From Alphaproteobacteria bacterium (GTDB lineage: Bacteria > Pseudomonadota > Alphaproteobacteria > CAAHEQ01 > UBA3637), in NCBI GenBank assembly GCA_045614025.1, contig JAZLCE010000017.1, positions 3,875-67,874 of the forward strand: a stretch of DNA of 64,000 nt, in the 5' to 3' direction. This document shows positions 1-64,000 of this stretch, one piece after another. The notes beneath the pieces were generated by a model, which was given only the letters and a program-made list of their open reading frames with translations, was not told the origin of the DNA and searched no databases. The position numbers were made by a program, and so were the translations under genes. Each line of letters starts with the position of its first letter. Positions within the stretch are counted from its first letter, which is position 1.

Positions 1-2719
1 TAATGGTATGTGAATCAACTTCTGTATCACGGCCAACAGATTCACCTTCACTCATTGTATATGCATAAGCAATACCCATACGTGTGTTATCGGATACATG
101 CCCATCAAAACCAACGGCGATACCTTTGTTATCCATATCAAAGCCTTTATGAGCATCATATTCTGATTTTCCGTATAATCCTTCAACCCATAAATGAGCT
201 TGTCTGCGAGGGAAGTGATAGAATCTTTTGCCACGATGTTTATAGGCAGTTCTTTCCATAGAAACAGACATGTGTTTAGAAACTGTTGCGGCTAAACGAC
301 GTGTGATTTCTGTGGAATGAGCTTGAATAAGTGGAGAAACATCTGGAGCAACACCATCTAAAGCATCTTGATATTCTTTAGAATCGCAACCTAAACGTTG
401 AGCCATTTCGTTTAACACATTTTGAACACGAATGGCTGTTTCGTTTCCAGTCATTTTTCCTTCTTCAACCCAAGCATTATGAATGCATCCTGCGTTAGGA
501 CAGATTTTGTCATTATCATCATCAGTATCTGGATCAGATGGGTCAGAATCTTCTGGATCTGAAGGATCAGATGGATCAGAATCTTCTGGGTCTGAAGGAT
601 CTGAAGGATCGGATGGATCAGATGGATCAGAATCTTCTGGATCTGAAGGTTCAGCGCCTGGTCGAGATAATTGATATTTTCCATCTCCTAAATAGGTGAT
701 ATCATACATTTTGTTTTCAGTAATGTTTTGAAAACCATTTGGAGCAGTTGCATTTAATTCATTAGAGGCATCCAAGATATGGAAAACTTTAGATTCACCT
801 TCATTTAAATGTTCACCTGGAGCAACAATGATGGTTATATCTGTATCATTTGGTGAAACATAAATGCTGTTTGCTTGGATGCGACCAAATTCATCGCCAG
901 AAGCAGCATTAACGTGTGTTAATAATTCAGATCCATCATATAAATTAATCACATCTCCATATAAAATTGTTTTACCAATATCAATGCGACTGTTTCTTGC
1001 ATTAATTGTTCCCGTTTTTCTTTTAGTTAAAGAATCGTGAACATTGATAAAACCTTTTGTTAAATCGCTGTCATAGTGCAATTGCAAATCGCTGTTATTG
1101 ATATTAATAATTCCATTGTTATAGATATCTTCACCATCAGCAAATAAGCGAACTTTTGCATTTGGAGCAGAAACATTTGTGTGTGGATTGTAATCTAAAT
1201 CAATTGTATCGCTGGCGTTGTTAATTGTGAATGTTCCAGTATTATAAATTGCACTTCCAACACCAGAAGCATTATTGTCATAAAATTTTGTTTTATAAGC
1301 ATTATTAAGTGTTACAACACCGCTATTGTAAATAGCGCCACCTTGATTGGCTGAGTTATTTGTAAATGTTACACCATCAAAAGTTGCGTTGGCTGTATTA
1401 TAAATTGCGCCTCCAACAGATGTTGCCGTATTTTGACTATATATATCATTTGTTGAAGTGAAAGAGGAGGTTGATTGCCCATTAGGCGTATCATTTGAAA
1501 CAGCACCACCGCCAGTTGCAGTGTTATTGCTATATGTTGAACCTTGAGATTTCATTGTTCCAACGTTATAAACAGCACCACCTGAATTTTTGGCAACATT
1601 GTTTTTAAATGTTGAATCTTTGATTTCGGCAGTTCCACGATATGTTCCAATTATATTGCCTTTTGCGTCTCTGCGAGTGATATAATCATTTGAAACAGCG
1701 CCACCAGAGCTTGTTACCCCGTTTGCACTGTTGTTGATAAATGTATCATTATTAATTTTTAAATTACCAACGTTTTCAATGGCGCCACCATTTTGATTGG
1801 AAACGCTATTTCCTTCAAAGGTGTTATTTTGAGTTGTTACCGTTGAATAATCGTGCACAAAAACGGCACCGCCAAGGTCATTGGCTTTGTTGTTATAAAA
1901 TTCATTGTTTGTTAAAGTTGCTGTTCCACCAATATCAATGGCGCCAGCGTGTTCATTTGCTGTGTTTTTAACAAATTGAGAATTATTAACAGTTAATTGA
2001 GCTTTATCAACATTGATGGCTGCCCCATTATCATTTGTTATGTTTTCAATGAATTTTGAATTAGAGACATTTGCAACTGGTGTTCCAGAAACTGAAACAG
2101 TTTGTTTATTGCCACTAGCATCTGTTATTTGCATTGTTGGGACTTTGCGAACGTGAATTACGCTGCCAACTTCGCTTGAATTACTTAAGTTTCCATTTGA
2201 AGAGCCAGAAAAAACAACGTTATCAACATCTAAATTTGAGTTAACAATATATACAGCAGGTGTTTCAGATGCTTGTTTTTGGTTGCTTGTTAAATAAGAT
2301 GTTAAATTTTTAACAGAACCATTTACATCTTGAGCTGTGGCGTTTTTAATATCGGTTCCAGTTTTAACTGAACCAATATTTTTAAGCGTTAATTTACCAC
2401 CTACATTTGATGTTTGAGTGTTATAAATACCAAGTGTGCCTTGAATATTTTCATTTGAAGAGTTTCCAGTAACTGTCCAGTTAACAGGTTTTTGAACAAC
2501 CCAAACAGTTTTTGCGGTGATATCATTAAGATTTGAACTCGCAATCACTTCATTACCGGAGATTTCTTTTGAAAAAGAATCGCCAGCAGTTGCGTTTGAG
2601 TTAATATTGTTAATTTGGTTGAAAATATTTTTATTAACTTCTGTTGCATTAGATATATTTGATAATGTTGACAAAAAAGCTAAATAAAATAAAAAAAACG
2701 TTGATATAAATTTTTTCAT
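1..2719 (-). CDS. Pmp-repeat autotransporter, partial (beta-barrel continues past the window start)
   Basis: Own minus-strand translation from ATG (comp. 2717-2719, GGAGG upstream) stays open to position 2. It reads MKKFISTFFLFYLAFLSTLSNISNA (signal peptide), then many GGAI/GGAV..N and FxxN motifs, an SDPEDSDPSDP linker, and LWVEGLYGKSEYD..GIAVGFDG (barrel onset). Missing from the ORF track because there is no in-window stop. Confidence 0.85.
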   Translation of the reverse strand, partial: MKKFISTFFLFYLAFLSTLSNISNATEVNKNIFNQINNINSNATAGDSFSKEISGNEVIASSNLNDITAKTVWVVQKPVNWTVTGNSSNENIQGTLGIYNTQTSNVGGKLTLKNIGSVKTGTDIKNATAQDVNGSVKNLTSYLTSNQKQASETPAVYIVNSNLDVDNVVFSGSSNGNLSNSSEVGSVIHVRKVPTMQITDASGNKQTVSVSGTPVANVSNSKFIENITNDNGAAINVDKAQLTVNNSQFVKNTANEHAGAIDIGGTATLTNNEFYNNKANDLGGAVFVHDYSTVTTQNNTFEGNSVSNQNGGAIENVGNLKINNDTFINNSANGVTSSGGAVSNDYITRRDAKGNIIGTYRGTAEIKDSTFKNNVAKNSGGAVYNVGTMKSQGSTYSNNTATGGGAVSNDTPNGQSTSSFTSTNDIYSQNTATSVGGAIYNTANATFDGVTFTNNSANQGGAIYNSGVVTLNNAYKTKFYDNNASGVGSAIYNTGTFTINNASDTIDLDYNPHTNVSAPNAKVRLFADGEDIYNNGIININNSDLQLHYDSDLTKGFINVHDSLTKRKTGTINARNSRIDIGKTILYGDVINLYDGSELLTHVNAASGDEFGRIQANSIYVSPNDTDITIIVAPGEHLNEGESKVFHILDASNELNATAPNGFQNITENKMYDITYLGDGKYQLSRPGAEPSDPEDSDPSDPSDPSDPSDPEDSDPSDPSDPEDSDPSDPDTDDDNDKICPNAGCIHNAWVEEGKMTGNETAIRVQNVLNEMAQRLGCDSKEYQDALDGVAPDVSPLIQAHSTEITRRLAATVSKHMSVSMERTAYKHRGKRFYHFPRRQAHLWVEGLYGKSEYDAHKGFDMDNKGIAVGFDGHVSDNTRMGIAYAYTMSEGESVGRDTEVDSHTI
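527..652 (-). repeat. In-frame tandem repeat encoding an acidic (SDP/EDSDP)n linker
   Basis: Direct repetition of ggatcagat/ggatctgaagg units. In the autotransporter frame it translates to PSDPEDSDPSDPSDPSDPSDPEDSDPSDPSDPEDSDPSDP. Confidence 0.8.
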
Positions 2720-2873
2720 AATACCTCCATTCAACGATAAGTGTTGAATATTATATCATAAAATCAAAATAAAGTCTATAGCTTTTTTATTCTTTGTTTA
2801 TACTTTTTTAAAATAAAGTAAAAAATAGACAGAAAATTAAATATACAACTATTAATTAAATGGGGTTTAGGGT

Positions 2874-3779
2874 TTAAAAAGAGCGAATGTTTTGAATTGG
2901 AGGATTCCATTTTTCAATAAAGTCTGTTAATTCTTTATTTTCTTTTTCAGGTAAAACAATGTTTAGTTTTATCATTAAATCGCCTTTATCTTTAACTCCT
3001 TTTCCCTTTAATCTCATTGTTTTATCGCCACCAGAATAAGGGGGGATCTTTAACATAACAGGACCATATGGGGTTGGAATATTTACTTTTGATCCAAGAA
3101 TGGCTTCTTTGAGTGAAAGAGGGAGAGTTAGAAAAATATTGTTTTGATCTCTTGTATATAAAGAGGAGGAGGTTACTTTTATTTTGATTAAGGCGTCTCC
3201 ATTTTTATTGTTGTATCCTGGGGCGCCTTGACCCTTTAATCTTAAAATGGCATCATCAGTAACGCCTGCAGGGATTTTTATTTTAATTTGTTTGCCTTTT
3301 TGCAACGTGACGGTTGTTTCTCCGCCTGTAATTGATAAGTCAAAAGGGATGTTTAAATTATAAGAAACATCTTGTCCTTTTTGATGTTGAGCTGTGTGAC
3401 CTGAGAAACCATTAAATCCACCGAATAAATCTGAAAAATCAAATCCGCCACGGCCACCACCAAACATGGATGCTAAATCTTCTGGATTAAAGCCTTGACC
3501 TGCGTTTTTAAATCCCCTAAAACCACTGTTGTCATATGAGCCATGTCCAAAAGGAGTTGGATTGCCGTTTTCATCAATTTCTCCATTGTCATATCGAGTG
3601 CGTTTATCTGGATCTGATAAAAGTTCATAAGCAGCAGTAATTGTTTTAAATTTTTCTGCAGCTTGTTTATCAGGATTAACATCTGGGTGATATGTTCTTG
3701 CCAGCTTATGATAAGCTTTTTTAATCTCGCTTGCAGAAGCTGTTTTTGAAATACCTAAAAGTTCATATGGATTGCTCAT
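2874..3779 (-). CDS. cbpA: DnaJ-class chaperone without Zn finger (CbpA-like)
   Basis: J domain (YELLGISKTASASEIKKAYHKLARTYHPDVN), G/F-rich region and C-terminal substrate domains, with no CxxCxGxG repeats. Start moved to the second ATG (GAGGA 5 nt upstream). Confidence 0.8.
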   Translation of the reverse strand: MSNPYELLGISKTASASEIKKAYHKLARTYHPDVNPDKQAAEKFKTITAAYELLSDPDKRTRYDNGEIDENGNPTPFGHGSYDNSGFRGFKNAGQGFNPEDLASMFGGGRGGFDFSDLFGGFNGFSGHTAQHQKGQDVSYNLNIPFDLSITGGETTVTLQKGKQIKIKIPAGVTDDAILRLKGQGAPGYNNKNGDALIKIKVTSSSLYTRDQNNIFLTLPLSLKEAILGSKVNIPTPYGPVMLKIPPYSGGDKTMRLKGKGVKDKGDLMIKLNIVLPEKENKELTDFIEKWNPPIQNIRSF

Positions 3780-3874
3780 TTTTTCCTCTAACATAAATAA
3801 TTATTACCATATATAGGGTGTATTATAAAAAAAATCTATGGAAAAAACAAAAAAAATATTATATTCTGTCAGTA

Positions 3875-4765
3875 ATGAAGAAAAAAACGAATTTAAATGG
3901 ATTATTAAAAACAGCATCTATTGCTTCGATTTTAACGGCAATTTTATTAATTGTTGTTAAAATTATTGCTTATCTTGTAACAGGATCTGTTTCAATTTTA
4001 TCTAGTTTATTTGATTCTATGCAAGATTTTATGACATCTGCTGTAAATTATGCGGCTGTGAAACATTCAACGCAACCTGCGGATAATGAACATCGGTTTG
4101 GTCATGGAAAGGCAGAAGGGATTGGATCTTTGGTTCAAGGTATTATTATTTTGGCTGCAGCGTTTTTCTTGCTAAAAGAATCTTTGGTGCGCTTTTTTGA
4201 AACTGAACCAATTAAAGAGATTTCTTTTGGTGTATGGATAACGGTTTTTTCTATTGTTGTTACAGTTATTTTGGTTCGCTTTCAATCATATGTAATTAAA
4301 AAAACAAATTCGTTATCAATTAAAGCAGATCAAGCTCATTATACTGGCGATATTTTAATGAATGTTGGTGTGATTGTTTCTATGGTTGCTGCTTATTATT
4401 TGGATCTTTATGTTATAGATGCACTTTTTGGTATTGGTGTTGCCGTTTATTTGTTTATTGTTGTTTTTGGTGTTGCAAAAGAAGCAATTTCTATGTTGAT
4501 GGATACTGAACTGGATAATTCGATTCGAGAATCTATTGAACAAGAAGCACTTTCTTATAAAGAAGTTCATTCTGTGCATGATTTAAAAACAAGAAAATCA
4601 GGAGATGTTATGTTCATTCAATTTTGTGTAAAAATGGATGATGATTTAACCCTTAAAAAGGCGCATGATATTGCTGATTTAATTGAAGAAGGGATTCAAA
4701 AAAAATATGCAGGAGCTCAAGTTTTCATTCATTTTGAGCCTGCATTAACAAAGGATGCAAAATGA
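3875..4765 (+). CDS. Cation diffusion facilitator family metal efflux transporter
   Basis: Six predicted TM segments and the CDF-like motif SLFDSMQDF..HRFGHGKAEG, followed by a cytoplasmic C-domain. Start taken at MKKKTNL. Confidence 0.75.
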   Translation: MKKKTNLNGLLKTASIASILTAILLIVVKIIAYLVTGSVSILSSLFDSMQDFMTSAVNYAAVKHSTQPADNEHRFGHGKAEGIGSLVQGIIILAAAFFLLKESLVRFFETEPIKEISFGVWITVFSIVVTVILVRFQSYVIKKTNSLSIKADQAHYTGDILMNVGVIVSMVAAYYLDLYVIDALFGIGVAVYLFIVVFGVAKEAISMLMDTELDNSIRESIEQEALSYKEVHSVHDLKTRKSGDVMFIQFCVKMDDDLTLKKAHDIADLIEEGIQKKYAGAQVFIHFEPALTKDAK

Positions 4766-6339
4766 TTGTTGATTCGCAAAAAGAAATAATTGAGGCTTTG
4801 AAAAATCCAAAACTTTATCCTGCAAAATGGAATGTAAAAGAAGTTTTGGTGGAGCAGTCACATATTGCGATTTTATTTTTAGCAGGAGATTATGTTTTTA
4901 AATTAAAAAGAGCCGTTTTGATGACGGATGTTGATTTATCAACACCGCAAAAAAGACGGTTATCTTGTGTTCAAGAAATGAAACGAAGCACTGTATATGC
5001 CCCAAACTTAGTTTTAGGGGTTCGTTCTGTTAGAAAACTTAAAAATGGGCGAATTTGCATTGGTGGTAAAGCAGGGGAAGAAGTTGATACCATTATTGTG
5101 ATGCATCGGTTTCAAAAAAATGAAATTTTAGGGAATATTTTGCCTGATGAATCATTTTCAAGGTTTGAAGCAATGGATTTGGCAGAACAATTATCTGAAC
5201 TTCATTCGAAAGCAAAAACATTTCGTTCAAAATGGGGATCTCAAACTGTTCAAAATATCATTTTAGATACAGAACGCGTTTTGGGTTGTTTTTGCCCATA
5301 TATTTTTGATCGAAAGAAATTGGATGCTTTGATGAAAAATATGCTTAAAAATGTGTTTATTCATTCAAGGTTGATTGATTTAAGAAGTAAAAGTGGGCAT
5401 GTGAAAAAATGTCATGGCGAACTATTGTTGAGCAACATTGCTAAAAAAGAAGGTAGATATTTGTTTTTTAGCCCCATTGAATATAATGATCGTTCCGAAT
5501 CGATTGATACACTTTATGATTTGGCATATCTTTTGATGGATTTTGAAATGAGGGGGATGCGAAAGTTAGCAAATATCTTATTTAATCATTATCTGGCATA
5601 CATGAATGATGTAGAGGGATATCCATTATTGCCATTATATCAATCTATGCGTGCTATGTCTCGATCAGCTGTTTGTGCTAAAAAAACATTAGTGCTTACT
5701 GGAGTTGAGAGAAAAGAAGCTGTTAAACGAGCAAGAAGATATTTTGATTATGCTTGTGAGTTTATGACAAATTATCCACCTGTTTTAATTGCATGTGGAG
5801 GCTTGTCTGGAAGTGGAAAATCAAGAGTTGCAAGAGAAATTGGTGGATTTTTTAATCCAGCTCCTGGTGCTGTGATTTTAAGAGATGATATCGTTAAAAA
5901 ACAAATTAATGGTTGCCCAATAGATCAGCATTTTGATAAAGCGTTTGATACACCTGTTATTGAAAAAGTTGTGTATGATGTGCTTCGTCAAGAAGCAAGA
6001 AAATCTCTTTTAAGTGGGTGTACAGTTATTGTTGATGCCTTGTTTTATGACGAAACTGAGCGAATAAAAATTGAAAATTTGGCAAAGGAATTAAATGTGC
6101 CCTTTGTTTCGTTATGGATGGATGCTCCTTTTGATGTGCGATTAGAAAGAGTTCAATCACGAAAAAGAAATCCCTCTGACGTTCGAACTGAAGAAGATCT
6201 TGAAAAACAATTAACTTTAGAAACGGGTAGGGTGACTTGGCCAAAGATAATAACGGATAAATCTCGGGAAGAAACACTTGCAACTGCACTTAACTTGTTG
6301 AAAAAACAATGTCCTAAATGTGTTTTAAACAATAAGTAA
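4762..6339 (+). CDS. Bifunctional phosphotransferase-like / P-loop kinase (AAA_33-like) protein
   Basis: N-terminal APH/kinase-like domain and C-terminal Walker A (ACGGLSGSGKSRVA). ATGA overlap with the upstream CDF gene. Confidence 0.6.
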   Translation: MIVDSQKEIIEALKNPKLYPAKWNVKEVLVEQSHIAILFLAGDYVFKLKRAVLMTDVDLSTPQKRRLSCVQEMKRSTVYAPNLVLGVRSVRKLKNGRICIGGKAGEEVDTIIVMHRFQKNEILGNILPDESFSRFEAMDLAEQLSELHSKAKTFRSKWGSQTVQNIILDTERVLGCFCPYIFDRKKLDALMKNMLKNVFIHSRLIDLRSKSGHVKKCHGELLLSNIAKKEGRYLFFSPIEYNDRSESIDTLYDLAYLLMDFEMRGMRKLANILFNHYLAYMNDVEGYPLLPLYQSMRAMSRSAVCAKKTLVLTGVERKEAVKRARRYFDYACEFMTNYPPVLIACGGLSGSGKSRVAREIGGFFNPAPGAVILRDDIVKKQINGCPIDQHFDKAFDTPVIEKVVYDVLRQEARKSLLSGCTVIVDALFYDETERIKIENLAKELNVPFVSLWMDAPFDVRLERVQSRKRNPSDVRTEEDLEKQLTLETGRVTWPKIITDKSREETLATALNLLKKQCPKCVLNNK

Positions 6340-6382
6340 ATCAATGCATTAGCAAAAAAAATAAAAAAAAGTAAAAAAAGTC

Positions 6383-6411
6383 TTGAAATTTATTTTTTTT
6401 TAGTGTATAAA
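6383..6411 (+). promoter_or_regulatory. Sigma70-like promoter for tRNA-Arg
   Basis: TTGAAA-N17-TATAAA, about 16 nt upstream of the tRNA 5' end. Confidence 0.5.
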
Positions 6412-6426
6412 TATAACCATTCCGAT

Positions 6427-6503
6427 GCACCCGTAGCTCAATTGGATAGAGCATCTGACTACGGATCAGAAGGTTGTAAGTTCGAATCCTGCCGGGTGCG
6501 CCA
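6427..6503 (+). tRNA. tRNA-Arg (anticodon ACG)
   Basis: Cloverleaf read by eye: acceptor GCACCCG/CGGGTGC, anticodon arm TCTGA-CTACGGA-TCAGA, T-loop TTCGAAT, encoded CCA. Confidence 0.9.
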
Positions 6504-6507
6504 TCTT

Positions 6508-6533
6508 AAAACTGCCGAAAGGCAGTTTTTTTT
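6508..6533 (+). terminator. Intrinsic terminator after tRNA-Arg
   Basis: CTGCC-GAAA-GGCAG followed by T8. Confidence 0.8.
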
Positions 6534-6820
6534 ATACTTATTTAAAAAATAAAAATCCAGTAGCGTAAAAAACACCATCACTAAACTCAAACTCTATTCT
6601 TTGCGATGGATTAAAATGTGAAAGATAATAAAAAAAATTAAAATAAAGTTGCATAAAAATGGTCACATTGGTCTGATAAATGCGGGATATAGGCAGATAG
6701 ATATGAGGTGATTCATAATACAAAGAACCTCATTTCAAGTTAATAAAAAATAAATCTAGTGGCGAAAAAATGCTTAAAAGGAAAATAAATCAAAAAAACA
6801 ACAAAGTTGTTCGATTCAAA

Positions 6821-6924
6821 AAGTATTTTAAGTGAACAGTTGGTAAGATGTGAGAGGCGACGTGTACATTGGCTGGCGTACACGAGACCTCTCATATCTG
6901 CCCCAGATGACTCTTAAAATACTT
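6821..6924. repeat. Long imperfect palindrome with a GC-rich core hairpin in an AT-rich spacer
   Basis: Outer arms are AAAGTATTTTAAG / CTTAAAATACTTT. The inner hairpin is GATGTGAGAGGCGACGTGTAC-loop-GTACACGAGACCTCTCATATC (11 bp + 3-nt internal loop + 7 bp). It starts 3 nt past the autotransporter stop. Confidence 0.6.
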
Positions 6925-6926
6925 TG

Positions 6927-9900
6927 CTAGAATCGAAGTTCTAATTTGATCATACCTGAGTGATCAACATATTCCTTCCTGAACGCCCCATTATATTCAA
7001 GTTTCAATGTTGTTCGATCATTAAGCTTGGTTTCAATGCCTGTTGAGATGCCAACACTCAAGCGATCAAGCGCTTCGCTGTTCACTGTGTAACTCGCACC
7101 ATTAGCAAGCGTGTTGAGCGCTGATACGTCATCGCTGATCACATCATACCCAACGTTAATGCCAACACTTGGTCGGATTTTACCCAAATCCCAAGCGGTT
7201 TTAATGCCCGCAATCGCCGTTAAGTAATCGCTTGTGGTGGCTTCAACCGTTGTTCCAAGCGTATCGGTATATCCTTCTTGTTTAACCGACAAGTAACGCA
7301 TACCAACTTCTGGCGTGATAATGGCATTTTGAAGTTTGATGTCATACCCCGTCATCACTTGAACGCCCCAAGAATCAACATCATAATTTGCTGTGCCTAC
7401 GTTTGAAAGAACTTGCTTTTCTTCATCATATTGACCGCGACTGAACGTTGCCAAGCCACTCATCCACCAAGCGTCTGGTTGATAATGCGCTGAGATAAAG
7501 CCTGTGTTTGTATCCACTTCTGTTCGGCGCAACTCTTCTTTTGCCGTTGTTTGACTGGTTGCATATCCAACTCCAAGTGTTAAAGCATCTGTTACTTTTG
7601 ATTGAACGCCCAAAACTCCACCTTGACTTCTGGCCTTAAAGCCATCTCCCATTGTGGACTTTGTTTTATCATAAAGCCCTTTAATATAAACTTTTGCTCT
7701 TGGTGTTTCTTCCCCACCCGAACGGCCAACTTTAGAGGATATATTATTTGAAGCCATTTGGGAAGAGATGATATGTAATTGGTTGAATAAGTTGGTGATT
7801 TGTGATTGATATATCGATCTATCTACGCCTTCTAATGCGTTCAAGGCTTTTTTTGCATTTAAAAAGACTCTCTTATCGTCAGATTGCAAAAGATTTAGAA
7901 GGTTTTCTTGAATATTAACAAAATCTTTATTTGTTGTATCATCAGATTTATTGAGCAAAGCTATTACAATATTAACTTCTGTGTTTAATAAGCCTAAATC
8001 TTCTTCTAAAAGTGCCGCTGCTTTTTTTGAAACAGAGTAAGAACCATCTTGCATATCAATGATATCTAATAGAGGATTTTCAATTAAAATCAATTCATTG
8101 TCTGAGTTAAATATTTTATAAACAGCGCCATTTTCTTTGATGCCATTTGTGAATTTAAGACTAAGTTTTGAATTTTCATCTCCTTCAATGTCGTCATATG
8201 ATAAAGTTCCATAATCTTCTAAACTGTTTAATGCAACTCTTAATGTTGAATCTTCGCCAAATTTAATCTTGTTAACAAAAACATTTTTATTGCTAATATC
8301 CAAAAGGGAACCATTTTGAATATCAAGATTATTAAAGTTAATTTTTTTTGCGTTCCCTGTTATATTCATATTATTTGAAACAACATTATTTGTGCCAGAT
8401 ATTTTATCCGATATATCTAAAGTTACGTTATTGAAAAAGAGATTCCCATTTCCAGTCAAGCTAGATAAAGAAATGTTTCCTTCGCCAATAATAGTTCCAG
8501 TATTAAGGATATTTTTATCAACTGTTATATTTTTAAGTGTTATATCAGCATTATTTGTTATTGCTGTATCTGCTGTTGTTTCTGAAATAATAACATTTTG
8601 AAGTGTGACGTGTCCTAATTGGTTATCTATAACCTTTTGGGCTCCTAAAATACTTAAATCTTTAATTGTAAGATTTGTATCTTCTTTATTTAATATAAAT
8701 AAATCATTTTCATTAGCATTAATTACGCTGTTTTTTGCATTGTTTGAAATTCCAAGAATTAATTTGTTGCCACTAGATAATGGTTCAAAAGTTTTCATTT
8801 TATCAATGGAATAAGTTGCAATAGTCCCATTTTTTGCCATTTTTAACGAGCTATTACCACCATAAGAAATCAAATACTCAAGAGGAGTTATATCATCTGA
8901 TAATTTATTGGCTTCAAAAATTAAATTTTTTCCTAATGTTGTTACCTTGTAGGTGTATGGTGATGTTGCTGTAAGTAAGTTTGTGCTTGTATTTTTAAAT
9001 GTTGCATTGCCATTTAAAATACTTGTTGTATAACTTATCTTGGGTGAAAAGCTTCCATTTTGATCTAATACTAAATTATCCACATAAGTGTTCAATAAAT
9101 CTGAATGCGATAGATTAAAATCAATTTCTGAAAACTCATAATTTGAGCCATTTAATGTTAGTTTGTCGGCTTTTAATGAGATTGATCCATCAGATTCCTT
9201 CATAAAATCGATATCAATTCCTAATTTTGCGCCATTTCCTTGTAAATTAGAAAATGAAATATTATCAATTTTTGAATTTTTTAAATCGATTATGTTACTA
9301 GAATCAATTTCATAAGCACCGGCATAGGTGTTTTGTTCTAATTTAATCAGGCTATCTTTAAATATAACTTTATTGATGCCATCGGTATTTGCAACATCAG
9401 TTTTGAGATTAAATGTGGCCCGTTCAATAGTATCACTTGTCAAAAGTTTGTTTTTTGCATCATAGGTGCCATATAAAATATTCCCATTGGTATCAAAACT
9501 CACATTTCCATCAGCATCAAATAAAGGGATTTTTATATCTGAAACAAAGGCAAGTTCTTTTTGTTTTTCATCTGGTGTATAAGCACCCAATAAAAGCGTT
9601 GATCCATCAAATGTTAAGTCGCTTGAAAATTCGAGTAATTGCTCAGTTGTATCTGTGGTTAAATACGAAAGTTGCGCACTTCCAGATACTGATACTTTAA
9701 GATTTTGTAAATTATCTCCATGAACGCGTAGTTCACCCCCAGTGATGGTATTGATTTTTGCAAAATTAAGTTTATCAACAGGAGCAATTGTCAGGCCATT
9801 ATTTTGGTTAAAATAGGAGGTGTTTGCATAAGAATTAATTGTTTTATCGCCAATTATAAGAACGCCACTCCCTGTTTTATTGATTGTTCCTCTGGATTGA

Positions 9901-10757
9901 GAAATGCCACTATCTAATATACCAATTTGATTATTTCCAAATTCAAAATTAACGGTCTTTTCATTCTGTATATCTTGTCCATTTTGTAATGTGTTATTAC
10001 GAATAGATGAGTTATCACTAAAAAGAAAAGAACCTTTAAAATTTATTGTTCCTGAATTATAAAAGCCGCCTCCTAATGCATAAGATCTTGTTGCATGAAC
10101 TTTATTCCCAATAACTATAGTATTTGAATTTTCTTCAAATGTTACAGTTTCTCTATAATTACTAAGAGCTCCACCAGAACCATATTCAGCGCCAGCTATA
10201 TTGTTTGCAAATATATTGATTGAGTTTTCAGCAAAAGTAATTATTCCATCATTGCTCTCAATTGCGCCACTGTCTGTTGACCGATTGTTTGTAAATATAG
10301 ATGTTCCTTTAAATTGAAGAGTGGCCTTATTTCCTTTATTTCTAATGGCGCCCCCCATGGCTTCTTCTGAATTTAAGATATTGCCAATAAATTTTACACC
10401 TCCATTAAACTCAACTTGGCCATAATTCATAATAGCGCCCCCAGATTCAAAGGCGGAATTATTTTTAAAAATAGCTAAATCATTAAATTTGATAATTCCA
10501 GTTGCATTATTTTTAATGGCACCACCATCTTGATTCCCAGCAGTTAAATTTTCAAATGTAACAACTTGATTATATTCTTTTTCACCCGTATTTTCTAATC
10601 TGGATTCTCCAGCCATAGAAAAGGAAGAAAAAGTTAGAGAAACAGATATCACCAAATTCAAAAGGAAGCATTTTTTTAGGATGTTGAGATATCGTTTTTT
10701 TAATTCACGTAATGTGGTTTTTGAATAATGTGACATGATGTCCCCCTCTAATGCCAT
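6927..10757 (-). CDS. Pmp-repeat autotransporter (1276 aa), complete
   Basis: N-terminal signal/TM, multiple GGAI..N / FxxN repeats, and a C-terminal beta-barrel ending ..KLELRF. Alternative start at 10736 (MSHYSK) has the better SD (GAGGGGGA). Confidence 0.85.
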   Translation of the reverse strand: MALEGDIMSHYSKTTLRELKKRYLNILKKCFLLNLVISVSLTFSSFSMAGESRLENTGEKEYNQVVTFENLTAGNQDGGAIKNNATGIIKFNDLAIFKNNSAFESGGAIMNYGQVEFNGGVKFIGNILNSEEAMGGAIRNKGNKATLQFKGTSIFTNNRSTDSGAIESNDGIITFAENSINIFANNIAGAEYGSGGALSNYRETVTFEENSNTIVIGNKVHATRSYALGGGFYNSGTINFKGSFLFSDNSSIRNNTLQNGQDIQNEKTVNFEFGNNQIGILDSGISQSRGTINKTGSGVLIIGDKTINSYANTSYFNQNNGLTIAPVDKLNFAKINTITGGELRVHGDNLQNLKVSVSGSAQLSYLTTDTTEQLLEFSSDLTFDGSTLLLGAYTPDEKQKELAFVSDIKIPLFDADGNVSFDTNGNILYGTYDAKNKLLTSDTIERATFNLKTDVANTDGINKVIFKDSLIKLEQNTYAGAYEIDSSNIIDLKNSKIDNISFSNLQGNGAKLGIDIDFMKESDGSISLKADKLTLNGSNYEFSEIDFNLSHSDLLNTYVDNLVLDQNGSFSPKISYTTSILNGNATFKNTSTNLLTATSPYTYKVTTLGKNLIFEANKLSDDITPLEYLISYGGNSSLKMAKNGTIATYSIDKMKTFEPLSSGNKLILGISNNAKNSVINANENDLFILNKEDTNLTIKDLSILGAQKVIDNQLGHVTLQNVIISETTADTAITNNADITLKNITVDKNILNTGTIIGEGNISLSSLTGNGNLFFNNVTLDISDKISGTNNVVSNNMNITGNAKKINFNNLDIQNGSLLDISNKNVFVNKIKFGEDSTLRVALNSLEDYGTLSYDDIEGDENSKLSLKFTNGIKENGAVYKIFNSDNELILIENPLLDIIDMQDGSYSVSKKAAALLEEDLGLLNTEVNIVIALLNKSDDTTNKDFVNIQENLLNLLQSDDKRVFLNAKKALNALEGVDRSIYQSQITNLFNQLHIISSQMASNNISSKVGRSGGEETPRAKVYIKGLYDKTKSTMGDGFKARSQGGVLGVQSKVTDALTLGVGYATSQTTAKEELRRTEVDTNTGFISAHYQPDAWWMSGLATFSRGQYDEEKQVLSNVGTANYDVDSWGVQVMTGYDIKLQNAIITPEVGMRYLSVKQEGYTDTLGTTVEATTSDYLTAIAGIKTAWDLGKIRPSVGINVGYDVISDDVSALNTLANGASYTVNSEALDRLSVGISTGIETKLNDRTTLKLEYNGAFRKEYVDHSGMIKLELRF

Positions 10758-10770
10758 TCCCCCTTTTGTT

Positions 10771-10798
10771 AATTGTTAAAGTTTGAAGTTTAACAATT
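10771..10798. promoter_or_regulatory. Perfect 10-bp inverted repeat (candidate operator) upstream of the autotransporter
   Basis: AATTGTTAAA-N8-TTTAACAATT, 14 nt upstream of the 10757 ATG. Confidence 0.35.
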
Positions 10799-10964
10799 GT
10801 TAGATAATCTCGCTTTTTTATATTATATATATTTATTATATCATATGTTTTAAATTTTGTCTTTAAAAAATTAAAAAACATCTTATTTATTGATTTTTAA
10901 TAATTATTCTTGAATTTCATATTTCATCTTTTTATAATGCAATTATATTTTGAAAGGTGAAATT

Positions 10965-12368
10965 ATGAGTATTTTTTTATTGTCTTGCTTATTGCTTGTT
11001 TTGGGATATATTTTTTATGGCGCTTTTGTTGAAAAAGTGTTTGGGGCAGATTTTAATAAAAAAACGCCAGCTGTTAAATATAATGATGGTGTGGATTATG
11101 TTGTTTTACCGCCTTATAAAATTTTCTTAATTCAATTTTTGAATATTGCTGGACTAGGTCCTGTTTTTGGAGCATTAATGGGGATTATATATGGTCCGGT
11201 TGCCTTGCTTTGGATTGTGTTTGGTTGCATTTTTGCTGGGGCTGTTCATGATTATTTAAGTGGGATGATTTCATTAAGATATAAAGGTAATTCTCTTGTT
11301 TTTTTAATTGAAAAATTCTTTGGAAAGAAATTTAAATTTTTATTTATGCTTTTTTTAGGTTTCTTTTTAATTTTAGTTGGGGCTGTTTTTGCAATGAATC
11401 CAGCCTCAATGTTGGCAGATGTATTTCAAACGGATTTTGTTTATTTAATTGTTTTAATTTTTGGATATTATTTTTTAGCAACGCTTTTACCAATTGATAA
11501 AATTATTGGAAGATTTTATCCTTTATTTGCTTTGTTGCTTATCGGAGTAACCGTTAGCTTAATATATTCACTTTTTGCTTCTGATTTGATTTTTTATCCT
11601 GATTTATCTCTTTCAACACAACACCCTGAAGGAAAAAGCTTTTTCCCAATTATGTTTGTGACCATTGCATGTGGAGCAATTAGTGGATTTCATGCAACAC
11701 AATCTCCCATGATGGCAAAATGTATTCAAAATGAAAAATTTGGTCGACCCATTTTTTATGGAGCAATGATAACGGAAGGTTTTGTTGCGTTGGTTTGGGC
11801 AACACTTGGCATTGCTTTTTATCAAAACACAGAAGCATTATCAAATGTTTTATCAACAGTTGGTCCTGGTGGTGCTATTAAAGAAATTGCAAATTCTTTA
11901 TTAGGAAAGTTTGGCGGCGTGTTAGCTTTAATTAGTGTTGTTGTTTTATCTATCACATCTGGAGATACGGCTTTTCGCTCAGCCAGGCTTATTTTTTCAG
12001 AATGTTTTAACATATCACAAAAAAAGTTTAAGAAGAGATTATTTGTATCTATATTAGTTTTATGTTTGGGAGTTATACTTTCTTTTTGGGATTTAACATT
12101 TATATGGACCTATTTTGGCTGGGCAAATCAAATTTTGGCAACAGTATCTCTATTTGTTGCAGCTATTTATTTAAGAGAAAAAAAGAAAAATTATTGGATA
12201 GCTCTTATTCCAGCCCTTTTTATGTTAATCATATGCTGTTGTTATATTTTAAATCAGAAAATAGGATTTAATTTAAATTTGATGGTTTCAAGTATTTTTT
12301 CAATTGTAATTGCAGTTTGTGTTTTGATTATGTTTTTTAAATCAAAAAATCAAATAAAAAAATCATAA
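10965..12368 (+). CDS. cstA: Carbon starvation CstA family transporter (short form)
   Basis: Polytopic membrane protein with CstA-like motifs (LNIAGLGPVFGALMG, ISGFHATQSPMMAK). ATG at 10965 follows AAGGTGA. The track start is a TTG. Confidence 0.7.
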   Translation: MSIFLLSCLLLVLGYIFYGAFVEKVFGADFNKKTPAVKYNDGVDYVVLPPYKIFLIQFLNIAGLGPVFGALMGIIYGPVALLWIVFGCIFAGAVHDYLSGMISLRYKGNSLVFLIEKFFGKKFKFLFMLFLGFFLILVGAVFAMNPASMLADVFQTDFVYLIVLIFGYYFLATLLPIDKIIGRFYPLFALLLIGVTVSLIYSLFASDLIFYPDLSLSTQHPEGKSFFPIMFVTIACGAISGFHATQSPMMAKCIQNEKFGRPIFYGAMITEGFVALVWATLGIAFYQNTEALSNVLSTVGPGGAIKEIANSLLGKFGGVLALISVVVLSITSGDTAFRSARLIFSECFNISQKKFKKRLFVSILVLCLGVILSFWDLTFIWTYFGWANQILATVSLFVAAIYLREKKKNYWIALIPALFMLIICCCYILNQKIGFNLNLMVSSIFSIVIAVCVLIMFFKSKNQIKKS

Positions 12369-12425
12369 AATTTCTTCTTGCAGGGCAAAAATTTTTATGT
12401 TATCGTCAAAAAAAAGAAGGTGGAC

Positions 12426-13193
12426 ATGAACGAAAAAAAAGAGACTCAAAAAGAAAAATTGCCCTCAATGGCAGCAATGAACAAGTATGCAAAAGAATCA
12501 ATTAAGAAATTGATTTCATTACAGAATACTGACAAGAAGAATGTTAATGGCTCACGCTTAGCCATGCAAAAAAAGATTATGTCACGCTTGGAAAAAGAAG
12601 CTTCAAAAGGAAGCGCAGTTATGGGTCTTGCCGTGATGAAGGGAATGGTTGTTACGGGTATAGATTTTAGCCGTTTTTTTGATTACACAACGCCATATTC
12701 TGACAATCGTGGATTTGATAAAGTAGAAGAGTTTGCGGTATTTGAAAATCTTGTTCCTTTAATGATGCAATATAACACCATTCAAAAGGCCGATACCGTG
12801 ATGCAATTTATTCGTATTTTACCTGATTTGAATGAATTGCCTTTTTCGCCAGAATTATATGATGTTTTAAATGAGTCTGTTGAAGGGAAAAAAAGTTTTC
12901 AAGAAACGTTATTTGATAGATGGGCGCAAGAATATCGTTTGGCAGATTCAGAAGTGAAACCTGTTTATTTAACTATTTTGAAACGGGCAGTAATGAAAGG
13001 ATATTCTGGTGCTGCGCTTGCTTATGCAGATACACTTCAAAAAGAAGAAAAAATAAGTTCAGCAACAGTATTTAAAATTTTAAAATCTGTTCAAAAAAAC
13101 AGATTTTCATCTGATGCTGATCGAACGATAGCTCATAAAAAACTTTCAAGGCATTTATCCTTGAAATCAAATCAATATTCTTTAGTTCATTGA
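12426..13193 (+). CDS. Hypothetical protein
   Basis: Open frame with AAGGTGG SD before MNEKKETQ. No motif recognised. Confidence 0.5.
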   Translation: MNEKKETQKEKLPSMAAMNKYAKESIKKLISLQNTDKKNVNGSRLAMQKKIMSRLEKEASKGSAVMGLAVMKGMVVTGIDFSRFFDYTTPYSDNRGFDKVEEFAVFENLVPLMMQYNTIQKADTVMQFIRILPDLNELPFSPELYDVLNESVEGKKSFQETLFDRWAQEYRLADSEVKPVYLTILKRAVMKGYSGAALAYADTLQKEEKISSATVFKILKSVQKNRFSSDADRTIAHKKLSRHLSLKSNQYSLVH

Positions 13194-13300
13194 ATGATAA
13201 CTTGTTGACATAAAAGGATATTATTTTTCTTCTTTGACTTGAAAGACGAAAAAATAAGGCTTACTTAAAAAGTGGATTTTAAACTTTTTTTGGAGGCTTT

Positions 13301-13834
13301 ATGGATCAAAATATTTGTTCAAATAAAATTTGGTTACTGATTATTTCACTTTTACTGATTGTGAGTGGTATTTACGTCTTTTTTAACCCATTTAGTGCGT
13401 TATTAACCTCTGCACTTTTTGTTGGAATTATTCTCATTATTATAGGGAGTGGTTATATTTTATCTTTTGCACAAGGAGATTCTTATGCCATTTTGGCCTT
13501 AGGTGTTTTAGATATTTTTGTTGGTATTTTATTTTTAACGAATTTAAGTTTATCAGCTCTAACTTTACCTGTGATTTTAGCTTTTTGGATTATGGCAAAC
13601 AGTGTTGTTCAATTGGCAATGAGTTTTGAATTAAAAAATGACCCAGGTTTTCCAACAAAGCCATGGGTTGTTGGAAGTTGTTTAGGTCTTGTTTTATCAA
13701 TTTTAATTTTTACATATCCTGTAATTGGAACTTTAGCAATTACTATTTTAGTTGGATTTTATTTAATCGGGTATGGATTATTTGAACTTCATCGTTTTAT
13801 TAAATGTTCTAAAAAATCAGTTATAAAGGAATAA
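13301..13834 (+). CDS. HdeD/DUF308 family membrane protein
   Basis: 177 aa with six hydrophobic segments and a repeated G-rich short-repeat pattern typical of DUF308. Confidence 0.6.
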   Translation: MDQNICSNKIWLLIISLLLIVSGIYVFFNPFSALLTSALFVGIILIIIGSGYILSFAQGDSYAILALGVLDIFVGILFLTNLSLSALTLPVILAFWIMANSVVQLAMSFELKNDPGFPTKPWVVGSCLGLVLSILIFTYPVIGTLAITILVGFYLIGYGLFELHRFIKCSKKSVIKE

Positions 13835-13837
13835 GTT

Positions 13838-14326
13838 ATGTCATACTTAAAAACAAAAAAAAGAAAATCGCTATTGCAGTTTTCAGACTCTCAAAAAGAA
13901 GCAAGTTTTCAAACGCTTAATAAATATCTTGTTGATTTTTCAAATCTTTCTTTGGTTACAAAGCAAGCGCATTGGAATTTGCAAGGAAAAAATTTTATTA
14001 GTGTTCATGAAATGTTAGATGATTTTTATGAGATGTTTCAAAAGTATGTGGATATTTTTGCAGAAAGATTAATTCAAATTAATTTTCCAGCTATTGCCAC
14101 TGCTGAACATTTGGCAAGAAATTCTTCATTTCAAGAATATCCTTCAGAAATTTCATCTTCTGAAGAACATTTATATTCTCTTTTAGAACGATATAGCCAA
14201 ACAGCAAACTCATTAAGATCTGATATTGATAAAGCACAAGCAGATGCTGCAACAATTGATTATTATACTCAGGCAGTTGAAGAACTTGATAAAGCTGTTT
14301 GGTTTATTGAGGCACACTTAAATTAA
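13838..14326 (+). CDS. dps: Dps (DNA starvation/stationary-phase protection, ferritin-like)
   Basis: QAHWNLQGKNFISVHEMLDDFY ferroxidase-site region. 162 aa. Confidence 0.85.
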   Translation: MSYLKTKKRKSLLQFSDSQKEASFQTLNKYLVDFSNLSLVTKQAHWNLQGKNFISVHEMLDDFYEMFQKYVDIFAERLIQINFPAIATAEHLARNSSFQEYPSEISSSEEHLYSLLERYSQTANSLRSDIDKAQADAATIDYYTQAVEELDKAVWFIEAHLN

Positions 14327-14332
14327 TTATCA

Positions 14333-14363
14333 AAAAAAAGCGAGGATCTTCCTCGCTTTTTTA
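14333..14363. terminator. Bidirectional intrinsic terminator
   Basis: A8-GCGAGGA-TCT-TCCTCGC-T6. Confidence 0.8.
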
Positions 14364-14375
14364 CTTATATTCATG

Positions 14376-15077
14376 TTAAATTTGATATTTAAATATCTCA
14401 TATAAGATTACACCTAGATTAAAAAACGAATTAATAAGAAATAAACTTAGCAACAACGTTATAGCTATTGCAATTTTTGATGCTGGTTCAGGTTTTTTGC
14501 CAAATTTATTCTCTTGTTGTTGGCCGGGGAGTACTCCAATTATAAAGTAGGCAAAAACAAAAATAATGTATGAAACAGTGCAAATTGGATTAATCAAAGC
14601 TAATGGATTTAATAATCCAAAAACAAAAAGGAAAATAAGAATGCTTAATGGGGTAGGGCATCCTAAATCATGAAATCTTCTGATTGTTAAAGTGAAAAGA
14701 GCAAATAAAACAATTAAAGATAAGCAGATGCAGATATAATTAATCCATGATACTTCAAATACAGGATTTAATAAAAAGAGAAGGGGTAAGCTTAAACTCC
14801 AAAAAGAAAAAAATTCAGATCGGTTAGCTCTTCCATTTATTGAAAAAAATTTTTTCCAACCTTCAAAATAAATTTGAAAAATATTTCTTGTTTTTTTTGT
14901 TGATATATTTTCTGATTCTTTAAAATCAGTTTCTTTAATAACTAGTTGTTCGGATATAGGCTCTTTAGATATTTTTTGATCAATTACTCTTGACTTTTTT
15001 GTTGTTTTCTTTTTAGACGTGGTTGTTGATTTTTTTTTCTTTTGAGTTGATTTAATTTCTTTTGATGGTTTAGTCAT
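14376..15077 (-). CDS. DUF805 family inner-membrane protein with Lys-rich N-terminal extension
   Basis: GRANRSEFF...TIRRFHDLG motif plus 4-5 TM segments. Confidence 0.65.
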   Translation of the reverse strand: MTKPSKEIKSTQKKKKSTTTSKKKTTKKSRVIDQKISKEPISEQLVIKETDFKESENISTKKTRNIFQIYFEGWKKFFSINGRANRSEFFSFWSLSLPLLFLLNPVFEVSWINYICICLSLIVLFALFTLTIRRFHDLGCPTPLSILIFLFVFGLLNPLALINPICTVSYIIFVFAYFIIGVLPGQQQENKFGKKPEPASKIAIAITLLLSLFLINSFFNLGVILYEIFKYQI

Positions 15078-15138
15078 TTAAGCCCCCATTTGTGTTATAT
15101 TTTTAATATAAAGAATGTTTGTTAAAATAACAAGAGAT

Positions 15139-15172
15139 AAAAAAAGCGGATTCAAATTCGAATCCGCTTTTT
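15139..15172 (-). terminator. Intrinsic terminator after leuA
   Basis: GCGGATTC-loop-GAATCCGC flanked by A/T runs. Confidence 0.7.
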
Positions 15173-15190
15173 TGCATATGGCGATTAAAA

Positions 15191-16735
15191 TTAGTTTCTT
15201 TCAAGTAAATTTAATCCGTTAAAAATCGCTTTAATGCTTGCTTTTGTTGTTGAGCGATCAATTGCTCTTGCAATAACAGATTTAGATTGATTTGAAATGG
15301 TTATTGTTGCTAATGCATCAGAGGCAGCTTTATCTTCTGGTGTCATCATTTGTTGCTCATATTTTGCCACTTCAATTGCCACGCCTAATGCCAAAAATGC
15401 ATTAATACAAGCATTAATAGGACCATTCCCTTCGCCGGTTTTTTCAAAGATTTCGTCTTCTTTTTTATAAGAAAGTAAAAATTTTCCATCTTTAATTCTA
15501 TCAAAAGAAGAAAGCTGATAAGGCCCTTTAATATCGCAAAGATGTGTACGATAAAGTTTATCTAAATCTTTTGGTTTTAATTCACTTCTTTTTTCTTCAG
15601 CCATTTTTTTTGCGAAGGGCATTAAATATTCTGCTTCTTGAAGAGTGATTGGATAACCTAAATTTTGGAAGTTAGAAAAAAGAGCTGATTTGCCAGATTG
15701 GCTTGTGAATCCAATATGTTCACCATCATATCTTCCAATGAGTTTTGGATCAAAAGCAATATATTGACCTTTTTTTAATCCTTTGGTTTTGTTAGATCCA
15801 TCTTGATGAATTCCACTACGATGAGCCAATACATCAGAACCAATAACAGGGGCTTTTTCATAAATTTTAATGCCAGACATTTCGCTAACAAGCAAAGAAG
15901 TTTCTTGAATTTTTTCCATTTTAAGTGGTATGTTTACATTTTTATTATAAAGTGCAACAGCAACTTCTTGCATATTTGTGTTTCCTGCGCGTTCACCAAG
16001 CCCGTTGATTGTTGTTTCAAGTTGGGTTGCTCCTGCAAAATAGCTCATAGCCGTTGTGGCGGTTGCCATGCCAAGATCATTATGGCAATGAACAGAAATA
16101 ATGGCTTTATCCCCAATTCGATTATGAACGGCTTTTACCATGTCAGTAAAATCAGTTGGTAAATATCTTTCAACGGTGTTTGGCAAATTAATAACATCTG
16201 CGCCAGCATCAACAACTTTTTCAATAGCATCTACTACATCTGGTAAATTTTCAATACAATCTCCAAAATGTTCTACTGAAAATTCAACTTCAGCCTGAGG
16301 AAGCAATTCTTTTGCTTTTTTAACGGCTTTGACCGCCATTTTTGTAACGGTTTGAATATCTTTTTTAAGGACATGTTCTAATCCCAAAGGATTCATAGCA
16401 ATAAAAGTATGAATGCGTGGTTTTTTTGCAAATTTAACAGCGCTAACAGCTTTTTCAATGTCTTTTTCATTGGCTCTGGCTAAAACGCTGATAACAGTGT
16501 TTTCTGGTGCACGTTTAGCAAGGGCTTCACAAGCAATAAAATCCATTTCATCTGAAGCCGGAAAGCCAATTTCAATTCCTTGAACACCCAATGCAACCAA
16601 TTTATCAAAGATCACTTCTTTTTCAGTTAAGCTCCATGGATTTTTAAGAGCTTGGTTTCCATCTCTTAAAGTGACATCATAAAAAAATGGTTGGCGGGAA
16701 TTATTTGCGGAATTTGAATTGATATTTGTTTTCAT
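15191..16735 (-). CDS. leuA: 2-isopropylmalate synthase
   Basis: FYDVTLRDGNQAL, HCHNDLGMATA, GLGERAGN motifs and a C-terminal LeuA-type regulatory domain. No other leu genes are adjacent. Confidence 0.85.
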   Translation of the reverse strand: MKTNINSNSANNSRQPFFYDVTLRDGNQALKNPWSLTEKEVIFDKLVALGVQGIEIGFPASDEMDFIACEALAKRAPENTVISVLARANEKDIEKAVSAVKFAKKPRIHTFIAMNPLGLEHVLKKDIQTVTKMAVKAVKKAKELLPQAEVEFSVEHFGDCIENLPDVVDAIEKVVDAGADVINLPNTVERYLPTDFTDMVKAVHNRIGDKAIISVHCHNDLGMATATTAMSYFAGATQLETTINGLGERAGNTNMQEVAVALYNKNVNIPLKMEKIQETSLLVSEMSGIKIYEKAPVIGSDVLAHRSGIHQDGSNKTKGLKKGQYIAFDPKLIGRYDGEHIGFTSQSGKSALFSNFQNLGYPITLQEAEYLMPFAKKMAEEKRSELKPKDLDKLYRTHLCDIKGPYQLSSFDRIKDGKFLLSYKKEDEIFEKTGEGNGPINACINAFLALGVAIEVAKYEQQMMTPEDKAASDALATITISNQSKSVIARAIDRSTTKASIKAIFNGLNLLERN

Positions 16736-16761
16736 GTGAAGTCCTTAATTTTATTTGAAGA

Positions 16762-16790
16762 TAAAAAAAACACCCTCCTAAAAGGGTGTT
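16762..16790 (-). terminator. Leader (attenuator) terminator 27 nt upstream of the leuA ATG
   Basis: Minus-strand RNA: ACACCCT-TTTAGG-AGGGTGT followed by T8, located between the leader ORF and the leuA SD. Confidence 0.7.
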
Positions 16791-16813
16791 TAGAATAAAT
16801 TATTTATATAACA

Positions 16814-16885
16814 CTACCCTCTTAGGAAATGCGATTCATGTCCTAACAATAAGTTTGATAAAAGAAGTAGAGTTACATTTTTCAT
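16814..16885 (-). CDS. Candidate leucine leader peptide (23 aa)
   Basis: Translates as MKNVTLLLLSNLLLGHESHFLRG*, with 8 Leu codons including 4 consecutive. Its stop lies inside AGGGTAGTGT, which can pair with the 5' arm of the terminator. Confidence 0.55.
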   Translation of the reverse strand: MKNVTLLLLSNLLLGHESHFLRG

Positions 16886-16921
16886 ATTTTATGAAATATC
16901 ATTTTTCCTAGTAAATGTCAA

Positions 16922-16956
16922 TAAAAAAATAATCCACCTTTAAAATGGCGGATTAT
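16922..16956 (-). terminator. Intrinsic terminator after parC
   Basis: ATAATCCGCC-loop-GGTGGATTAT (10 bp, one G-U) followed by T7 on the minus strand. Confidence 0.75.
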
Positions 16957-16977
16957 TTTTTGTTTTTTTTATCTTTT

Positions 16978-19203
16978 TTAAGATCCGAATTTGTTGCTCC
17001 TTGGGAACCCAACAGGAGGAATTTTTCCAACAGCAGCCCGTTTTGTTAACCAAAGTGAAATATTTTTCTCGACTCGGATGCCATTTCCTGAAGGGAATGC
17101 TAGGCCATCCTCTAAGTTGAAGAATTTGGCGTCACTTAATTTAGCTTCTTGATAACGTTGTAAAATAACACCGCTACCCCTACTCATCATTGGAATTTCA
17201 TCTGTTGTGAAAACAATCATTTTTCGGTTTGTTCCAATAACGGCAATATGAGTTCCTGCAACTGGTTTGCATAAACAAGCTTTATCATCATCAGCAACAT
17301 TTAAAATGATTTTACCTGCTCTTGTTTGAGCAATAATATCATTAGAGTTCACCAAGAAACCTTTTCCTTTTTCTGTTGCTACTAAAAGTTTTATATCGCT
17401 TTGATAAATAAACATAGTGATAACATCAGCATCTTGAGTGATATCTACCAATAATCTTAATGGTTCACCAAAACCTCTTCCACCAGCAATCATATTTCCT
17501 CGTAAGGTGAAGAATCGACCGTTCGTTGTGAAGAAAATGATGTTATCCGTTGTATATGTTTGGATAAAGCATTTTAAATCATCACCTTCTTTATATTTAA
17601 GGTCGGCAACATCTGTATGTCCTTTAAGAGCTCTGATCCATCCTTTTTTAGAAAGAACAACGGTAATAGGTTCTTTTTCAATCATAGCTTCAATTGGAAC
17701 TTCTACGCTAGTAGCAGCTTCGATGACGGCGGTGCGTCTGCATCCAAGCTCGGTTTTTTGCCCAAATAATGTTTTAATTTCTTTAATTTCAAGCGTTAAT
17801 TTTGCATCACGTAATTCTTTTGATTCAAGTAAAGCTTCTAAACCTTTCTTTTCTTCATCAAGCGCTTTATGTTCATCTTTAATTTGGTTTTCTTCTAATT
17901 TTCTAAGAGATCTTAAGCGCATATTTAAGATAGCTTCAGCTTGAATTTCCGTGAGATTAAACTCCTTCATCATCAGAGTTTTTGGTTCATCTTCATTGCG
18001 GATAATTTCAATGATTCTATCTAAATTTAAGAAAGCAATTAAGAATCCTTTTAGTAATTCCATACGATGAATAATTTTATCAAGTCTATATTTTGATCTT
18101 CTAATTAAAACTTGATCACGATGTTTTAAAAAGGCTTGTAACACTTCTTTTAAATTCATTACTTTAGGCGTATGGTCTGCATCTAACACATTCATATTCA
18201 AGTTGAAATTAACTTGTAAATCAGTGTTTTTATATAAATGCTCCATTAATTGCTCTGGTAAAACAGCTCTAGATTTTGGCTCCAAAATAATGCGAACTTT
18301 ATCAGATGATTCATCACGTATATCAGCCAAAAGAGGCAATTTCTTTTCGCTGAGTAATTTGGCAATTTTCATGATTAAATCTGATTTTTGAACCAAATAA
18401 GGAATTTCGGTTACAACGATTTGATATTGCCCATGAGAAAGATCTTCTTTTTCCCATTTTGCGCGCACTTTCATGGCGCCTTTGCCTTCTTTATAAGCTT
18501 TAATGATATTTGCCCTTGGTTCAGCCAAAATACCCCCAGTTGGGAAATCAGGTCCTTGAACAAATTCCATTAATTTTTCAACCTCGGCTTCTTGATGCTT
18601 AATCAGGTAAATAAGAGCATCGCAAACTTCACCAACATTATGTGGTGGAATATTTGTAGCCATACCAACGGCAATTCCAGAGGAACCATTTGCCAATAAA
18701 TTTGGGAATGCTGCAGGCATTACAACAGGTTCATCTTCTTCCCCGTCATAGGTTTTGTCAAAATCAACTGCATTATCATCTAGGCCATCCATTAATTTAA
18801 CGGCAACGGCTGTGAGTCTTGCCTCTGTGTATCGCATAGCAGCAGCTTTATCGCCATCAATATTGCCGAAGTTTCCTTGTCCATCAACTAAAGGGTAACG
18901 AACGGCAAAATCTTGAGCTAAACGCACCATTGCATCATAAACAGAAGAATCCCCATGAGGGTGATATTTACCGATTACATCACCAACAACGCGCGCGCAT
19001 TTTTTAAATCCAGAGACAGGGTCAAGTTTTAATTGGCGCATTGCAAAGAGAAGTCGGCGATGAACAGGTTTTAACCCATCACGCACATCTGGCAATGATC
19101 TTGCAACAATTGTGGATAACGCATAAGCTAAATATCTTTCGCTTAATGCATCTGCAAGTTTTGCTTCTTTTATATTTTCGTTTATTTCAATATTTTCACT
19201 CAT
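16978..19203 (-). CDS. parC: DNA topoisomerase IV subunit A
   Basis: [13 protein letters not shown], active-site AAMRYTE region. About 740 aa, which fits ParC rather than GyrA. Start moved to MSENIEI. Confidence 0.8.
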
Positions 19204-19322
19204 AATATAGGGATTATAGGCATAAAAAAAGAAAAAACGCAAGTGTTTTTTAATCCTTGTAATTTTTTATAAAGTTTGGTAAAGTTATGGGCGAAAGAAA
19301 AATATTTTTTAGAGGAAAGAAA

Positions 19323-19889
19323 ATGCGTTTTTTAGCTTTTTTAACAGGTTTGATTCTGGTTTCAAATGTTTCTTTAGCAAATGAAAGTGTTTCTCCAGAA
19401 GGATATTTTGGAAATTGGCGAGTGTATACGGCGAAAGAAGGAACCGAGACGCTTTGTTTTATGGTTGCTTCACCTCAGCATACATCAAGCGAGAGAGAGG
19501 GAAATTTTTTAAGTATTACCCATCGCCCTTATGAAAACTCTTTTGATACGATTGCCTTGATGTTTGGAACAATGTTTCATAAAACATCAAGGCCAACGAT
19601 TGAAGTTGATAACCATAAACCTTTTGAAATGAAAACAGCAGATGATTCTTCTTTTATAATGAATGAAAAAGATGAAAAAGTTTTAATTGATCAGATGATC
19701 ATTGGAAATGTGGCCAGAACAAAAGGCAAAAGCCATAAAAAAAATGTTTTAAGAGAAACATTTTCGTTAAAAGGTTTTTCAAAGGCGTATGATATGTTGA
19801 ATGAAAAATGTCCACGTCCAACGGAAAATGTTTCTGAAAAAGCTGAAGAACAACTTTCTTCTAAACAAGAAGGTGGAGAAGTTAAATGA
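19323..19889 (+). CDS. Secreted hypothetical protein (possibly IalB-like)
   Basis: Signal peptide MRFLAFLTGLILVSNVSLA and GAGGA SD. 4-nt overlap with rlmN. The family assignment is only a guess. Confidence 0.45.
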   Translation: MRFLAFLTGLILVSNVSLANESVSPEGYFGNWRVYTAKEGTETLCFMVASPQHTSSEREGNFLSITHRPYENSFDTIALMFGTMFHKTSRPTIEVDNHKPFEMKTADDSSFIMNEKDEKVLIDQMIIGNVARTKGKSHKKNVLRETFSLKGFSKAYDMLNEKCPRPTENVSEKAEEQLSSKQEGGEVK

Positions 19890-20941
19890 AAAAGGAATTA
19901 ATTGGTTTAAGTGTTGACGCTCTAAAAGAAGAAATGGAAAGTTTGGGTGAAAAGCCATTTAGAGCAAAACAATTGTGGCAATGGATTTATAATAAGGGTG
20001 AAACAGATTTTTTCAAGATGACATCATTGGCAAAAACTTTTCAGTCACGTCTTGATGAATTATATACTGTTTCGCATCCAAAAATTGTAACAGAGCAAAC
20101 GTCAACTGATGGAACGCGTAAATGGCTTATGGAATTTCAAGATGAAAAACAAGTTGAATGCGTTTATATTCCAGAATCAGATAGGGGTGCTGTGTGTTTG
20201 TCAACCCAAGTAGGGTGTGCACAAGGATGTAAATTTTGCCATACGGGAACGCAACGGATGATGCGTAATTTAACGGCAGGCGAAATTGTGGGGCAGTTTA
20301 TGTCTGCTAGAGATAGTTATAATGAATGGCCAACTCCAACTGATGAAACAAGAATGCTTTCAAATATTGTTGTGATGGGGATGGGTGAGCCATTATGTAA
20401 TTTTGAAAATTTAAAACAAGCGCTGTTAATTTTGATGAATGGTGATGGTATTGGGATTTCAAAAAGAAGAATTACAGTTTCTACATCAGGAGTTGCAAAT
20501 CATATCCCTGAACTTGCCGATTTAGGAGTCAAATTAGCCGTTTCATTGCACGCGCCAACAAATGAAATTAGAGATAAAATTATGCCAGTTAATCGTAAAT
20601 TTCCATTAGAAGTTTTGATTAATGCTTGTAAAGAATATCAAAAACGAAGTGAAAGACGACAATTTATCACGATGGAATATGTGATGCTTAAGGATATTAA
20701 TGATTCTGAAAAAGATGCTGAAAACCTTATGAAATTGGTAGATGGTCTTGAAGTGAAGTTTAATTTAATTCCTTTCCATCATTGGGAAGGGGCTCCATTT
20801 GAAGCTTCTAGTATGAATAAAATGCATAAATTTGCTAAAAAACTTGAAAGCAATTATTTTGCAGCCCCGATTAGAAGATCTCGTGGAGAAGATATTATGG
20901 CTGCTTGTGGTCAACTTAAATCGGCTAAAGGAAAAATGTAA
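19886..20941 (+). CDS. rlmN: 23S rRNA/tRNA A2503/A37 methyltransferase, radical SAM
   Basis: GCAQGCKFCHTG radical-SAM cluster motif, MGMGEPL, and C-terminal ACGQL. Confidence 0.9.
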   Translation: MKKELIGLSVDALKEEMESLGEKPFRAKQLWQWIYNKGETDFFKMTSLAKTFQSRLDELYTVSHPKIVTEQTSTDGTRKWLMEFQDEKQVECVYIPESDRGAVCLSTQVGCAQGCKFCHTGTQRMMRNLTAGEIVGQFMSARDSYNEWPTPTDETRMLSNIVVMGMGEPLCNFENLKQALLILMNGDGIGISKRRITVSTSGVANHIPELADLGVKLAVSLHAPTNEIRDKIMPVNRKFPLEVLINACKEYQKRSERRQFITMEYVMLKDINDSEKDAENLMKLVDGLEVKFNLIPFHHWEGAPFEASSMNKMHKFAKKLESNYFAAPIRRSRGEDIMAACGQLKSAKGKM

Positions 20942-20959
20942 AAAAGGAAAGGGAGTTAA

Positions 20960-21463
20960 ATGGAATTTTTTGATGTATTAAAAGAAAGACGTTCTATTCG
21001 TCATTATGAAGAAGGTTTTATTGTTCCGTTTGAAGATATTAAAAAGATCATAGAGGCTGGGATGTATGCCCCATCTGCTATGAGGCGGTTCCCATGGGAA
21101 TTCTTAGTGATAACAGATCAAGTTTTGCTTCAAAAAATTGAAAAAGAACATAAATATGCCTCTTTTGCAAGTTCTGCTGGGGTTATGATTGCTGTTTGCG
21201 AAAAAGAAAGTGTTTCTCATGCAGGAATGGGGGTTATTGATGTGGCAATGGCATCTCAAAATATGATGTTAGCAGCATATGCTTTGGGATATGGATCTTG
21301 TTTTTGTGGCGTTTATCCTGAAACACATGAAAAGTTTGCTGATGTGTTGCAAGTTCCAAAAGATGTGCGTGTTATTGGGTTAATTTCGCTTGGGAAGCCA
21401 ATTGAAACAAAAGGAGTGCCAGAACGATATGATGAGCTTAAGGTTCATGTGAATCGTTGGTAA
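20960..21463 (+). CDS. Nitroreductase family protein
   Basis: RRSIRHY N-terminal motif. 167 aa. Confidence 0.7.
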   Translation: MEFFDVLKERRSIRHYEEGFIVPFEDIKKIIEAGMYAPSAMRRFPWEFLVITDQVLLQKIEKEHKYASFASSAGVMIAVCEKESVSHAGMGVIDVAMASQNMMLAAYALGYGSCFCGVYPETHEKFADVLQVPKDVRVIGLISLGKPIETKGVPERYDELKVHVNRW

Positions 21464-21497
21464 AAAAAACACCGCCTTGAAAAAGGCGGTGTTTTTT
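21462..21497. terminator. Bidirectional intrinsic terminator
   Basis: A8-ACACCGCC-loop-GGCGGTGT-T6. Confidence 0.8.
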
Positions 21498-21509
21498 ATT
21501 AAACTTTTT

Positions 21510-22340
21510 TTATTCAGACAATTTGAATTGAGATAACAATTCGGCTGATTTTGCTGAATTTCTTGGATTGATCATTGCATTTTTATGATATCCAGCATCT
21601 ACATGAACGATTTCGCCTGTAATACCTGCAGCTAAATCAGAGCAAAGGAACATACCTGTTCCGCCAACATCTTCAATGGTGACGTTTCTACAAAGAGCGG
21701 AGTTGTTTTCTGTCCAACCTAAAATTTGACGGAAATCGCCAATTCCAGCTGCAGCTAATGTGCGGATTGGGCCAGCTGAAATGGCATTAACGCGAATGTT
21801 TTGATGTCCTAAATCAAAAGCAATAAAGTGAACAGAAGCTTCTAAAGCAGCTTTGGCAACACCCATCACATTATAGTTTGGCAAATATCTTTCTGCGCCT
21901 AAATAAGTAAGTGTTAAACAAGCGCCTCCATCTGTCATCAATTCTGCTGCACGTTTGCAAACATCTGTAAATGAATAACAAGAAATAAGCATAGAATTTG
22001 TGAAATTATCTTTTGATGTATCCACATAACGACCTTTGAGTTCATTTTTATCAGAAAAGGCAATTGCGTGAACAACGAAATCTAACTTGCCCCATTTTTC
22101 TTTTAATGTGGCAAAAACATTATCCATTGATTCGCTGTTTAATACATCGCAAGGGATTAAAATATCTGAGCCAATGCTTTGAGCTAAGGGGCGAACGCGT
22201 TTTTCAAGAGCTTCTCCTTGGTATGTAAATGCAATTTCAGCACCTTGGTCAGCCATGGCTTTTGCAATTCCCCAAGCAATTGAATGGTCATTGGCAACGC
22301 CCATAATAAGGCCTTTTTTCCCTGCCATAATTCCTGTCAT
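21510..22340 (-). CDS. fabI: Enoyl-ACP reductase (NADH)
   Basis: GKKGLIMGVANDHSIAWGIA N-terminus. The Y..MGVAKAALE catalytic region is typical of FabI. Confidence 0.85.
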   Translation of the reverse strand: MTGIMAGKKGLIMGVANDHSIAWGIAKAMADQGAEIAFTYQGEALEKRVRPLAQSIGSDILIPCDVLNSESMDNVFATLKEKWGKLDFVVHAIAFSDKNELKGRYVDTSKDNFTNSMLISCYSFTDVCKRAAELMTDGGACLTLTYLGAERYLPNYNVMGVAKAALEASVHFIAFDLGHQNIRVNAISAGPIRTLAAAGIGDFRQILGWTENNSALCRNVTIEDVGGTGMFLCSDLAAGITGEIVHVDAGYHKNAMINPRNSAKSAELLSQFKLSE

Positions 22341-22535
22341 TTTTTTATCCTTTCCGTTTATTTTTATCGAAATTTTAAAATTTATACACTTCTAACCGAT
22401 AAAATATATGAAAAGAAGAAAAAAATCAAATGACACTTTTGTTACAAAGTTTAAAAAATGGCTTTTTAAAAAGGGTTTCTTGAAATTTTCATAAAGATGT
22501 GATATGCTATTTTTAATTTTAGTGCGGAGAATAGC

Positions 22536-23321
22536 ATGCTTGGCGCGATAACAGGTGACGTTATTGGATCGATTTATGAGTTTCATAATATAAAAACAAA
22601 AGATTTTCCTTTGTTTTTAAAGAATAATACGTTTACTGATGATACAATTTTAACCGCGGCAACGGCCCAATGGCTTTTAACAAATGGTAATGCAAAAGAA
22701 ATATTTTTAAAATGGGGAAGATGTTATCAAGCGCGTACATTGGAAAATGGTAAAATTCCTGCTTTCGGGAAAGGTTTTATGACTTGGCTTGAAACAGGGC
22801 GCGCTTATGGAGCCAAAACAAACGGATGTGTGATGCGGATAAGTCCGATCGGATTAATGGAAAAGGATTTAGAAATTGCTCTTAAAAAAGCATTATATCT
22901 AACAAATATGACTCATAATCATCAAGAAAGTTTGAAATATACAGCAGCTTATATTGAAACAATGTTTTTGTTGAAAAAGGAAAAGTCAAGTGATTTTATA
23001 AGAAGTTATATTTCAAAAAAATATGATTTTGATTTATCAAAAACAATAGATGAAATTCGTCCCAATTATAATAAATTTTATTGCAGTTGTAAAAATTCTG
23101 TTCCACAGGCAATTCAATCTGTTTTAGAAGCTTCTTCTTTTGAAGATGCAATCAGAAATGCCGTTTCATTAGGTGGAGATAGTGATACTTTGGCAGCTAT
23201 GGCTGGTGGGCTTGCAGAGGTTAAATTTCCAATGCCAATTTGCATTCAAGAAAAAACGTTATCATATCTCGATAAAAATATTAAAAATATTGTTTTTGAA
23301 TTTTATCAAAAAATCAGATAG
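22536..23321 (+). CDS. ADP-ribosylglycohydrolase family protein
   Basis: N-terminal MLGAITGDVIGSIYEF and C-terminal GGDSDTLAAMAGG metal-site motifs. Confidence 0.75.
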   Translation: MLGAITGDVIGSIYEFHNIKTKDFPLFLKNNTFTDDTILTAATAQWLLTNGNAKEIFLKWGRCYQARTLENGKIPAFGKGFMTWLETGRAYGAKTNGCVMRISPIGLMEKDLEIALKKALYLTNMTHNHQESLKYTAAYIETMFLLKKEKSSDFIRSYISKKYDFDLSKTIDEIRPNYNKFYCSCKNSVPQAIQSVLEASSFEDAIRNAVSLGGDSDTLAAMAGGLAEVKFPMPICIQEKTLSYLDKNIKNIVFEFYQKIR

Positions 23322-23335
23322 TTATATCCTTGTTG

Positions 23336-23364
23336 TTGATAAAAATCCGATTTTGTGGTATACT
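23336..23364 (+). promoter_or_regulatory. Sigma70-like promoter
   Basis: TTGATA-N17-TATACT. This argues against the track GTG start at 23355. Confidence 0.5.
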
Positions 23365-23393
23365 TTATATATCATAAAAGAATGGAGACAAGA

Positions 23394-24965
23394 ATGACTC
23401 ATCCCTTATCATTGTATGAAAAACAAGCTTTATTAAAACGATTTGATTTATCAGATCTATCAGCCTCTGATCAACAAGCTTTTCATAGCCTTTTGTTTGA
23501 TTATTTGAATGAATTTCCCGTAATGAATGAAATGGCTCGTGAATTAATTGACACGGGGTTTCGCTCTATTCATATCACAATACAAGATGATATGGCAGGA
23601 GCCGTAGGTAGTCAGTTTGGCAATAACATTAATTTTGATACAAAATATTGGGATCGGCATGCTTTTTCAAAGCAAGGAAGAAATCGTTTGGCAGCAACAT
23701 TTTGGCACGAAACATTGCACTATCTGCAAGAAAAAAAGCTTCCAGCTGCAACCAGTAAAAGAGCCCATATTATTTATCGTCAGTTTATTGAAGCAGAAGC
23801 AAAAAGTATTTCAAATTTGATTAGACCTGATAATAGGTTTGAAGAAGAACTGTATCGTGTGGCTTTAAAAAAATTTAAAAACATAGAAGCTGCTCAACGG
23901 TATTATTTGGGTATTTCGAGTCGATTGCGTTTGCACGCAGATAGGGATTTAGCCAAAAATGAGGCTAAAAATATAATGGGATCGTCTTTTAGTGATCATT
24001 TATGGCATGATTCAGAGAAAAGCGCTGTTAAGCATTGGCAAGATTTTTATTATAAGTATCATAACAGTCATATTGCTCGAGGTGGATATAAATCAATTTT
24101 TTTCAAAAAAACAAAATATGATGCTAATATAATAAGAAAAATGGAAGATTATTTCTTTAATAAGTATGGTATTAGTATTTCACCAAAATCTTCTATTTCA
24201 GGAGAAGTAATTGATCAATATGGGATGACATCTGGCATTGATAACACGATTTTGGTGGACGCTAGAGGGAATGAAATTTTTGATATTTCTAAATGGAGAA
24301 GAGTATCTGGGGGCGCTGGAACAAAATTATATATTCTTGATTTGCCGAATATGGATAAAAATTATATAACGTCATTGCAGTATAAGCTTTCTGCAAAAGG
24401 AGTTGGTTCAAGGATAGATGTTGTTAATCATTCGGATGGAAGTGTAAGTCGATGTTTGGTTATACCAGATGATGGTTCAAAAAATGCACAAAGATTTTTG
24501 AATCTTTGTGGTGTAGGGGGTAATGAAATTGAACAAGAAAAAACACGCCCACCTATGCCACCCAAACCTCTTAAACAGGTGAATTTAAAAAAAGGAATGA
24601 ATGTTGCAGTTGATATTTATAATCCCCCGATTTTGAAAATGGGAGCAAATAAAGAAACAACGTTTGATTTAAAAGATATTTTAAATCAAAAACGCATTGA
24701 TTTTTTGAAAGGAGGGGGAATTATGCTTTTAGGGCGAAATCCTTTGTCCCCCCATGCAAAAATTCCAAGTGAAGTTCGTAATTATCAAGGAGTGGTAAAG
24801 TCATATCAAATTGGCGAAACAGATGGAACGGTTTCAAATGCTCAAGGGTATCTTTATATGGCGCGGGATGGTAAATTTTATTATAAAGATTGTTCCACAT
24901 ATGGAACACATCTTTTTTTAAGACCAGAAAAATTTATGGTTAATCAATCTGTTCAATCGCGATAA
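23394..24965 (+). CDS. Hypothetical protein with HExxH motif, Pro-rich linker and FHA-like C-terminus
   Basis: FWHETLHYLQ (HExxH), RPPMPPKP linker, and a C-terminal LLGRNP...VSNAQG...KDCSTYGTHL pattern resembling FHA. GGAGA SD before the ATG at 23394. Confidence 0.55.
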   Translation: MTHPLSLYEKQALLKRFDLSDLSASDQQAFHSLLFDYLNEFPVMNEMARELIDTGFRSIHITIQDDMAGAVGSQFGNNINFDTKYWDRHAFSKQGRNRLAATFWHETLHYLQEKKLPAATSKRAHIIYRQFIEAEAKSISNLIRPDNRFEEELYRVALKKFKNIEAAQRYYLGISSRLRLHADRDLAKNEAKNIMGSSFSDHLWHDSEKSAVKHWQDFYYKYHNSHIARGGYKSIFFKKTKYDANIIRKMEDYFFNKYGISISPKSSISGEVIDQYGMTSGIDNTILVDARGNEIFDISKWRRVSGGAGTKLYILDLPNMDKNYITSLQYKLSAKGVGSRIDVVNHSDGSVSRCLVIPDDGSKNAQRFLNLCGVGGNEIEQEKTRPPMPPKPLKQVNLKKGMNVAVDIYNPPILKMGANKETTFDLKDILNQKRIDFLKGGGIMLLGRNPLSPHAKIPSEVRNYQGVVKSYQIGETDGTVSNAQGYLYMARDGKFYYKDCSTYGTHLFLRPEKFMVNQSVQSR

Positions 24966-25175
24966 AATTTTTTTAGTTTATATTTTTATCAATGGTATCA
25001 AATTGTTATTTGAAAAATTATGATTTATTTTTTTTAACTATTAGATAATAGATTATGTTGGTAGATTTTGTGAATAATTAAAAGTTCGTATGTCTTCTTT
25101 ATTGAAAAATAAAAAATCATTTATGAAACGAAAAATAATATTTTTTATGGTTTAGAAGAGATGTTTTTTTGTTAG

Positions 25176-25208
25176 AAAAAAAATCCCCGTTTGAAACGGG
25201 GATTTTTG
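25176..25208 (-). terminator. Intrinsic terminator after rpsI
   Basis: ATCCCCGT-loop-ACGGGGAT with a flanking T-run on the minus strand. Confidence 0.8.
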
Positions 25209-25230
25209 TGTCGAAACCCAAAGGCAATGA

Positions 25231-25707
25231 TTAACGTTTTGAGAATTGGAAACGTTTTCTTGCTTTTGATAAACCTGGTTTTTTACGTTCAACAATACGT
25301 GAATCGCGTGTTAAGAAACCAGCTCTCTTAAGGGCTGTATGTAATTCTGGTTCAAATAAGTCTAAACAACGGCTGATACCATGACGAACGGCATAAGCTT
25401 GACCTGATAAACCACCACCACAAACATTACATTGAACGTCGAATTGACCTTCACGGTTTGTAACAGCAAATGGTTGGTTGATAATCATTTGCAACACTGG
25501 ACGTGGGAAATAATTTTCAACGCTGCGACCATTAACAGTGATTTTGCCTGAACCTAATTTAATGATAACGCGAGCAATAGCGTTTTTCTTTTTACCAACA
25601 GATTGTGAACGACCTAAAGAATCTTTTTTTGGTGTTCTTGGTGCAACAGGAGCAGCTTCAGCTGTTTCTTGTTTCAAATCTTCTAAAGTTGTTGTTTTTT
25701 TAACCAT
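25231..25707 (-). CDS. rpsI: 30S ribosomal protein S9
   Basis: C-terminal ..[14 protein letters not shown] and GGGLSGQA motif. Confidence 0.95.
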
Positions 25708-26177
25708 TATGCACCTCTTTTATTTTTTGGATTTTTAGAAGCAATATCCAAAACAATTGGATTTTGTGCTTGATGTGTGTGTTCTGGGCCAACAAAAATG
25801 CGCAATTTTTTCATTTGTTTGCGACCTAAAGCATTTCTTGAAATCATGCGTTCAACAGCTTTTTCTAAAACACGTTCTGGATGTTCTTCTAATTGTTTAG
25901 CAACTGAAACACCTTTGATACCGCCAACATAACCTGTGTGATGGTAATACATTTTTTGTTCTAATTTGCGACCTGTTAATTTAACTTTTTCTGCGTTTAC
26001 AACGATAACGTAGTCTCCGCAATCTTGATTCGGTGAAAAGCAAGGTTTATTTTTGCCGCGTAAGATTGTTGCAATTTGGCTGGCCAAACGACCCAAAACC
26101 AAATCAGCAGCATCAATAACATACCATTTGATATCGCTGTTCGCCGGATTAATTGTTTTTGTTGTTTTCATTGTCAT
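25707..26177 (-). CDS. rplM: 50S ribosomal protein L13
   Basis: [27 protein letters not shown] is a typical L13 N-terminus. Immediately upstream of rpsI. Confidence 0.95.
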
Positions 26178-26316
26178 AATGTTTAATCCTTGTTAATTTC
26201 TTTTTTTTTGACGCCTCTTTATACATTAAAATAAATCTAATGTCAAGCTCTTTTTCATTGTTTTTTAAGATTTTTTTATCGTGGTATTATAATACCATTC
26301 TTAAAAGCCTTATGAA

Positions 26317-26964
26317 TTAAGGGATAAGAGAATTAAAATATCTATCTCCTGCATCGCCAAGACCTGGAACAATATATGCTTTATCATTCAAGTGGTTATC
26401 AATGCTTCCGGTTATTATTTTTATGTTTGGAAAAAGATTTTGAACGTTTTGGATGCCTTCTGGGGCACTTAAAAGAGAAATGAAAATAATATCTTCTTCT
26501 TTTATATCTTTTTCTTTAAATAGTTTGATTGTTTCTATTGCTGAACCACCTGTAGCGAGCATTGGATCTAAAATAAAGATTTTTGTTTTTTCTGAAAAGT
26601 GAGAAGGTGTTTTATCATAATACCAAACTGGTTCTTTTGTTTCTTCATCACGATACATGCCAATATGAAGCACATGTGCTTGAGGTAAAAGGCTAACAGC
26701 TGTTTCTGTGAATGCAAGGCCTGCTCTTAGAATTGGGGCAATAATATAGGTATAGTCTTCGTCAATTTTTTGAACGGTGGTTAATGTTAAGGGTGTTTCA
26801 ATTTCTTTATTTATTAATGGCAGAAATTTGAATCCTTCTTGAATTAATATACTTGATGCGCGTTGAAAAGCAGCTAAAAATATTTCTCTAGGTGTTTGTT
26901 TATCTCTCAGAAGAGAAAGATTATGAGATAAAATGGGGTGATTTGGAATAAATATATTTTTCAT
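26317..26964 (-). CDS. upp: Uracil phosphoribosyltransferase
   Basis: ILDPMLATGGSA PRPP-binding motif and C-terminal GLGDAGDR. Confidence 0.85.
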   Translation of the reverse strand: MKNIFIPNHPILSHNLSLLRDKQTPREIFLAAFQRASSILIQEGFKFLPLINKEIETPLTLTTVQKIDEDYTYIIAPILRAGLAFTETAVSLLPQAHVLHIGMYRDEETKEPVWYYDKTPSHFSEKTKIFILDPMLATGGSAIETIKLFKEKDIKEEDIIFISLLSAPEGIQNVQNLFPNIKIITGSIDNHLNDKAYIVPGLGDAGDRYFNSLIP

Positions 26965-27047
26965 TAGTTTGCTCCATTAGTCTTTTTCTTTATATTATCA
27001 AAAATAATTAGAAGATACAACTTGCTTTTATAAAAAAGGATATTATC

Positions 27048-27076
27048 TTGACAAATAATCAAAAAAATCGTATACT
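27048..27076 (+). promoter_or_regulatory. Sigma70-like promoter of rnpB
   Basis: TTGACA-N17-TATACT, about 7 nt before the predicted RNA 5' end. Confidence 0.6.
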
Positions 27077-27082
27077 TTTCAA

Positions 27083-27446
27083 GTCAGATGATCGGATAAT
27101 CGCTGAAAGGAAACTTTTGGAGGAAAGTCCGGGCTTCACGGAAACACGATACTGGATAACGTCCAGCTGGGGTGACCCACGGGATAGCGCCATAGAAAAC
27201 AAACCGCCAATTTTTATTGGTAAGGGTGAAACGGCGGGGTAAGAGCCCACCGCATTTTAAGCAATTAAAATGGCACGGCAAGCCCTATCGGAAGCAAGAC
27301 CAAGTAAAGAGAGCCAAAGAGTAATCTTTGTTAAAATGAGCGTTTCTGATCTGCTCTCAAGAGGTAGGTCGCTAGAGGTAAGTAGTAATGCTTATCCAAG
27401 ACGAATGATTATCGATTACAAAACCCGGCTTATAGATTGTCTGACA
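27083..27446 (+). ncRNA. rnpB: RNase P RNA, bacterial type A
   Basis: Universally conserved GGAGGAAAGTCCGGGCT near the 5' end and ACAAAACCCGGCTTAT near the 3' end. P1 pairing is GTCAGA/TCTGAC. Ends are approximate (+/-5 nt). Confidence 0.9.
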
Positions 27447-27531
27447 TTTTTTTTAAAATTTTTTTTGTTTTTTTAAATTTTTTGCTTGCATTTATATTTT
27501 TTTTGGTGTATATAAATAACTACTTTATCAA

Positions 27532-27608
27532 CGGGGCGTAGCTCAGCCTGGTAGAGTACTTGGTTTGGGACCAAGGTGTCGCATGTTCGAATCATGTCGC
27601 CCCGACCA
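27532..27608 (+). tRNA. tRNA-Pro (anticodon UGG)
   Basis: Acceptor CGGGGCG/CGCCCCG, anticodon arm CTTGG-TTTGGGA-CCAAG, T-loop TTCGAAT, encoded CCA. Confidence 0.9.
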
Positions 27609-27609
27609 T

Positions 27610-27639
27610 AAAAACCACTCGAAAGAGTGGTTTTTTTAT
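27610..27639 (+). terminator. Intrinsic terminator after tRNA-Pro
   Basis: AAAACCACTC-GAAA-GAGTGGTTTTTTT. Confidence 0.8.
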
Positions 27640-27669
27640 TTGGGCAAGATGAGAAGAATATGCGACACA

Positions 27670-27764
27670 GCATGTTCGGACGGAGCAATAGCGACGTAAT
27701 GTCGAGCCTTGCGAGACAGCCCCTTGCGGGTGAGCGAAAGTGAATAATCATGTCGCCCCGACCA
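27670..27764 (+). pseudogene. Displaced, interrupted copy of the tRNA-Pro 3' half
   Basis: GCATGTTCG (27670-27678) and AATCATGTCGCCCCGACCA (27746-27764) are exact copies of 27581-27589 and 27590-27608. They are separated by a 67-nt GC-rich insert at the T-loop position. Confidence 0.7.
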
Positions 27765-27797
27765 AAAAAAGACGGACTTGTTCCGTCTTTTTTTTTA
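27764..27797. terminator. Bidirectional intrinsic terminator (ends trpB transcript)
   Basis: A7-GACGGA-CTTGT-TCCGTC-T10. Confidence 0.8.
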
Positions 27798-27827
27798 TGC
27801 TTAAGGGTAATAGATTTCAAGAAAAAA

Positions 27828-29006
27828 TCAAACCCTAAATTCTTTTGTGATAAAATCCAAATCTTTATCGCCTCGACCAGATAGATTTACCAAAATAATT
27901 TTGTCTTTTGATAAAGTAGGGGCAAGTTTTATAGCATGAGCAATGGCATGAGCACTTTCAAGCGCCGGAATTATACCTTCTGTTTTGGAAAGTGTATAAA
28001 AGGCATCTAACGCTTCTTTATCATCAATTAACACATATTTGGCTCTACCTATTTTGTGTAGATAGGCATGTTCTGGTCCAACGCTTGGATAATCTAACCC
28101 GCTTGCAATTGAGTAAACAGAGGCGGGGTTTTTGTTTTTATCTAATAAAACCAAAGATTTAAAACCTTGCATAATAGCTGTTTCTCCAAAATTAATAGAG
28201 GCGGAGTGTTCGCCGATTTTTGCTCCTTTTCCTAGGGGTTCAACGCCGATTAGTTCAACTGATTTATCATCAATAAATGAGCTAAAAATGCCAATGGCAT
28301 TTGATCCGCCACCAACACAAGCAATAATTTTATCAGGTAAGTGACCAGTCATTTCTATTATTTGATCTTTGGATTCTTGTCCAATCACAGATTGGTAATC
28401 TCTAACCATTAAAGGGAATGGATGGGGACCCAAGACTGAACCAATGCAATAAAGTGAATCATCAAGGTTGTTTAAATAAGATTCAAAAGCGCTATCAACA
28501 GCTTCTTTTAATGATTTTTGACCATCTGTAACAGGTATGATTTGGGCCCCCAGTAATTTCATACGAAGAACGTTTGGTTGTTGTTTTGCAATATCTGTTT
28601 CACCCATATGAACTTCGCATTTAAGACCCAAATAAGCTGCGGCTGTTGCCATAGCAACGCCATGTTGTCCTGCGCCAGTTTCGGCGATTAATTTTTTCTT
28701 TCCCATATATTTTGCTAACAGTGCTTCCCCAATTGCATGATTGAGTTTATGAGCACCGGTATGATTTAAATCTTCTCTTTTTAAATAGATTTGAGCGCCA
28801 CCGATTTTTTGGCTTAAATTTTTTGCAAACGTAATAGGAGTTGGTCTTCCTTGGTATGTTTTTCTGATATATTTTAGTTGATCAAGAAATGTTTGATTTG
28901 TTTTTAATTCGTAGTAGGCTTTTTCTATTTTATTCATTTCTTTTTTTAAATTTTCGGGGATGAAAGCGCCGCCAAATTCCCCAAAAAAACCATTAGATTT
29001 TTTCAT
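27828..29006 (-). CDS. trpB: Tryptophan synthase beta chain (no trpA adjacent)
   Basis: [14 protein letters not shown]-terminus, PLP-lysine region [10 protein letters not shown], and GGGSNAIG. Confidence 0.9.
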
Positions 29007-29090
29007 TAATTTTCCTTTTTTATTTATATGAATTTTATTGATTATTAACCGTTTTTGTATGGTTAGTCCGTTAAATATAAATGAGGTGCC

Positions 29091-29159
29091 TTAGCACCAC
29101 CACAAATTATGAGATGTTGAATATTTAAAAAAAGAAAATTGCATCGAAATGTTTTTCAT
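29091..29159 (-). CDS. Candidate tryptophan leader peptide (22 aa)
   Basis: Translates as MKNISMQFSFFKYSTSHNLWWC*, with tandem Trp codons two codons before the stop. Lies 85 nt upstream of trpB. No SD, and the ATG is about 9 nt after the -10 box. Confidence 0.45.
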   Translation of the reverse strand: MKNISMQFSFFKYSTSHNLWWC

Positions 29160-29168
29160 AGGTTTAAT

Positions 29169-29196
29169 TTTATAAGAATTAACAAATAAATGTCAA
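29169..29196 (-). promoter_or_regulatory. Sigma70-like promoter upstream of trp leader/trpB
   Basis: TTGACA-N16-TATAAA on the minus strand. Confidence 0.5.
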
Positions 29197-29259
29197 TAAA
29201 AAATTTGTTTAAATAATCAGTGTTGATATAGCAGTTTGTGTTTATTTTTTGCTGAATAG

Positions 29260-29288
29260 CAAAAAACCACTCGCAAAGAGTGGTTTTT
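29260..29288 (-). terminator. Intrinsic terminator after tRNA-Val
   Basis: Minus-strand AAAAACCACTC-TTTGC-GAGTGGTTTTTT. Confidence 0.8.
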
Positions 29289-29291
29289 CAT

Positions 29292-29368
29292 TGGTAGGCG
29301 ACTACGGATTCGAACCGCAGACCCCCTCGGTGTAAACGAGGTGCTCTAACCAGCTGAGCTAGTCGCCC
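29292..29368 (-). tRNA. tRNA-Val (anticodon UAC)
   Basis: The reverse complement reads GGGCGACTAGCTCAGCTGGTTAGAGCA-CCTCG-TTTACAC-CGAGG...GGTTCGAATCC..GTCGCCTACCA. Confidence 0.9.
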
Positions 29369-29426
29369 TTTTTCAAAAGGATGATATACTTATACCATCC
29401 TTTTTTTTAAATGTCAATAAAAAAAA

Positions 29427-29708
29427 TTATTTTTTGTTGACAATATCTTTTAAACCTTTACCAGCGCGGAATTTTGGTTGGTAAGATGCTGGAATTTTGA
29501 TTGTTTCCCCTGTTTGTGGGTTGCGGCCTGTTGTTGCTGCACGTTTTGTTGAGCAGAATGTACCGAAGTTTGTGATGCGAACTTCATCATTTCCGTTTTG
29601 GATTGTTGAAGAAACAACATTGTAGAATGAATCCAATGCTTTTGATGTGATTGTTTTTGGTAAACCGGATGCTGCTGCAACTGCATCAACTAATTCTTGT
29701 TTGTTCAT
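29427..29708 (-). CDS. hupB: DNA-binding protein HU
   Basis: MNKQELVDAVA... with RNPQTGETIKIPA arm motif. 93 aa. Confidence 0.9.
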   Translation of the reverse strand: MNKQELVDAVAAASGLPKTITSKALDSFYNVVSSTIQNGNDEVRITNFGTFCSTKRAATTGRNPQTGETIKIPASYQPKFRAGKGLKDIVNKK

Positions 29709-29965
29709 TATAAACTCCTTTAAAACTTTTGTTTAAGTTAAACAGGGAATCTCCCTTACAAACGCTATCTTAACGGGTATTTTAGAAAATTGTCAACACT
29801 CTTTTTTATTATTTTATAAAAAAAATGTTTTTTTTATGTTTTATTTATTAAAAGTAATGATTTATACACAATAATGTATTGATTTATATTCTTTTTTTAT
29901 TAACTATATGATTCGCATTTTTTTTGATTTTTTTGCTTCAATATATTGATTTTTTGTCTTTTTGT

Positions 29966-30003
29966 AAAAAAAGAGGGAAAATTTTTTATTTTTCCCTCTT
30001 TTC
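29966..30003 (-). terminator. Intrinsic terminator after lon
   Basis: AGAGGGAAAA-loop-TTTTCCCTCT with a T-run on the minus strand. Confidence 0.75.
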
Positions 30004-30026
30004 AATAAGATAAACAGTTTTTATTT

Positions 30027-32399
30027 TTATTTCTTTTTTGTTGCTTTTTTTACTGTTTTTTTCTCTTTACTAGTTGTTTTTGTTTTTTTTGTTAAGGCAT
30101 GTTCTAATACCACTAGGGCATCGCTTACCGGAATAATTTTTAATCCTTCTTTAACATTATCTGGAATTTCTTCCAAGTCTTTAATGTTTTCCTTTGGTAT
30201 TAAAACAGTTTTAATTCCAGCTCTTAAAGCTGCTAAAAGTTTTTCTTTTAATCCACCAATAGCAAGAACACGACCACGAAGAGTGATTTCTCCAGTCATA
30301 GCAATATCTTTTCGAACAGGAATGCCTGTAAATGCGGAAACAAGACTTGTCATCATTGTAATCCCCGCAGAAGGACCATCTTTAGGGGTTGCACCCTCAG
30401 GAACATGAACATGGATATCATTTTTTTCAAATGCTTCATCATCAATCCCAAAATCATGAGCATGAGCTCTGATGAATGAAAGAGCTGCTTCAACCGATTC
30501 TTTCATTACATCACCTAATTGTCCTGTGAGTTTGATTCTTCCTTTTCCTGGTAAAGTGACTGCTTCAATTGAAAGAATATCACCACCAACTTCTGTCCAC
30601 GCCAAACCAGTTGTTGTTCCAATTTGATCTTCTTTTTCTACAACACCAAAACTAAATTTTTCAACACCTGAATATTTTTTTAAATTTTTAGGTGTTACTG
30701 TAATGGATTTAATGTTTTCGAGTTGAATTTCTTTAAGGGCTTTACGTGCAATTTTTGAAATTTCTCTTTCAAGATTTCTAACTCCGGATTCTCTTGTATA
30801 ACAACGAATCAGTTGAATAATCGCCTCATCTGAAATTTTAAGTTCTTTAGAAGTGATACCAGTTAAATCAAATTGTTTTTTAATTAAATGCCGTTTAGCA
30901 ATTTGAAGTTTTTCATCTTCTGTATATCCAGAAAGATGAATAATTTCCATTCTATCCTTCAAAGGTCTTGGCATATTTAAAGAGTTTGCCGTTGTAATAA
31001 ACATTACATTTGATAGATCATAGTCAACTTCAACATAGTTATCATTGAATGAGGTGTTTTGCTCTGGATCCAAAACCTCCAATAAAGCTGAAGATGGATC
31101 GCCACGGTGATCATGCGCTAATTTATCAATTTCATCCAAAAGGAAAAGAGGATTAATTGTTTTTGCTTTTTTCATCCCTTGGATGATTTTTCCAGGCATA
31201 GCTCCAATATAGGTTCGTCTATGCCCTCTAATTTCAGATTCATCATGCATACCACCAAGCGCGGCACGAACGAATTTTCGCCCAGTTGCTCTTGCAATGG
31301 ATTGACCTAAAGATGTTTTACCAACCCCCGGAGGGCCAACAAAACAAAGAATTGATCCTTTGAGGCAATTTGTTCGTTTTTGAACGGCTAAAAATTCTAA
31401 AATGCGTTCTTTAACTTTTTCAAGACCATAATGATCTTCATCTAAAATGCGTTGTGCTTCTAATAAATCATTTTGAAGAGTTGATTTCTTTCGCCATGGA
31501 ATATTAATTAACCATTCAAGATAATTTCGAACAACTGTAGATTCCGCAGACATTGGCCCCATCATTTGAAGTTTTTTAAGTTCTGAAAGAGCTTTTTCTC
31601 TTGCTTCTTTTGGCATGCCAGCTTTTTTTATTTTCTTTTCAATAGATTTAAGTTCTCCACCATCTTCGGAATCACCCAATTCTTTTTGAATGGCTTTCAT
31701 TTGTTCATTAAGATAATATTCTCGATGACTTTTTTCCATTTGTCGTTTTACGCGTTTTCTAATTTTTCTTTCAACTTGTAAAACGCCAATTTCCTTTTCC
31801 ATTGCTTGGTAAAGAGCTTCTAATCTTTTGCTTAATGAGTCGATTTCAAGAATTTTTTGTTTTTCTTCAACTTTTAAAGTTAAATGTGTTGCAACAATAT
31901 CTGCAAATTTTTCTGGATTTTTAATTTGAGAAATGGCTGCTAATACTTCAGGGCCAATTCGTTTATTTAATCGAACATAATTTTCAAATTGAATAGCAAC
32001 TGAACGGTTTAGGGCTTCAATTTCTGTTTCTTTATCCAAAACATCTGGCAAGATTTCAGCATGAGCTTCAAAAAAGGTTGTGTTTTGAGTCCATTCAATA
32101 ACTTTTGCTCTGCAAATACCTTCAATTAAAATTTTAACTGTTCCGTCTGGCAATTTTAATAATTGCAAGATATTTGCCAATGTTCCAACTTTATATAAAT
32201 CACCTGGATATGGCACATCAACTAGAGCATCAGTTTGAGCAACAAGTAAGATTTGTTTGTTGTTTTCCATTGCATTTTCAAGTGCGGCAATTGATTTATC
32301 TCTTCCAACAAAAAGTGGAACAACTACATGTGGAAAAACAATAATATCTCTTAATGGTAAAACAGGATAAAGACCATCAATCATTTCTGGGTTACTCAT
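30027..32399 (-). CDS. lon: ATP-dependent Lon protease
   Basis: LON N-domain (YPVLPLRDIIVFPHVV), Walker A GPPGVGKTS, and protease site PKDGPSAG. Start moved to MSNPEMI (AAGGA SD). Confidence 0.95.
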   Translation of the reverse strand: MSNPEMIDGLYPVLPLRDIIVFPHVVVPLFVGRDKSIAALENAMENNKQILLVAQTDALVDVPYPGDLYKVGTLANILQLLKLPDGTVKILIEGICRAKVIEWTQNTTFFEAHAEILPDVLDKETEIEALNRSVAIQFENYVRLNKRIGPEVLAAISQIKNPEKFADIVATHLTLKVEEKQKILEIDSLSKRLEALYQAMEKEIGVLQVERKIRKRVKRQMEKSHREYYLNEQMKAIQKELGDSEDGGELKSIEKKIKKAGMPKEAREKALSELKKLQMMGPMSAESTVVRNYLEWLINIPWRKKSTLQNDLLEAQRILDEDHYGLEKVKERILEFLAVQKRTNCLKGSILCFVGPPGVGKTSLGQSIARATGRKFVRAALGGMHDESEIRGHRRTYIGAMPGKIIQGMKKAKTINPLFLLDEIDKLAHDHRGDPSSALLEVLDPEQNTSFNDNYVEVDYDLSNVMFITTANSLNMPRPLKDRMEIIHLSGYTEDEKLQIAKRHLIKKQFDLTGITSKELKISDEAIIQLIRCYTRESGVRNLEREISKIARKALKEIQLENIKSITVTPKNLKKYSGVEKFSFGVVEKEDQIGTTTGLAWTEVGGDILSIEAVTLPGKGRIKLTGQLGDVMKESVEAALSFIRAHAHDFGIDDEAFEKNDIHVHVPEGATPKDGPSAGITMMTSLVSAFTGIPVRKDIAMTGEITLRGRVLAIGGLKEKLLAALRAGIKTVLIPKENIKDLEEIPDNVKEGLKIIPVSDALVVLEHALTKKTKTTSKEKKTVKKATKKK

Positions 32400-32564
32400 T
32401 TTTGTCCTTTCTTTATCGATTTTTGGCATTGTTATTTATTTTTCAAATAAGGTGATTATAAATAAAATGCACTATTTTTTTTAGTCTCTCAATTTATTTT
32501 TTTATAATATTATATATGTATGTCTTTTTTTTATAAAAGTAAAGAGCTGTTTTTTATTTAAAAC

Positions 32565-32596
32565 AAAAAGAGGGTTGTTTATTATCCCTCTTTTTA
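32565..32596 (-). terminator. Intrinsic terminator after clpX
   Basis: AGAGGG-loop-CCCTCT flanked by A/T runs. Confidence 0.6.
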
Positions 32597-32628
32597 TTTT
32601 GTTTTTTGATATTTGTGAGTTGGTTATT

Positions 32629-33900
32629 TTATTTTTTTATAAATTTTGGTTTTTTCTTGTTTGTTACAACATCTTTATCAATAACAACTTCTTTAACATC
32701 TTTTTTCGCTGGGAGTGTATACATTACATCAAGTAATAAATTTTCCATGATGGAACGAAGCCCACGAGCGCCTGTTTTTCTTTCAATGGCCTTTTTTGCA
32801 ATTTCTTGATAGGCTTCATCTGTAACAGTTAATGTGACATCATCCATTTTTAAAAGAGCTTGATATTGTTTGACCAATGCATTTTTTGGTTCTTTTAAAA
32901 TGGAAATTAATGCTTCTTCATCTAATTCTTCTAAACTAACGATTACAGGTAAACGACCAATGAATTCAGGAATAAGCCCAAATTTTAATAAATCATCTGG
33001 TTCTAATTTTTCTAATAATTCAGAAACATTTTTTTCTTCACCAGACGTTTTTTCAGCACCAAAGCCAATGGCGTATGATTCTTCGCGTCTTGCAATAACT
33101 TTTTCAATCCCAGCAAATGCGCCACCACAAATAAATAAAATATTTTGAGTGTTAACTTTGATATATTCTTGATTTGGATGTTTGCGTCCACCTTGTGGCG
33201 GTAAAGAAGCAACAGTCCCTTCAATCATTTTTAAAAGAGCTTGTTGAACGCCTTCTCCTGAAACATCTCTTGTAATAGAAGGCCCATCAGATTTTCTGGC
33301 AATTTTATCAATTTCATCGATATAAATAATGCCTCGTTCTGCTTTTTCAACATCATAATTTGCGTTTTGTAATAATTTTAATACAACGTTTTCAACATCC
33401 TCTCCAACATAACCAGCTTCCGTTAATGTTGTTGCATCAGCAATTGCAAAAGGAACATTTAAAACTTTTGCAAGTGTTTTTGCTAAAAGTGTTTTTCCAC
33501 TTCCAGTAGGTCCTAAAAATAAAACGTTAGACTTTTCAATTTCGACTTGGGAATCATCTTTTAAAGAGGCAAGTCTTTTGTAATGGTTATAAACAGCAAC
33601 AGAAAGAGCTTTTTTTGCTTTGTGCTGACCAATAACATATTCATCTAAAAATTTATGAATTTCTTGTGGGGTTTTTAACGTTGGTTCTGAAGAGGTATTT
33701 GCTTCTTCTTTATGGTCTGCAGATTCAGTTAAAACACTTTTGCAAAGATCAATACATTCATCGCAAATAAAAACTGTTCGAGTTGTTCCATCAATATCTT
33801 TTTGCGGTTTTCCAGCAATTAAACGACTGACTTCATTTTGCGTTTTATTGCAAAAAGAGCATTTTAATTCCGTTGAAGAGGGCGTATCATTTTTAATCAT
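32629..33900 (-). CDS. clpX: ATP-dependent Clp protease ATP-binding subunit ClpX
   Basis: Zn-finger CSFCNK...CDEC and Walker A GPTGSGKT. Confidence 0.95.
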
Positions 33901-34521
33901 TTATTTCTCCGGTTTTGAGATTACTTCATCAACCAAGCCAAATTTTTTCGCTTCTTCGGCTGTCATAAAATTATCACGTTCCATTGCTTGTTCAATCACA
34001 GAAAGTGGTTGACCTGTTTGTTCAACATAAATTTGATTTAATCTGGCTTTAATGGATAAAATTTCTTTTGCATGAATTTCAATATCTGTTGCCTGACCTT
34101 GAAAACCGCCTGATGGTTGGTGAATCATAACTCTAGAATTTGGTAAGGCAAATCTGCGCCCTTTTGCGCCGCAGCATAATAATAAACTCCCCATCGAAGC
34201 GGCTTGTCCCATCACAACCGTTGATACTGGACATTTAATGTAATTCATTGTATCCAAAATGGCAAGGCCAGAGGTAACAACGCCGCCCGGAGAGTTGATA
34301 TAAAAAGAGATTTCTTTTTTGGCGTTTTCAGCTTCTAAAAATAAAAGTTGAGCACAGATAAGAGAAGCCACTTGGTCATTTACTTCGCCAGTTAAAAAGA
34401 TAATTCTTTCTTTAAGCAAACGAGAATAAATATCAAATGCTCTTTCACCTCTGCCAGTTTGTTCAATAACAGTGGGAACAAGCATATCCATAATTGGGCT
34501 TAACTTATCTGAATAACGCAT
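33901..34521 (-). CDS. clpP: ATP-dependent Clp protease proteolytic subunit
   Basis: [20 protein letters not shown] and active-site GQAASMGS. Confidence 0.95.
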
Positions 34522-34549
34522 TTTTAAGAACTCCTTATTTTTTTATTGA

Positions 34550-35869
34550 TTATTTTTTTGGTGCATCTGGATTGTATGCATACAATTCATCGGCTGAAAG
34601 ATTTTCTTCATTAATTTTAACAACCGTCAAAACATAATCAACAACTTTTTCTTCAAACAATGGTGCTTTTAAAGCATCTAATGCTTGAGGATTTTTTTGA
34701 TAGTATTCAAAAACGATTTTTTCTTGTCCTGGATAACGACGAGCTTCTTGCATAACTGCTTTTGTTAAATCATCTTGAGTTAAAGTGATTTTGTTTTCAT
34801 TTGCAATTTCTGCAAGCAATAAGCCTAAACGAACGCGGCGTTCTGCAATGCCTTTATATTCTGTTTTTAAATCGTCTTCTGATTTTGATTTTTCTTCTTC
34901 ATCCAATTGATTGTTCTTTTTGGCTTCTTCAAATTGTTGCCAAATAGAATTGAATTCTAAATCAACCATTCCTTGTGGAACTTCGAATGAATGTGTTTCG
35001 GCTAAAGCATCTAAAAGAGCTCTTTTTGTGTGCATACGAGCAACATTTTGATATTCTTTATCCAATTCAGTTTTAATCATTTCTTTTAATTTATCAAGTG
35101 TATCGCAACCAAACATTTTTGCAAATTCATCATCAATTGCAGGTGTAACCATTTGGCGCAATTCTTTAATAACTGTTTTGAATAAAGCTTTTTTACCTGC
35201 TAAATCTTTAGCGTGGTAATTTTCAGGGAATGAAACATTTACATCAACTTCTTCGCCGATATTTTTGCCTGTTAATTGTTCTTCAAAGCCAGGGATGAAT
35301 GTGTTTGAACCTAAAGCAAGGTAGTAATCTTTACCTTTTCCGCCTTTAAATTCTTCGCCATCAATTGTTCCTGTGAAATCGATAACGATAACGTCACCTG
35401 TTTTTGTTTCTCTTTTTTCATCACAAGGAACTGTTGTTTTTTTTGCATTTGCTAATTTTTCAATAGCAGCATCAATTTCTTTATCTGTTGCAACAGCAAC
35501 TAATTTTTTAACTTCTAATTTTGTTAAATCAGCTGGTTTGATTTCTGGAAGAGCTTCAACTTCCATTTTGAATTCAATATCTTTGCCATCTTCAAATGTT
35601 GTTAATTCGATTTTTGGACGCAAAGCAGGGCGAATTTTGTTTTCTTCTAATGTTTTAGTTGCTTTTTCTTGAACTAAATCATCTAAAACTTCACCTTTAA
35701 CAGCGTTTTCATATTTTGTTTTGATAAGACTTAAAGGTGCTTGACCTGGTCTGAAACCTTGGATTTTGGCTTCTTTTCTAACTTCTTCTAATTTTGCTGT
35801 GATTTTGTCTGCAAATTCATTTGCAGGGATCACAACTGTGAAAGAATGAGCTAACTTTTGTTTTTTCAT
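34550..35869 (-). CDS. tig: Trigger factor
   Basis: GFRPGQAPL ribosome-binding signature and a central FKBP-like domain. Start moved to MKKQKL because the track N-terminus overlaps tRNA-Leu. Confidence 0.9.
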   Translation of the reverse strand: MKKQKLAHSFTVVIPANEFADKITAKLEEVRKEAKIQGFRPGQAPLSLIKTKYENAVKGEVLDDLVQEKATKTLEENKIRPALRPKIELTTFEDGKDIEFKMEVEALPEIKPADLTKLEVKKLVAVATDKEIDAAIEKLANAKKTTVPCDEKRETKTGDVIVIDFTGTIDGEEFKGGKGKDYYLALGSNTFIPGFEEQLTGKNIGEEVDVNVSFPENYHAKDLAGKKALFKTVIKELRQMVTPAIDDEFAKMFGCDTLDKLKEMIKTELDKEYQNVARMHTKRALLDALAETHSFEVPQGMVDLEFNSIWQQFEEAKKNNQLDEEEKSKSEDDLKTEYKGIAERRVRLGLLLAEIANENKITLTQDDLTKAVMQEARRYPGQEKIVFEYYQKNPQALDALKAPLFEEKVVDYVLTVVKINEENLSADELYAYNPDAPKK

Positions 35870-35897
35870 TTCATAAATCCTTTTTATATCTAACTGT

Positions 35898-35981
35898 TGG
35901 TGCGGATGAAGAGACTCGAACTCCCACGCCTCTCGGCAACGGCTTCTAAGACCGTCGTGTCTACCATTCCACCACATCCGC
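35898..35981 (-). tRNA. tRNA-Leu (anticodon UAG)
   Basis: The reverse complement reads GCGGATGTGGTGGAATGGTAGACAC..ACGGT-CTTAGAA-GCCGT, then a long variable arm, GAGTTCGAGTCTC and CATCCGCACCA. Confidence 0.9.
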
Positions 35982-36133
35982 TTTCTTGATTAATCATTGA
36001 AAAATCAAAGAAAATTATTTTTTTTGTTACATGTGACTTCTTTTTTTCACATAATCAACAGACTATATAACATATTAATTAAAAAAAATAAAGAGTTTTT
36101 TCTCTCTTTTTTTTATGAAAAATTTTAATTTGC

Positions 36134-36162
36134 TTGAAAAACAAAGTTTTTTCTTGTATACT
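36134..36162 (+). promoter_or_regulatory. Sigma70-like promoter of prfC
   Basis: TTGAAA-N17-TATACT. Confidence 0.45.
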
Positions 36163-36207
36163 TTTAAAACTTTTTAAATATTTAAAATAAAATTTCTCAG
36201 AGGACTT

Positions 36208-37794
36208 ATGCCGAATAATTTAACTGATATCACGAAAAAAAGACGCACATTTGCTATTATTTCTCACCCAGATGCTGGTAAAACAACTTTAACAGAAAAA
36301 TTATTGCTTTTTGGGGGCGCAATTAATCAAGCGGGCGCAGTTAAAGCAAGAGGTGAAAATAGAAGAGCACATTCAGACTGGATGAAAGTTGAACAAGAAC
36401 GTGGAATTTCTGTGGCTTCATCAGTGATGAGTTTTGAATATGGTGGGTGTTCTTTTAATTTATTGGATACTCCTGGGCATGAAGACTTTTCGGAAGATAC
36501 TTATCGTGTTTTAACGGCGGTTGATTCGGCTGTTATGGTGATTGATAGCGCAAAGGGTATTGAAGCTCAAACGAAGAAATTGTTTGAAGTTTGTCGTTTA
36601 AGAGATATTCCAATTATTACCTTTATAAATAAGTTGGATCGTGATGGTTTAGAGCCTTTTAAACTTTTAGAAGAAATTGAGCAAACTTTAGCCTTGGATG
36701 TTTCGCCAGCTTCTTGGGCAATAGGGATGGGTCGTGATTTTAAAGGGTGTTATGATTTATTAAATGATAAATTACGCTTGTTTGAAAAAGGGGCAAGTAA
36801 GTCTTCTTTACCAGTAGAATCAATTGAGCTTCATGGTATTGATGATGAAAAAATGGATGATCTTCTTTCAAAAGATGTTGCAGATACGTTGCGTGAAGAA
36901 GTTGAAATGGTAAGAGGGTTATGCCCAATATTTGATGAAAAAAGTTATTTAGAGGGATCTTTAACGCCTGTCTTTTTTGGGTCGGCAGTGAATAATTTTG
37001 GTGTTAAAGAACTTTTAGATGCTCTTGTTTCTTTTGCGCCATCACCAAGACCGCAAAGTGCAAATTTGCGCCTTGTAAATCCTGATGAAGAAAAGGTGAG
37101 TGGTTTTGTTTTTAAAATTCAGGCGAATATGGATCCAAAACATAGAGATAGAATTGCTTTTATGAGGGTTTGTTCTGGTCATTTTAAGCGTGGAATGAAA
37201 TTGATGCATTTAAGAACGCAAAAACAAATGATTTTGCATAATCCTGTTATGTTTTTGGCTCAAGATAGAGAATTAGCAGAAGAAGCTTTTGCTGGAGATA
37301 TTATTGGTATTCCAAATCATGGGGGAATGCGTATTGGTGATTCCTTTTCGGAAGGGGAGGGGTTGCAGTTTAAAGGAATTCCATCATTTGCACCTGAATT
37401 GTTAAAAAAAGTGCGTCCAAAAGATCCATTGAAGGCTAAACATTTGGCAAAAGCATTAGAGCAAATTGCAGAAGAGGGCGGTGCAAGTGTTTTTAAGCCA
37501 ACTCATGGGTTTGAATGGATTGTTGGTGTTGTTGGTGTTTTGCAATTTGAAGTTTTAGCCGATAGAATTCGAACGGAATTTGATGTTCCGGTTATTTTTG
37601 AACCAACAAGTTATTTTACAGCTCGTTGGGTGCAAGGGGATTCTTCTGAAGTTCAAAAGTTTATACAAATAAATTCTGCTTCAATGGCAACCGATCATGA
37701 TGGTGCTCCTGTCTTTTTATCAAGAAATGCTTGGCATTTAAATAAAGCGGAAGAAGATTTTCCATCAATTAACTTGTTGAAGATTAAAGAATAA
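36208..37794 (+). CDS. prfC: Peptide chain release factor 3
   Basis: RRTFAIISHPDAGKTTLTEKLL, DTPGHEDF and NKLDR GTPase motifs. 528 aa. Confidence 0.95.
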   Translation: MPNNLTDITKKRRTFAIISHPDAGKTTLTEKLLLFGGAINQAGAVKARGENRRAHSDWMKVEQERGISVASSVMSFEYGGCSFNLLDTPGHEDFSEDTYRVLTAVDSAVMVIDSAKGIEAQTKKLFEVCRLRDIPIITFINKLDRDGLEPFKLLEEIEQTLALDVSPASWAIGMGRDFKGCYDLLNDKLRLFEKGASKSSLPVESIELHGIDDEKMDDLLSKDVADTLREEVEMVRGLCPIFDEKSYLEGSLTPVFFGSAVNNFGVKELLDALVSFAPSPRPQSANLRLVNPDEEKVSGFVFKIQANMDPKHRDRIAFMRVCSGHFKRGMKLMHLRTQKQMILHNPVMFLAQDRELAEEAFAGDIIGIPNHGGMRIGDSFSEGEGLQFKGIPSFAPELLKKVRPKDPLKAKHLAKALEQIAEEGGASVFKPTHGFEWIVGVVGVLQFEVLADRIRTEFDVPVIFEPTSYFTARWVQGDSSEVQKFIQINSASMATDHDGAPVFLSRNAWHLNKAEEDFPSINLLKIKE

Positions 37795-37826
37795 ACCTTA
37801 TCATTGTCTATTTTTTTAAAAAAATA

Positions 37827-37855
37827 TTGAATTTTTATCGTTGGTATGATAAAAT
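37827..37855 (+). promoter_or_regulatory. Sigma70-like promoter of the HNH-pair operon
   Basis: TTGAAT-N17-TAAAAT. Confidence 0.45.
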
Positions 37856-37885
37856 ATACGAACTTTACTTTTTTATGGGCAGAAA

Positions 37886-38485
37886 ATGATAAAAGAAATT
37901 TTAGGTGCTGAAAACAGAACTTTTACACTTCCAAGTATTCTTTATAAAGAGGAAGAAGTTTTTGTTTATAAGATTAAAAAAATTGCTAAAGAAGATGTTG
38001 CTGAAGCAAGGTTTATTTATGAGCAACTTAACTATGAAAATGATAAGCCAGTTCATGTCGTTCGAGAAATGGCAGATTTAGGCTATTTTGATGGATTGTT
38101 TAGCAATAAAGCAGTTCGTGCAGCAAAGAAAAAAGGTGTGCTCCCAGAGGGATATCAAATTCATCATATTATTCCATTAAAATTAGGTGGAAGTAATAGT
38201 GTGAAAAATCTTTGTGTTGTTGATTATGAAACACATGCAATGCTTCATCAATTAATTTATCAACCAATTATTGATAAAATGCAATTATCGGAAGAGGCTG
38301 TTTTAATTTTGCCTCCATTTGCCCGTGTGATTAAAAAAGAAGATCGTGCGAAATTCTTTTTGTTTTCAGAATTGCGTCATCATGCAATGAAGCAGGCTAA
38401 ATTAGTTTCTCATCATAAAAAAGAAAACATAAATGCAGATATGGGTTTTAGAGATGCTTATTGCAGATCAGGGCGCACGCGTTAA
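37886..38485 (+). CDS. HNH-motif nuclease-like protein, paralog 1
   Basis: LPEGYQIHHIIPLKLGGSNSVKNLCVVDYETHAMLH (HH..P..GG..N..H without Zn cysteines), then a shared ILPP motif. Confidence 0.6.
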   Translation: MIKEILGAENRTFTLPSILYKEEEVFVYKIKKIAKEDVAEARFIYEQLNYENDKPVHVVREMADLGYFDGLFSNKAVRAAKKKGVLPEGYQIHHIIPLKLGGSNSVKNLCVVDYETHAMLHQLIYQPIIDKMQLSEEAVLILPPFARVIKKEDRAKFFLFSELRHHAMKQAKLVSHHKKENINADMGFRDAYCRSGRTR

Positions 38486-38497
38486 AAAGAGGTTAAA

Positions 38498-39340
38498 ATG
38501 TATTCAAAAGGTGGAACGGAAGATAAAAAGTTTTATTGCGTGATGCAAGGTAGCTCTAAATTATGTTTTAGATTAAAACGACCACAAAAAGCTTTGTCTG
38601 AGCAAGAACGGATGACACTTGTTCGTGAGTTTGTTAAAAAGATGGCTCTAAATGGAGAATTAGATGCTTTATTAGAAAAAGCAGATCTAAGGTTGGCTAA
38701 AAAGAGTGGGTGTTTGCCAAATAAATATAATGTACACCATTATTTGCCATTATCAATGGGTGGTTCTCATCAAGAAGAAAATCTTTGTATTATTGATAAA
38801 AAATTACATCGCTGGATACATGCATATTTGCTTGATCCTATTTATCGAGATAGTAAATTTGATTTTTTGGAAGATAAAAAAGTTTATTTAATATTACCAC
38901 CTCAAAAAAAAGTGTTAACTATGAATGATGCTTCTATTTTTTTTACAGTTGAAGAATTAGAGCAAATAAAAGAAGATGAGTTAAATAATCGTGTTCCAGA
39001 ATATCTTCCGCCACAAGTGAATAACAGGGATAAGGTTTCAATACTTCGATTTGTTGAAGAATTGAAAAGAGATATGGATCTTTTTGACAAAGAAACTAAA
39101 GAAAAAAATGAAGTTATTGTTGAAAATATTATGCATAGAATAAGAGCTGAAAATAAAGCTTATCGAAAAACTGGGAAGAAAATTAGCAAATTTTGGAATG
39201 AAAGACGTGAAGGTAAAACAAGAATGCCTTTAACTCGTAAAGAAAAGGGGGAAAAATCTGCAAAAAAAGCAAGGAAAGCAGCTACAAGAAGATTTTATCC
39301 TCATTTGGCAGTAAAATGGAATCAAAAAGAAAGGTCTTAA
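38498..39340 (+). CDS. HNH-motif nuclease-like protein, paralog 2, with K/R-rich tail
   Basis: LPNKYNVHHYLPLSMGGSHQEENLCIIDKKLHRWIH plus the ILPP motif. C-terminal tail is KEKGEKSAKKARKAATRR. SD lies 12 nt after the paralog 1 stop. Confidence 0.6.
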   Translation: MYSKGGTEDKKFYCVMQGSSKLCFRLKRPQKALSEQERMTLVREFVKKMALNGELDALLEKADLRLAKKSGCLPNKYNVHHYLPLSMGGSHQEENLCIIDKKLHRWIHAYLLDPIYRDSKFDFLEDKKVYLILPPQKKVLTMNDASIFFTVEELEQIKEDELNNRVPEYLPPQVNNRDKVSILRFVEELKRDMDLFDKETKEKNEVIVENIMHRIRAENKAYRKTGKKISKFWNERREGKTRMPLTRKEKGEKSAKKARKAATRRFYPHLAVKWNQKERS

Positions 39341-39361
39341 ATTGTTTTTTAAGACTTTTTC
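39334..39361 (+). terminator. Intrinsic terminator after the HNH pair
   Basis: GTCTTAAA-TTGTTT-TTTAAGAC followed by T5. Confidence 0.65.
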
Positions 39362-39362
39362 T

Positions 39363-39391
39363 TTGACTTTTTAAATAAAAAATCATATAAT
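39363..39391 (+). promoter_or_regulatory. Sigma70-like promoter of thrS
   Basis: TTGACT-N17-TATAAT. Confidence 0.55.
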
Positions 39392-39411
39392 TCAAATTTG
39401 TCCCCTTATAT

Positions 39412-39436
39412 CTTTTTGAGTGGTGTTGCCAAAAAG
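39412..39436 (+). promoter_or_regulatory. 5'-UTR hairpin upstream of thrS
   Basis: CTTTTTG-AGTGGTGTTGC-CAAAAAG. The loop contains GGU and UGU triplets. Confidence 0.3.
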
Positions 39437-39476
39437 AGGTAAAGGGTTTGTTTAACAATATTAAAGAGGATAAAAA

Positions 39477-41402
39477 ATGATAGAAATTAAATTACCAGAT
39501 GATTCCAAACTAATGATGGAATCTGGCGTTTCAGGGTTAGATATTGCAAAACAAATCAGCGAAGGCTTGGCTAAAAATGCCGTTGCCGTTCGGGTGAATA
39601 ATGAATTAACAGATCTCACAACACCAATCACAACTAATGCATCTGTTTCAATTATTACCACGAAAAATGAAGAAGCTTTGGGGATTTTACGTCATACAAC
39701 AGCACATGTATTGGCTCATGCGGTTACGCGTCTTTACAAGGATGTTCAAGTAACAATTGGTCCTGCTATTGAAAATGGTTTTTACTATGATTTCTTTGGC
39801 ATTGTGATTAAAGAATCAGATTTGCCTGCAATTGAAGAGGAAATGAAAAAAATTGTTGCTGCCGATTATGAAATTAAACGCACAGTTGTTTCAAGAGAAG
39901 AAGCTGAAAAAGTTTTTGAAGAACGTGGCGAAAAGTATAAACTTGAAATTTTGCGTGATATGCCTGAAGAAATTAAAGAAGTTTCTTTATATACGCAAGA
40001 TGATTATGTTGAATTATGCAGAGGTCCACATTTATCTAGCACGGGAAAGGTTGGAACTGCATTTAAATTAACAAAAGTTTCCGCATCATATTGGCGCGGT
40101 GATGCAACAAAAGAATCTTTGCAACGTGTATATGGAACGGCATTCTTTAATGAAAAAGACTTGAAAAATTATTTCACAATGTTAGAAGAAGCTGAAAAAA
40201 GAGATCATAGAAAACTTGGTAAAGAAATGGATTTTTTCCATTTTGAAGAATATGCTCCAGGGGATGTTTTTTGGCATCCAAGAGGTTGGACTTTCTTCCA
40301 AACTTTGATTGATTACATGCGTAAAAGACAAAGAGAAGTTGGTTATGTTGAAGTGAATACTCCACAATTAATGAACCGTGTTCTTTGGGAAACATCAGGT
40401 CACTGGGATTGGTATCAAGAAAATATGTATACAACTGAAATTGAAGGTAAAGCCTTTGCCTTGAAACCAATGAACTGTCCAGGTGGGATGTTGATCTTTA
40501 AACAAGGGATTACAAGCTATCGTGATTTACCTCAATATATTGGTGAATTTGGTCGTGTGCATCGTAATGAAGCATCTGGTGCCATTCATGGATTGATGCG
40601 TGTGCGTGCATTTACGCAAGATGATGCGCATATTTTCTGTACACCAGAGCAATTGAAAGAAGAATTGCAAAAAGTTGTCCGCTTGATGCTCAGTATTTAT
40701 AAAGATTTTGGTTTGACGGATATGTCTATTAAATTATCAACAAGACCAAAAGAACGTATTGGTTCAGATGAAATTTGGGATATGCTTGAAAATTCATTGG
40801 CTGAAGCATTAACGGATATGGGATATTCTTATACAATTAATCCAGGTGATGGTGCTTTCTATGGTCCAAAACTTGACTTTAAGATGAGAGATGCTTTGGG
40901 TCGTGAATGGCAATTGGGTACATTGCAAGCGGATTTAAATTTGCCAGAACGTTTTGATGTTTCTTATATTGGTGAAGATGGTGAAAAACATCGTCCAATT
41001 ATGTTGCACAGAGCTTTATTTGGATCTTTAGAACGTTTTGCTGGTGTTTTCCTTGAAATTTCTGGTGGCCATTTACCATTCTGGTTGGCTCCTGTTCAAA
41101 TTATGGTTATGCCAGTTACAAATGATCAAGATGAATATGCTAAAAAGGTTGCTCGTAAATTAAATGTTGCAGGTATTAAAGCAGAAACAGATTTGCGTAG
41201 CGAAAAAGTTGGATATAAAATCAGAGAACATTCTTTGAAGAAAATTCCAGTTATTCTTGTTGTTGGTAAAAAAGAAGCAGAAGAAGAAACTGTTACTATT
41301 CGTCGTTTAGGATCTCAAGCTCAAGAAGTTAAATCTTTACAAGAGGCTATTAAAGATTTTAAAATTGAAGCAAGATATCCAAGCCTTGAATATGAAGATT
41401 AA
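39477..41402 (+). CDS. thrS: Threonine--tRNA ligase
   Basis: TGS domain, editing-domain HTTAHVLAHA, class II motifs (FRVHRNE-type GRVHRNEASG) and an anticodon-binding domain. Confidence 0.95.
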   Translation: MIEIKLPDDSKLMMESGVSGLDIAKQISEGLAKNAVAVRVNNELTDLTTPITTNASVSIITTKNEEALGILRHTTAHVLAHAVTRLYKDVQVTIGPAIENGFYYDFFGIVIKESDLPAIEEEMKKIVAADYEIKRTVVSREEAEKVFEERGEKYKLEILRDMPEEIKEVSLYTQDDYVELCRGPHLSSTGKVGTAFKLTKVSASYWRGDATKESLQRVYGTAFFNEKDLKNYFTMLEEAEKRDHRKLGKEMDFFHFEEYAPGDVFWHPRGWTFFQTLIDYMRKRQREVGYVEVNTPQLMNRVLWETSGHWDWYQENMYTTEIEGKAFALKPMNCPGGMLIFKQGITSYRDLPQYIGEFGRVHRNEASGAIHGLMRVRAFTQDDAHIFCTPEQLKEELQKVVRLMLSIYKDFGLTDMSIKLSTRPKERIGSDEIWDMLENSLAEALTDMGYSYTINPGDGAFYGPKLDFKMRDALGREWQLGTLQADLNLPERFDVSYIGEDGEKHRPIMLHRALFGSLERFAGVFLEISGGHLPFWLAPVQIMVMPVTNDQDEYAKKVARKLNVAGIKAETDLRSEKVGYKIREHSLKKIPVILVVGKKEAEEETVTIRRLGSQAQEVKSLQEAIKDFKIEARYPSLEYED

Positions 41403-41412
41403 TTCTTAAAAT

Positions 41413-41447
41413 AAAAAAAAGAGCGTTTAGTTTAAACGCTCTTTTTT
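41413..41447 (+). terminator. Intrinsic terminator after thrS
   Basis: GAGCGTTTA-GTT-TAAACGCTC-T6. Confidence 0.8.
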
Positions 41448-41506
41448 GTTGCAATTTTTTTTTATGTTGATTACAAATGATATAGATTATTATAATGGGA
41501 GTTAAA

Positions 41507-42577
41507 ATGATTTTAAAAAAGAAAATAATTTGTGTCATTGCTGCATTAATTTTTGTTATTGCAGGGAGTTTAGGTGGGTATTGTTTTTTTAAACGTCCTT
41601 ATTTTTCAGTTATTGTTTGTTCATATAATTATGGTCATTTTTTGCCACAGACAATTGAGTCTATTTTAGATTCTTCATATCAAAATTTTGAATTAATTGT
41701 TGTGAATGATGGCTCAACAGATAAAACATCTGAAATTTTAAATAAGTATAGAAATCATAAAAAAATAACAATCATTGAACATGAAAATCAGGGACTTTCC
41801 TTATCAAGAAATAAGGCAATGAAAATTGCTAAAGGTAAATATTTTTGGTTTGTAGATGCGGATGATTGGATTGATGTTGATGCATTAAAACACTTATATG
41901 AAAAAACAAAAGAAACTTCTCCAGATCTTGTTTCTTTTTATACCAGTAATGTGAATGCAGATGGGATGTTTTTAGGGATGGGTGGTTATGATATGTTGCC
42001 ATCTAAACTTGAAAATAATCCTGATAAAATTTTCACGATTGAAGATTTAAGCGTGGGTGATTTAATGGGATATCCTGTAACGAGCGGCAAGCAAATTTAT
42101 AGAAGAGAGTTCACCTTAGAAAATGGGATTGATTTTCCAGCCAGAACGTTGTTTGAAGATGATGTTTTCTTTTCGCATCATATCTTTGCTGGTGCTCGTA
42201 TTTCACCTTTGCCAATGGTGCTTTATTATAAACGTTCACATGGCAATGCGATTACTGCAGATAAACCAAAGCATTATGATTCATATATTAGAATTTGTCA
42301 GTATATATGGGAAAGAACGCACAGATATCCACAACATGAGCAAAAAGCAACTGATTTTTCAAATGTCTATATAAATGGAATTGTTCCTCGTTGGAATTGG
42401 TTGTCATCTGAAAGAAAATATAAATTTTATCCAGAGCTTTTAAAATGGAAAGAATTTCTTAAAAAACAACCAGATAATGATTTTTGGAACGAAAAGAGAG
42501 CGCATTTTGATCGCTTTTTAAATTCAGATGAAATTTTAAAATATAAACCAAATAATGAAGAAAAAACTGGTCAGTAA
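41507..42577 (+). CDS. Family 2 glycosyltransferase
   Basis: SVIVCSYNYGHFL..SILDSSYQNFELIVVNDGSTD and DADD motifs. GGGAG SD before the second ATG. Confidence 0.8.
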   Translation: MILKKKIICVIAALIFVIAGSLGGYCFFKRPYFSVIVCSYNYGHFLPQTIESILDSSYQNFELIVVNDGSTDKTSEILNKYRNHKKITIIEHENQGLSLSRNKAMKIAKGKYFWFVDADDWIDVDALKHLYEKTKETSPDLVSFYTSNVNADGMFLGMGGYDMLPSKLENNPDKIFTIEDLSVGDLMGYPVTSGKQIYRREFTLENGIDFPARTLFEDDVFFSHHIFAGARISPLPMVLYYKRSHGNAITADKPKHYDSYIRICQYIWERTHRYPQHEQKATDFSNVYINGIVPRWNWLSSERKYKFYPELLKWKEFLKKQPDNDFWNEKRAHFDRFLNSDEILKYKPNNEEKTGQ

Positions 42578-42591
42578 GACCAGTTTTTTTT
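42566..42591 (+). terminator. Intrinsic terminator after the GT2 gene
   Basis: ACTGGTC-AGTAA-GACCAGT-T8. The stop codon lies in the loop. Confidence 0.8.
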
Positions 42592-42607
42592 ATTCCATTT
42601 TCTTTTG

Positions 42608-42636
42608 TTGACAAGAATTAATGGATAATATATTAT
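42608..42636 (+). promoter_or_regulatory. Sigma70-like promoter of hipBA
   Basis: TTGACA-N17-TATTAT. Confidence 0.5.
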
Positions 42637-42673
42637 ATGTAAAAATCAAAAAACAGCATTAAGGGATAATATA

Positions 42674-42976
42674 ATGACAATTCTTTTGAAAACTCCAACA
42701 GAAGTGATGAAAGATGTTGCTTCGCGCGTCAAATCAAAGCGTTTGGCTCTTAATTTAACACAGGAAGGTATTTCGCTGCGTTCTGGTGTGAGCTTGGGAT
42801 CTTTAAAGCGTTTTGAATCAACAGGCCAAATTTCATTAGAATCTTTATTAAAGCTTGCTCATGCAGTTAATTCGCTTTCAGATTTTGAAGACTTATTTCA
42901 AACTGATATAAGTCAGGTAAGTTTATTTAACCAAAAATCAGACAATAAAGTTCGTCAAAGAGGAAAATTAAAATAA
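42674..42976 (+). CDS. hipB: XRE-family HTH antitoxin (HipB-like)
   Basis: HTH segment LNLTQEGISLRSGVSLGSLKRFE, directly upstream of hipA. Confidence 0.7.
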   Translation: MTILLKTPTEVMKDVASRVKSKRLALNLTQEGISLRSGVSLGSLKRFESTGQISLESLLKLAHAVNSLSDFEDLFQTDISQVSLFNQKSDNKVRQRGKLK

Positions 42977-42988
42977 AAAAGAGGGAAC

Positions 42989-44176
42989 ATGCGCTTAAAT
43001 GTTTATTTGAATGCTTATCAAAAAAGGAATTTTATTGGTGTTTTGGAGGGGAAAGATAAAATTTTATTTGAGTATGCCTCTTCTTTTATAAAAACGGGAA
43101 TTAATTTATCCCCTTTTATGTTGCCTTTAAAGGAGGGTGTTTTTTATGATAAAAAACAAACATTTGATGGTTTATTTGGCCTATTTAATGATTCGCTTCC
43201 TGATGGGTGGGGCTGTTTGTTGTTAGATAGATATTTGCAAAAGCAAGGTCTTTCATATTATGATATCACGCCATTACATCGTCTTTCAATTGTGGGGAAA
43301 GAAAGTTTAGGTGCGCTTGAATATGAACCGCAAGAATCGAATGATGAAGTTAAAATTGAAGAAATTGAATTAGATGAGCTTTCTTTGGGAGCGCATCAGA
43401 TTTTAGAAGGAGCGAGTTCTGATTTGTTGGATCATTTAAAGTCCTTAAATGGCTCAACAGCAGGAGCAAGACCAAAAATTACAGCACAAGTTTCTGATGA
43501 TTTTAAAATTATTCGAAGTGGAAGAACATATCAAAAAGGTTTTTCTCCTTGGATTATTAAATTTTCTTCTGACACGGATGAGCGAAATTTAGGGGCATTA
43601 GAATATATTTATTCATTAATGGCAAAAAAAGCCGGTGTTGAAATGCCTGAAACATATTTATTCCCTTCAAAAAATTCAGCAGGGCATTTTGCAACAAAGC
43701 GCTTTGATAGAGAGGGAAAAAATAAAATTCATATTCATAGTGCTTGTGGTCTTTTGCATGCATCACATCGCATTCCAACGTTAGATTATGAAAATTTAAT
43801 TCGATTAACCAGTCATTTAACTCATGATACAAGAGAAGTTGAAAAAATGGTCCGATTAATGTTTTTTAATGTTAAAGCTGGTAATAAGGATGATCATACA
43901 AAAAATTTTGCTTATATGATGACGAAAAATTATGAATGGAAAATGACTCCTGCTTTTGATATTACTCCCTCAAATGGGATTAACGGAGAACAAACAGCTA
44001 TGGTAAATGGAAAGGGAAGAAAAATTTTAAATGAAGATTTAATTGAAACGGCTAAAATATCGGGATTGCCATTGCAAAAAATAAAGCAAATACTTTCTGA
44101 AGTTGAAGAGGCTCTTTCTTTTTATCCTTTGCTTTTAAAAGAGTTTTTAGGTTATTCTGTTTTTCATTTAAAGTAA
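42989..44176 (+). CDS. hipA: Type II toxin HipA-family Ser/Thr kinase
   Basis: N-terminal coupling domain (LPDGWG), GARPK, and catalytic-loop GNKDDHTKNF. Confidence 0.85.
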   Translation: MRLNVYLNAYQKRNFIGVLEGKDKILFEYASSFIKTGINLSPFMLPLKEGVFYDKKQTFDGLFGLFNDSLPDGWGCLLLDRYLQKQGLSYYDITPLHRLSIVGKESLGALEYEPQESNDEVKIEEIELDELSLGAHQILEGASSDLLDHLKSLNGSTAGARPKITAQVSDDFKIIRSGRTYQKGFSPWIIKFSSDTDERNLGALEYIYSLMAKKAGVEMPETYLFPSKNSAGHFATKRFDREGKNKIHIHSACGLLHASHRIPTLDYENLIRLTSHLTHDTREVEKMVRLMFFNVKAGNKDDHTKNFAYMMTKNYEWKMTPAFDITPSNGINGEQTAMVNGKGRKILNEDLIETAKISGLPLQKIKQILSEVEEALSFYPLLLKEFLGYSVFHLK

Positions 44177-44180
44177 TAAA

Positions 44181-44207
44181 AAAGCGGCTCAAAATGAACC
44201 GCTTTTC
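44181..44207. terminator. Probable bidirectional terminator
   Basis: AAGCGG-loop-CCGCTT with flanking A/T runs. Confidence 0.5.
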
Positions 44208-44222
44208 TCTTTATTTGTTTTG

Positions 44223-44765
44223 TTATTTATCTGCATCTGCGGCTACTTGCATTTTAACGATAATGTCTGGATTTGAAACAGCACCATTATTTGCACTTGT
44301 GCCAGCTTTAATCATATCAACAAATTCCATGCCAGAAGTCACTTGACCGAAAACTGTGTATTGGCCATCCAAGAAACCAGCGTCATCAAAACAGATGAAA
44401 AATTGGCTATCAGCACTGTTTGGATCCATAGCTCTTGCCATTGAAACAGTTCCTCTACCATGGTGTTTTGAGTTAAATTCAGCTTTTAATTTTTTGCCAG
44501 AACCACCCATTCCAGTTCCTGTTGGATCTCCTGTTTGAGCCATAAATCCTGGGATAACGCGATGGAATTTAACGCCATTATAAAATCCTTCGCGTGTAAG
44601 TTCTTTAATTCTTGCAACATGGTTTGGCGCTACATCAGGGTATAATTCGATTGTAACGCGACCATTTTCTGTATCTAAATAGAGTGTATTTTCTTTATCC
44701 ATAGCTTTTGCTCCTGTTGTTGTGAGTAATAACCCTGCAATGAGGGAAAGTATCCATTTTTTCAT
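44223..44765 (-). CDS. ppiA: Periplasmic cyclophilin-type peptidyl-prolyl isomerase
   Basis: Signal peptide plus FHRVIPGFMAQTGDP and FFICF motifs. Confidence 0.9.
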   Translation of the reverse strand: MKKWILSLIAGLLLTTTGAKAMDKENTLYLDTENGRVTIELYPDVAPNHVARIKELTREGFYNGVKFHRVIPGFMAQTGDPTGTGMGGSGKKLKAEFNSKHHGRGTVSMARAMDPNSADSQFFICFDDAGFLDGQYTVFGQVTSGMEFVDMIKAGTSANNGAVSNPDIIVKMQVAADADK

Positions 44766-44838
44766 ATTTCTGTCCTTTCCGTTATAAAAAATAACTGACT
44801 TTGATTAAAATATAAAAAAAAGAGTTTGTCAAAAGATT

Positions 44839-45525
44839 TTATAATTCCTTTAACATTTCTTCCGTTAAATAAATATCATTCATATCATTGATGTCAATGC
44901 AGTATTTAGAATCAACTTCAAATCCATAGGGGATATCATTCAAACTTGTTTCTGAAGAAAGGAGCTCTGTTTTGCTTAAATAGAGCATGCCATTCACATA
45001 AACTGCTTTTGGCATATCTTGACGGCGAACGGTTGATTGTTGTGTTAAAACATTTGTAAGGGCCTCTTCTTTTTGCCAACGAACTAAGATAGGATTATAT
45101 TTCACTTGATGAACTGAAAGCATTTGATTTAAATTTTTATCAATGCATTCTTTAATAATCCCATCAATATGAAAAGGTTGTCTTAATGGTGAGGTTGGTT
45201 GAAGTTGTAAAATATAATCAAAATGTTTTCCTTGTTTTTTTAATTCTTCAATTGCGTGAATAATACAGTCGATTGATTTTGATGTGTCTAAAGCTAATTC
45301 TTGGGGCCTGTCAATTACATTACAGCCGTTTTCTAAACAACAGTTTTTAATGTTTTCACCATCTGTTGAGCAATAAATGGCATCTACATAAGAACTCATC
45401 TTTGCGGCATCAATTGTGTAATTGATCAATGGTTTCCCATTAATTGGATAAATGTTTTTATCTTTAATCCCCTTTGAACCAGCTCTTGCTGTAATGATTG
45501 CGCAAATAGATTTGTTTTGATACAT
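44839..45525 (-). CDS. Acylneuraminate (CMP-sugar) cytidylyltransferase family protein
   Basis: AIITARAGSKGIKDKNI N-terminal signature and LQPTSPLR motif. Confidence 0.75.
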   Translation of the reverse strand: MYQNKSICAIITARAGSKGIKDKNIYPINGKPLINYTIDAAKMSSYVDAIYCSTDGENIKNCCLENGCNVIDRPQELALDTSKSIDCIIHAIEELKKQGKHFDYILQLQPTSPLRQPFHIDGIIKECIDKNLNQMLSVHQVKYNPILVRWQKEEALTNVLTQQSTVRRQDMPKAVYVNGMLYLSKTELLSSETSLNDIPYGFEVDSKYCIDINDMNDIYLTEEMLKEL

Positions 45526-45543
45526 GCAAGCTCCTTTCTTTTT

Positions 45544-46824
45544 TTAAGCGCATTTTTTAACTTGTTTTAATAAATAAATTGATAATAGACAAAGTATAAT
45601 CGTTGAAGTATAAAATAAATTCCACTGAAAAACGGTTTTGTTTGTTATGGTTAAGATATCAGCAAATTTGCTGAACCAATTTAGAGATAACCCTGCAATA
45701 ATTGAACCCAGAGCTGCCGCAAATGATTTAAATACAGAGTTAACAGATAAATAAACTGAAGACATGTTTTGGGGCATATAGAGTAAAGATGTGTTATTAA
45801 TTCCAAGAGCCAAGGCGGCGGTTGAAATTCCCAAAAGGATGTTAACAAATATTAGAGTGCCTAGTAATGCCAAACCTGTTATTGAATAAATATTTAATCC
45901 CATAAAAATAAGAGTGCATAAAATAAAGATAGGGATAGAAGCAATTAAAATTTTTTCTGGACCTTTTCTATCACTCATTTTTCCCCATTTTTTAACAATA
46001 AAGGTGTAAACAATCCATTGTAAAAGAGTTAAGGCGATAATTGTTGACATTTCAACATTTAAGTTTTTGAGCATAAAAACAGTTAAAAAGGGTGTAATGA
46101 AGTTGATTGAAAAGTTTAATACACTTAAGGCGGTTAATAATTTTGAAAATGGCTTATTTTGAAAGGTGTGCGTCACTTTTTTAATAAATGGGATATCTTT
46201 TTTAGTTGGGATTTTTTTATCTTCAATATGAAAAAAAGTGCATGCACCATAAATGCTAATTAAAAAAGCTAAAAAGATTAAAAAAGCATAAGAGTAAAGT
46301 TCACCATTTTGATAGGGTTTAGCAATTTTTATTAGATAGAATGCAAAAATAAAGCAAATTATTTTTGCAATCATCATCCACTTAAATCGGTGAGAGAAAA
46401 ATCTACCCATCATACGTGAAGGAATAAGTTCCTTCATCCAAGGCATCCAAGCCCCCCCACAAATGGATCCGATTAGATATGAAAATAACAGTGAGATAAT
46501 TAATACAGGAACCGTCCAACTTGATCCTTGAAAAAAACAGAGCATGGCTGCAATTAAATAAAAAGGTCGGGCTAAAAATGAAGACCATAGGGCAATTTTT
46601 TTTGCTGAAACACCTTTTTCAATTAAATATGAAGATAGAATGTGAGCCATGTTTCCAATAAAAGGAATGGCTCCTAAAAATCCAATAGAAAGGTTCCCTG
46701 CGCCCAGTAAAAGCGCATAGGCGGTGAGAGTGTTGCCAACGGCCAAAGAATCCATGGCTGATGTTGCAATTCCCCCTCTAAAAACATAATCTAAAGATTT
46801 GTGGAGATGATTGTCTTTAGTCAT
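45544..46824 (-). CDS. MFS-type transporter
   Basis: About 12 hydrophobic segments in 426 aa. Family assigned from topology only. Confidence 0.55.
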   Translation of the reverse strand: MTKDNHLHKSLDYVFRGGIATSAMDSLAVGNTLTAYALLLGAGNLSIGFLGAIPFIGNMAHILSSYLIEKGVSAKKIALWSSFLARPFYLIAAMLCFFQGSSWTVPVLIISLLFSYLIGSICGGAWMPWMKELIPSRMMGRFFSHRFKWMMIAKIICFIFAFYLIKIAKPYQNGELYSYAFLIFLAFLISIYGACTFFHIEDKKIPTKKDIPFIKKVTHTFQNKPFSKLLTALSVLNFSINFITPFLTVFMLKNLNVEMSTIIALTLLQWIVYTFIVKKWGKMSDRKGPEKILIASIPIFILCTLIFMGLNIYSITGLALLGTLIFVNILLGISTAALALGINNTSLLYMPQNMSSVYLSVNSVFKSFAAALGSIIAGLSLNWFSKFADILTITNKTVFQWNLFYTSTIILCLLSIYLLKQVKKCA

Positions 46825-46967
46825 TTATATTTTTGTATCCCTAATAATTTTATGTATGGAACATGTTTAGCATAAAGAGATTTTTTATGCAACCTGTTGT
46901 TATTAATTATTCCTTGATTTTTTGCTAATTTTTAAGTATCCTTTATCCATTAAAAGAAAGGAAAATA

Positions 46968-47837
46968 ATGACTGAAACATTAAATTATGATTTTAAAATT
47001 TTGCTTGATCCTAAACATGTTCCTATTTTTGAAGATGTTTTATCGGAAATTGCGGCAGCAGTACTCACAGTGATGATTGAAAAAGGTGAAAATAAAGGGT
47101 TGTGGGAGTTGCAAGCAATTTTTGAAGGAAAGCCAGATGAAGGGGAAGTTTTGGGTGCTATTCAAAGAGCATCAGATATCCTTCAAATCAAAGTTCCTGC
47201 TGTTAAAATTGAAGCAATGGAAAATAAAAATTGGCTTTTGGAATGTTATCAAAGTTTTAAACCAATCACAATTGGTAAATATTTTATTTATGGTTCGCAT
47301 ATTGACGAAGTGCCAAGTGATAAGATTTCTCTTCAAATTGATGCTGCAACAGCTTTTGGTACAGGGGAACATCAAACAACTCATGGGTGTTTAGAAGCTT
47401 TAAATGAACTTGATTTTGTTCCACAAAAAGTGATTGATGTGGGATGTGGATCTGGTATTTTATCAATGGCTTATGCAAAAACATTTAATAAAAAAGTTGA
47501 TGCTGTTGATATTGACCCAGAATCTGTTCGTGTGGCAACTCAAAATGCTTCTATTAATGGATTAGATGGTTTAATGAGGGTTTGGCATAGTAATGGATAT
47601 GAACAAGTTCAAGATAAATATGATTTAGTGTTATGCAATATCTTAGCTCGCCCATTAATGGATATGGCTGCGGATTTAAAAGATCATTTAAATGAGGGCG
47701 GTGTTGCTATTTTATCTGGGTTTTTGAATCGTCAAGAACGTTGGGTATTAAAAGCACATACAGATATCGGTTTTAAACTTTTAAAACGTTATCGGATAAA
47801 TGGATGGAGCACATTAGTTATTCAAAAAGGCGAATAA
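46968..47837 (+). CDS. prmA: Ribosomal protein L11 methyltransferase
   Basis: FGTGEHQTT and SAM-binding VIDVGCGSGILS. Confidence 0.85.
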   Translation: MTETLNYDFKILLDPKHVPIFEDVLSEIAAAVLTVMIEKGENKGLWELQAIFEGKPDEGEVLGAIQRASDILQIKVPAVKIEAMENKNWLLECYQSFKPITIGKYFIYGSHIDEVPSDKISLQIDAATAFGTGEHQTTHGCLEALNELDFVPQKVIDVGCGSGILSMAYAKTFNKKVDAVDIDPESVRVATQNASINGLDGLMRVWHSNGYEQVQDKYDLVLCNILARPLMDMAADLKDHLNEGGVAILSGFLNRQERWVLKAHTDIGFKLLKRYRINGWSTLVIQKGE

Positions 47838-47838
47838 A

Positions 47839-49503
47839 ATGACAACTCTTTTATCTGAAATTCAAGATGATTTAATTCAAAATGATTTAGATGGTGTTTT
47901 AATTCTTAAAAGTGATCCATTTTTATCAGGGTATTATGCTCCTTATAAAGATCGCCTGAAAGATGTTAGTTCTTTTTCTGGATCAGATGGAGTTGCCCTT
48001 GTTTTAAAACAAGATGGCATATTGTTTGTTGATTCAAGATATACAGAGCAAGCTAAAATCCAATCTGATTTTAAAGTTTTTGAAGTGCCATCAGAAACAA
48101 GACTTTCCCTTTGGATGAAAGAAAATATGAAAGGGAAAAAAGTTTTATTTGATGATAAAGTTCATTCACTTGAATGGGTTGAACAAATGAATGTTCTTTT
48201 AAAAGAATCTCATGTCACTTTGATTTCAGATGAAAAAAGATTGTTTGATAAATGGTTTAAACCTGTTTCATTTAAACAAGATTTATTTGATTATGATATT
48301 TTGTTTTTAGGAAGTTCTTCTGATGAAAAAATAAAAAAAGTTCAAGCTTATTTAAATGAAAAGAATTTAGATGCGCTTTTTATCCTTTCTCCTGAAAATG
48401 CATCTTGGTTATTAAATAAAAGAGATAAAAACAAAAGTGATTATCCAGTTGTTTATAAAAGATTGATTGTGATGAAAAATGGGGATGTTTTAGATTTTGA
48501 TGAAAATATTAAAGCATTAAAAGGTTTAAAAACAGCGGTTGATTTAAAAAAGGCAAGTCTTTATTTGGTTAATGAACTTAAAAAGAATAATGTTTTTATT
48601 CAGCATGAAACGGAAATTATTGATGAATTAAAAGCGCAGAAAAACAATATTGAAATTCAAAACATTAAAAATGCTTGTTTATTTGAAAGTGTTGTAATTT
48701 CAAAATTTTTAGCATTTGTTGAACAGAATAAAAAAACAATCACGGAAATAGATTGTGATGAAAAATTAAAAGAATTGCGTTCCTTATCCCCTCTTTATTT
48801 TCACGATAGTTTTCAAACAATTGCTGCAAGTGGATCTCATGCTGCACAAGCTCACTATGCTGCAACAAAAGAAACAAACGCAAAAATTATTGATTATCCA
48901 ATGCTTTTGGTTGATACGGGTGGGCATTATTTAAATGGGACAACGGATATGACAAGAACAATTGCTATTGGTTCTGTTACCCCATTGATGAAACAAAGGT
49001 ATACAGAGGTTTTAAAAGGGCATATTCAAGTGGCCTTATCTTCTTTAAAAGAAGGTGACTCAACAGCGTTGATGGATGAAAAAGCGCATCAATATTTGCG
49101 TGATTCCGGGGTTGATTATTATCATTCAACGGGGCATGGGATTGGAATGATGCTTGGGGTTCATGAATATCCACCAGCCATTCATGCAAAAGATGAAAAA
49201 GGGTTAAAAGCGGGAATGGTATTTTCAAATGAGCCAGCCTATTATTCAGCTGAAGAAGGATTTGGTATTCGTTTGGAAAATATGCTTTTTTCTGTGAAAA
49301 AAGAAGATGGTGGTTTAGAATTTGAAAATTTATTGTTTATTCCATTTGATTATCGTTTGGTTGATTTTGAATTATTATCAGATCAAGAAAAAGAATGGTT
49401 AAAAATATATCATCAAAAAATTAAAGATATTATCTTGCCAAATTTAACGGATGATGAAAAAGAAATTTTAATGTCATTTATATTGGCATTTGTGAAAGGA
49501 TAA
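47839..49503 (+). CDS. M24-family aminopeptidase P-like protein
   Basis: Pita-bread metal ligands (D..D, HSTGHGIG, SNEPAYY, ENML) and a long N-terminal creatinase-like region. Confidence 0.8.
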   Translation: MTTLLSEIQDDLIQNDLDGVLILKSDPFLSGYYAPYKDRLKDVSSFSGSDGVALVLKQDGILFVDSRYTEQAKIQSDFKVFEVPSETRLSLWMKENMKGKKVLFDDKVHSLEWVEQMNVLLKESHVTLISDEKRLFDKWFKPVSFKQDLFDYDILFLGSSSDEKIKKVQAYLNEKNLDALFILSPENASWLLNKRDKNKSDYPVVYKRLIVMKNGDVLDFDENIKALKGLKTAVDLKKASLYLVNELKKNNVFIQHETEIIDELKAQKNNIEIQNIKNACLFESVVISKFLAFVEQNKKTITEIDCDEKLKELRSLSPLYFHDSFQTIAASGSHAAQAHYAATKETNAKIIDYPMLLVDTGGHYLNGTTDMTRTIAIGSVTPLMKQRYTEVLKGHIQVALSSLKEGDSTALMDEKAHQYLRDSGVDYYHSTGHGIGMMLGVHEYPPAIHAKDEKGLKAGMVFSNEPAYYSAEEGFGIRLENMLFSVKKEDGGLEFENLLFIPFDYRLVDFELLSDQEKEWLKIYHQKIKDIILPNLTDDEKEILMSFILAFVKG

Positions 49504-49507
49504 AAAA

Positions 49508-49993
49508 GTGGCAAAACTTATTTCAACAGGAACGGTTGCAACAAATAGAAAAGCCCGTTTTAATTATGAAATTTTAGAAACATTTGAAGCTGGAATTGTT
49601 TTAACTGGTGGGGAAGTGAAATCTTTGCGGGCAGGACATGCCACAATTAACGAAAGTTATGCAGATACTGAAAACAGAGAGTTGTTTTTGATTAATGCGC
49701 ATATTGCTGAATATTTGGGATCAAAAGGTGGTTTTGTGCAAGAAAAATCATCTCGTCCACGTAAGCTTTTATTGCATGAAAAAGAGCTGAATAAAATTTT
49801 TGCAGCTATTGAGCAAAAGGGAAAAACGGTTATTCCTTTAGAGCTTTATTTTAACTCTAGGGGCGTTGCAAAAGTTAAAATTGCGTTGGCAACTGGTAAA
49901 AATATGGCAGATAAGCGCGAAGACATTAAAAAACGCGATTGGAATCGCGATAAGCAACGCATTTTAGCTCATTATAATAATGGAAAAAGATAG
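49508..49993 (+). CDS. smpB: SsrA-binding protein
   Basis: GTG start after AAAGGA. NRKARFNYEILETFEAGIVLTGGEVKSLR. Confidence 0.9.
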   Translation: MAKLISTGTVATNRKARFNYEILETFEAGIVLTGGEVKSLRAGHATINESYADTENRELFLINAHIAEYLGSKGGFVQEKSSRPRKLLLHEKELNKIFAAIEQKGKTVIPLELYFNSRGVAKVKIALATGKNMADKREDIKKRDWNRDKQRILAHYNNGKR

Positions 49994-50010
49994 TTAAAAA
50001 ATTAATAAAG

Positions 50011-50042
50011 ACCCTTGTTTATAAAAAAACAAGGGTTTTTCT
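50011..50042 (+). terminator. Intrinsic terminator after smpB
   Basis: ACCCTTG-loop-CAAGGGT-T5. Confidence 0.75.
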
Positions 50043-50071
50043 TTGACTGTTTTTAATATTGACAAAAAAGA

Positions 50072-50100
50072 TTGACAATTTTGTTATTTTATGATATAAT
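50072..50100 (+). promoter_or_regulatory. Sigma70-like promoter of the helicase gene
   Basis: TTGACA-N17-TATAAT. The track ORF start (TTG at 50072) is actually the -35 box. Confidence 0.6.
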
Positions 50101-50125
50101 TGCAAAAATTTTAGAGGGGAATCAT

Positions 50126-52636
50126 ATGAAACAACAAAATTTTAATGCGCTTATTCATGGATTAAAAACTTTTTTACCAAGTGTTGATTTAAGGTCTGCA
50201 CAAAAAGATATTTTTGAAGAATTTTTATCAAGAACAGATGAAAATTTAACCAAAGGCTTTTTTGATCTTGCCACTGGTTTTGGCAAAACCAGAATGATGA
50301 ATGTTTTGACCGAGGGGTATTTATCTCAAAATCCAAAAGGAAAAGTTGTGGTTGTTGTGCCAACCCAAAGTTTGATTAAAGATGAAAATGGCGAGGGGAT
50401 GATTAAGCGCTTTCAAGATTTTCATCAAATGTATCATTCTGAACCATTAAGCATTGGTTCTTTTTATTCGTATGGTAAAGATACAACCAGCAATGTTATT
50501 GTAACAACTTATTCTTCACTCAATACCTTTGCTAACAACATTAACCCAAAAGAAGTTGGCCTTTTGTTGTTGGATGAAGCTCACCACTCATTGTCTGAAA
50601 AAAGAATGGATGCGATCAAAGAATTTTCAAATGCTTGTTGTTATGGTTTAACGGCAACGCCAGCTTATTCCCCAGATAAAAATTTGGAAAATTTGTTAGG
50701 TTCAGTTATTGCTGAAATGAATACGGTTCAAGCCGTAAAAGATGGATTGCTTACGCCTTGTAAAAATGTTTTGCTTTCATCTAAAATTAAGGTGGACTTG
50801 AGTTCTATTTCAAAAACAAGAACAGGTGAATATAATGAAGCCGAACTTGAAAAAGTGCTTTCTCAAGCTCTGAAATCTTATCAAGAAAATGGAAATGCAA
50901 AAAATTGGAAAAATGTGCATGAGTTAATTGCAAATGAAATTGCTATGTTTTATCAAAACTATGTGGATGAAACGGTTGGTAAAGTTCAAGGTAAAAAATG
51001 CATGATTAACTGTCGCTCTCAAGCAGAAGCAAAATTACAGGCCAGAGCGTTAAATAAATTGTTTGGGAAAACAGTTGCAGGTACTTGGACAACGGATACA
51101 AAAGATAAAACAATTTTGAATAAATTTGTGAATGGTGATTTACCTATTTTGTGCCAGGTTGGGAAACTCTCTGAAGGGTTTGATATGCCTAAATTGGATA
51201 TGTGTATCAACTATCCAACTTGTTCCAGAGTGGTTGAAGCACAACGTGGGGGGCGTGTTTTGCGTCTTAATCCAGAAAATGAAAATAAGTTTTCTCTGAT
51301 TGTGGATGTTGTTTTTGCGCATCCAGATTATGATAACCCAATTTTGTCTTCGCATACCAATGGGCAAGTGCTCTATCGTGATATTACAAATAAAAGTGTG
51401 ATGCTAAAAGATAAAAAGTTAGAGGATCGGGCGGGTGTTTTAAAAACACAAGAGAGAAAAGAGCGAGAGTCATCCAATCTATTACTTGAAGCTTTTGATA
51501 TTTTTTCCAATATTGAAGAGTTGATTACACTTGAAAATGAGGCAGATATTGAACTTAAAGATCAAAATCTTCCATTAAAAAGAGACGGGATGAAATCATC
51601 TCTTGATTTAAAACGTTTGTTAGGTAAAACCGATGTTTTTTACAAGAAACAGTTACAAAAATATTATGATGAAAATAGAACTTTTGAAGTTGATGGTGTC
51701 CAATATCCATTGGTAGAAAAAGTAAAGTCAGGATCGAAAATAGCCTTGGTTTTGCATGAACACAAAAATGCTCTTGAAACATTTAAAAAACTGTTGAAAA
51801 AAGATGGAAATGATCTTGATATTCCAGTAAAAAGAGACGGGATGAAATCTACTACAGAGTTAATTTTGTTGTTTAAAAAAAATGGTGCATTTTTTGCAGA
51901 AAAACTACAAAAATATTATGAAGAAAATAAAATGTTTGAGGTTGATGGGATTCAATATCCATTGGTAGAAAAAGTAAAGTCAGGATCGAAAATTGTATTG
52001 GCTTTGCATGAACATGAAAATGCATTAAAAGTATTCAAAAAGCTTTTATTAAGTAGTGTTTGTAACGTTCCTGAAAAAAGAAATGGTATGAAAACACGAT
52101 ATGATTTAGCCTTGATGTTGAATAGAAGTCGTTTCTTTTTTTCAAAATGGTTACAAAAATATTATAATGAAAATAGAATTTTTGAGGTTGATGGAGTTCA
52201 ATATCCGTTGGTTGAAAAAGTTAAATCAGGTGGGTGCATTACATTAGCTTTGTCTGAGCATACAAAGGCTTTTGAAATTTTTAAAAAACTTTTGGAAAAA
52301 GAGGGTCTTGTTTTTGATGTTCCTGCTAAAAGAAAGAAAATGAAATCCAGCTTTGATTTAACAATATTATTTCATAAAACAACAGCTTTTTTTCCAAGGT
52401 GGTTGCAAAAATATTATGATGAAAACAAAACTTTTGAGGTTGATGGAGTTCAATATCCATTGGTTGAAAAAGTTAAATCAGGTGGGGGCATTACATTAGC
52501 TCTTCATGAACATCCATTGGCACTTGAAACATTTAAAAAGTTATTAGAAAAAGATGGCATTGTTTTGAAAGAAAGAAAAATTGCTTCTCAAAAACAAAAT
52601 CTTTTACCCATTCAAAAGAAGCAAAAAAGGCGATAA
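50126..52636 (+). CDS. SF2 (ResIII/DEAH-type) helicase fused to four C-terminal tandem repeats
   Basis: Motifs I ATGFGKT, II LLLDEAHH, III GLTATP, VI QRGGRVLR. These are followed by 4 x 82-84 aa repeats. GAGGGG SD before the ATG at 50126. Confidence 0.8.
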   Translation: MKQQNFNALIHGLKTFLPSVDLRSAQKDIFEEFLSRTDENLTKGFFDLATGFGKTRMMNVLTEGYLSQNPKGKVVVVVPTQSLIKDENGEGMIKRFQDFHQMYHSEPLSIGSFYSYGKDTTSNVIVTTYSSLNTFANNINPKEVGLLLLDEAHHSLSEKRMDAIKEFSNACCYGLTATPAYSPDKNLENLLGSVIAEMNTVQAVKDGLLTPCKNVLLSSKIKVDLSSISKTRTGEYNEAELEKVLSQALKSYQENGNAKNWKNVHELIANEIAMFYQNYVDETVGKVQGKKCMINCRSQAEAKLQARALNKLFGKTVAGTWTTDTKDKTILNKFVNGDLPILCQVGKLSEGFDMPKLDMCINYPTCSRVVEAQRGGRVLRLNPENENKFSLIVDVVFAHPDYDNPILSSHTNGQVLYRDITNKSVMLKDKKLEDRAGVLKTQERKERESSNLLLEAFDIFSNIEELITLENEADIELKDQNLPLKRDGMKSSLDLKRLLGKTDVFYKKQLQKYYDENRTFEVDGVQYPLVEKVKSGSKIALVLHEHKNALETFKKLLKKDGNDLDIPVKRDGMKSTTELILLFKKNGAFFAEKLQKYYEENKMFEVDGIQYPLVEKVKSGSKIVLALHEHENALKVFKKLLLSSVCNVPEKRNGMKTRYDLALMLNRSRFFFSKWLQKYYNENRIFEVDGVQYPLVEKVKSGGCITLALSEHTKAFEIFKKLLEKEGLVFDVPAKRKKMKSSFDLTILFHKTTAFFPRWLQKYYDENKTFEVDGVQYPLVEKVKSGGGITLALHEHPLALETFKKLLEKDGIVLKERKIASQKQNLLPIQKKQKRR
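51572..52573 (+). repeat. Four in-frame tandem repeats (252/246/252/252 nt)
   Basis: Units start at 51572, 51824, 52070 and 52322. Consensus is P.KR.GMKS..DL..L....FF...LQKYY.EN..FEVDG.QYPLVEKVKSG..I.LALHEH..AL..FKKLL.K.G. The 69-nt core of units 3 and 4 differs at 2 positions. Confidence 0.9.
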
Positions 52637-52657
52637 AAAGCTACTGATTTTTGTTAA

Positions 52658-52690
52658 CAAAAACCCACTGAAAGTAAACAGTGGGTTTTA
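52658..52690. terminator. Bidirectional terminator between the helicase gene and der
   Basis: CCCACTG-loop-CAGTGGG with flanking A/T runs. Confidence 0.65.
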
Positions 52691-52693
52691 TGT

Positions 52694-54190
52694 TTATTTG
52701 CGTCTTTTTTCTCTATGCAAAGATTTTGGACCTTGTTTAACTTTGGATTTTGGCTTTGGTTTGCCTTTTGTTTGTTTTTTTTCCATAATCTTTGCCTTTT
52801 TCTTAATTGAGGCACGTTCTTTGGCTTTTTCAGCATAAGGGTTTTCGCGTTTTCTCATATGAATTCTGATTGGCACACCAACCAAACCATAGCGTTCTCT
52901 CAACCCGTTTGAAAGATATCTTAAATAAGATTCTGGCAATTGATCTGGATTGCTTGAAAAGATCACAAAGGTTGGTGGGCGTTTTGAAACCTGTGTCATA
53001 TATTTCATTGGAATGCGTCTACCATTGCTTGCAACAGGGGTTGGGTGTGCTTGAGTCATTTCTTGTAAGAATGTGTTAAGTTTATGCGTTGGCACACGTT
53101 TGTTCCAAAGTTTATACATTTCAAACACATCGCTCATCAATCGGTCTAAACCATAACCTGTTTTGCCAGAAATTGTGTGAACAGGAATGCCTTTAACCTG
53201 TTGCAATGATTCAACCAATTTTTCTTTTAATCGATGTAAAACTTGTTGTGGATTTTCAATGGAATCCCATTTATTTAAAGCAATTAAAAGAACGCGGCCT
53301 TCATTTAAAACTTTTGAAGCAATAATCAAGTCTTGTTTTTCCATTGGAACATTGGCATCTAAAACCAAAATAACAACTTCGGCAAAATCAATGCTTGTAT
53401 TTGTATCTTGTGCAGAAATTTCTTCTACTTGATTAGTAACTTTTCCTCTTTTTCTAAGACCAGCGGTATCTGTTAATAAAATTTCATTTCCTCTCCAATT
53501 CCAAGGAATTGTAATGGCATCCCGTGTAACGCCAGCTTCTGGTCCTGTGAGCAAGCGTTCTTGACCCAAAAGTTGGTTCACAAGAGTTGACTTTCCAACA
53601 TTTGGACGGCCAACAATAGCTAATTTTAATGGTTTAATTTTTGGTTCTTCTTCAACAACTTCTTCATCTTCAAAGAAATCATCATCCTCTTCGTCTTCAT
53701 CGCCTTCTTTTGGAGGGTTGATCAGCATTTTTAATTCTTGATATAAATCGCTGATACCAACGCCATGTTCGCCAGAAATTTTAAGCGGAGATCCAAGGCC
53801 AAGCGCATAAAAATCACCAGTGTGTTGTTGCCCTTCTGCTTTGTTGGCAAGTAAAATAACTGGTTTATCAACCATTCTTAATTCAGTTGCCATTTTTTCA
53901 TCTAAAGTTGTTAACCCACTACGCGCATCCACAACAGCTAAAATAATATCAGCTTCCTCAATTGCCATTTGTGTTTGTCGCCACATGGCTTTTGCTAAAG
54001 ATGATGAATCTTCAAGACCTGCCGTATCAATTACTCTAAACGAAATATCGCCGAGTGTCGCTGTTCCTTCTTTTCGGTCTCTTGTAACACCTGGTTCATC
54101 ATGAACAATCGCAAGCTTTTTTTTGCAAAGTCTGTTAAAAAGCGTTGATTTTCCGACGTTTGTTCTTCCTACAATCGCAACTGTTTTCAT
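52694..54190 (-). CDS. der: Ribosome-biogenesis GTPase Der/EngA
   Basis: Two G domains (GRTNVGKST and GRPNVGKST), an acidic linker (DEDEEDDDFFEDEE), a KH-like domain and a Lys-rich tail. Confidence 0.9.
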   Translation of the reverse strand: MKTVAIVGRTNVGKSTLFNRLCKKKLAIVHDEPGVTRDRKEGTATLGDISFRVIDTAGLEDSSSLAKAMWRQTQMAIEEADIILAVVDARSGLTTLDEKMATELRMVDKPVILLANKAEGQQHTGDFYALGLGSPLKISGEHGVGISDLYQELKMLINPPKEGDEDEEDDDFFEDEEVVEEEPKIKPLKLAIVGRPNVGKSTLVNQLLGQERLLTGPEAGVTRDAITIPWNWRGNEILLTDTAGLRKRGKVTNQVEEISAQDTNTSIDFAEVVILVLDANVPMEKQDLIIASKVLNEGRVLLIALNKWDSIENPQQVLHRLKEKLVESLQQVKGIPVHTISGKTGYGLDRLMSDVFEMYKLWNKRVPTHKLNTFLQEMTQAHPTPVASNGRRIPMKYMTQVSKRPPTFVIFSSNPDQLPESYLRYLSNGLRERYGLVGVPIRIHMRKRENPYAEKAKERASIKKKAKIMEKKQTKGKPKPKSKVKQGPKSLHREKRRK

Positions 54191-54199
54191 TTTATTCCT

Positions 54200-55474
54200 T
54201 TATCTATACATGATTAAATCGGCTTTATCCGTATAAATCAACACTTGATTGTCATAGCAAATTGGTGTTGAAAATGGTTTATCGGATAATTCTTTTAAAA
54301 CTTCTTCTCCCGTTTTCATGTTGAAAATAATTCTATCCCCTTCGCCAGAATAAATAAGCAAATGTTCGTTTGCCATAACTGGAGTAAACCAGCGAACTTG
54401 TTTTTGAGTTTTGCTATATAAATCTTTTTCCCAAATGAGTTTGCCAGTATATTTATTTAAAGCAACAACGGTATCTTTATTTGTTATCATAAAAAGAATA
54501 TCTCCTGAAATAACAGGTGTTGTTTGCCCGCCAATTGGTTGAGTGAAAATTTCTTCACCAGTATCTAAATGGAAAGCTCCCATTTGATGCGCATTTCCAA
54601 TCAAATAAACAACTTTTCCTTCAATAACTGGAGAGGCTAATACATGTCCTAAATCTGCAATCTTATTAAAGGTGCGATAGGAAAGCAAAATATTTGACCA
54701 TTTTGGTTCGCCTGTGTCAGTGTTAAAGGCAATGATTTCTCCATTGGAAAAAGGAACAACAATAGTTTTATTTTGAATGGCTGGAATTCCCATGCCAAGC
54801 AAATTTGTTTCTGTTTCCATGTTTTTATAATTCCAAACAAGTTCACCATCTTTTGTGCTTAAAGCTAACAATTCGTTATTTGCGGAAAGCACAAACAATT
54901 TGTTATCATAAATAACTGGTGAAGAACGAAGAATCTTTTCAGTATCTTTTTGCCAGATGATATCGCCTTCAGGTTCAACGGCATAAATAATTCCATCGCC
55001 AGAAACAACATAAATCAATTTATTATAATAAGCAAGTCCAATGCTTGCAACAGCAGGCATATCTTTATCATCTCTTAAAGACATGTCCCAAATAACATCG
55101 CCATCTTTACTTGTTTTTGTTAATTTTAATTGACTGTCTAATGTATAAATCATCCCATCATGAATAACAGGGGCTGGCAAATGAATGAAGCTTGATGAAA
55201 TTCCTTTGCCAACATTTTCATCCCATGATTTTTCTTTCCAACCGCTAATTGTTGCATGAGGGACCTTATTTTGAATATTTTGATTTAAAAAATTCCATTC
55301 TGTTATAATTTTAGGGTTGCCTAAATTTAAAACAGATGTTTCTTTTTCAATCTGTTGTGTTTCAAGTTTAACTTGAATGGCTTCTCTTCCTTCTTTTGGG
55401 GCTCCTTTTTTTGTTTGCGCACACCCAGAAACCAAAAGAGCCATAGCACAGACGGCAAAAACAAGATGTTTCAT
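54200..55474 (-). CDS. bamB: Outer-membrane assembly lipoprotein BamB-like (PQQ beta-propeller)
   Basis: Lipobox LLVSGC, repeated W-containing propeller blades, and a position between yfgM-like and der. Confidence 0.75.
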   Translation of the reverse strand: MKHLVFAVCAMALLVSGCAQTKKGAPKEGREAIQVKLETQQIEKETSVLNLGNPKIITEWNFLNQNIQNKVPHATISGWKEKSWDENVGKGISSSFIHLPAPVIHDGMIYTLDSQLKLTKTSKDGDVIWDMSLRDDKDMPAVASIGLAYYNKLIYVVSGDGIIYAVEPEGDIIWQKDTEKILRSSPVIYDNKLFVLSANNELLALSTKDGELVWNYKNMETETNLLGMGIPAIQNKTIVVPFSNGEIIAFNTDTGEPKWSNILLSYRTFNKIADLGHVLASPVIEGKVVYLIGNAHQMGAFHLDTGEEIFTQPIGGQTTPVISGDILFMITNKDTVVALNKYTGKLIWEKDLYSKTQKQVRWFTPVMANEHLLIYSGEGDRIIFNMKTGEEVLKELSDKPFSTPICYDNQVLIYTDKADLIMYR

Positions 55475-55487
55475 AAAATCTCCTTTT

Positions 55488-56168
55488 TTACATGCCGGAT
55501 AAAAGCATATTCATCCGATCGGTTGCGTTTGGTGTTAAATTAGGATTTAAAAGAGCGTCTTGCAATATTTTTAAAGCTTCTTCTTTCTTGTTTGCTTTTA
55601 AAAGAAGAGCGGTTTTTAATTCGATTGCAGAGGCAAAATAAGCACTGTTTTGATTTAAAAGAGGTGTTAATAATGAAAGAAGTTCATCAATATTTCCTGA
55701 TTCAACTTGATGACCAACATAGCTGAGTAATGCAACATTTTTAAGGGCTTCAGGAGCGTTCTTTGTTTCAAAAACAGCCTTTAAAATTGTTAAAGCTTCT
55801 GTTTGGTTATTATTTGATAAATAAATGCCAGCTTTTTTGAGCTCAGCTAAATACTTATAATCAGTTTTTGCTGTTTTAGAAAGCAAATTTAAATCATTTA
55901 AAGCAGCTTCTTTTTCGCCCTTTGCATTTAAAACTGCGGCTTTTTCAAATAAATTTGATTCGGTTAAACGAACTTGTTTATGCCAAGAAAGATACATTTC
56001 TGTTCCCGCAACACTCACAATAACTGCAACAACACCGCCGATGAGCAAAAAACGATATTTGTTCCAAAAATTAAGTAATCTTTCTTTTTGAAGCTCTTCT
56101 TCAACTTCGCGGTCTAAAATGGCTTGTTGAATGCGCTCAATTTCATCTTGGGTTTGTTGTTTTTTCAT
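55488..56168 (-). CDS. YfgM-like single-pass TPR-like protein
   Basis: N-terminal TM (FLLIGGVVAVIVSVAG) plus a helical repeat domain. Conserved position upstream of bamB. Confidence 0.55.
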   Translation of the reverse strand: MKKQQTQDEIERIQQAILDREVEEELQKERLLNFWNKYRFLLIGGVVAVIVSVAGTEMYLSWHKQVRLTESNLFEKAAVLNAKGEKEAALNDLNLLSKTAKTDYKYLAELKKAGIYLSNNNQTEALTILKAVFETKNAPEALKNVALLSYVGHQVESGNIDELLSLLTPLLNQNSAYFASAIELKTALLLKANKKEEALKILQDALLNPNLTPNATDRMNMLLSGM

Positions 56169-56269
56169 CTTCTAAGTCCTTTTTATTGTTTAAATTTTTT
56201 ATGGATTTTACCAAAAAACATTTATAATTGCAATCTTTTTAATAAAGAGCTGTTTAAAAAGAAGGTAAT

Positions 56270-57055
56270 TTACTTTGTCTTTTTTTCCTTTTGAGGTAAA
56301 TATTCAAAAATTGGATTGGTTAAAACACGGGGTAGGGCGGTAAGTAAGGCAATTAAAAAATGCATAATCATTGGAAATGCAATAATGCCTTTATTTCTTA
56401 AGATTCCTCTTTGAATAATGACAGCGGCTTTTTCAGGTTGCATTAAAAAAGGCATTTTGAAAACATTTTTATCCGTGAGAGGTGTTTTAACAAACCCAGG
56501 GCAAATAACGTTTACTTTAATATTGTTTGGTTTTAATGCGCCTCTTAAAGCTTCACCCCATGCTTTAACAAAGTTTTTTGATGAAGAATAGGCAGGGCAA
56601 TTCATTAATCCTCTAAATCCGGCAATGGAGCTCATAAGCGCAATTTGACCAAACCCTTGTGTTTTAAAAAGATCAATAACGGGTAAAACTGTGTTGATAA
56701 CGCCATAAATGTTTGTGTCAAAAATTTGTCGGATAGATTCTTCAGAATCTTCTTTTCCAAGAACGCCACCTGAAACGCCAGCATTTGCAATTAAAAGTTC
56801 AATCGGTTTGATTTTGTGCGCTTCTAAAACCGCGTTTTTGGAAGCTTCTTTATCGGTTGCATCAAATAAAAATAAATGAACAAAAGCTCCTTTTTCTTCG
56901 CATATTGATGTTGTTTGTTGAAGGCGTTCTTTATTTCTTCCACATAAAAAAAGCGTGATGCCTGGTTCGGCAAATTGAATGGCAATTGCCTTTCCAATGC
57001 CACTTGAAGCACCAGTGATAAAGATTGATTTCGGTGAAGTAATAACTTTTTTCAT
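56270..57055 (-). CDS. Short-chain dehydrogenase/reductase
   Basis: ITGASSGIGKA cofactor motif and YSSSK catalytic motif. Confidence 0.8.
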   Translation of the reverse strand: MKKVITSPKSIFITGASSGIGKAIAIQFAEPGITLFLCGRNKERLQQTTSICEEKGAFVHLFLFDATDKEASKNAVLEAHKIKPIELLIANAGVSGGVLGKEDSEESIRQIFDTNIYGVINTVLPVIDLFKTQGFGQIALMSSIAGFRGLMNCPAYSSSKNFVKAWGEALRGALKPNNIKVNVICPGFVKTPLTDKNVFKMPFLMQPEKAAVIIQRGILRNKGIIAFPMIMHFLIALLTALPRVLTNPIFEYLPQKEKKTK

Positions 57056-57133
57056 TTTTTTTATCCTTTTTTTTAAAAAACGCTTGACATTGAATTATAA
57101 ATAAGTATAATGAACTTGTCTAGCAAAAAAGAT

Positions 57134-57220
57134 GCCTCTATGGCGAAACTGGTAGACGCGACAGACTCAAAATCTGTTGACCGCAAGGTCATGCTGGTTC
57201 AAGTCCGGCTAGAGGTACCA
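57134..57220 (+). tRNA. tRNA-Leu (anticodon CAA)
   Basis: Acceptor GCCTCTA/TAGAGGT, anticodon arm ACAGA-CTCAAAA-TCTGT, long variable arm, T-arm GCTGG-TTCAAGT-CCGGC, encoded CCA. Confidence 0.9.
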
Positions 57221-57358
57221 AAAATTAAAACCACCCACATCGGGTGGTTTTTTTATTCCTTTTCAAACGCTTATGCCGGTTCGATAATAGTTCGATTGTG
57301 GAGGGCTTGTTTTGGAAGTTTATCGAACTTTTAGGAGGATATTTTGCTATAAAACAGG
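57215..57358 (+). repeat. att-like repeat, copy A (tRNA-Leu 3' end + hairpin + about 105 bp)
   Basis: GTACCAAAA + terminator hairpin + TTTTTTTATT. Then 57280-57358 matches 59822-59900 at 63/79 positions ungapped (counted by hand). Confidence 0.8.
57227..57254 (+). terminator. Intrinsic terminator after tRNA-Leu(CAA)
   Basis: CCACCC-ACATC-GGGTGG-T7. Confidence 0.8.
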
Positions 57359-57500
57359 CGCTTGTTCTGAGTGAAATTTCAGTTGAGATCCCATGATTAA
57401 AATGAGAAATATATAAAAAAATAATGAAATTAAAAAAAATACATGCTATGCTTTCTCAAAATCAAAGGCAAATTGTTTTAAATTTCGAAAGGAATTGTCC

Positions 57501-64000: not shown

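Follow-up and report, generated by a model that had tools for sequence, protein, structure and literature searches.

A predicted leaderless leucine attenuator upstream of a monocistronic leuA in uncultured low-GC Alphaproteobacteria

Organization of the leuA locus

On the minus strand of the window (the whole 64-kb stretch of DNA that was analysed), the interval that separates the parC terminator from a monocistronic leuA holds a short leader module. Along this strand, a sigma-70-type promoter is followed by a 23-codon open reading frame (ORF), a terminator hairpin of 10 bp that runs into eight T, and the leuA ribosome-binding site. The features are as follows.

16923..16957 (-): parC terminator, stem AAUAAUCCGCC / GGUGGAUUAUU and T run, from sequence
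16916..16921 (-): leader promoter, -35 hexamer TTGACA, read from sequence
16893..16898 (-): -10 hexamer TATTTC, 17 nt past the -35 hexamer, preceded by TGA (extended -10-like)
16885..16885 (-): predicted transcription start at the A of the leader ATG, from promoter geometry
16814..16885 (-): leader ORF, 23 codons and UAG, MKNVTLLLLSNLLLGHESHFLRG*, from sequence and a frame kept in relatives
16859..16870 (-): Leu block A, codons 6-9 (CUA CUU CUU UUA), also a pairing partner of segment 2 (AAGAGGGUAG)
16844..16852 (-): Leu block B, codons 12-14 (UUA UUG UUA), overlapping segment 1b
16837..16849 (-): segment 1b, UUGUUAGGACAUG, whose partner is CAUUUCCUAAG of segment 2
16806..16831 (-): segment 2, comprising the last five codons, the stop codon and 8 nt more; partner of segment 1 or 3
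16826..16813 (-): antiterminator strand proper, CCUAAGAGGGUAGU, within segment 2 and spanning the ORF stop codon
16777..16789 (-): segment 3, ACACCCUUUUAGG, terminator 5' arm and loop; partner of segment 2
16763..16791 (-): predicted attenuator (intrinsic terminator), 10-bp stem, loop UUAG, T8 run
16742..16746 (-): leuA Shine-Dalgarno sequence AAGGA, 6 nt ahead of the ATG
15191..16735 (-): leuA, LeuA2-type 2-isopropylmalate synthase, 514 aa, with a C-terminal LeuA_dimer regulatory domain
15140..15173 (-): leuA terminator, 15-bp stem and T run, 18 nt past the leuA stop codon

The parC terminator ends 1 nt ahead of the -35 hexamer, and Rfam matches in its region were sub-threshold and terminator-like only. 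The elements that the first-pass annotation had listed were all recovered: the 23-codon ORF with eight Leu codons, four of them consecutive (16885..16814, minus strand); the promoter TTGACA-N17-TATTTC with 7 nt to a leader ATG that has no Shine-Dalgarno sequence; the segment over the leader stop codon (CCUAAGAGGGUAGU), which is complementary to the terminator 5' arm and loop; and the terminator hairpin with its U8 run before leuA. This hairpin, AAACACCCUU-UUAG-GAGGGUGUUU at 16791..16768 (-), comprises 10 pairs at -12.4 kcal/mol. Its T run (16770..16763) counts eight T after GGGTG and seven after the arm AGGGTGT, a trivial difference, and ends 27 nt before the leuA ATG (16735). Segment 2 includes the sequence CCUAAGAGGG.

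By its sequence relationships, the gene downstream of the leader is a genuine isopropylmalate synthase gene. Its product scores 518 bits against NF042434 (cutoff 500), which identifies it as LeuA2-type, and all canonical LeuA models fall under their cutoffs; the nearest PDB entries are 4OV4/4OV9, an isopropylmalate synthase (E = 7e-105), and the precomputed Pfam domains of LeuA homologues include PF00682 and PF08502. Because leuA is followed by its own terminator (15140..15173), the leader and leuA make up a monocistronic transcription unit. The earlier claim that leuA stands alone held up well: no other leu or ilv gene was found within the 64-kb window, and no leuBCD lies within ~4 kb of leuA in any relative examined. 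In the outgroup L001, a LeuA2-type enzyme is encoded in a leuC-leuB-leuA operon. An exact-protein look-up with the LeuA of the window returned no identical entry, and scans of genome contigs with an alignment of the clade and of metagenome contigs with the single protein, both dominated by the universal HCHNDLGM/FSVEHFGD motifs, gave 30-56% identical homologues and no close relatives among the matches listed.

Conservation across orthologous loci

The comparison set was drawn from assemblies of uncultured low-GC "Alphaproteobacteria bacterium" and comprised 10 distinct orthologous loci with LeuA proteins 65-92% identical, gathered by exact-protein look-ups; one candidate (P0024), whose contig extends only 55 nt ahead of the gene, was left out. 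Every locus keeps its promoter, ATG, Leu blocks, segment 2 and terminator, and the functional blocks are 82-100% identical across the set versus 27-38% for the intervening spacers. The -35 hexamer is TTGACA, TTGACT or TTGCAT throughout (mean pairwise identity 86%), and a -10 site of the form TAnnnN occurs at the same position in all 10 loci, behind a 17-nt spacer of invariant length. Mean pairwise identity reaches 82% in segment 2 and 97% in the terminator, which in each locus has a 10-bp stem and T7-9, lies 21-24 nt past the ORF stop codon and 20-29 nt ahead of the leuA ATG. A GGA or GGAG motif precedes leuA in all 10 loci. The gene upstream of the leader varies between at least five different contexts, with parC, an ADP-ribosylglycohydrolase gene, a PTS EIIA gene, an unknown 654-aa gene, a divergent terC and other divergent genes among the neighbours. 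A covariance model of the element (R1) gave 136.5 bits for the copy in the window and 30 bits for the second-best match, consistent with a single-copy element; the same search found no further copies in the window or in 33 loci, and hence no sign of a Leu regulon.

These comparisons bear directly on the simplest alternative, namely a chance ORF beside an ordinary terminator or insulator hairpin with no regulatory role. Among the 463 small ATG ORFs (15-40 codons) of the window, 23 (5%) carry at least eight Leu codons, and three of these have a Leu run of at least four, so that a Leu-rich small ORF alone is statistically unremarkable in such AT-rich DNA. Against this stand the conservation of the entire module in 10 loci despite scrambled spacers, the conservation of the alternative pairing described below, and the L170 and L174 loci, where no co-directional upstream gene needs a terminator at that place. 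The excess over chance, as judged from the sequence comparison, is in position and conservation combined and not in the ORF itself, and the chance reading is effectively refuted.

The leader ORF and its coding signal

The leader ORF is open in all 10 loci, with 22-23 codons, and its indels are multiples of three only. Each leader carries 6-11 Leu codons, L174 having only six. The first-pass annotation had proposed conservation of the Leu run in orthologous leaders as a check; the Leu blocks are indeed kept in 10/10, with aligned Leu positions 8, 9, 13 and 14 invariant, the last two of these being the last two Leu codons of block B. Among differing codon pairs, the synonymous share is 36% in the leader frame versus 14% and 18% in the other two. 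The Leu codons themselves vary synonymously (CUU/CUC/CUA and UUA/UUG), and Leu has replaced other residues at some positions, as with S10L, H16L and S18L of L081 and L084, all at non-pairing positions. CUA and CUC, codons that this genome uses rarely, account for 29% of the Leu codons in the leaders versus 6% in the long ORFs of the window.

The peptide is conserved and hydrophobic, with a C-terminus of the form H-F/L-L-R/K-G. A functional or arrest peptide was considered on this basis and rejected as independent evidence, the conserved residues all being at pairing positions; the C-terminal conservation is largely explicable by RNA pairing and is therefore not independent evidence of translation. 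The last leader codon uses all four Gly codons while the GG doublet persists.

The same observations weigh on the possibility of an independent hydrophobic micro-protein gene with its own terminator, leuA being expressed separately. Such a gene would account for a conserved, hydrophobic peptide, and leader peptides can act in trans, as does S. meliloti peTrpL (PMC7298713). Even so, the conserved C-terminal residues coincide with RNA pairing positions, and in the last codon it is the GG doublet and not the choice among the four Gly codons that is kept. Furthermore, the element is specific to leuA, which it flanks in each of at least five genomic contexts, and it occurs nowhere else in the 64 kb or in the relatives' flanks, and the 20-29 nt past the terminator are too short for a leuA promoter. 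A separate micro-protein gene is thus highly improbable.

A predicted leaderless start

The gap between the -10 hexamer and the leader ATG is exactly 7 nt in all 10 loci, although its sequence is only 27% identical; in L168 and L170 the leader start was set by this promoter geometry and not by an in-frame ATG that falls within the -10 hexamer. All 10 loci have pyrimidine-A (TA or CA) at -1/+1, and no Shine-Dalgarno sequence was found before the leader ATG in any of them. Taken together, the fixed gap, the pyrimidine-A step and the missing Shine-Dalgarno sequence imply a leaderless leader mRNA, and the earlier suggestion to this effect is strongly supported. Translation of the leader probably begins at the very first nucleotide of the transcript: in every locus, the promoter places the predicted start on the AUG, leaving no 5' untranslated region. 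There is an experimentally demonstrated precedent for such a design in S. meliloti trpL, where the leader ORF of a characterised attenuator is leaderless (PMC7298713, PMC10117765).

Predicted alternative folds of the leader RNA

The leader folds better than its own shuffled sequences (z = -3.1; none of 200 shuffles was as good). In all 10 sequences, the MFE structure of the free leader combines the 1:2 pairing with the terminator, and RNAalifold independently gives the same consensus. Within this fold, Leu block A and block B/Gly pair with segment 2 as an anti-antiterminator, both in the 10 individual MFE structures and in the RNAalifold consensus, and the segment 1b pairing is likewise found in 10/10. 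The proposal of mutually exclusive structures made in the first-pass annotation was borne out in silico—that is, once the Leu codons were masked, all 10 homologues paired segment 2 with the terminator 5' arm. When masking extended to 12 nt past the last block B Leu codon, the 2:3 helix formed before segment 4 exists (10/10); in the window sequence, this helix comprises 13 pairs. Over the 10 sequences, its predicted stability ranges from -12.6 to -17.0 kcal/mol versus -12.4 to -13.9 kcal/mol for the terminator. With segment 4 present and the Leu codons masked, the antiterminator is still the MFE structure in eight of the 10 sequences; in the other two, L170 and L174, the presence of segment 4 tips the thermodynamic balance to the terminator, so that read-through there would depend on folding kinetics.

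Pairing across the alignment points in the same direction, with the restriction that the window sequence supplied the initial structures, which biases the pair counts. Antiterminator cells are 93.8% paired, versus 31-64% in controls with slid partner columns, and terminator cells are 100% paired in the 10 sequences. The cells of helix 1b:2a are 95.5% paired, with an A-U/G-U alternation that tracks the UUA/UUG synonymous changes, and those of helix 1a:2b are only 67.5% paired across the set, with C-G to A-U double changes. True covariation is thin, since the core barely varies: the terminator has one compensatory pair (A-U to G-C in L170 and L174, possibly a single event), and the antiterminator has none.

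The motif AGGAGG, formed by the terminator loop and 3' arm, was also considered as a ribosome-binding site and was rejected, there being no start codon at a usable distance. Its invariance is better explained by a three-way constraint, in which segment 3 has two pairing partners, segments 2 and 4, the former of which is also coding.

A different reading takes the element as a conditional terminator in which a tRNA, a protein or a small molecule, and not the translating ribosome, stabilises one of the two folds, and in which pyrimidine-rich pairing strands give rise to the ORF incidentally. Much of the ORF does double as pairing strands, its Leu codons (CUN and UUR) being complementary to segment 2, which is purine-rich; an apparent peptide could persist in this way without translation, and covariation does not separate this reading from translation. 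The coding signals, however, are difficult to accommodate: the frame stays open with indels in threes only and a stop codon inside segment 2, synonymous changes are in excess in frame, non-pairing positions drift to Leu (S10L, H16L and S18L in L081 and L084), and the ATG is fixed relative to the promoter in all 10 loci. Moreover, no match to a riboswitch, T-box or protein-binding leader family was obtained with the element, and an RNA of only ~120 nt with simple helices offers no space for a ligand pocket. A signal that bypasses the ribosome is therefore quite improbable.

Proposed mechanism

The locus combines a Leu-enriched ORF before a leucine-pathway gene, an intrinsic terminator, an antiterminator and, in silico, a 1:2 pairing over the Leu codons. 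From this sequence evidence, we consider it highly probable that the element is a ribosome-mediated leader-peptide transcription attenuator that tunes leuA expression to the supply of charged tRNA-Leu. Transcription would start at the A of the leader AUG, or 1 nt earlier, with translation proceeding on a leaderless mRNA. Under ample Leu-tRNA, the ribosome would reach the UAG and cover segment 2, allowing segments 3:4 to form the terminator and transcription to stop 27 nt before leuA. When Leu-tRNA is scarce, the ribosome would stall on Leu block A or B and block the 1:2 pairing, leaving segment 2 free to pair with segment 3 once the latter is transcribed; the terminator would then fail to form and leuA would be transcribed. 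If no ribosome were loaded, segments 1a and 1b, which are the Leu-codon strands, would pair with segment 2, and the terminator would form again. Ribosome stalling at the Leu codons and read-through that depends on Leu are inferred from the sequence elements, their conservation and the modelled folds. The 20-29 nt from terminator to leuA ATG leave no room for a separate leuA promoter, and this short gap, together with the divergent upstream gene in L170 and L174, implies that leuA is transcribed only by read-through from the leader promoter.

Comparison with known systems

The first-pass annotation had described the layout as mirroring enterobacterial leuL, which stands as regards mechanism and fails as regards homology. 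In both leaders, a short ORF carries a run of Leu codons, rare CUA among them; a Rho-independent terminator stands directly before leuA; and the 1:2, 2:3 and 3:4 pairings exclude one another. In contrast, no sequence or structure homology between them is detectable, and the element matches neither the Rfam Leu_leader family (RF00512) nor any other Rfam family. Unlike leuL, the element is leaderless and has no Shine-Dalgarno sequence, and its Leu codons are arranged in two blocks, each of which is itself a strand of the anti-antiterminator; the enterobacterial operon is leuABCD, whereas the transcription unit here holds leuA alone. With the Rfam covariance models, no leader family reached its gathering score for the element, and a cmscan with E up to 10 returned 42 sub-threshold matches that were noise or terminator-like, Leu_leader and T-box being absent; a Phe_leader match of 17-21 bits, versus a gathering score of 55, is noise.

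A closer counterpart in host and design is S. meliloti trpL/rnTrpL, upstream of trpE(G), which also belongs to an alphaproteobacterium and controls a single first-enzyme gene, and whose transcript begins with the leader AUG and so yields a leaderless leader peptide (PMC7298713, PMC10117765, PMC6614838). It differs in sensing Trp and not Leu and in its unrelated sequence; trans-acting functions of its sRNA and peptide have been demonstrated. By analogy, the terminated leader RNA or peptide of the present element might act in trans as well. The mycobacterial polycysteine attenuators are likewise leaderless short upstream ORFs enriched in codons for a single amino acid that control the biosynthetic genes after them, but they occur in Actinobacteria, sense Cys and work by a mechanism independent of a canonical intrinsic terminator (bioRxiv 10.1101/834739).

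Short Leu-run ORFs directly upstream of leuA were also seen in Bradyrhizobium, Haemophilus, Psychrobium, Planctomycetota and Fibrobacter loci. Their sequences are unrelated to the element, and model R1 gave no meaningful score on any of them; the Bradyrhizobium leaders, moreover, have ~40 codons, are GC-rich and show no obvious U-tract terminator. Leu-run leader ORFs upstream of leuA were reportedly predicted in Proteobacteria by Vitreschak et al. in 2004 (see PMC1262725). The Fibrobacter LeuA2-type loci resemble the element in two respects: they share the leaderless geometry of a -10 hexamer, 7 nt and ATG, and their last leader codons mimic the terminator 3' arm. Given the same geometry in Alphaproteobacteria and Fibrobacter, leaderless initiation may be an integral design feature of LeuA2-linked attenuators.

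Implications

The predicted attenuator adds a new, clean case of a mechanism already well known, and it challenges no existing concept. It would place compact (~125 nt), conserved attenuation of the classical kind in an uncultured low-GC alphaproteobacterial lineage and, on the sequence evidence, would tie a LeuA2-type synthase functionally to leucine supply. As no curated RNA family covers it, it is a candidate for a new Rfam leader family. The element also adds comparative support for the translation of leader peptides from leaderless mRNAs, a design in which ribosome loading at the 5' end would couple the first ribosome tightly to RNA polymerase; the unrelated Fibrobacter leaders of equal geometry suggest that this design is broader than the single characterised case of S. 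meliloti.

Two readings would go further: that leuBCD is absent from these small-genome gut or rumen Alphaproteobacteria, and that a leaderless start is integral to and recurrent in LeuA2-linked attenuators. Such wider readings are, in our estimate, unlikely. If the first were true, a Leu-tRNA-sensing attenuator would be set over an orphan isopropylmalate synthase, which would point to a leucine-linked role of 2-isopropylmalate beyond leucine synthesis or to a metabolic hand-off between community members.

Finally, the element poses a hazard for annotation, in that gene callers stretch leuA upstream over the attenuator, as in P0010, or would label the leader a hypothetical protein.

The probable attenuator and its gene

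Conserved parts and alternative RNA folds at ten loci support the leucine attenuation that the first-pass annotation had claimed upstream of leuA, and argue that a monocistronic leuA of the LeuA2 type is controlled by a conserved transcription attenuator that senses leucine and is probably leaderless. The annotated parts (leader ORF, Leu run, hairpin, T run and promoter) were all found on the minus strand, arranged as follows:

16978, minus strand: 3' end of parC
16957..16928, minus strand: parC terminator hairpin, with its T run to 16923
16921..16916, minus strand: -35 hexamer TTGACA, 1 nt beyond the parC terminator T run
16898..16893, minus strand: -10 hexamer TATTTC, 17-nt spacer from the -35 hexamer, 7 nt to the ATG
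16885 (ATG) to 16814 (end), minus strand: leader ORF of 23 codons, MKNVTLLLLSNLLLGHESHFLRG, then stop
16791..16768, minus strand: attenuator hairpin AAACACCCUU-UUAG-GAGGGUGUUU, -12.4 kcal/mol, 22 nt past the leader stop
16770..16763, minus strand: terminator T run, 8 T
16735 (ATG) to 15191 (end), minus strand: leuA, 514 aa, its ATG 27 nt past the T run with a Shine-Dalgarno AAGGA in between

The eight Leu codons of the leader ORF occupy codons 6-9 (block A), 12-14 (block B) and 21. Because a strong 15-bp terminator lies 18 nt 3' of leuA, leader and leuA form a monocistronic unit. A DUF805 gene follows (14376-15077, minus strand), with its own promoter-like site (15105-15133, minus strand) past the leuA terminator; it recurs 3' of leuA in the parC-context relatives with downstream sequence (loci L081, L166 and L173) and is absent there in other contexts.

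The leader ORF alone is no more than chance expectation: in the window, whose DNA is 33% G+C, 23 of 463 small ATG ORFs carry at least eight Leu codons, and three of these 23 also have a run of four. The leader RNA folds better than its own shuffles (z = -3.1). Since the ORF by itself is not unusual, comparison with relatives must carry the argument.

Conservation among orthologous loci

Scans of genome and metagenome contigs with LeuA were dominated by the universal LeuA motif, with only distant homologues among the matches listed; orthologous loci were retrieved via exact LeuA protein look-up, giving ten distinct leader regions, window included. The LeuA homologues (64-92% identical) come from metagenome assemblies, those named all being "Alphaproteobacteria bacterium", and in the window itself parC is of Gram-negative type and the RNase P RNA of class A. 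Upstream of the leader lies parC in four distinct loci, and elsewhere an ADP-ribosylglycohydrolase, a PTS EIIA, an unknown 654-aa protein, a divergent terC or another divergent gene; it is thus leuA, not the neighbouring genes, that the leader accompanies.

All ten loci share a promoter (-35 TTGACA, TTGACT or TTGCAT, a 17-nt spacer, -10 TAnnnN, exactly 7 nt, ATG), a leader ORF of 22-23 codons with 6-11 Leu, a stop codon within CCUAA(G/A)(A/G)GG…, a hairpin AAAC(A/G)CCCUUUUAGGAGGG(U/C)GUUU followed by T7-9, and a 20-29-nt stretch with a Shine-Dalgarno before the leuA ATG. When conservation of the Leu run was checked in these relatives, as had been proposed, Leu proved invariant at aligned positions 8, 9, 13 and 14. 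The stop-to-hairpin spacer keeps a length of 21-24 nt, its sequence not being conserved. Islands of conservation amid scrambled spacers, as seen here, are what selection acting on the parts leaves behind.

Mean pairwise identity of leader parts across the ten loci
ATG: 100%
Terminator hairpin: 97%
-35 hexamer: 86%
Segment 2: 82%
Spacer, stop codon to hairpin: 38%
Hairpin to leuA ATG: 34%
7-nt gap, -10 to ATG: 27%

At locus L173, the public gene call for the LeuA homologue P0010 (534 aa; L173:4001-4060) begins 5' of the attenuator hairpin (4009-4037), the leuA ATG really being at 4058; an over-extended coding sequence thus conceals the attenuator.

Predicted translation of the leader

Indirect evidence predicts that the leader ORF is translated. 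Its frame is open in every one of the ten loci, with indels in multiples of three, and among six gap-free sequences the synonymous share of differing codon pairs is 36% in frame vs 14% and 18% in the other frames. Leu codons swap synonymously among leaders (CUU/CUC/CUA, UUA/UUG), close relatives gain Leu at non-Leu positions (e.g., S10L, H16L and S18L), and CUA plus CUC make up 29% of Leu codons in leaders vs 6% in the window's long ORFs. The conserved peptide C-terminus is not independent evidence of translation, because it coincides with pairing positions.

In sigma-70 promoters, the preferred start position lies 7 nt past the -10 hexamer, in a preferred Y-1/R+1 context. The suggestion of a leaderless start is supported at all ten loci: the gap is exactly 7 nt, nucleotide 7 is always a pyrimidine followed by the A of ATG, and no usable Shine-Dalgarno occurs in the gaps. 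Given this fixed geometry, Y-A context and lack of a Shine-Dalgarno, translation is most likely from a leaderless, or 1-nt-leader, mRNA. The trp attenuator RNA of S. meliloti, which begins with the trpL AUG and whose trpL is translated according to Ribo-seq (PMC7298713, PMC10117765), is an experimentally established alphaproteobacterial precedent for the design predicted here, and leaderless amino-acid-sensing uORFs have been described in mycobacteria (bioRxiv 10.1101/834739). The element offers comparative support for leaderless leader peptides. Two of the loci (L168:3851-3862 and L170:3845-3856) have an extra in-frame ATG in the -10 hexamer (TACAATG and TAGAATG, respectively), 9 nt 5' of the leader ATG, which is probably never used because it lies upstream of the predicted transcription start.

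Alternative RNA folds

The ten leaders were folded individually for mutually exclusive structures, a check called for by the first-pass annotation, and every one yielded both folds. The free leader forms a compound helix plus the terminator (segment 3, the 5' arm and loop, with segment 4, the 3' arm); in the compound helix, segment 2 (CAUUUCCUAAGAGGGUAGUGUU) is the shared partner of Leu block A (CUACUUCUU) and the block B/Gly codons (UUGUUAGGA). A stalled ribosome was mimicked by masking the RNA to 12 nt past the last block B Leu codon, with segment 4 not yet made; segment 2 was then predicted in all ten to pair with ACACCCUUUUAGG (terminator 5' arm and loop), the anticipated antiterminator between the stop-codon segment and that arm. 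This helix has -12.6 to -17.0 kcal/mol vs -12.4 to -13.9 for the terminator, and remained the minimum-energy fold after segment 4 was added in eight of the ten. RNAalifold, with no author input, also returned the 1:2 plus terminator consensus.

Counted on a MAFFT alignment, pairing is complete (100%) in the terminator, where loci L170 and L174 carry a single compensatory change from A-U to G-C, and reaches 93.8% in the antiterminator vs 31-64% with partner columns slid. Helix 1b:2a (block B/Gly) is 95.5% paired, its A-U/G-U alternation tracking UUA/UUG synonymous changes, and helix 1a:2b (block A) 67.5%, two of its positions showing double changes from C-G to A-U. The core varies so little that strict covariation is scarce; that segment 3 is nearly invariant can be explained, since it must pair with segments 2 and 4, the former doubling as coding sequence. 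These counts are consistent with the attenuation model, short of proof.

Relation to known leaders

The predicted mechanism is textbook attenuation as in leuL and trpL, and to that extent the claimed resemblance to leuL stands, but the element lies outside every curated RNA family: none matched the leader at gathering score, and matches at E up to 10 included neither the Leu leader nor the T-box. The ten leaders were built into a covariance model, which, run on the window and 33 loci, detected a single copy at each orthologous locus (101-136 bits) and no further copies above terminator-level noise. The element is therefore a candidate new RNA family, albeit one not surprising to a specialist.

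Leu-run uORFs often precede leuA at the distant loci fetched (including Bradyrhizobium, Haemophilus, Psychrobium, Planctomycetota and Fibrobacter), in agreement with the comparative predictions of such uORFs that Vitreschak et al. reportedly made in 2004 (cited in PMC1262725). For example, three Fibrobacter loci of LeuA2 type (46-52% identical; L004:3760-3990, L005:3800-4000 and L006:3760-3990) encode the leaders MNKILNLRLINLLGCASGARAGF, MRKNLNLRLLLCIAHGARF and MRKTLNLLLLLSIATEARF, respectively, each followed by a stop. Their geometry (TTGCCA, 17 nt, -10 hexamer, 7 nt, ATG) is identical to that of the element from -10 hexamer to ATG, although the sequences are unrelated; the GC-rich terminator of L005 and L006 has a 3' arm (CGAAGCGGG) that the final codons of the leader (CGAAGCGAGG) mimic. 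Bradyrhizobium loci (L026, L030, L036, L037, L041 and others) have conserved uORFs of ~40 codons, ~90-110 nt 5' of leuA, that end in PTLLLGGLLLLIGP or LLPTLLIGGLLLTCP before the stop, and uORFs ending in LLLRR-stop occur at Planctomycetota and Pirellulales leuA loci (including L009, L020, L022, L027 and L028); both are probably further Leu leader families.

The LeuA enzyme and its surroundings

Of the curated models, only that for LeuA2-type isopropylmalate synthase is matched by LeuA above its cutoff (518 bits vs 500). The solved structures closest to the protein are 4OV4/4OV9 (E = 7e-105), both isopropylmalate synthase entries, and the LeuA_dimer regulatory domain is among the Pfam domains precomputed for its homologues. 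In L001 (uncultured bacterium, LeuA 56% identical), the nearest outgroup with usable context, the LeuA2-type gene is last in a leuC-leuB-leuA operon (L001:1518-5524), which supports a real role for this enzyme type in leucine synthesis; no leader ORF lies directly 5' of that gene. The claim that leuA stands alone, with no leuBCD nearby, holds: there are no other leu or ilv genes in the 64-kb window, nor does any relative carry one within ~4 kb of its leuA. Alphaproteobacteria commonly have their leu genes scattered, and this local solitude is therefore no proof of an absent pathway.

Elsewhere in the window, a HipA-like kinase gene (42674-44176) is preceded by a 100-aa ORF, a possible toxin-antitoxin pair, and the same region holds a ResIII/DEAD helicase (50072-52636) and a Schlafen-group-3-like helicase (57495-59630); part of it is possibly a neighbourhood of defence genes or mobile elements. 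A 1276-aa autotransporter with a C-terminal beta-domain (6927-10757, minus strand) lies in otherwise housekeeping surroundings.

Follow-up and report, generated by a model that had tools for sequence, protein, structure and literature searches.

The orphan trpB gene in the window (the whole stretch of DNA that was analysed, 64,000 nucleotides) is preceded by a self-contained leader, in which a short ORF ends in tandem Trp codons. The leader very probably belongs to the Trp-sensing, ribosome-mediated leader-peptide controls, and we are confident that a ribosome on its Trp codons acts as the sensor that controls trpB. On balance we favour, by a modest degree, a reading in which this ribosome reports how much charged tRNA-Trp is available and sets the expression of trpB via a premature stop of transcription. 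Taking the Trp sensor as given, transcription termination as the controlled step has a probability close to, but somewhat below, an even chance. In the textbook form of leader-peptide attenuation, competing hairpins and a terminator define the mechanism. In the trpB leader, a weak hairpin at the end of the ORF is followed by a U-rich linker and a small, covarying pseudoknot.

A tandem-Trp leader ahead of an orphan trpB

On the minus strand the order is tRNA-Val, terminator, promoter, leader ORF, hairpin H1, U-rich linker, pseudoknot, A-rich spacer and trpB. The tRNA-Val(UAC) gene (29368-29292, minus strand) and the strong terminator behind it (29288-29261, minus strand, with a stem of -13.1 kcal/mol and then U6) lie upstream and thus insulate the leader from upstream transcription. 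The promoter scan returned a sigma-70-type promoter (29196..29167, minus strand). Its -35 box TTGACA (29196-29191) is followed after 16 nt by the -10 box TATAAA (29174-29169), with 9 nt more to the ATG. An alternative -10 box is TAAAAT (29172-29167, scan score 11/12), for which the spacer is 18 nt and 7 nt are left to the ATG. The leader ORF translates as MKNISMQFSFFKYSTSHNLWWC* (29159-29091, minus strand) and counts 22 codons plus TAA. Its last sense codons are UGG-UGG-UGC, with Trp20 at 29102-29100, Trp21 at 29099-29097 and Cys22 at 29096-29094, directly before the stop at 29093-29091. The first-pass annotation had described the TTGACA-N16-TATAAA promoter, the WW leader ORF and a hairpin with a U-rich tract in front of trpB, and all of these were confirmed on the minus strand. 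It had also placed the ORF 85 nt from the gene: the upstream position stands, but the gap between the leader stop codon and the trpB ATG (29006) measures 84 nt.

Leaders were compared between the window, eight further members of the genus, one genome from another order (G059), one from a sister genus (G078) and the loci of 12 further TrpB proteins (69-89% identity, fetched together with their contigs). After the removal of duplicates, 20 distinct leaders were obtained. An ORF of 19-23 codons with Trp codons adjoining its stop is present in all 20 of these alphaproteobacterial loci of the trpB clade, so that the WW leader is indeed conserved in the upstream regions of relatives. The typical end is WWC* (17 of the 20), while G059 has WWR*, G078 has WWWLS* and L241 has YWC*. 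The L241 leader thus carries a single W beside Cys-stop, plus another W four codons upstream, and WW or WWW is found in the other 19. Several leaders contain a third Trp 2-4 codons upstream. The length is 22 codons in half of the leaders (10/20) and 20-23 codons across all of those of the pseudoknot type. Beyond the start and the Trp codons near the end, the peptides are unrelated in sequence.

Among non-alphaproteobacterial relatives of the gene (60-65% identical) a WW mini-ORF upstream of trpB was found in only one of 79. In the host genome Trp makes up 0.8% of the residues in long ORFs, and no intergenic WW mini-ORF of the genome other than the leader follows a consensus promoter. The rarity of Trp, the uniqueness of such an ORF behind a promoter and its recurrence at 20 loci together argue that the leader is more than a product of chance. 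Hungry-codon frameshifting (+1 or -1) into trpB or the pseudoknot was also considered as a use of the tandem Trp codons; it is unsupported because the alternative-frame stops after the Trp codons are scattered.

The promoter geometry is shared as well. In 18 of the 20 loci, 6-7 nt separate the end of the -10 box from the A of the leader AUG, with a -35 box resembling TTGAC(A/T), a -10 box of the type TAnnnT and a spacing of 16-18 nt; for L236 the leader start was set by hand to the second ATG. No Shine-Dalgarno sequence was found ahead of the leader AUG in the loci examined for this geometry. Judged by the placing of the promoter boxes, the leader AUG would lie at the transcription start or no more than about 3 nt away from it. 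The proposal that the leader is leaderless is therefore in line with the -10 box lying 6-7 nt before the AUG in 18 of the 20 loci, as a matter of geometry.

The trpB gene itself (29006..27828, minus strand) encodes a protein of 392 amino acids, which scores 567 bits with TIGR00263 (cut-off 392). The protein is of the TrpB1 type (TIGR00263), retains the PLP-lysine motif HTGAHK and does not contain a single Trp in its 392 residues. In the assembly (1.57 Mb, 97% complete, 33% G+C), Pfam models for trpA (PF00290), trpC (PF00218), trpE (PF00425) and trpD (PF00591) found no match, while the same models match in all 14 control genomes. The gene is hence truly an orphan, and this implies that indole and serine are salvaged; for indole, salvage had been suggested in the first-pass annotation. 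The obligate intracellular host that had been brought up in the same context was not borne out: the lineage consists of metagenome-assembled genomes (MAGs) of uncultured gut and rumen Alphaproteobacteria, and one genus member (L031) is a MAG from roe-deer colon. A rho gene is present in the genome. The distribution of trpB is patchy: 9 of the 21 genus genomes carry the gene, and just one more does among the 59 remaining genomes of the order. The nearest non-alphaproteobacterial relatives of TrpB (60-65% identity) come from gut Clostridia, Spirochaetota and Bacteroidales, and a scan of a genome collection with the protein returned mainly trpB of Clostridia and Spirochaetota at the same 60-65% identity.

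Promoter, leader and pseudoknot span about 190 nt up to the start of trpB, and together with trpB they form a unit whose neighbour genes are unrelated between contigs. The unit can thus be regarded as a self-sufficient module. Its last part before the gene is an A-rich, unstructured spacer (29045..29007, minus strand; from sequence and RNAalifold) that holds the trpB Shine-Dalgarno sequence AAGGA (29017-29013). RNAalifold found no conserved structure over 29007-29045 and the ribosome-binding region of trpB is predicted to be open. Across 18 lineages, the 40 nt preceding trpB consist of 52% A and 31% U.

A hairpin, a U-rich linker and a pseudoknot

The hairpin H1, GGUGC-UAAG-GCACC (29098-29085, minus strand; predicted -7.4 kcal/mol), is built into the end of the ORF. 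Its 5' arm (29098-29094) is made up of the last two nucleotides of the Trp21 codon and the Cys codon, its loop UAAG of the stop codon plus one nucleotide, and its 3' arm is GCACC (29089-29085). In the DNA, GCACC is followed by TCATTTATATTTAAC. The hairpin GGUGC-N4(5)-GCACC is invariant in 18 lineages. In G059 it reads GGCGC-UAG-GCGCC, with the U-A pair replaced by C-G and the Cys codon by Arg. Since this compensatory pair alters the residue, the constraint on H1 appears to be on the RNA helix and not on the peptide. The hairpin is weak, with -6.4 to -7.4 kcal/mol as compared to -10.6 kcal/mol for the leuA attenuator terminator and -13.1 kcal/mol for the terminator of tRNA-Val.

Behind H1 lies the U-rich linker UCAUUUAUAUUUAAC (29084-29070, minus strand; defined by base composition). 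The corresponding 12-20 nt after H1 consist of 58% U and 27% A across the 18 lineages, so the U-richness is conserved. The U-tract is interrupted, and the U-run mostly starts 2-6 nt past the H1 stem. H1 and the U-tract were flagged by the terminator scan.

The linker leads into an H-type pseudoknot of 24 nt (29069-29046, minus strand), both stems of which are supported by covariation between species. Stem 1 pairs S1a GGA (29069-29067) with S1b UAC (29059-29057), and its middle pair is a G.A mismatch in the window genome. Stem 2 pairs S2a UAACC (29065-29061) with S2b GGUUA (29050-29046), while the A-rich third loop L3 takes up 29056-29051. This element, about 15 nt downstream of H1, was absent from the first-pass annotation and is the most unusual part of the leader. 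In 18 lineages it corresponds to a conserved block, GGN-(0-4)-NNNCC-(0-1)-NCC-(3-8, A-rich)-GGNN, located 12-21 nt (mostly 13-15 nt) after H1. It folds with S1 as GGN:NCC and with S2 formed between the loop of S1 and the segment after the A-rich third loop.

The two stems were assessed in different ways. For S1, covariation was counted on a structure-blind MAFFT alignment and amounts to 0.209. Shuffles give 0.093 +/- 0.022, with none of 500 reaching the observed value, and slid partners give 0.02-0.10; on the same alignment, three of the four pairs show changes on both sides. For S2, realignment with a covariance model did not improve the placement of S2b, which shifts with the length of the loop, and for this reason the stem was evaluated by permutation and on a hand-fitted alignment. 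The S1 loop taken from the blind alignment was paired with the downstream segment of its own or of other sequences: own pairs reach a score of 10.5, as against 7.6 for cross pairs (permutation p ~5e-5). On the hand-fitted alignment, which by construction is biased towards pairing, 9 of the 10 pseudoknot pairs have changes on both sides. The S2 helix is AACC:GGUU in the genus, and AUCC:GGAU, GCC:GGC, GCCA:UGGC, UGAGCC:GGCUCA, UUGGCC:GGCUAA and UGAC:GUCA occur in other lineages. Between G002 and G018, the spacer of about 90 nt differs by three substitutions and one extra A, and two of the substitutions together convert AGGU:ACCU to AGAU:AUCU. A DNA palindrome, GGTTAACC, was considered as an operator and rejected: it is not conserved, and the double change from G002 to G018 fits the RNA stem S1.

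Support for the pseudoknot comes solely from this covariation between species, as the pseudoknot potential of single sequences shows no excess over shuffles. The conserved bases are confined to the GG:CC cores of both stems, with no invariant unpaired nucleotide. Rfam returned no match to the leader at E <= 1 for the window or at E <= 5 for seven relatives, Trp_leader (RF00513) included. The covariance model R2 recovered the window's own match and one chance match over 401 genomes of the class, and a metagenome scan for TGGTGGTGCTRANGCACCW gave chance matches only, among the matches listed.

The pseudoknot could be thought of as a second sensor, i.e. an aptamer or protein site (e.g. for indole, serine, free Trp or a regulator), so that trpB would need two signals. 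preQ1-I is among the smallest riboswitch aptamers and has an H-type topology with an A-rich third loop, which the pseudoknot resembles. The conservation with covariation in 18 lineages would suit a sensor, as would the varying neighbourhoods in which the module has to be self-sufficient, and an indole signal would be sensible for an indole-salvage enzyme. In the case of an indole aptamer, trpB would be made only at low Trp-tRNA and with indole available. Ligand pockets, on the other hand, such as those of the H-type pseudoknot riboswitches preQ1-I and SAM-II, have invariant unpaired nucleotides, which the pseudoknot does not. The missing Rfam match even at E <= 5, the mismatch within S1 in the window genome and the fact that neither a Shine-Dalgarno sequence nor a terminator is embedded in the pseudoknot also speak against a second sensor, and it is to be considered highly improbable.

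A proposed path from ribosome position to the control of trpB

The classical three-helix switch is not recovered for this family. RNAalifold retains only H1 and the small S1 helix, which agrees with the earlier remark that a strong canonical terminator is missing. No conserved downstream partner for GCACC was found in the family, and a 2:3 hairpin between GCACC and S1a, which can be drawn in G002, G007, G006 and L236, has 0.0 kcal/mol in the window genome and a mean z of -0.2. The search for a canonical terminator (a G+C stem and a U-run) before trpB was negative; the pseudoknot and the A-rich spacer are found there instead.

Two other cases are informative. In the sister lineage G078, trpB is preceded by a textbook attenuator: a 1:2 hairpin with U8 just after the WWWLS* ORF, a 2:3 pairing GGGAAGCCGCG:CGCGAGUUUCCC, and then a strong 3:4 terminator CCGCGAGUUUCCC-AAAAC-GGGAACAGCGG-U7 at the position of the pseudoknot. 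The second cognate-codon leader noted in the first-pass annotation, that of leuA in the same window, likewise turned out to be a classical attenuator. Its promoter-adjacent ORF MKNVTLLLLSNLLLGHESHFLRG* (16885-16814) is followed by the terminator ACACCCU-UUUAGG-AGGGUGU with U8 (16789-16770) ahead of leuA, which starts at 16735. As leuA shows leader-peptide control with a real terminator, the terminator-less design of trpB is a distinct variant rather than sloppy annotation. Since a 2:3 antiterminator and a 3:4 terminator are not encoded, H1 with its U-tract is best regarded as the counterpart of the classical 1:2 pause or sensor hairpin. The pseudoknot is found at the position that the terminator has in related leaders, and is therefore taken as the effector.

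The following sequence of events is proposed. When Trp-tRNA is scarce, the ribosome would park while a UGG codon waits in the A site. If this codon is UGG20, the codon in the P site would begin at transcript nt 55 and the 5' arm of H1 (nt 62-66) would lie within the mRNA channel of the ribosome, so that H1 could not form and the leader would stay occupied. When Trp is plentiful, the ribosome would reach the stop codon in the loop of H1 and depart, upon which H1 could refold and the leader RNA would be left naked.

H1 and the U-tract might then be read as a minimal intrinsic terminator, occluded by the ribosome stalled at UGG-UGG, with the pseudoknot being incidental. This resembles the weak attenuator that had originally been suggested. 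A G+C hairpin with a U-rich tract was indeed flagged by the scan, its U-richness is conserved, and according to the footprints the channel of a ribosome that waits at UGG20 (A site) would enclose the 5' arm of H1. The same footprints raise the main difficulty. Published ribosome footprints extend about +11 to +15 nt, and the polymerase covers the last ~14 nt of the transcript. A ribosome at the stop codon would need mRNA up to about nt 80, which would put the polymerase at nt 95 at the least, beyond the U-tract (nt 76-90) and at least ~18 nt past H1. There would be no arrival at the stop codon before the polymerase clears the U-tract, and hence no Trp-dependent window, while a ribosome closely coupled to the polymerase would block H1 with or without Trp. 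It is thus unlikely, judging from these footprints, that H1 and the U-tract form a Trp-regulated terminator. The stem has only 5 bp, the U-run usually has the late start described above, and in G078 the equivalent hairpin with U8 precedes the real terminator. As the covarying pseudoknot would also be left unexplained, we assign this minimal terminator a low probability.

Under our favoured reading, transcripts of Trp-replete cells would be terminated prematurely and would not extend into trpB, the stop lying at the structures formed by H1 and the pseudoknot or beyond them, and parked ribosomes would relieve this stop. It may consist of pausing assisted by the pseudoknot or the hairpin in combination with Rho, or of weak intrinsic termination. 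Several observations count against termination: H1 is weak, there is no conserved 2:3 pairing, and a U-rich stretch after the pseudoknot occurs in only 8 of the 18 lineages and is absent in the window genome. A rut-like C>G skew is absent from the ORF (C 12.1% vs G 11.8%) and slight in the spacer (16.6% vs 13.2%), and boxA was not found. In addition, the sequence shows no relay by which the position of the ribosome would be passed on to the pseudoknot. Direct pairing of the Trp codons with the CCNCC strand of the pseudoknot was considered and discarded, being compatible, by inspection, in only 11 of the 18 lineages. It is conceivable, at a rather low probability, that the pseudoknot constitutes an expression platform of a new kind that replaces the terminator/antiterminator pair, or a miniature aptamer for a second input. 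As such a platform it would act as a pseudoknot-stabilised pause or termination element that is read out together with the occupancy by the ribosome.

The absence of a canonical terminator would also fit an attenuation that is post-transcriptional and works by ribosome occupancy, with transcription always reaching trpB. In this case, the folded H1, the linker and the pseudoknot would lower the translation of trpB under Trp-replete conditions, or would mark the mRNA for decay (e.g. by 5'-end-dependent RNase E/J, or by Hfq at the hairpin and U-tract). Conversely, a ribosome on UGG-UGG, together with another waiting behind it, would cover most of the 60-nt ORF and protect or activate the mRNA. 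The constant length of the ORF matches two ribosome footprints, and both the dwell time and the folding of H1 would differ between the two states and outlast the passage of the polymerase. An experimental precedent is given by the translational attenuators with leaderless short ORFs in mycobacteria (bioRxiv 10.1101/834739), and the predicted LEU element also combines a leader with a pseudoknot (PMC1262725).

In translational attenuators, those of the ermC type among them, the regulatory codons or a relay segment pair with the Shine-Dalgarno sequence of the gene behind the leader. The pairings that would connect such a leader to the start of trpB are not supported by the family. In the window genome UUUUCUUUUUUU of the leader ORF does pair with the Shine-Dalgarno region (z -3), but such low values are restricted to this genome and a few others, and the family mean is a z of -0.25. 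For pairing of the U-rich linker with the same region, the mean z is -0.1; with the linker or GCACCU as partner, z is about 0. The UGG codons cannot pair with the purine-rich Shine-Dalgarno sequence, and the A-rich ribosome-binding region of trpB is predicted to be open. If G-type and C-type strands are counted, stalling of the ribosome would moreover leave GCACC available for pairing with the Shine-Dalgarno sequence, which gives the wrong sign. Post-transcriptional control by occupancy is accordingly judged somewhat unlikely, though it is the strongest of the alternatives.

With the pseudoknot as the effector, a whole clade of abundant uncultured gut Alphaproteobacteria would have kept the sensor, i.e. 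tandem Trp codons on a leaderless mRNA joined to a hairpin, and swapped the effector for a small pseudoknot. This raises the question of how the position of a ribosome can be converted into gene control without an antiterminator. The lone, Trp-free and tightly regulated TrpB would further mark these gut bacteria with reduced genomes as Trp auxotrophs that live on indole made by the microbiota, with a bearing on the cross-feeding of indole and Trp in the gut.

Relation to known leaders

An effector architecture of hairpin, U-rich linker and H-type pseudoknot was not found described in Rfam or in the literature searched. The individual parts can nevertheless be compared to several known systems. 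The tnaC leader of the E. coli tna operon is Rho-dependent; it senses free Trp via its nascent peptide and induces a catabolic gene. As with tnaC, a ribosome kept close to the end of a Trp-containing short ORF would cover the RNA required by Rho, the structural gene comes after a long untranslated spacer that includes pause sites, and rho is present. Unlike in tnaC, the stall in the trpB leader would take place at hungry UGG codons, and neither a rut-like C>G skew nor a boxA was found.

With the E. coli trpL leader (RF00513) the trpB leader shares the tandem UGG in the 5' arm of the first hairpin, the stop codon between the arms and a U-rich pause region after this hairpin. It differs in that neither the 2:3 nor the 3:4 pairing is present and Rfam gives no match, in being leaderless by geometry and in the single codon that separates WW from the stop.

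The actinobacterial LEU element and the mycobacterial polycysteine sORFs also consist of a cognate-codon ORF, often leaderless, with no terminator (PMC1262725; bioRxiv 10.1101/834739), and in the LEU element a pseudoknot lies between the leader ORF and the Shine-Dalgarno sequence (PMC1262725), as it does in the trpB leader. In those systems, however, the regulatory codons pair with the Shine-Dalgarno sequence, which is impossible for UGG and was not found in the trpB leader. Unlike in the LEU element, the pseudoknot of the trpB leader is placed about 40 nt from the Shine-Dalgarno sequence.

An alphaproteobacterial case is the trpL attenuator RNA (rnTrpL) of Sinorhizobium meliloti, which is leaderless and located before trpE(G), as it likewise is in other Rhizobiales (PMC6614838). 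There, the leader possesses an antiterminator SL2, a terminator SL3 with a U-stretch, and a target, trpE(G), that is part of a full pathway (PMC6614838). The trpB leader instead has no conserved antiterminator or canonical terminator, carries the pseudoknot in their place and serves a lone trpB; its peptide (22 aa, WWC*) shows no relationship to peTrpL of S. meliloti. What both alphaproteobacterial leaders have in common is a short ORF that carries consecutive Trp codons towards its end (PMC6614838), an mRNA starting at the AUG (for the trpB leader by promoter geometry), a first stem-loop that overlaps the end of the ORF and a gene for Trp synthesis in cis.

Possible mobility and surroundings of the trpB module

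The TrpB encoded in the window (27828-29006) is devoid of tryptophan, with 0 Trp among its 392 residues. The module of promoter, leader and trpB is found in only 9 of the 21 genomes of the genus, and its neighbors are unrelated from contig to contig (window and loci L232-L244), comprising variously a T4SS coupling protein, flagellins, groEL, metG-like and pilin genes. Taken together, the unrelated flanks and the patchy presence suggest repeated gain, loss or movement of the module. Another genome with an intact trpB (G003) carries a second fragment of 51 codons (L029, G003:C9:7910-8062) with 67% identity to the TrpB C-terminus and an in-frame TAA inside, which is probably a decayed second trpB copy.

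In the window, the 3' end of trpB faces the convergent class A RNase P RNA (27084-27448, plus strand, 293 bits) and tRNA-Pro(UGG) (27532-27608, plus strand). A 13-bp hairpin flanked on both sides by A- and U-runs (27764-27794) probably acts as a bidirectional terminator.

Further pairing and variation in the trpB leader

In the window genome, the SD region of trpB, UAAAAAAGGAAAAUU, is complementary enough to the leader ORF segment AAUUUUCUUUUUUUA for the two to form a 15-bp pairing (29020-29140, minus strand; z = -3 against shuffled sequences). The same pairing is present in the nearest relative of this genome. Conservation of such an ORF:SD pairing was looked for across the trpB leader family and was not found; accordingly, it may be an additional layer specific to this lineage, or it may have arisen by chance, the RNA being A/U-rich.

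In a genome from another order (G059; L010 / L244, 1310-1465), the leader ORF ends in WWR before its stop codon, and the leader hairpin occurs in a compensated version, GGCGC-UAG-GCGCC. This leader has, in place of the pseudoknot, an A/U-rich palindromic hairpin, AAAGCUUU-GCAUAU-AAAGCUUU, with U-rich sequence after it.

Classical attenuators of leuA and of the sister genus

The leuA gene of the window (ATG at 16735, minus strand) is preceded by a classical Leu attenuator (16735-16930, minus strand). A TTGACA promoter element is accompanied by the leader ORF MKNVTLLLLSNLLLGHESHFLRG (16885-16814, ending in a stop codon), in which 7 of 9 consecutive codons encode Leu, and by a strong terminator, ACACCCU-UUUAGG-AGGGUGU plus U8 (16789-16770). 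A GAGGGUAGUGUU segment lying upstream could be the antiterminator.

A sister-genus genome (G078) contains a different trpB (56% identity), located downstream of a textbook leaderless Trp attenuator (L111, G078:C22, about 1240-1470). This consists, in order, of the leader peptide MMEVTKNIFFLCQNWWWLS and its stop codon, a 1:2 (pause) hairpin with U8, a 2:3 (antiterminator) pairing and a 3:4 hairpin that, together with its U7 run, makes a strong terminator.

Follow-up and report, generated by a model that had tools for sequence, protein, structure and literature searches.

The window, that is, the whole 64,000-nucleotide stretch of DNA that was analysed, carries two ORFs on the same strand, here called P1 and P2, which are flanked by prfC (36208-37794) and thrS (39477-41402). 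The original prediction had described them as two divergent tandem paralogs between these genes, and BLASTP of P1 against P2 bears this out (37% identity over 109 aa), with an E-value of 5e-23 that places their similarity far above chance. The features of the locus are as follows:

37827..37855, + strand: promoter-like site TTGAAT-17-TAAAAT with an extended TG, 9/12 consensus matches, 30 nt 5' of the P1 start codon
37886..38485, + strand: P1, 199 aa, predicted stand-alone HNH (His-Me finger) nuclease, pI 9.2, no hydrophobic segment
38144..38248, + strand: putative catalytic core of P1, residues 87-121 (PEGYQIHHIIPLKLGGSNSVKNLCVVDYETHAMLH), with H93, H94, N108, H117 and H121
38414..38482, + strand: disordered basic C-tail of P1, residues 177-199 (HKKENINADMGFRDAYCRSGRTR), ending in Arg, kept in orthologs, AF2 pLDDT <50
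38498..39340, + strand: P2, 280 aa, predicted HNH nuclease paralog, pI 9.7, extended at the C-terminus by a long, helical and basic segment
38717..38821, + strand: putative catalytic core of P2, residues 74-108 (PNKYNVHHYLPLSMGGSHQEENLCIIDKKLHRWIH), with H80, H81, N95, H104 and H108
39194..39337, + strand: basic C-tail of P2, residues 233-280 (WNERREGKTRMPLTRKEKGEKSAKKARKAATRRFYPHLAVKWNQKERS), conserved
39322..39366, + strand: terminator candidate, an AT-rich hairpin that overlaps the P2 stop codon, with a U run after it
39477..41402, + strand: thrS, the neighbour 3' of the HNH module, conserved across the order

P1 and P2 are separated by a gap of 12 nt, with a Shine-Dalgarno sequence, AGAGG, 5' of P2. 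It had been proposed that the pair has its own promoter and terminator, which is plausible at the level of consensus only: the promoter-like site is a partial match, and the hairpin folds at -15 kcal/mol (z -3.4; 0/200 shuffles fold as well), but it was not called at the P2 stop by a terminator scan using a GC-rich (GC-biased) rule. A thrS promoter candidate with 11/12 consensus matches is located at 39363-39391. The absence of an obvious immunity gene downstream, also remarked on earlier, stands, as an ORF scan 3' of P2 returned no small or immunity-like ORF and thrS comes next.

The shared motifs quoted in the original prediction are present in both ORFs, at 86-LPEGYQIHHIIPLKLGGSNSVKNLCVVDYETHAMLH-121 and 139-LILPPFARVIKKEDRAKFF in P1 and at 73-LPNKYNVHHYLPLSMGGSHQEENLCIIDKKLHRWIH-108 and 130-LILPPQKKVLTMNDASIFF in P2, and so are the dissimilar N-termini and the K/R-rich tail of P2. 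Conservation of the catalytic histidines, proposed at that stage as a check, extends to the entire HH-N-H-H set: H93, H94, N108, H117 and H121 (P1 numbering) are invariant across 19/19 aligned P1 and P2 orthologs and cover the general-base His, the structural Asn and the metal-ligand His of the HNH or His-Me finger site. These five residues are kept without exception in P1 and P2 orthologs down to 42-50% identity, so that the chemistry itself is apparently under selection. A CxxC pair was looked for in P1 and P2 and none was found, zinc-binding cysteines being absent. The idea that the locus might encode a nuclease together with an inactive paralog finds no support in this pair, since P1 and P2 both keep every catalytic residue. 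Relatives do show such an arrangement, with dead domains that are either fused or in tandem.

Profile searches and predicted structures agree on the fold. Against PDB chains, the P1 profile matched Cas8f-HNH (E 1.8e-5), with the P1 core residues aligned to the Cas8f-HNH core, as well as the pyocin AP41 DNase (E 0.0027) and a group II intron maturase (E 0.003); the matches of the P2 profile were weaker (E 0.018-0.06). A beta-beta-alpha core is predicted by AF2 in P1 (strands 90-94 and 109-113, helix 114-131) and in P2 (strands 77-81 and 96-100, helix 101-120), the latter with a pLDDT mostly >90 over residues 41-110 (86 for block 81-90 and 89 for block 101-110), and in both models the N-terminal module consists of three strands and a helix. 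The top Foldseek matches of the two models were HNH nucleases only, although with E-values no better than 5e-3 to 1e-1. In Pfam, P1 reached 18.1 bits for PF01844 (HNH) against a cut-off of 21.4 and P2 had no HNH match, and two relatives (L101 and L124) lie above that cut-off. Neither protein falls into a curated toxin family in Pfam or PADLOC, and a search of NCBIfam gave noise-level matches only. Based on these profiles and models, P1 and P2 are assigned as diverged, stand-alone, toxin-type HNH (His-Me finger) DNase domains with an intact catalytic set, and the HNH/EndoVII-type core without Zn-binding cysteines that was originally predicted is upheld. An identity as a Tdi1-like immunity protein was considered because of a Pfam T6SS_Tdi1_C match (E 0.0013-0.06, below the cut-off) that coincides with the HNH core, and was dropped because the HNH assignment is much stronger. 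A defence system was set aside as well, PADLOC having no match at E<=1 for P1, P2 or two further family members described below, P3 and P4.

P1 and P2 are under purifying selection, yet they evolve faster than the neighbouring genes. Pairwise dN/dS, restricted to pairs with unsaturated dS, was 0.06-0.09 for P1 against close relatives and 0.08-0.21 for P2, whose dN is 4-7 times that of thrS and prfC. Nonsynonymous divergence of the two genes is 2-7 times that of their neighbours and also above that of P3. The range of 0.06-0.21 excludes overall positive selection and indicates that P1 and P2 are real, selected genes. Within the genus their divergence follows that of thrS, which argues for vertical descent.

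The order to which the window belongs consists of uncultured gut Alphaproteobacteria with genomes of 0.7-2.0 Mb (1.57 Mb for the window's own), the relatives being gut and rumen MAGs, and the family was found in 76/80 of its genomes, with 2-5 copies per positive genome. At least 35 of the 80 genomes, from seven genera, have between one and four genes or domains of the family immediately 5' of thrS, some of them catalytically dead; thrS is the only conserved neighbour, and the genes upstream and far downstream differ. P1 and P2 occur together in 10/10 genomes. Genera g9 and g15 have a single protein as the module before thrS, either of 373-392 aa with two family domains or of 590 aa with three. 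Catalytically dead are domain 1 of the fused proteins, the second and third domains of those with 590 aa, P4 and a fourth gene in genus g16. An extra ORF between the array and thrS is another degenerate family member in genus g16, and in genus g4 such an ORF had no match. P3 starts within a few nt of the recG stop codon in ~55/64 loci, is translationally coupled to recG and has a conservation equal to that of RecG. Outside the order, three other alphaproteobacterial families have one or two HNH genes followed by a SUKH gene and queA, and in other lineages the family is located at queA or pheA.

The link to thrS is strong but not obligatory, even within one genus. One genome (G033) has no family match near thrS and carries different genes upstream of it, another (G037) has none on the thrS contig, and three (G035, G042 and G043) have a single family gene at another place; thrS is intact where the family gene has been relocated. 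Functional coupling to thrS was rejected on these grounds, and the position is therefore regarded as an inherited slot. A literature search found no paper connecting HNH and thrS.

The only SUKH/YrhA-like ORF of the window's own genome is on a different contig from P1 and P2, in the virD4 operon, where the start of P4, a degenerate family member, overlaps the virD4 stop codon and the SUKH-like ORF follows 3 nt after P4, at 31722-32168 of contig C27. P4 and SUKH are within the virD4 operon in every genome, and SUKH is present in 80/80. With an HMM built from these SUKH-like ORFs, the copy after P4 was the only one found in the genome itself and none was found at 11 related thrS loci, and the idea of an immunity gene hidden by the thrS array was dropped on this basis. 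SUKH divergence is close to that of P1, with 60-64% identity where thrS has 90-92%. VirD4 was found in 80/80 and VirB4 in 78/80 genomes of the order (contigs C27/C28 and C36 in the window's genome), and the distance between VirB4 and the thrS/HNH array is 2-4 kb in genus g9. The T6SS sheath gene TssC/VipB was found in 0/80 genomes, and the type IV system is the sole secretion machine found in the order.

The C-terminal tails are a family trait. Basic C-tails occur throughout the family, including in short copies and in copies paired with SUKH genes, and the last 20 residues have a net charge of +3.2 against +0.9 in the background. A terminal Arg is found in 54/150 family representatives (36%, against 6.9% in the background, p 5e-25). 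The tail of P2 ends in KERS rather than in Arg, and many of its columns are invariant or nearly so even at 42% overall identity. Arg-rich C-termini are characteristic of Agrobacterium VirB/D4 substrates.

The reading that we favour, tentatively and with somewhat less than even confidence, is that P1 and P2 are carrier-less DNase effectors that are held in check by SUKH and exported through the T4SS. The two proteins would act jointly as a hetero-oligomeric, metal-dependent DNase, as suggested by their co-occurrence in 10/10 genomes and by the two- and three-domain fusions of g9 and g15. The SUKH protein would keep them harmless inside the producer, their positively charged C-termini would recruit them to VirD4, and the T4SS would export them into neighbouring cells, where DNA would be cut; the thrS site would be an inherited chromosomal slot and nothing in function would couple it to thrS. 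Toxin ancestry is supported by the homology to E. coli YhhZ discussed below, by the HNH-SUKH-queA modules and by the YrhA-like SUKH ORFs. However, the coupling of P3 to recG and the fixed, vertically inherited slots look like a housekeeping pattern rather than that of a weapon, and no immunity gene is adjacent, so that one SUKH protein would have to neutralise several diverged paralogs. The interpretation of the basic tails as a T4SS signal draws on the analogy with Agrobacterium, and they could equally serve in nucleic-acid binding.

A broader version of the effector reading, which we consider speculative and rather doubtful, extends it to a vertically inherited arsenal of the whole order. 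Carrier-less HNH DNases would form live/dead hetero-oligomers, encoded by tandem genes or fusions, with a basic tail often ending in Gly/Ser-Arg as the tag for export by an rvh-like chromosomal VirB/VirD4 system, and the single co-evolving SUKH inhibitor would control them all and, paired with the dead member in the virD4 operon, would double as an adaptor that delivers the paralogs to the coupling protein.

The main alternative, on balance a doubtful one, is that P1 and P2 are domesticated intracellular nucleases. A toxin-derived HNH domain would have been recruited to the cell's own DNA metabolism, for instance as a structure-specific endonuclease in repair or recombination or on DNA handled by translocases, with P1 and P2 forming a heterodimeric nickase or endonuclease whose tails bind DNA. 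Several observations favour this reading: P3 is conserved like RecG beside the recG stop, P4 is coupled to virD4, which likewise encodes a DNA-translocase-type ATPase, the slots are fixed and inherited vertically over the entire order, dN/dS is far below 1, and P1 and P2 are basic proteins with no adjacent immunity gene. Against this, P1 and P2 accumulate nonsynonymous changes faster than their neighbours and P3, and genera differ in how many copies they carry, in whether these are fused and in domain decay. The thrS-linked module is missing or has moved in some species of the same genus and is thus dispensable, and in other lineages relatives have SUKH immunity-type genes as partners. As 79/80 genomes carry RuvC, there is no resolvase gap to fill, and a role of the recG-coupled paralog as a RuvC replacement was rejected for this reason.

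Since many domains of the family are dead and yet conserved (those listed above for the fusions, g16 and P4), and P4 and SUKH share the virD4 operon in every genome, P1 and P2 might instead be, like P4, non-catalytic accessories or adaptors. They would then bind DNA or protein within the VirD4 coupling complex or act as regulators, and the HNH site would be kept solely as a metal-binding scaffold. We hold this to be unlikely, as P1 and P2 retain the five catalytic and metal residues even in their most distant orthologs.

The original prediction had likened the K/R-rich tail of P2 to a eukaryotic NLS or a nucleic-acid-binding tail and had suggested host-directed nucleases of an intracellular bacterium, which would make the host nucleus the target of P1 and P2. 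The stretch KKARKAATRR in P2, the small genomes of the order and its near-universal core T4SS, as in Rickettsiales, would be in keeping with such a role. However, basic C-tails are found family-wide, also in copies paired with SUKH genes, and SUKH inhibitors are needed against toxins active in the bacterial cytoplasm; the relatives are gut and rumen MAGs, and YhhZ, nearest among characterised proteins, is of a type known as an antibacterial effector (PMC6099711). Neither the NLS reading of the tail nor an intracellular lifestyle finds support, and a nuclear target of the nucleases seems very unlikely. Free-standing homing-type, selfish endonucleases that cut thrS-region alleles lacking them, with the arrays as successive invasions, are the least probable of all. 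In their favour, highly conserved thrS is the sole conserved neighbour, divergence is quick, copy number varies, and the predicted N-terminal three strands and helix are similar in topology, but in nothing else, to the small modules with which HNH homing enzymes bind DNA. Against them, the divergence of P1 and P2 parallels that of thrS within the genus as in vertical descent, and the module is near-fixed and not sporadic. In other lineages the family is found at queA and pheA with SUKH genes, for which homing enzymes have no need, and thrS is intact where the gene has moved.

HNH toxin domains usually form the ends of large secreted carriers and have an immunity gene adjacent. Here, the same domain is found as small free proteins that a whole order has long kept at thrS, recG and virD4 slots, with one inhibitor-type gene only for the whole family set. 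If P1 and P2 are T4SS cargo, they would be the first candidate effectors, and their tails a candidate export tag, for an abundant uncultured gut and rumen group; if an intracellular role is the true one, they would show clearly how a toxin domain can be domesticated for DNA metabolism within the cell.

Among known systems, Cas8f-HNH of the type I-F HNH Cascade (PDB 8ydb, 8w1p) is the best profile match among solved structures, over 35 core residues, and is among the top Foldseek matches of P1 and P2, but the two genes have no CRISPR-Cas context and the similarity is to the catalytic core alone. Among characterised proteins, the closest in sequence is E. coli YhhZ, in which an N-terminal Hcp domain is fused to a C-terminal HNH toxin domain ('Hcp-ET1' type). 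The toxin domain matched the family profile with an hhalign probability of 96.7% (E 3.4e-10), and BLASTP aligned YhhZ 268-388 with P2 26-140 (29% identity over 125 aa, E 2e-9), the P2 core (residues 74-108) corresponding to YhhZ 313-350. The homology includes the helices that precede the core and the ...IPP strand that follows it, the YhhZ domain, like P1 and P2, is below the Pfam HNH cut-off, and the SUKH-like ORFs of the genome itself and of its relatives match a fragment of E. coli YrhA, the SUKH-like immunity gene that goes with YhhZ (E 5e-5 and 2e-6). Hcp-ET1 is an antibacterial effector, an HNH DNase delivered by the T6SS (PMC6099711). Delivery of this kind was rejected for the present order, in which TssC is missing, and P1 and P2 have no Hcp carrier (no Hcp domain in the Pfam search), being short, stand-alone proteins with an N-terminal beta/alpha module of their own and basic C-tails. 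Their family is organized in paralog pairs, arrays or fusions inherited vertically beside thrS, and thrS, not a SUKH/YrhA-type immunity gene, follows P2.

With the colicins E7 and E9 and the S-type pyocins, P1 and P2 share a cysteine-free HH...N...H...H core, the spacing of which we take to be that of colicin E9 H102, H103, N118, H127 and H131. Weak profile matches to AP41 and S8 point in the same direction, and relatives match Pfam Col-Pyo_DNase below threshold (best E 6e-4), but P1 and P2 themselves match neither Pfam Col-Pyo_DNase nor Colicin-DNase, and they lack a receptor or translocation domain as well as an immunity gene of the Im7/Im9 type. Tox-ColE7 is paired with Imm-SUKH partners in the list of Zhang et al. 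2012 (PMC3482391). The same source gives the Tox-AHH signature as [AG]HH, N, H, H, Y (Table 2). Of the resemblance to AHH-like toxin nucleases that was originally suggested, the kinship with toxins holds, given YhhZ and the SUKH genes beside relatives, but the AHH class does not, because every ortholog has I or V in front of HH and Pfam AHH has no match at E<=10.

The antibacterial VirB/VirD4 systems offer a parallel to the effector reading. In these systems, toxic enzymes are recognised via a C-terminal element and inhibitors protect the producer; the X-Tfe and X-Tfi proteins of Xanthomonadales are such T4SS-delivered antibacterial effectors and their cognate inhibitors. The family of P1 and P2 has no XVIPCD-like domain, its candidate signal being a short basic tail, in many cases with Gly/Ser-Arg at the end, and a single inhibitor gene lies in the virD4 operon instead of one beside each effector. 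If P1 and P2 are indeed effectors exported through the T4SS, both systems would nevertheless follow the same logic of export and inhibition.

P1 and P2, tandem HNH-motif paralogs between prfC and thrS, are intact toxin-type nuclease paralogs from an HNH domain family that is lineage-specific, vertically inherited and fast-evolving. They share a strand and are separated by 12 nt, with a Shine-Dalgarno sequence ahead of P2:

36208-37794: prfC, upstream neighbour of P1
37827-37855: candidate promoter TTGAAT-17-TAAAAT, a consensus match
37886-38485, same strand as P2: P1, 199 aa
38498-39340, same strand as P1: P2, 280 aa
39477-41402: thrS, downstream neighbour of P2

The two proteins align with 37% identity over 109 aa (E 5e-23) and carry both motifs quoted in the original prediction. 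They have pIs of 9.2 (P1) and 9.7 (P2), and neither contains a hydrophobic segment. At the P2 stop, and overlapping it, is an AT-rich hairpin with a U-run (folding energy -15 kcal/mol, z -3.4); a GC-biased scan of the P1/P2 locus called no terminator, and thrS has its own promoter (11/12 consensus matches). Two genes 3' of thrS lies a hipBA-like pair (HTH_3 and Couple_hipA/HipA_C, 42608-44207) that is kept in close relatives (L002-L004).

Every ortholog of P1 and P2 found belongs to a MAG of an uncultured 'Alphaproteobacteria bacterium' from ruminant, rabbit or human gut; the window's assembly is 1.57 Mb, with a completeness of 97%. Pairwise Nei-Gojobori estimates between the window and nine relatives, with dN/dS taken where dS was unsaturated, gave 0.06-0.09 for P1 and 0.08-0.21 for P2, against 0.02-0.05 for prfC and thrS. 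P2 dN was 4-7 times that of its neighbours, and at 90-92% thrS identity P1 was 53-58% and P2 41-50% identical. Therefore, the pair is under purifying selection, yet evolves fast. Both are real genes, in which variation is densest in the first 45 residues and, for P2, also at residues ~150-230, and ortholog alignments show the core and C-terminal tails to be conserved.

Pfam HNH matches to P1 were all sub-threshold, the Pfam search of P2 gave no HNH match, and NCBIfam returned noise-level matches only for both. Against solved proteins, the P1 ortholog profile matched Cas8f-HNH (E 1.8e-5), the pyocin AP41 DNase (0.003) and a group II intron maturase (0.003), with weaker HNH matches for the P2 profile. 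AlphaFold2 models of P1 and P2 (mean pLDDT 75 and 77) both contain a strand-strand-helix core, with blocks across P2 residues 41-110 mostly above 90 (two at 86 and 89), and their Foldseek matches in PDB and BFVD, of modest E-value, were almost exclusively HNH nucleases, including the Gme HNH nickase, Cas8-HNH, Rhs2-CT and phage HNH proteins. CxxC pairs are absent from P1 and P2, and the spacing HH-14-N-9-H-4-H is that of colicin E9. All 19 P1 and P2 orthologs keep H93, H94, N108, H117 and H121 (P1 numbering) unchanged, and thus both proteins look catalytically competent; since the catalytic set is kept in both, they do not form the nuclease/inactive-paralog pair considered originally. Sub-threshold matches to T6SS_Tdi1_C (PF08906) overlap the HNH core in P1 (37886-38485) and in two relatives (L101, L107), and PDB 6itw (Atu4351/Tdi1) is among the low-ranking matches of both Foldseek searches (28-33% identity, 36-47 columns); the Tdi1 C-domain and HNH cores may be distantly related.

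The family occurs in 76/80 genomes of the order (uncultured gut Alphaproteobacteria), with 2-5 copies in most of the 76. Comparing coordinates of family matches with those of thrS placed family genes immediately 5' of thrS and co-oriented with it in at least 35/80 genomes from seven genera, a lower bound, with thrS identity to the window falling from 99% to 53%. The arrangement was confirmed in ten fetched loci, none of which contains prfC or tig, and the remaining neighbours vary (the upstream gene of the window is prfC, that of L001 dCMP deaminase). The module takes the form of a single gene (206-270 aa), of the P1+P2 pair (co-present in 10/10 genomes), of three or four tandem genes with the last degenerate (genus g16), of a single 373-392 aa protein with a dead domain 1 and a live domain 2 (genera g15 and g9), or of a 590 aa protein in which one domain is live and two are degenerate. 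Such multi-domain fusions argue for a joint action of neighbouring paralogs. The module is not always tied to thrS: within the same genus, G033 has no family match near thrS and different upstream genes, and G037 has none on its thrS contig, and in G035, G042 and G043 the family gene lies elsewhere. Functional coupling to thrS was set aside because of these five genomes, and we take the module to occupy an inherited slot. Some genomes carry a ~42%-identical thrS lacking the first ~60 residues, replacing or beside the usual type (G035:C36, G042:C40 and others); the HNH gene of G035 and that of G042 do not adjoin it.

Two further paralogs, P3 and P4, bring the family to four members in the window's genome, and lie outside the window:

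C38:10256-10714 (L007:1453-1911), minus strand: P3, 152 aa, starting at the recG stop codon
C27:28829-32168 (L008): tight operon of virD4, P4 and a SUKH-like ORF

P3 has Asn in place of the last metal His; a role as RuvC replacement was ruled out, since RuvC is present in 79/80 genomes. In the operon, the start of P4 overlaps the stop of virD4 (727 aa), and P4 (235 aa) is a degenerate member with a substitution of the general-base His (HL, not HH). The 148-aa SUKH/SMI1-KNR4 (YrhA)-like ORF follows 3 nt after P4 and is the only one in the genome. Such a gene is single in each of the 80 genomes, adjoins virD4 wherever coordinates were compared, and is 60-64% identical where thrS is 90-92%, a divergence rate close to that of P1. 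Almost every genome of the order has a T4SS (VirD4 in 80/80, VirB4 in 78/80). A divergently oriented VirB4 gene lies 2-4 kb from the thrS/HNH array in genus g9 (G024:C4, G027:C14, G018:C50, G019:C21, G021:C35), which is a second genomic link between arrays and T4SS.

An exhaustive profile search yielded 1002 representatives with E<=1e-3, of which 183 reached E<=1e-10; in many, the family domain occurs two or three times. The family was found in 22/298 other alphaproteobacterial genomes, mostly of 0.9-2.5 Mb and usually as tandem arrays. Three other alphaproteobacterial families (L122, L123, L125) have one or two HNH genes followed by SUKH and queA, with one case above Pfam cut-offs; pheA (prephenate dehydratase) stands on the opposite side in L123, alone of the three, and in L121. 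The SUKH ORFs of these loci and that following P4 are mutually alignable, and matched an E. coli YrhA fragment at E 5e-5 and 2e-6. In another alphaproteobacterium from a JGI metagenome, a SUKH_6 gene precedes a 643-aa fusion (L110:4515-6932) of a lysophospholipase-like alpha/beta-hydrolase and a distant HNH-family domain.

The C-termini of family proteins are disordered, basic tails (ending ...CRSGRTR in P1 and ...KERS in P2). Among the best 150 representatives, measured against long ORFs of the window's genome, 54 end in Arg (background 6.9%, p 5e-25), 59% have Arg within the last three residues (background 20%), and the last 20 residues average a net charge of +3.2 (background +0.9).

Our tentative proposal is that P1 and P2 would assemble into a hetero-oligomeric DNase, that the SUKH protein would keep it inactive, and that the basic tails would route it out through the T4SS. 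The main alternative, which we consider somewhat less likely, is an HNH domain domesticated to serve the DNA metabolism of the cell itself; it is suggested by P3, which is coupled to recG (in ~55/64 related loci its start lies no more than a few nucleotides from the recG stop) and as conserved as RecG. Dead accessory proteins and homing-like selfish endonucleases are minor alternatives. So is the host-nuclear genotoxin of the original prediction, which had read the P2 tail as NLS-like: basic tails are conserved family-wide rather than being a P2 feature, and this speaks against that idea.

Among known toxins, the AHH-like assignment first made for the pair did not hold. The Tox-AHH signature requires [AG]HH (PMC3482391, Table 2); P1 and P2 carry I/V-HH and have no AHH match in Pfam, and Tox-AHH identity was ruled out. 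The same work tabulates Tox-ColE7 (HH, H, H) with Imm-SUKH partners (PMC3482391). A closer relative is YhhZ of E. coli K-12, whose N-terminus is an Hcp domain and whose HNH match falls below threshold: its C-terminal domain matched the family profile (probability 96.7%, E 3.4e-10) and P2 (29% identity over 125 residues, E 2e-9), in an alignment that takes in the pre-core helices and the '...IPP' strand after the core. Hcp-ET1 has been described as an antibacterial HNH DNase delivered by the T6SS (PMC6099711), and this description, with the homology to YhhZ, marks P1 and P2 as stand-alone versions of a toxin-type DNase domain. Unlike YhhZ and Hcp-ET1, they have no Hcp carrier, and unlike the T6SS-delivered Hcp-ET1 they belong to an order in which a T6SS sheath gene was found in 0/80 genomes. 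In Agrobacterium, VirB/VirD4 substrates bear C-terminal signals rich in Arg, to which the tails of the family may, by analogy, be likened.

What the first reader, a model, noticed from the sequence alone, without database searches (positions are those of the whole stretch)
50126..52636. SF2 helicase fused to four 82-84 aa tandem repeats of an unrecognised domain
Seen: the N-terminal ~440 aa carries ResIII/DEAH helicase motifs (ATGFGKT, DEAH, TATP, QRGGRVLR). The C-terminal ~335 aa is four head-to-tail repeats with units at 51572, 51824, 52070 and 52322, sharing the core LQKYY.EN..FEVDG.QYPLVEKVKSG..I.LALHEH..AL..FKKLL. Units 1/2 and 3/4 form pairs. The 69-nt core of units 3 and 4 differs at only 2 positions, which implies recent duplication or gene conversion. 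The gene is monocistronic, with a consensus TTGACA-N17-TATAAT promoter and flanking terminators, and is wedged between smpB and der. I do not recognise the repeat as any named domain. A multivalent nucleic-acid- or protein-binding array on a helicase could mark a novel effector or defence protein.
Basis: partly seen in the sequence, partly recalled or inferred. Interest (0 to 1): 0.7.

Follow-up and report, generated by a model that had tools for sequence, protein, structure and literature searches.

The report
Helicase with a hypervariable DNA-reader array
A chromosomal helicase of uncultured gut Alphaproteobacteria carries four tandem copies of an uncatalogued winged-helix-like domain. The predicted DNA-reading residues of these copies evolve under diversifying selection, and the whole array is swapped between strains, so it looks like an ATP motor with an exchangeable address label.

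Summary
Window 50126-52636 (+) encodes an 836-aa protein with an intact SF2 helicase core (aa 1-440) and four tandem units of 82-84 aa. It has its own consensus promoter and flanking terminators and lies between smpB and der. The array is not an assembly artefact: units are only 67-75% identical in DNA, and an independent assembly has the same array.

The repeat matches no Pfam, NCBIfam, PHROG or PADLOC family. It folds confidently (pLDDT 96) as helix-turn-helix, four-stranded wing and helix. Its only structural neighbours are weak matches to winged-helix regulators. Only 246 of 1.84 billion cluster representatives carry it.

New findings:
- Copy number ranges from 1 to 8.
- The array is a hypervariable cassette. 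Genomes 98-100% identical in the flanks carry arrays about 72% identical, whereas the window shares a 99.2% identical array with a genome only 82% identical overall.
- The HTH segment (codons 9-27) has dN/dS of about 2.6, against 0.43 for the rest of the unit.

Best reading: a RadD/XPB-like DNA translocase targeted by a modular, strain-variable DNA-reading array. What it is used for is unknown; a role in genetic conflict is possible. It does not belong to any known defence system.

The parts
50011..50036 (+). Hairpin terminator after smpB. It separates the helicase gene from the upstream operon.
   Evidence: 10-bp stem, T-run on both sides; sequence.
50072..50100 (+). Sigma-70 promoter TTGACA-17-TATAAT with an extended -10 TG.
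   Evidence: (12/12 matches, TG present).
50113..50119 (+). Ribosome-binding site AGAGGGG, 7 nt before the ATG.
   Evidence: read directly from the sequence.
50126..52636 (+). Complete coding sequence: 836 aa plus stop.
   Evidence: Homologues share the MKQQNFN start.
50126..51445 (+). SF2 helicase/translocase core (aa 1-440) with motifs I, II, III and VI intact.
   Evidence: Pfam ResIII/DEAD/Helicase_C. Invariant motif residues. AF2 full-length model with Foldseek top hits RadD, XPB, type ISP/HsdR motors and Hef.
51446..51571 (+). Acidic linker (aa 441-482, pI 4.1). It has a disordered stretch followed by a conserved strand and helix (F.I.S..EEL..LE.EA).
   Evidence: charge; pLDDT below 50 at 431-449; E457-460, H463-480; consensus.
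51572..51823 (+). Winged-helix-like unit 1 (84 aa). Its hypervariable HTH segment is codons 9-27, at 51596-51652.
51824..52069 (+). Unit 2 (82 aa). HTH segment at 51848-51904.
52070..52321 (+). Unit 3 (84 aa). HTH segment at 52094-52150.
52322..52567 (+). Unit 4 (82 aa). HTH segment at 52346-52402.
52568..52633 (+). Basic, disordered C-terminal tail (22 aa, pI 11.8; KERKIASQKQ...KKQKRR). A related 'L(K/E)ER(K/T)..S' tail follows the last unit in distant relatives.
   Evidence: charge; pLDDT below 50 at 818-836; tails of P0026, P0031, P0124, P0132.
51572..52537 (+). Exchanged cassette: 966 nt with only 8 mismatches to contig L001. The neighbouring DNA in L001 is 70-90% identical.
52660..52689 (.). 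Bidirectional hairpin terminator shared with the convergent der gene.

Best explanation
The gene encodes a clade-specific, catalytically intact SF2 DNA-dependent ATPase/translocase of the RadD/XPB/Hef/HsdR-motor type. An acidic flexible linker joins its C-terminus to an array of four basic, divergent winged helix-turn-helix modules, followed by a basic tail.

Proposed mechanism:
- Each module reads a short stretch of DNA with the N-cap of its first helix, the turn, positions 1, 2, 5 and 6 of its recognition helix, and the wing tip.
- The array as a whole acts as a composite, strain-specific 'address' that anchors or loads the motor on particular DNA.
- The motor then pulls or opens neighbouring DNA, as an anchored translocase does (XPB in TFIIH, HsdR on a type I enzyme, FtsK loaded by its gamma winged helix).

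The address is evolutionarily programmable. Units are gained, lost and homogenised. The reading residues are under diversifying selection. Whole arrays are swapped between lineages by homologous recombination in the conserved flanks.

Shown here:
- the domain architecture, intact motifs and fold class
- the rarity of the domain and its copy-number variation
- cassette exchange
- the excess of amino-acid changes in the HTH segment.

Inferred, not shown:
- that the ligand is DNA
- that binding is sequence-specific
- the anchored-translocase action
- the biological purpose.
For: Motor:
- ResIII/DEAD/Helicase_C domains are present and motif residues are invariant in 40 homologues.
- The full-length AF2 model has pLDDT 85.
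- Its best PDB matches are RadD (5.7e-16), XPB, the type ISP LlaBIII motor, EcoR124I HsdR and Hef (sequence level).
- phrog_16 'DNA helicase' matches at 7e-47.

Modules:
- The AF2 model of one unit has pLDDT 96.3 and pTM 0.85, with topology H-T-H + 4 strands + H.
- The listed top 50 Foldseek PDB neighbours are almost all winged-helix or related DNA-binding proteins (CadC, ArsR, SmtB, MarR, TFE-alpha, TubR, AspA), though the matches are weak.
- Profile hits to wHTH chains are likewise weak.
- Divergent family members hit HTH_11 and HTH_IclR above Pfam cut-offs when summed over units, and wHTH-PRTase_assc over its full length. Profile neighbours are tandem HTH proteins.
- Units have pI 9.3-9.4 and the tail pI 11.8.

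Variability:
- Relatives carry 1, 3, 4, 5, 6 or 8 units.
- Median helicase identity is 90% against 54% for the array. Several pairs have 97-98% identical helicases but 61-68% identical arrays.
- L001 and L007 have flanks 98-100% identical but arrays about 72% identical with a one-unit indel. No unit of one is more than 82% identical to any unit of the other.
- The window and L001 are 82% identical overall but 99.2% identical over exactly the four units.

Selection:
- Five independent recently diverged unit pairs were tested.
- HTH codons 9-27 give dN/dS 2.65 (Fisher p = 0.016). The rest of the unit gives 0.43.
- The nonsynonymous rate is about 6-fold higher in the HTH segment (odds ratio 7.9, p = 9e-18), while synonymous rates are equal (p = 0.62).
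- The variable positions are 10, 11, 14, 17-22, 25, 26 and 54-57 in every lineage.
Against: - No binding or ATPase data exist.
- The winged-helix assignment rests on weak structural matches (best E = 0.07, TM 0.48) and on transitive sequence links, not on a significant direct hit.
- Winged helices can also bind RNA or proteins.
- The most conserved surface is the beta-sheet/wing (LQKYY, FEVDG.QYPLVEKVKSG), not the HTH. The common ligand might therefore be contacted there, with the HTH merely tolerant of change.
- The dN/dS test uses paralogous units that undergo gene conversion. The segment was defined from entropy in close relatives, although it was tested mostly on other lineages. The p = 0.016 result is modest.
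- All related sequences are metagenome assemblies, so strain mixing could blur some mosaics.
- pTM 0.58 means the relative placement of motor and array is not predicted.
Confidence: 0.5

Rival explanations
1. It is an anti-phage or anti-plasmid defence (or other genetic-conflict) protein. The variable array recognises foreign DNA or is the target of phage inhibitors, and the motor disrupts the invader's replication or transcription. This overlaps with the best explanation and differs only in purpose.
For: - Hypervariable cassette with trans-lineage allele sharing.
- Diversifying selection on the reading residues.
- The motor resembles HsdR and type ISP motors and the helicase part of PbeA and Dnd-associated restriction enzymes.
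- A Schlafen-type helicase islet lies 5 kb away in the window.
Against: - There is no nuclease, methylase or other effector domain.
- The gene is monocistronic.
- It sits in fixed housekeeping synteny (prmA-pepP-smpB-X-der-bamB) down to 61% identity, and in other housekeeping neighbourhoods in more distant relatives.
- PADLOC hits cover only the generic helicase part.
- The array has no relatives in phages, plasmids or IMG/VR.
Confidence: 0.25
2. It is an RNA helicase or RNP remodeller acting in translation or ribosome biogenesis. The tandem winged helices bind structured RNA, as the four winged helices of SelB bind the SECIS hairpin or the C-terminal domain of DbpA binds 23S rRNA.
For: - Neighbours are often translation-related: smpB, der and prmA in the window; rplM-rpsI upstream in L003; rpmE in L014; infC in L017; def-fmt-truA in L016.
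- One unit gives a weak SelB-wing_3 hit.
- RIG-I-like dsRNA helicases also appear among the fold matches.
Against: - The neighbours are in separate transcription units and differ between lineages.
- The best fold and sequence matches of the motor are DNA translocases.
- A hypervariable reading surface under diversifying selection is hard to reconcile with a conserved rRNA or tmRNA ligand.
Confidence: 0.1
3. It is a secreted effector acting on the DNA of a eukaryotic host cell (a 'nucleomodulin'). The array would work like a TALE-type programmable DNA reader, and the basic C-terminal tail would serve as a secretion and/or nuclear-localisation signal.
For: - A basic, disordered C-terminal tail is conserved in type across distant relatives.
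- Array evolution resembles that of TALEs: unit turnover and hypervariable reading residues.
- In one relative a eukaryote-type mTERF gene ends 29 nt upstream of the homologue.
Against: - Nothing examined shows a secretion system or an intracellular lifestyle.
- The gene has a housekeeping location and a consensus sigma-70 promoter.
- Basic tails are common in nucleic-acid-binding proteins.
- This reading is entirely inferential.
Confidence: 0.05
4. The repeat number or the mosaic pattern is an assembly artefact of short-read metagenomics.
For: - Some contigs end inside the array: L010, and the truncated P0019, P0022 and P0024.
- All relatives are metagenome-assembled.
Against: - Units are only 67-75% identical in DNA, and the longest stretch with 2 or fewer mismatches is 70 nt.
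- An independent assembly gives the same four-unit array.
- The junction between the diverged linker and the near-identical array has mismatches every few bases up to 51571. No long shared k-mer exists there to cause a chimeric join.
- The same allele classes recur in several independent assemblies.
Confidence: 0.02

Closest known systems
RadD (E. coli YejH) and archaeal/eukaryotic XPB: SF2 DNA-dependent ATPases/translocases
   Same: The two RecA-like lobes have the ResIII-type N-lobe and motifs I, II, III and VI. These are the best structural matches of the full-length model (RadD 5.7e-16, XPB 2e-15) and sequence-level PDB matches (XPBII 1e-7, Hef 2e-9).
   Different: Identity is about 20%. 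The NCBIfam RadD model scores 37 bits against a cut-off of 720, and the XPB model 17 against 610. No Pfam or NCBIfam match suggests RadD's zinc motif and C-terminal domain or XPB's damage-recognition domain, although these were not examined residue by residue. None of these proteins has a tandem winged-helix array.
Winged helix-turn-helix DNA-binding domains (ArsR/SmtB, MarR, IclR, TFE-alpha, TubR type)
   Same: Two helices form an HTH, followed by a beta wing. The listed top 50 Foldseek PDB neighbours are almost all of this kind. Weak profile hits go to wHTH chains. Divergent family members reach HTH_11 and HTH_IclR.
   Different: No significant direct match was found (best E = 0.07, TM 0.48). 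The usual first helix is missing, the wing is a four-stranded meander, and a C-terminal helix is added. No curated family covers the domain.
Enzymes carrying tandem winged helices: SelB (four C-terminal winged helices on a GTPase) and Lhr (SF2 helicase with a winged helix and a tandem winged-helix C-terminal region; PMC7437997, PMC10953399)
   Same: An NTPase or helicase is fused to several winged-helix modules that position it on a nucleic acid.
   Different: In those proteins the modules are distinct, fixed in number and conserved. Here they are true tandem repeats with variable number and hypervariable reading residues. Whether SelB's winged helices are structurally similar was not tested beyond one weak Pfam hit. 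The statement about SelB architecture rests on general knowledge.
Motors with a sequence-reading anchor: herpesvirus UL9 (SF2 helicase plus origin-binding domain; PMC13261067), FtsK gamma winged helix reading KOPS, type I restriction HsdR anchored by HsdS
   Same: They share the proposed working principle: a specific DNA-binding part loads or anchors a translocase that then acts on adjacent DNA. HsdS specificity domains are likewise swapped by recombination between strains (general knowledge).
   Different: There is no homology of the DNA-binding parts, no methylase or nuclease partner here, and the anchor is in the same polypeptide as four repeats. This is an analogy only; no activity has been tested.
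Modular repeat readers with hypervariable positions (TALE repeats, zinc-finger arrays, Pipsqueak tandem HTH)
   Same: Tandem units have a conserved scaffold and a few fast-evolving reading positions. Unit number changes and units are homogenised by recombination.
   Different: The fold is different. The unit is much larger (82-84 aa). No recognition code has been demonstrated, and the array is fused to a helicase.

Membership tests
SF2 helicase superfamily (ResIII / DEAD-DEAH + Helicase_C) | Two RecA-like lobes with Walker A (motif I), DExH (motif II), motif III and the arginine-finger motif VI. | tested here: met
   Pfam ResIII 1.6e-25, DEAD 2e-11 and Helicase_C 1.2e-7, all above cut-offs. 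GFGKT, DEAH, TATP and QRGGR are invariant in 40 homologues. The fold matches 811 PDB chains at E <= 0.001.
RadD (NCBIfam NF053632) | Full-length equivalog score of at least 720 bits; zinc-binding motif and SSB-binding C-terminal domain. | tested here: not met
   The score is 37.3 bits, covering aa 21-395 only. The C-terminus is instead the repeat array.
XPB (NF045503) / Hef (NF010337) | Equivalog score of at least 610 bits; N-terminal damage-recognition domain (XPB) or C-terminal nuclease (Hef). | tested here: not met
   Scores are 16.6 and 35.4 bits. No nuclease domain was found in Pfam.
Dnd/Pbe phosphorothioate-dependent restriction helicases (TIGR04095, PADLOC PbeA) | Full-length match including the N-terminal effector part, and partner genes (dnd or pbeBCD) adjacent. 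| tested here: not met
   TIGR04095 scores 57 bits against a cut-off of 600. PbeA profiles match only their helicase part, positions 251-635 of 672. The neighbours are smpB and der.
Type I / type ISP restriction motor subunits | A PD-(D/E)xK nuclease on the motor subunit, and adjacent methylase or specificity genes. | tested here: not met
   Only weak REase_I helicase-part hits were found (2e-6). There is no nuclease domain and no hsdM/hsdS in the locus.
Winged helix-turn-helix superfamily | A helix-turn-helix followed by a beta-hairpin wing, with significant structural or profile similarity to known members. | tested here: inconclusive
   The topology fits and nearly all listed neighbours are wHTH proteins, but the best E is 0.07 with TM 0.48. 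Profile-to-PDB hits range from 0.017 to 0.3. The transitive link runs through P0124, which matches the repeat profile at 5e-49 and matches HTH_11 at 35.5 bits and HTH_IclR at 33.9 bits, summed over units.
Any curated repeat or domain family (Pfam-A, NCBIfam, PHROGs, PADLOC) | A match of a single unit at or above the family threshold. | tested here: not met
   No unit of the window protein matches any family. Of 65 + 51 units scanned one by one, only scattered weak HTH hits appear.
DNA-binding, sequence-specific modular reader (functional class) | Demonstrated binding to DNA with unit-dependent specificity. | not testable with these tools
   Only indirect evidence is available: basic units, and variable positions that coincide with canonical HTH reading positions and have dN/dS above 1.

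The most novel reading that the evidence does not exclude
The array is a naturally programmable DNA-address system. Each 82-84-aa winged-helix unit reads a few base pairs through about ten hypervariable positions. Strains exchange whole addresses by recombination. The attached helicase is thereby sent to strain-specific DNA targets, either as a new nuclease-free mode of defence or competition against mobile elements or, less likely, as an injected effector acting on host DNA. It would be a third kind of modular DNA-recognition code, beside zinc fingers and TALEs, coupled to a motor.
Probability: 0.15. Interest if true: 0.85.

Novelty: new variant of a known kind. Interest (0 to 1): 0.66.

Why it matters
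Helicases with accessory winged-helix domains are common. In this family, however, the accessory part is a true tandem repeat of an uncatalogued domain. That repeat changes copy number, is replaced wholesale between otherwise near-identical genomes, and shows an excess of amino-acid changes at the positions an HTH uses to read bases.

If the units do read DNA, three things follow:
- It would be a compact, natural example of a modular, evolvable DNA-targeting array fused to an ATP motor. That is of interest for understanding how bacteria direct translocases to particular DNA, and possibly as a design scaffold.
- It would point to an unrecognised arena of diversifying selection in a poorly known group of uncultured gut Alphaproteobacteria.
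- The domain deserves a family entry, since about 250 sequence clusters carry it.

Tried and rejected
- Single units and the whole array against Pfam, NCBIfam, PHROGs and PADLOC: no family found. Scanning 116 units one by one gave only scattered weak HTH hits.
- Repeat profile against PDB sequences: the top hits are designed helical-repeat proteins, matched only through short low-scoring stretches. I judged them meaningless.
- Foldseek of one unit against PDB and against viral predicted structures: nothing at E <= 0.001.
- Exact look-up of the window protein in the contig index: not on record.
- Array against plasmids, phages (helicase part only, about 25% identity), IMG/VR and JGI metagenomes: no relatives. 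The repeat alignment was too diverse for pattern-based locus search.
- A second copy of the repeat, or an mTERF gene, in the window: none.
- dN/dS over all 40 units of close relatives: synonymous sites are saturated (dS about 1), so the 0.68 versus 0.25 contrast was uninformative. I replaced it with recently diverged unit pairs.
- Continued HMM iteration beyond round 7 drifted into generic HTH repeat proteins, so I did not use it for family counts.
- Unit shuffling as the cause of low array identity between L001 and L007: rejected, because no unit pair exceeds 82%.
- Literature searches for helicases with tandem winged-helix arrays, or for bacterial mTERF-helicase pairs, found nothing on this family.
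Full report
**1. What is in the sequence**

The ORF at 50072-52636 (+) exists. The real start is ATG 50126. An AGAGGGG ribosome-binding site lies 7 nt upstream, the TTG at 50072 is the -35 box of the promoter, and every homologue begins MKQQNFN.

The 836-aa product has ResIII, DEAD and Helicase_C domains over aa 20-400. Their key residues are invariant in an alignment of 40 homologues, so the ATPase should be active.

From aa 483 there are four head-to-tail units of 84, 82, 84 and 82 aa, followed by a 22-aa basic tail.

A 12/12 TTGACA-17-TATAAT promoter with an extended -10 TG lies at 50072-50100. Hairpin terminators lie at 50011-50036 and 52660-52689. The neighbours are prmA, an M24 aminopeptidase and smpB upstream, and convergent der, bamB and a YfgM-like gene downstream.

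Units 3 and 4 do share a 70-nt stretch with only 2 mismatches. Overall, however, units are only 67-75% identical in DNA.

**2. The array is not an artefact**

Units this different cannot be collapsed or inflated by an assembler. In addition, contig L001 from a separate metagenome assembly carries the same four units with 8 mismatches in 966 nt.

Arrays do sometimes break short-read contigs. L010 ends inside the array, and P0019, P0022 and P0024 are truncated.

**3. What the repeat is**

No unit matches any family in Pfam, NCBIfam, PHROGs or PADLOC.

I built a repeat profile from the homologues. With that alignment, AlphaFold2 gives a very confident single-unit model: pLDDT 96.3 and pTM 0.85. 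The topology is a short strand pair, helix 10-17, turn, helix 21-33, a four-stranded antiparallel meander at 37-61, and helix 65-77. The full-length model reproduces this fold four times.

Foldseek finds no significant neighbour in the PDB or among viral models. Even so, the listed top 50 PDB hits are almost all winged-helix or related DNA-binding proteins, including CadC, ArsR, SmtB, CzrA, MarR, TFE-alpha, TubR and AspA. The best hit has E = 0.07 and TM 0.48. A profile search of PDB sequences gives the same weak picture.

A transitive sequence link exists:
- P0124 matches the repeat profile at 5e-49.
- P0124 in turn reaches HTH_11 (35.5 bits) and HTH_IclR (33.9 bits) when summed over its eight units, and matches wHTH-PRTase_assc over that model's full length.
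- Lower-ranking profile neighbours are tandem HTH proteins.

I conclude that the unit is a divergent, uncatalogued winged helix-turn-helix variant. It lacks the usual first helix and has an enlarged wing and an extra C-terminal helix. The fold class is known; the family is not.

The units are basic (pI 9.3-9.4), the tail is very basic (pI 11.8), and the linker is acidic and partly disordered.

**4. Distribution**

An exhaustive profile search of 1.84 billion cluster representatives finds 246 proteins at E <= 0.001, and only 24 at E <= 1e-30.

The named relatives are all 'DEAD/DEAH box helicase family protein' from uncultured Alphaproteobacteria, for example MBO7243656.1 and MBR6412701.1. The species-representative genomes holding close relatives are gut MAGs from sheep, yak and roe deer, among others.

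Most carriers have the same helicase in front of the array. A few sequences appear to be arrays without a helicase, or arrays followed by unknown C-terminal parts (P0118, P0124, P0128, P0137). Small one-unit proteins also occur. Some of these may be fragments.

The array has no relatives in phage, plasmid, IMG/VR or JGI metagenome collections.

**5. Genomic context**

The prmA-pepP-smpB-helicase-der-bamB order is kept in relatives of 92% and 61% identity.

More distant relatives (35-43% identity) sit in other neighbourhoods, which in most cases are also housekeeping:
- rplM-rpsI
- rpmE
- ruvC-yebC...infC
- parC
- def-fmt-truA

The gene is always alone, with no integrase, nuclease, methylase or other partner nearby. 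One genome has two paralogues. This is not the context of a mobile defence island.

**6. The motor**

The full-length model has pLDDT 85.4. Its pTM of 0.58 means the inter-domain geometry is uncertain.

It matches RadD best (5.7e-16), followed by XPB, the type ISP enzyme LlaBIII, EcoR124I HsdR, Ssl2 in TFIIH, and Hef. Sequence searches agree:
- Hef 2e-9 and XPBII 1e-7
- phage 'DNA helicase' family phrog_16 at 7e-47
- phage helicases annotated 'DNA helicase' at about 25% identity

All equivalog models fall far below their cut-offs: RadD 37 bits against 720, XPB 17 against 610, Hef 35 against 610, and the Dnd restriction enzyme 57 against 600. PADLOC's PbeA profiles match only their helicase part.

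The protein is thus a member of the SF2 superfamily, nearest to dsDNA translocases, but it belongs to none of the named families.

**7. New finding: the array is a hypervariable, exchangeable cassette**

*Copy number.* Counts of 1, 3, 4, 5, 6 and 8 units occur. Units are also gained or lost within one allele class. P0010 and P0013 are 96.7% identical with 4 versus 3 units. P0009 and P0012 are 96.1% identical with 5 versus 4 units.

*Helicase versus array.* Among the window protein and 18 close relatives, median helicase identity is 90% but median array identity is 54%. Many pairs have 97-98% identical helicases and 61-68% identical arrays. At the DNA level, the array is the most diverged segment in 34 of 36 locus pairs.

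*Cleanest case, L001 versus L007.* Identity is 95-100% (mostly 98-100%) over 3.2 kb upstream and 4.5 kb downstream. From the linker to just past the stop codon it falls to about 72%, with a one-unit indel. No L007 unit is more than 82% identical to any L001 unit, so this is replacement by a divergent allele, not reshuffling.

*Converse case, window versus L001.* The two are 82% identical over 12.6 kb. The linker is about 73% identical. The stretch 51572-52537, exactly the four units, is 99.2% identical, and divergence resumes at 52538.

Array alleles are therefore old, and they move between lineages by recombination in the conserved flanks.

**8. New finding: selection on the reading surface**

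Entropy along the unit is concentrated in residues 9-27. The strongly conserved elements are LQKYY, F38, G42, YPLVEKVKS, LALHEH and the last helix.

Comparisons among all units were saturated at synonymous sites. I therefore used recently diverged units within single proteins, one pair from each of five proteins, four of them from lineages not used to define the segment.

| Segment | Nonsynonymous | Synonymous | dN/dS | Fisher p |
|---|---|---|---|---|
| Codons 9-27 (HTH) | 55.2 / 221 sites | 6.8 / 64 sites | 2.65 | 0.016 |
| Rest of unit | 28.5 / 697 sites | 16.5 / 180 sites | 0.43 | 0.012 |

The nonsynonymous rate is about six times higher in the HTH segment (odds ratio 7.9, p = 9e-18). Synonymous rates do not differ (p = 0.62).

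In every lineage the variable positions are 10, 11, 14, 17-22, 25 and 26, plus the wing tip at 54-57. These correspond to the N-cap of the first HTH helix, the turn, and positions 1, 2, 5 and 6 of the recognition helix. From general knowledge of HTH-DNA complexes, these are the places that contact bases.

Caveats:
- The units are paralogues subject to gene conversion.
- Pairs were chosen by identity.
- The p-value for dN > dS is modest.

**9. Interpretation**

Most likely (confidence about 0.5), this is a DNA translocase whose C-terminal array is a modular, strain-variable DNA-reading anchor. The array binds a composite site and the motor acts on adjacent DNA, in the manner of XPB, HsdR or FtsK-gamma.

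The architecture, fold class, variability and selection pattern are shown. DNA binding, specificity and anchored translocation are inferred.

What the protein is used for is open:
- A conflict-related role (defence, or competition with mobile elements) fits the population genetics. It does not fit the absence of an effector domain or the housekeeping context (about 0.25, and not exclusive of the mechanism above).
- An RNA or ribosome role is suggested only by the neighbours and is hard to square with a hypervariable reading surface (about 0.1).
- A secreted TALE-like effector is a speculative reading. It rests on the basic tail and on a neighbouring mTERF gene in one relative (about 0.05).

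**10. Verdict**

The domain is uncatalogued and probably a nucleic-acid-binding array, but it is a winged-helix variant rather than a new fold, and membership of a defence system is not supported.

I classify it as a new variant of a known kind, namely an SF2 helicase with accessory winged-helix modules, and give it an interest score of 0.66.

Noticed in passing
L003 4836-5972 (and the same gene in L004): A bacterial gene with an mTERF domain (PF02536, 56.6 bits against a cut-off of 23.1) ends 29 nt before the helicase homologue P0023 (43% identical, 5 units), downstream of rplM-rpsI. mTERF is typically an organellar, eukaryote-type nucleic-acid-binding repeat protein. The window contains no such gene.
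   Followed up: partly
window 57134-62643: Directly after a tRNA gene (57134-57217) lies a 711-aa ORF with a Schlafen group 3 / DUF2075-type helicase domain (PF09848, 8e-67). Two further ORFs follow without any Pfam match (60020-61432 +, 61501-62643 -). Most of this stretch (about 57.3-61.4 kb) has no counterpart in the otherwise collinear contig L001, so it looks like a small variable islet at a tRNA, possibly defence-related.
   Followed up: partly
L013 and L014 (both from assembly GCA_017539265.1): One genome carries two paralogues of the helicase family on different contigs. P0034 has six units. P0037 has only one or two units and a different C-terminal part.
   Followed up: no
L015 5001-7604: The distant relative P0046 carries five or six tandem copies of a different HTH-like unit (W..L.QL......TV..YVEQYRNNHP.WFK.GK). 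It lies next to a second DEAD-box helicase in a stretch of many small ORFs that includes a terminase small subunit, probably a prophage or phage.
   Followed up: no
window 52568-52633; C-termini of P0026, P0031, P0124, P0132, P0028: After the last unit, distant family members share a tail motif: '(L/V)(K/E)ER(K/T)(I/T)(A/S)(S/P)...' followed by a basic, disordered stretch. P0026, P0031, P0124 and P0132 have near-identical '...SPTLQ.RLKAGS..GKPKAPPVRK..TPE(I/L)' tails. Its function is unknown; it could be a partner-binding or localisation peptide.
   Followed up: no
window 6930-10757 (-): A 1276-aa ORF with a C-terminal autotransporter beta-domain (PF03797, 6e-35). A similar gene lies next to the helicase homologue in L018.
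   Followed up: no
window 27084-27448 (+) and five tRNA genes: An RNase P RNA of class A (293 bits), and tRNAs at 6427, 27532, 29295, 35901 and 57134. These are ordinary chromosomal features.
   Followed up: no
window 55491-56168 (-): The YfgM-like TPR_21 protein also matches DUF2659 over nearly the full model (26.2 bits, just under the 27.7 cut-off). From memory, DUF2659 is a family from Rickettsia-like bacteria. This may hint at the organism's affinities.
   Followed up: no
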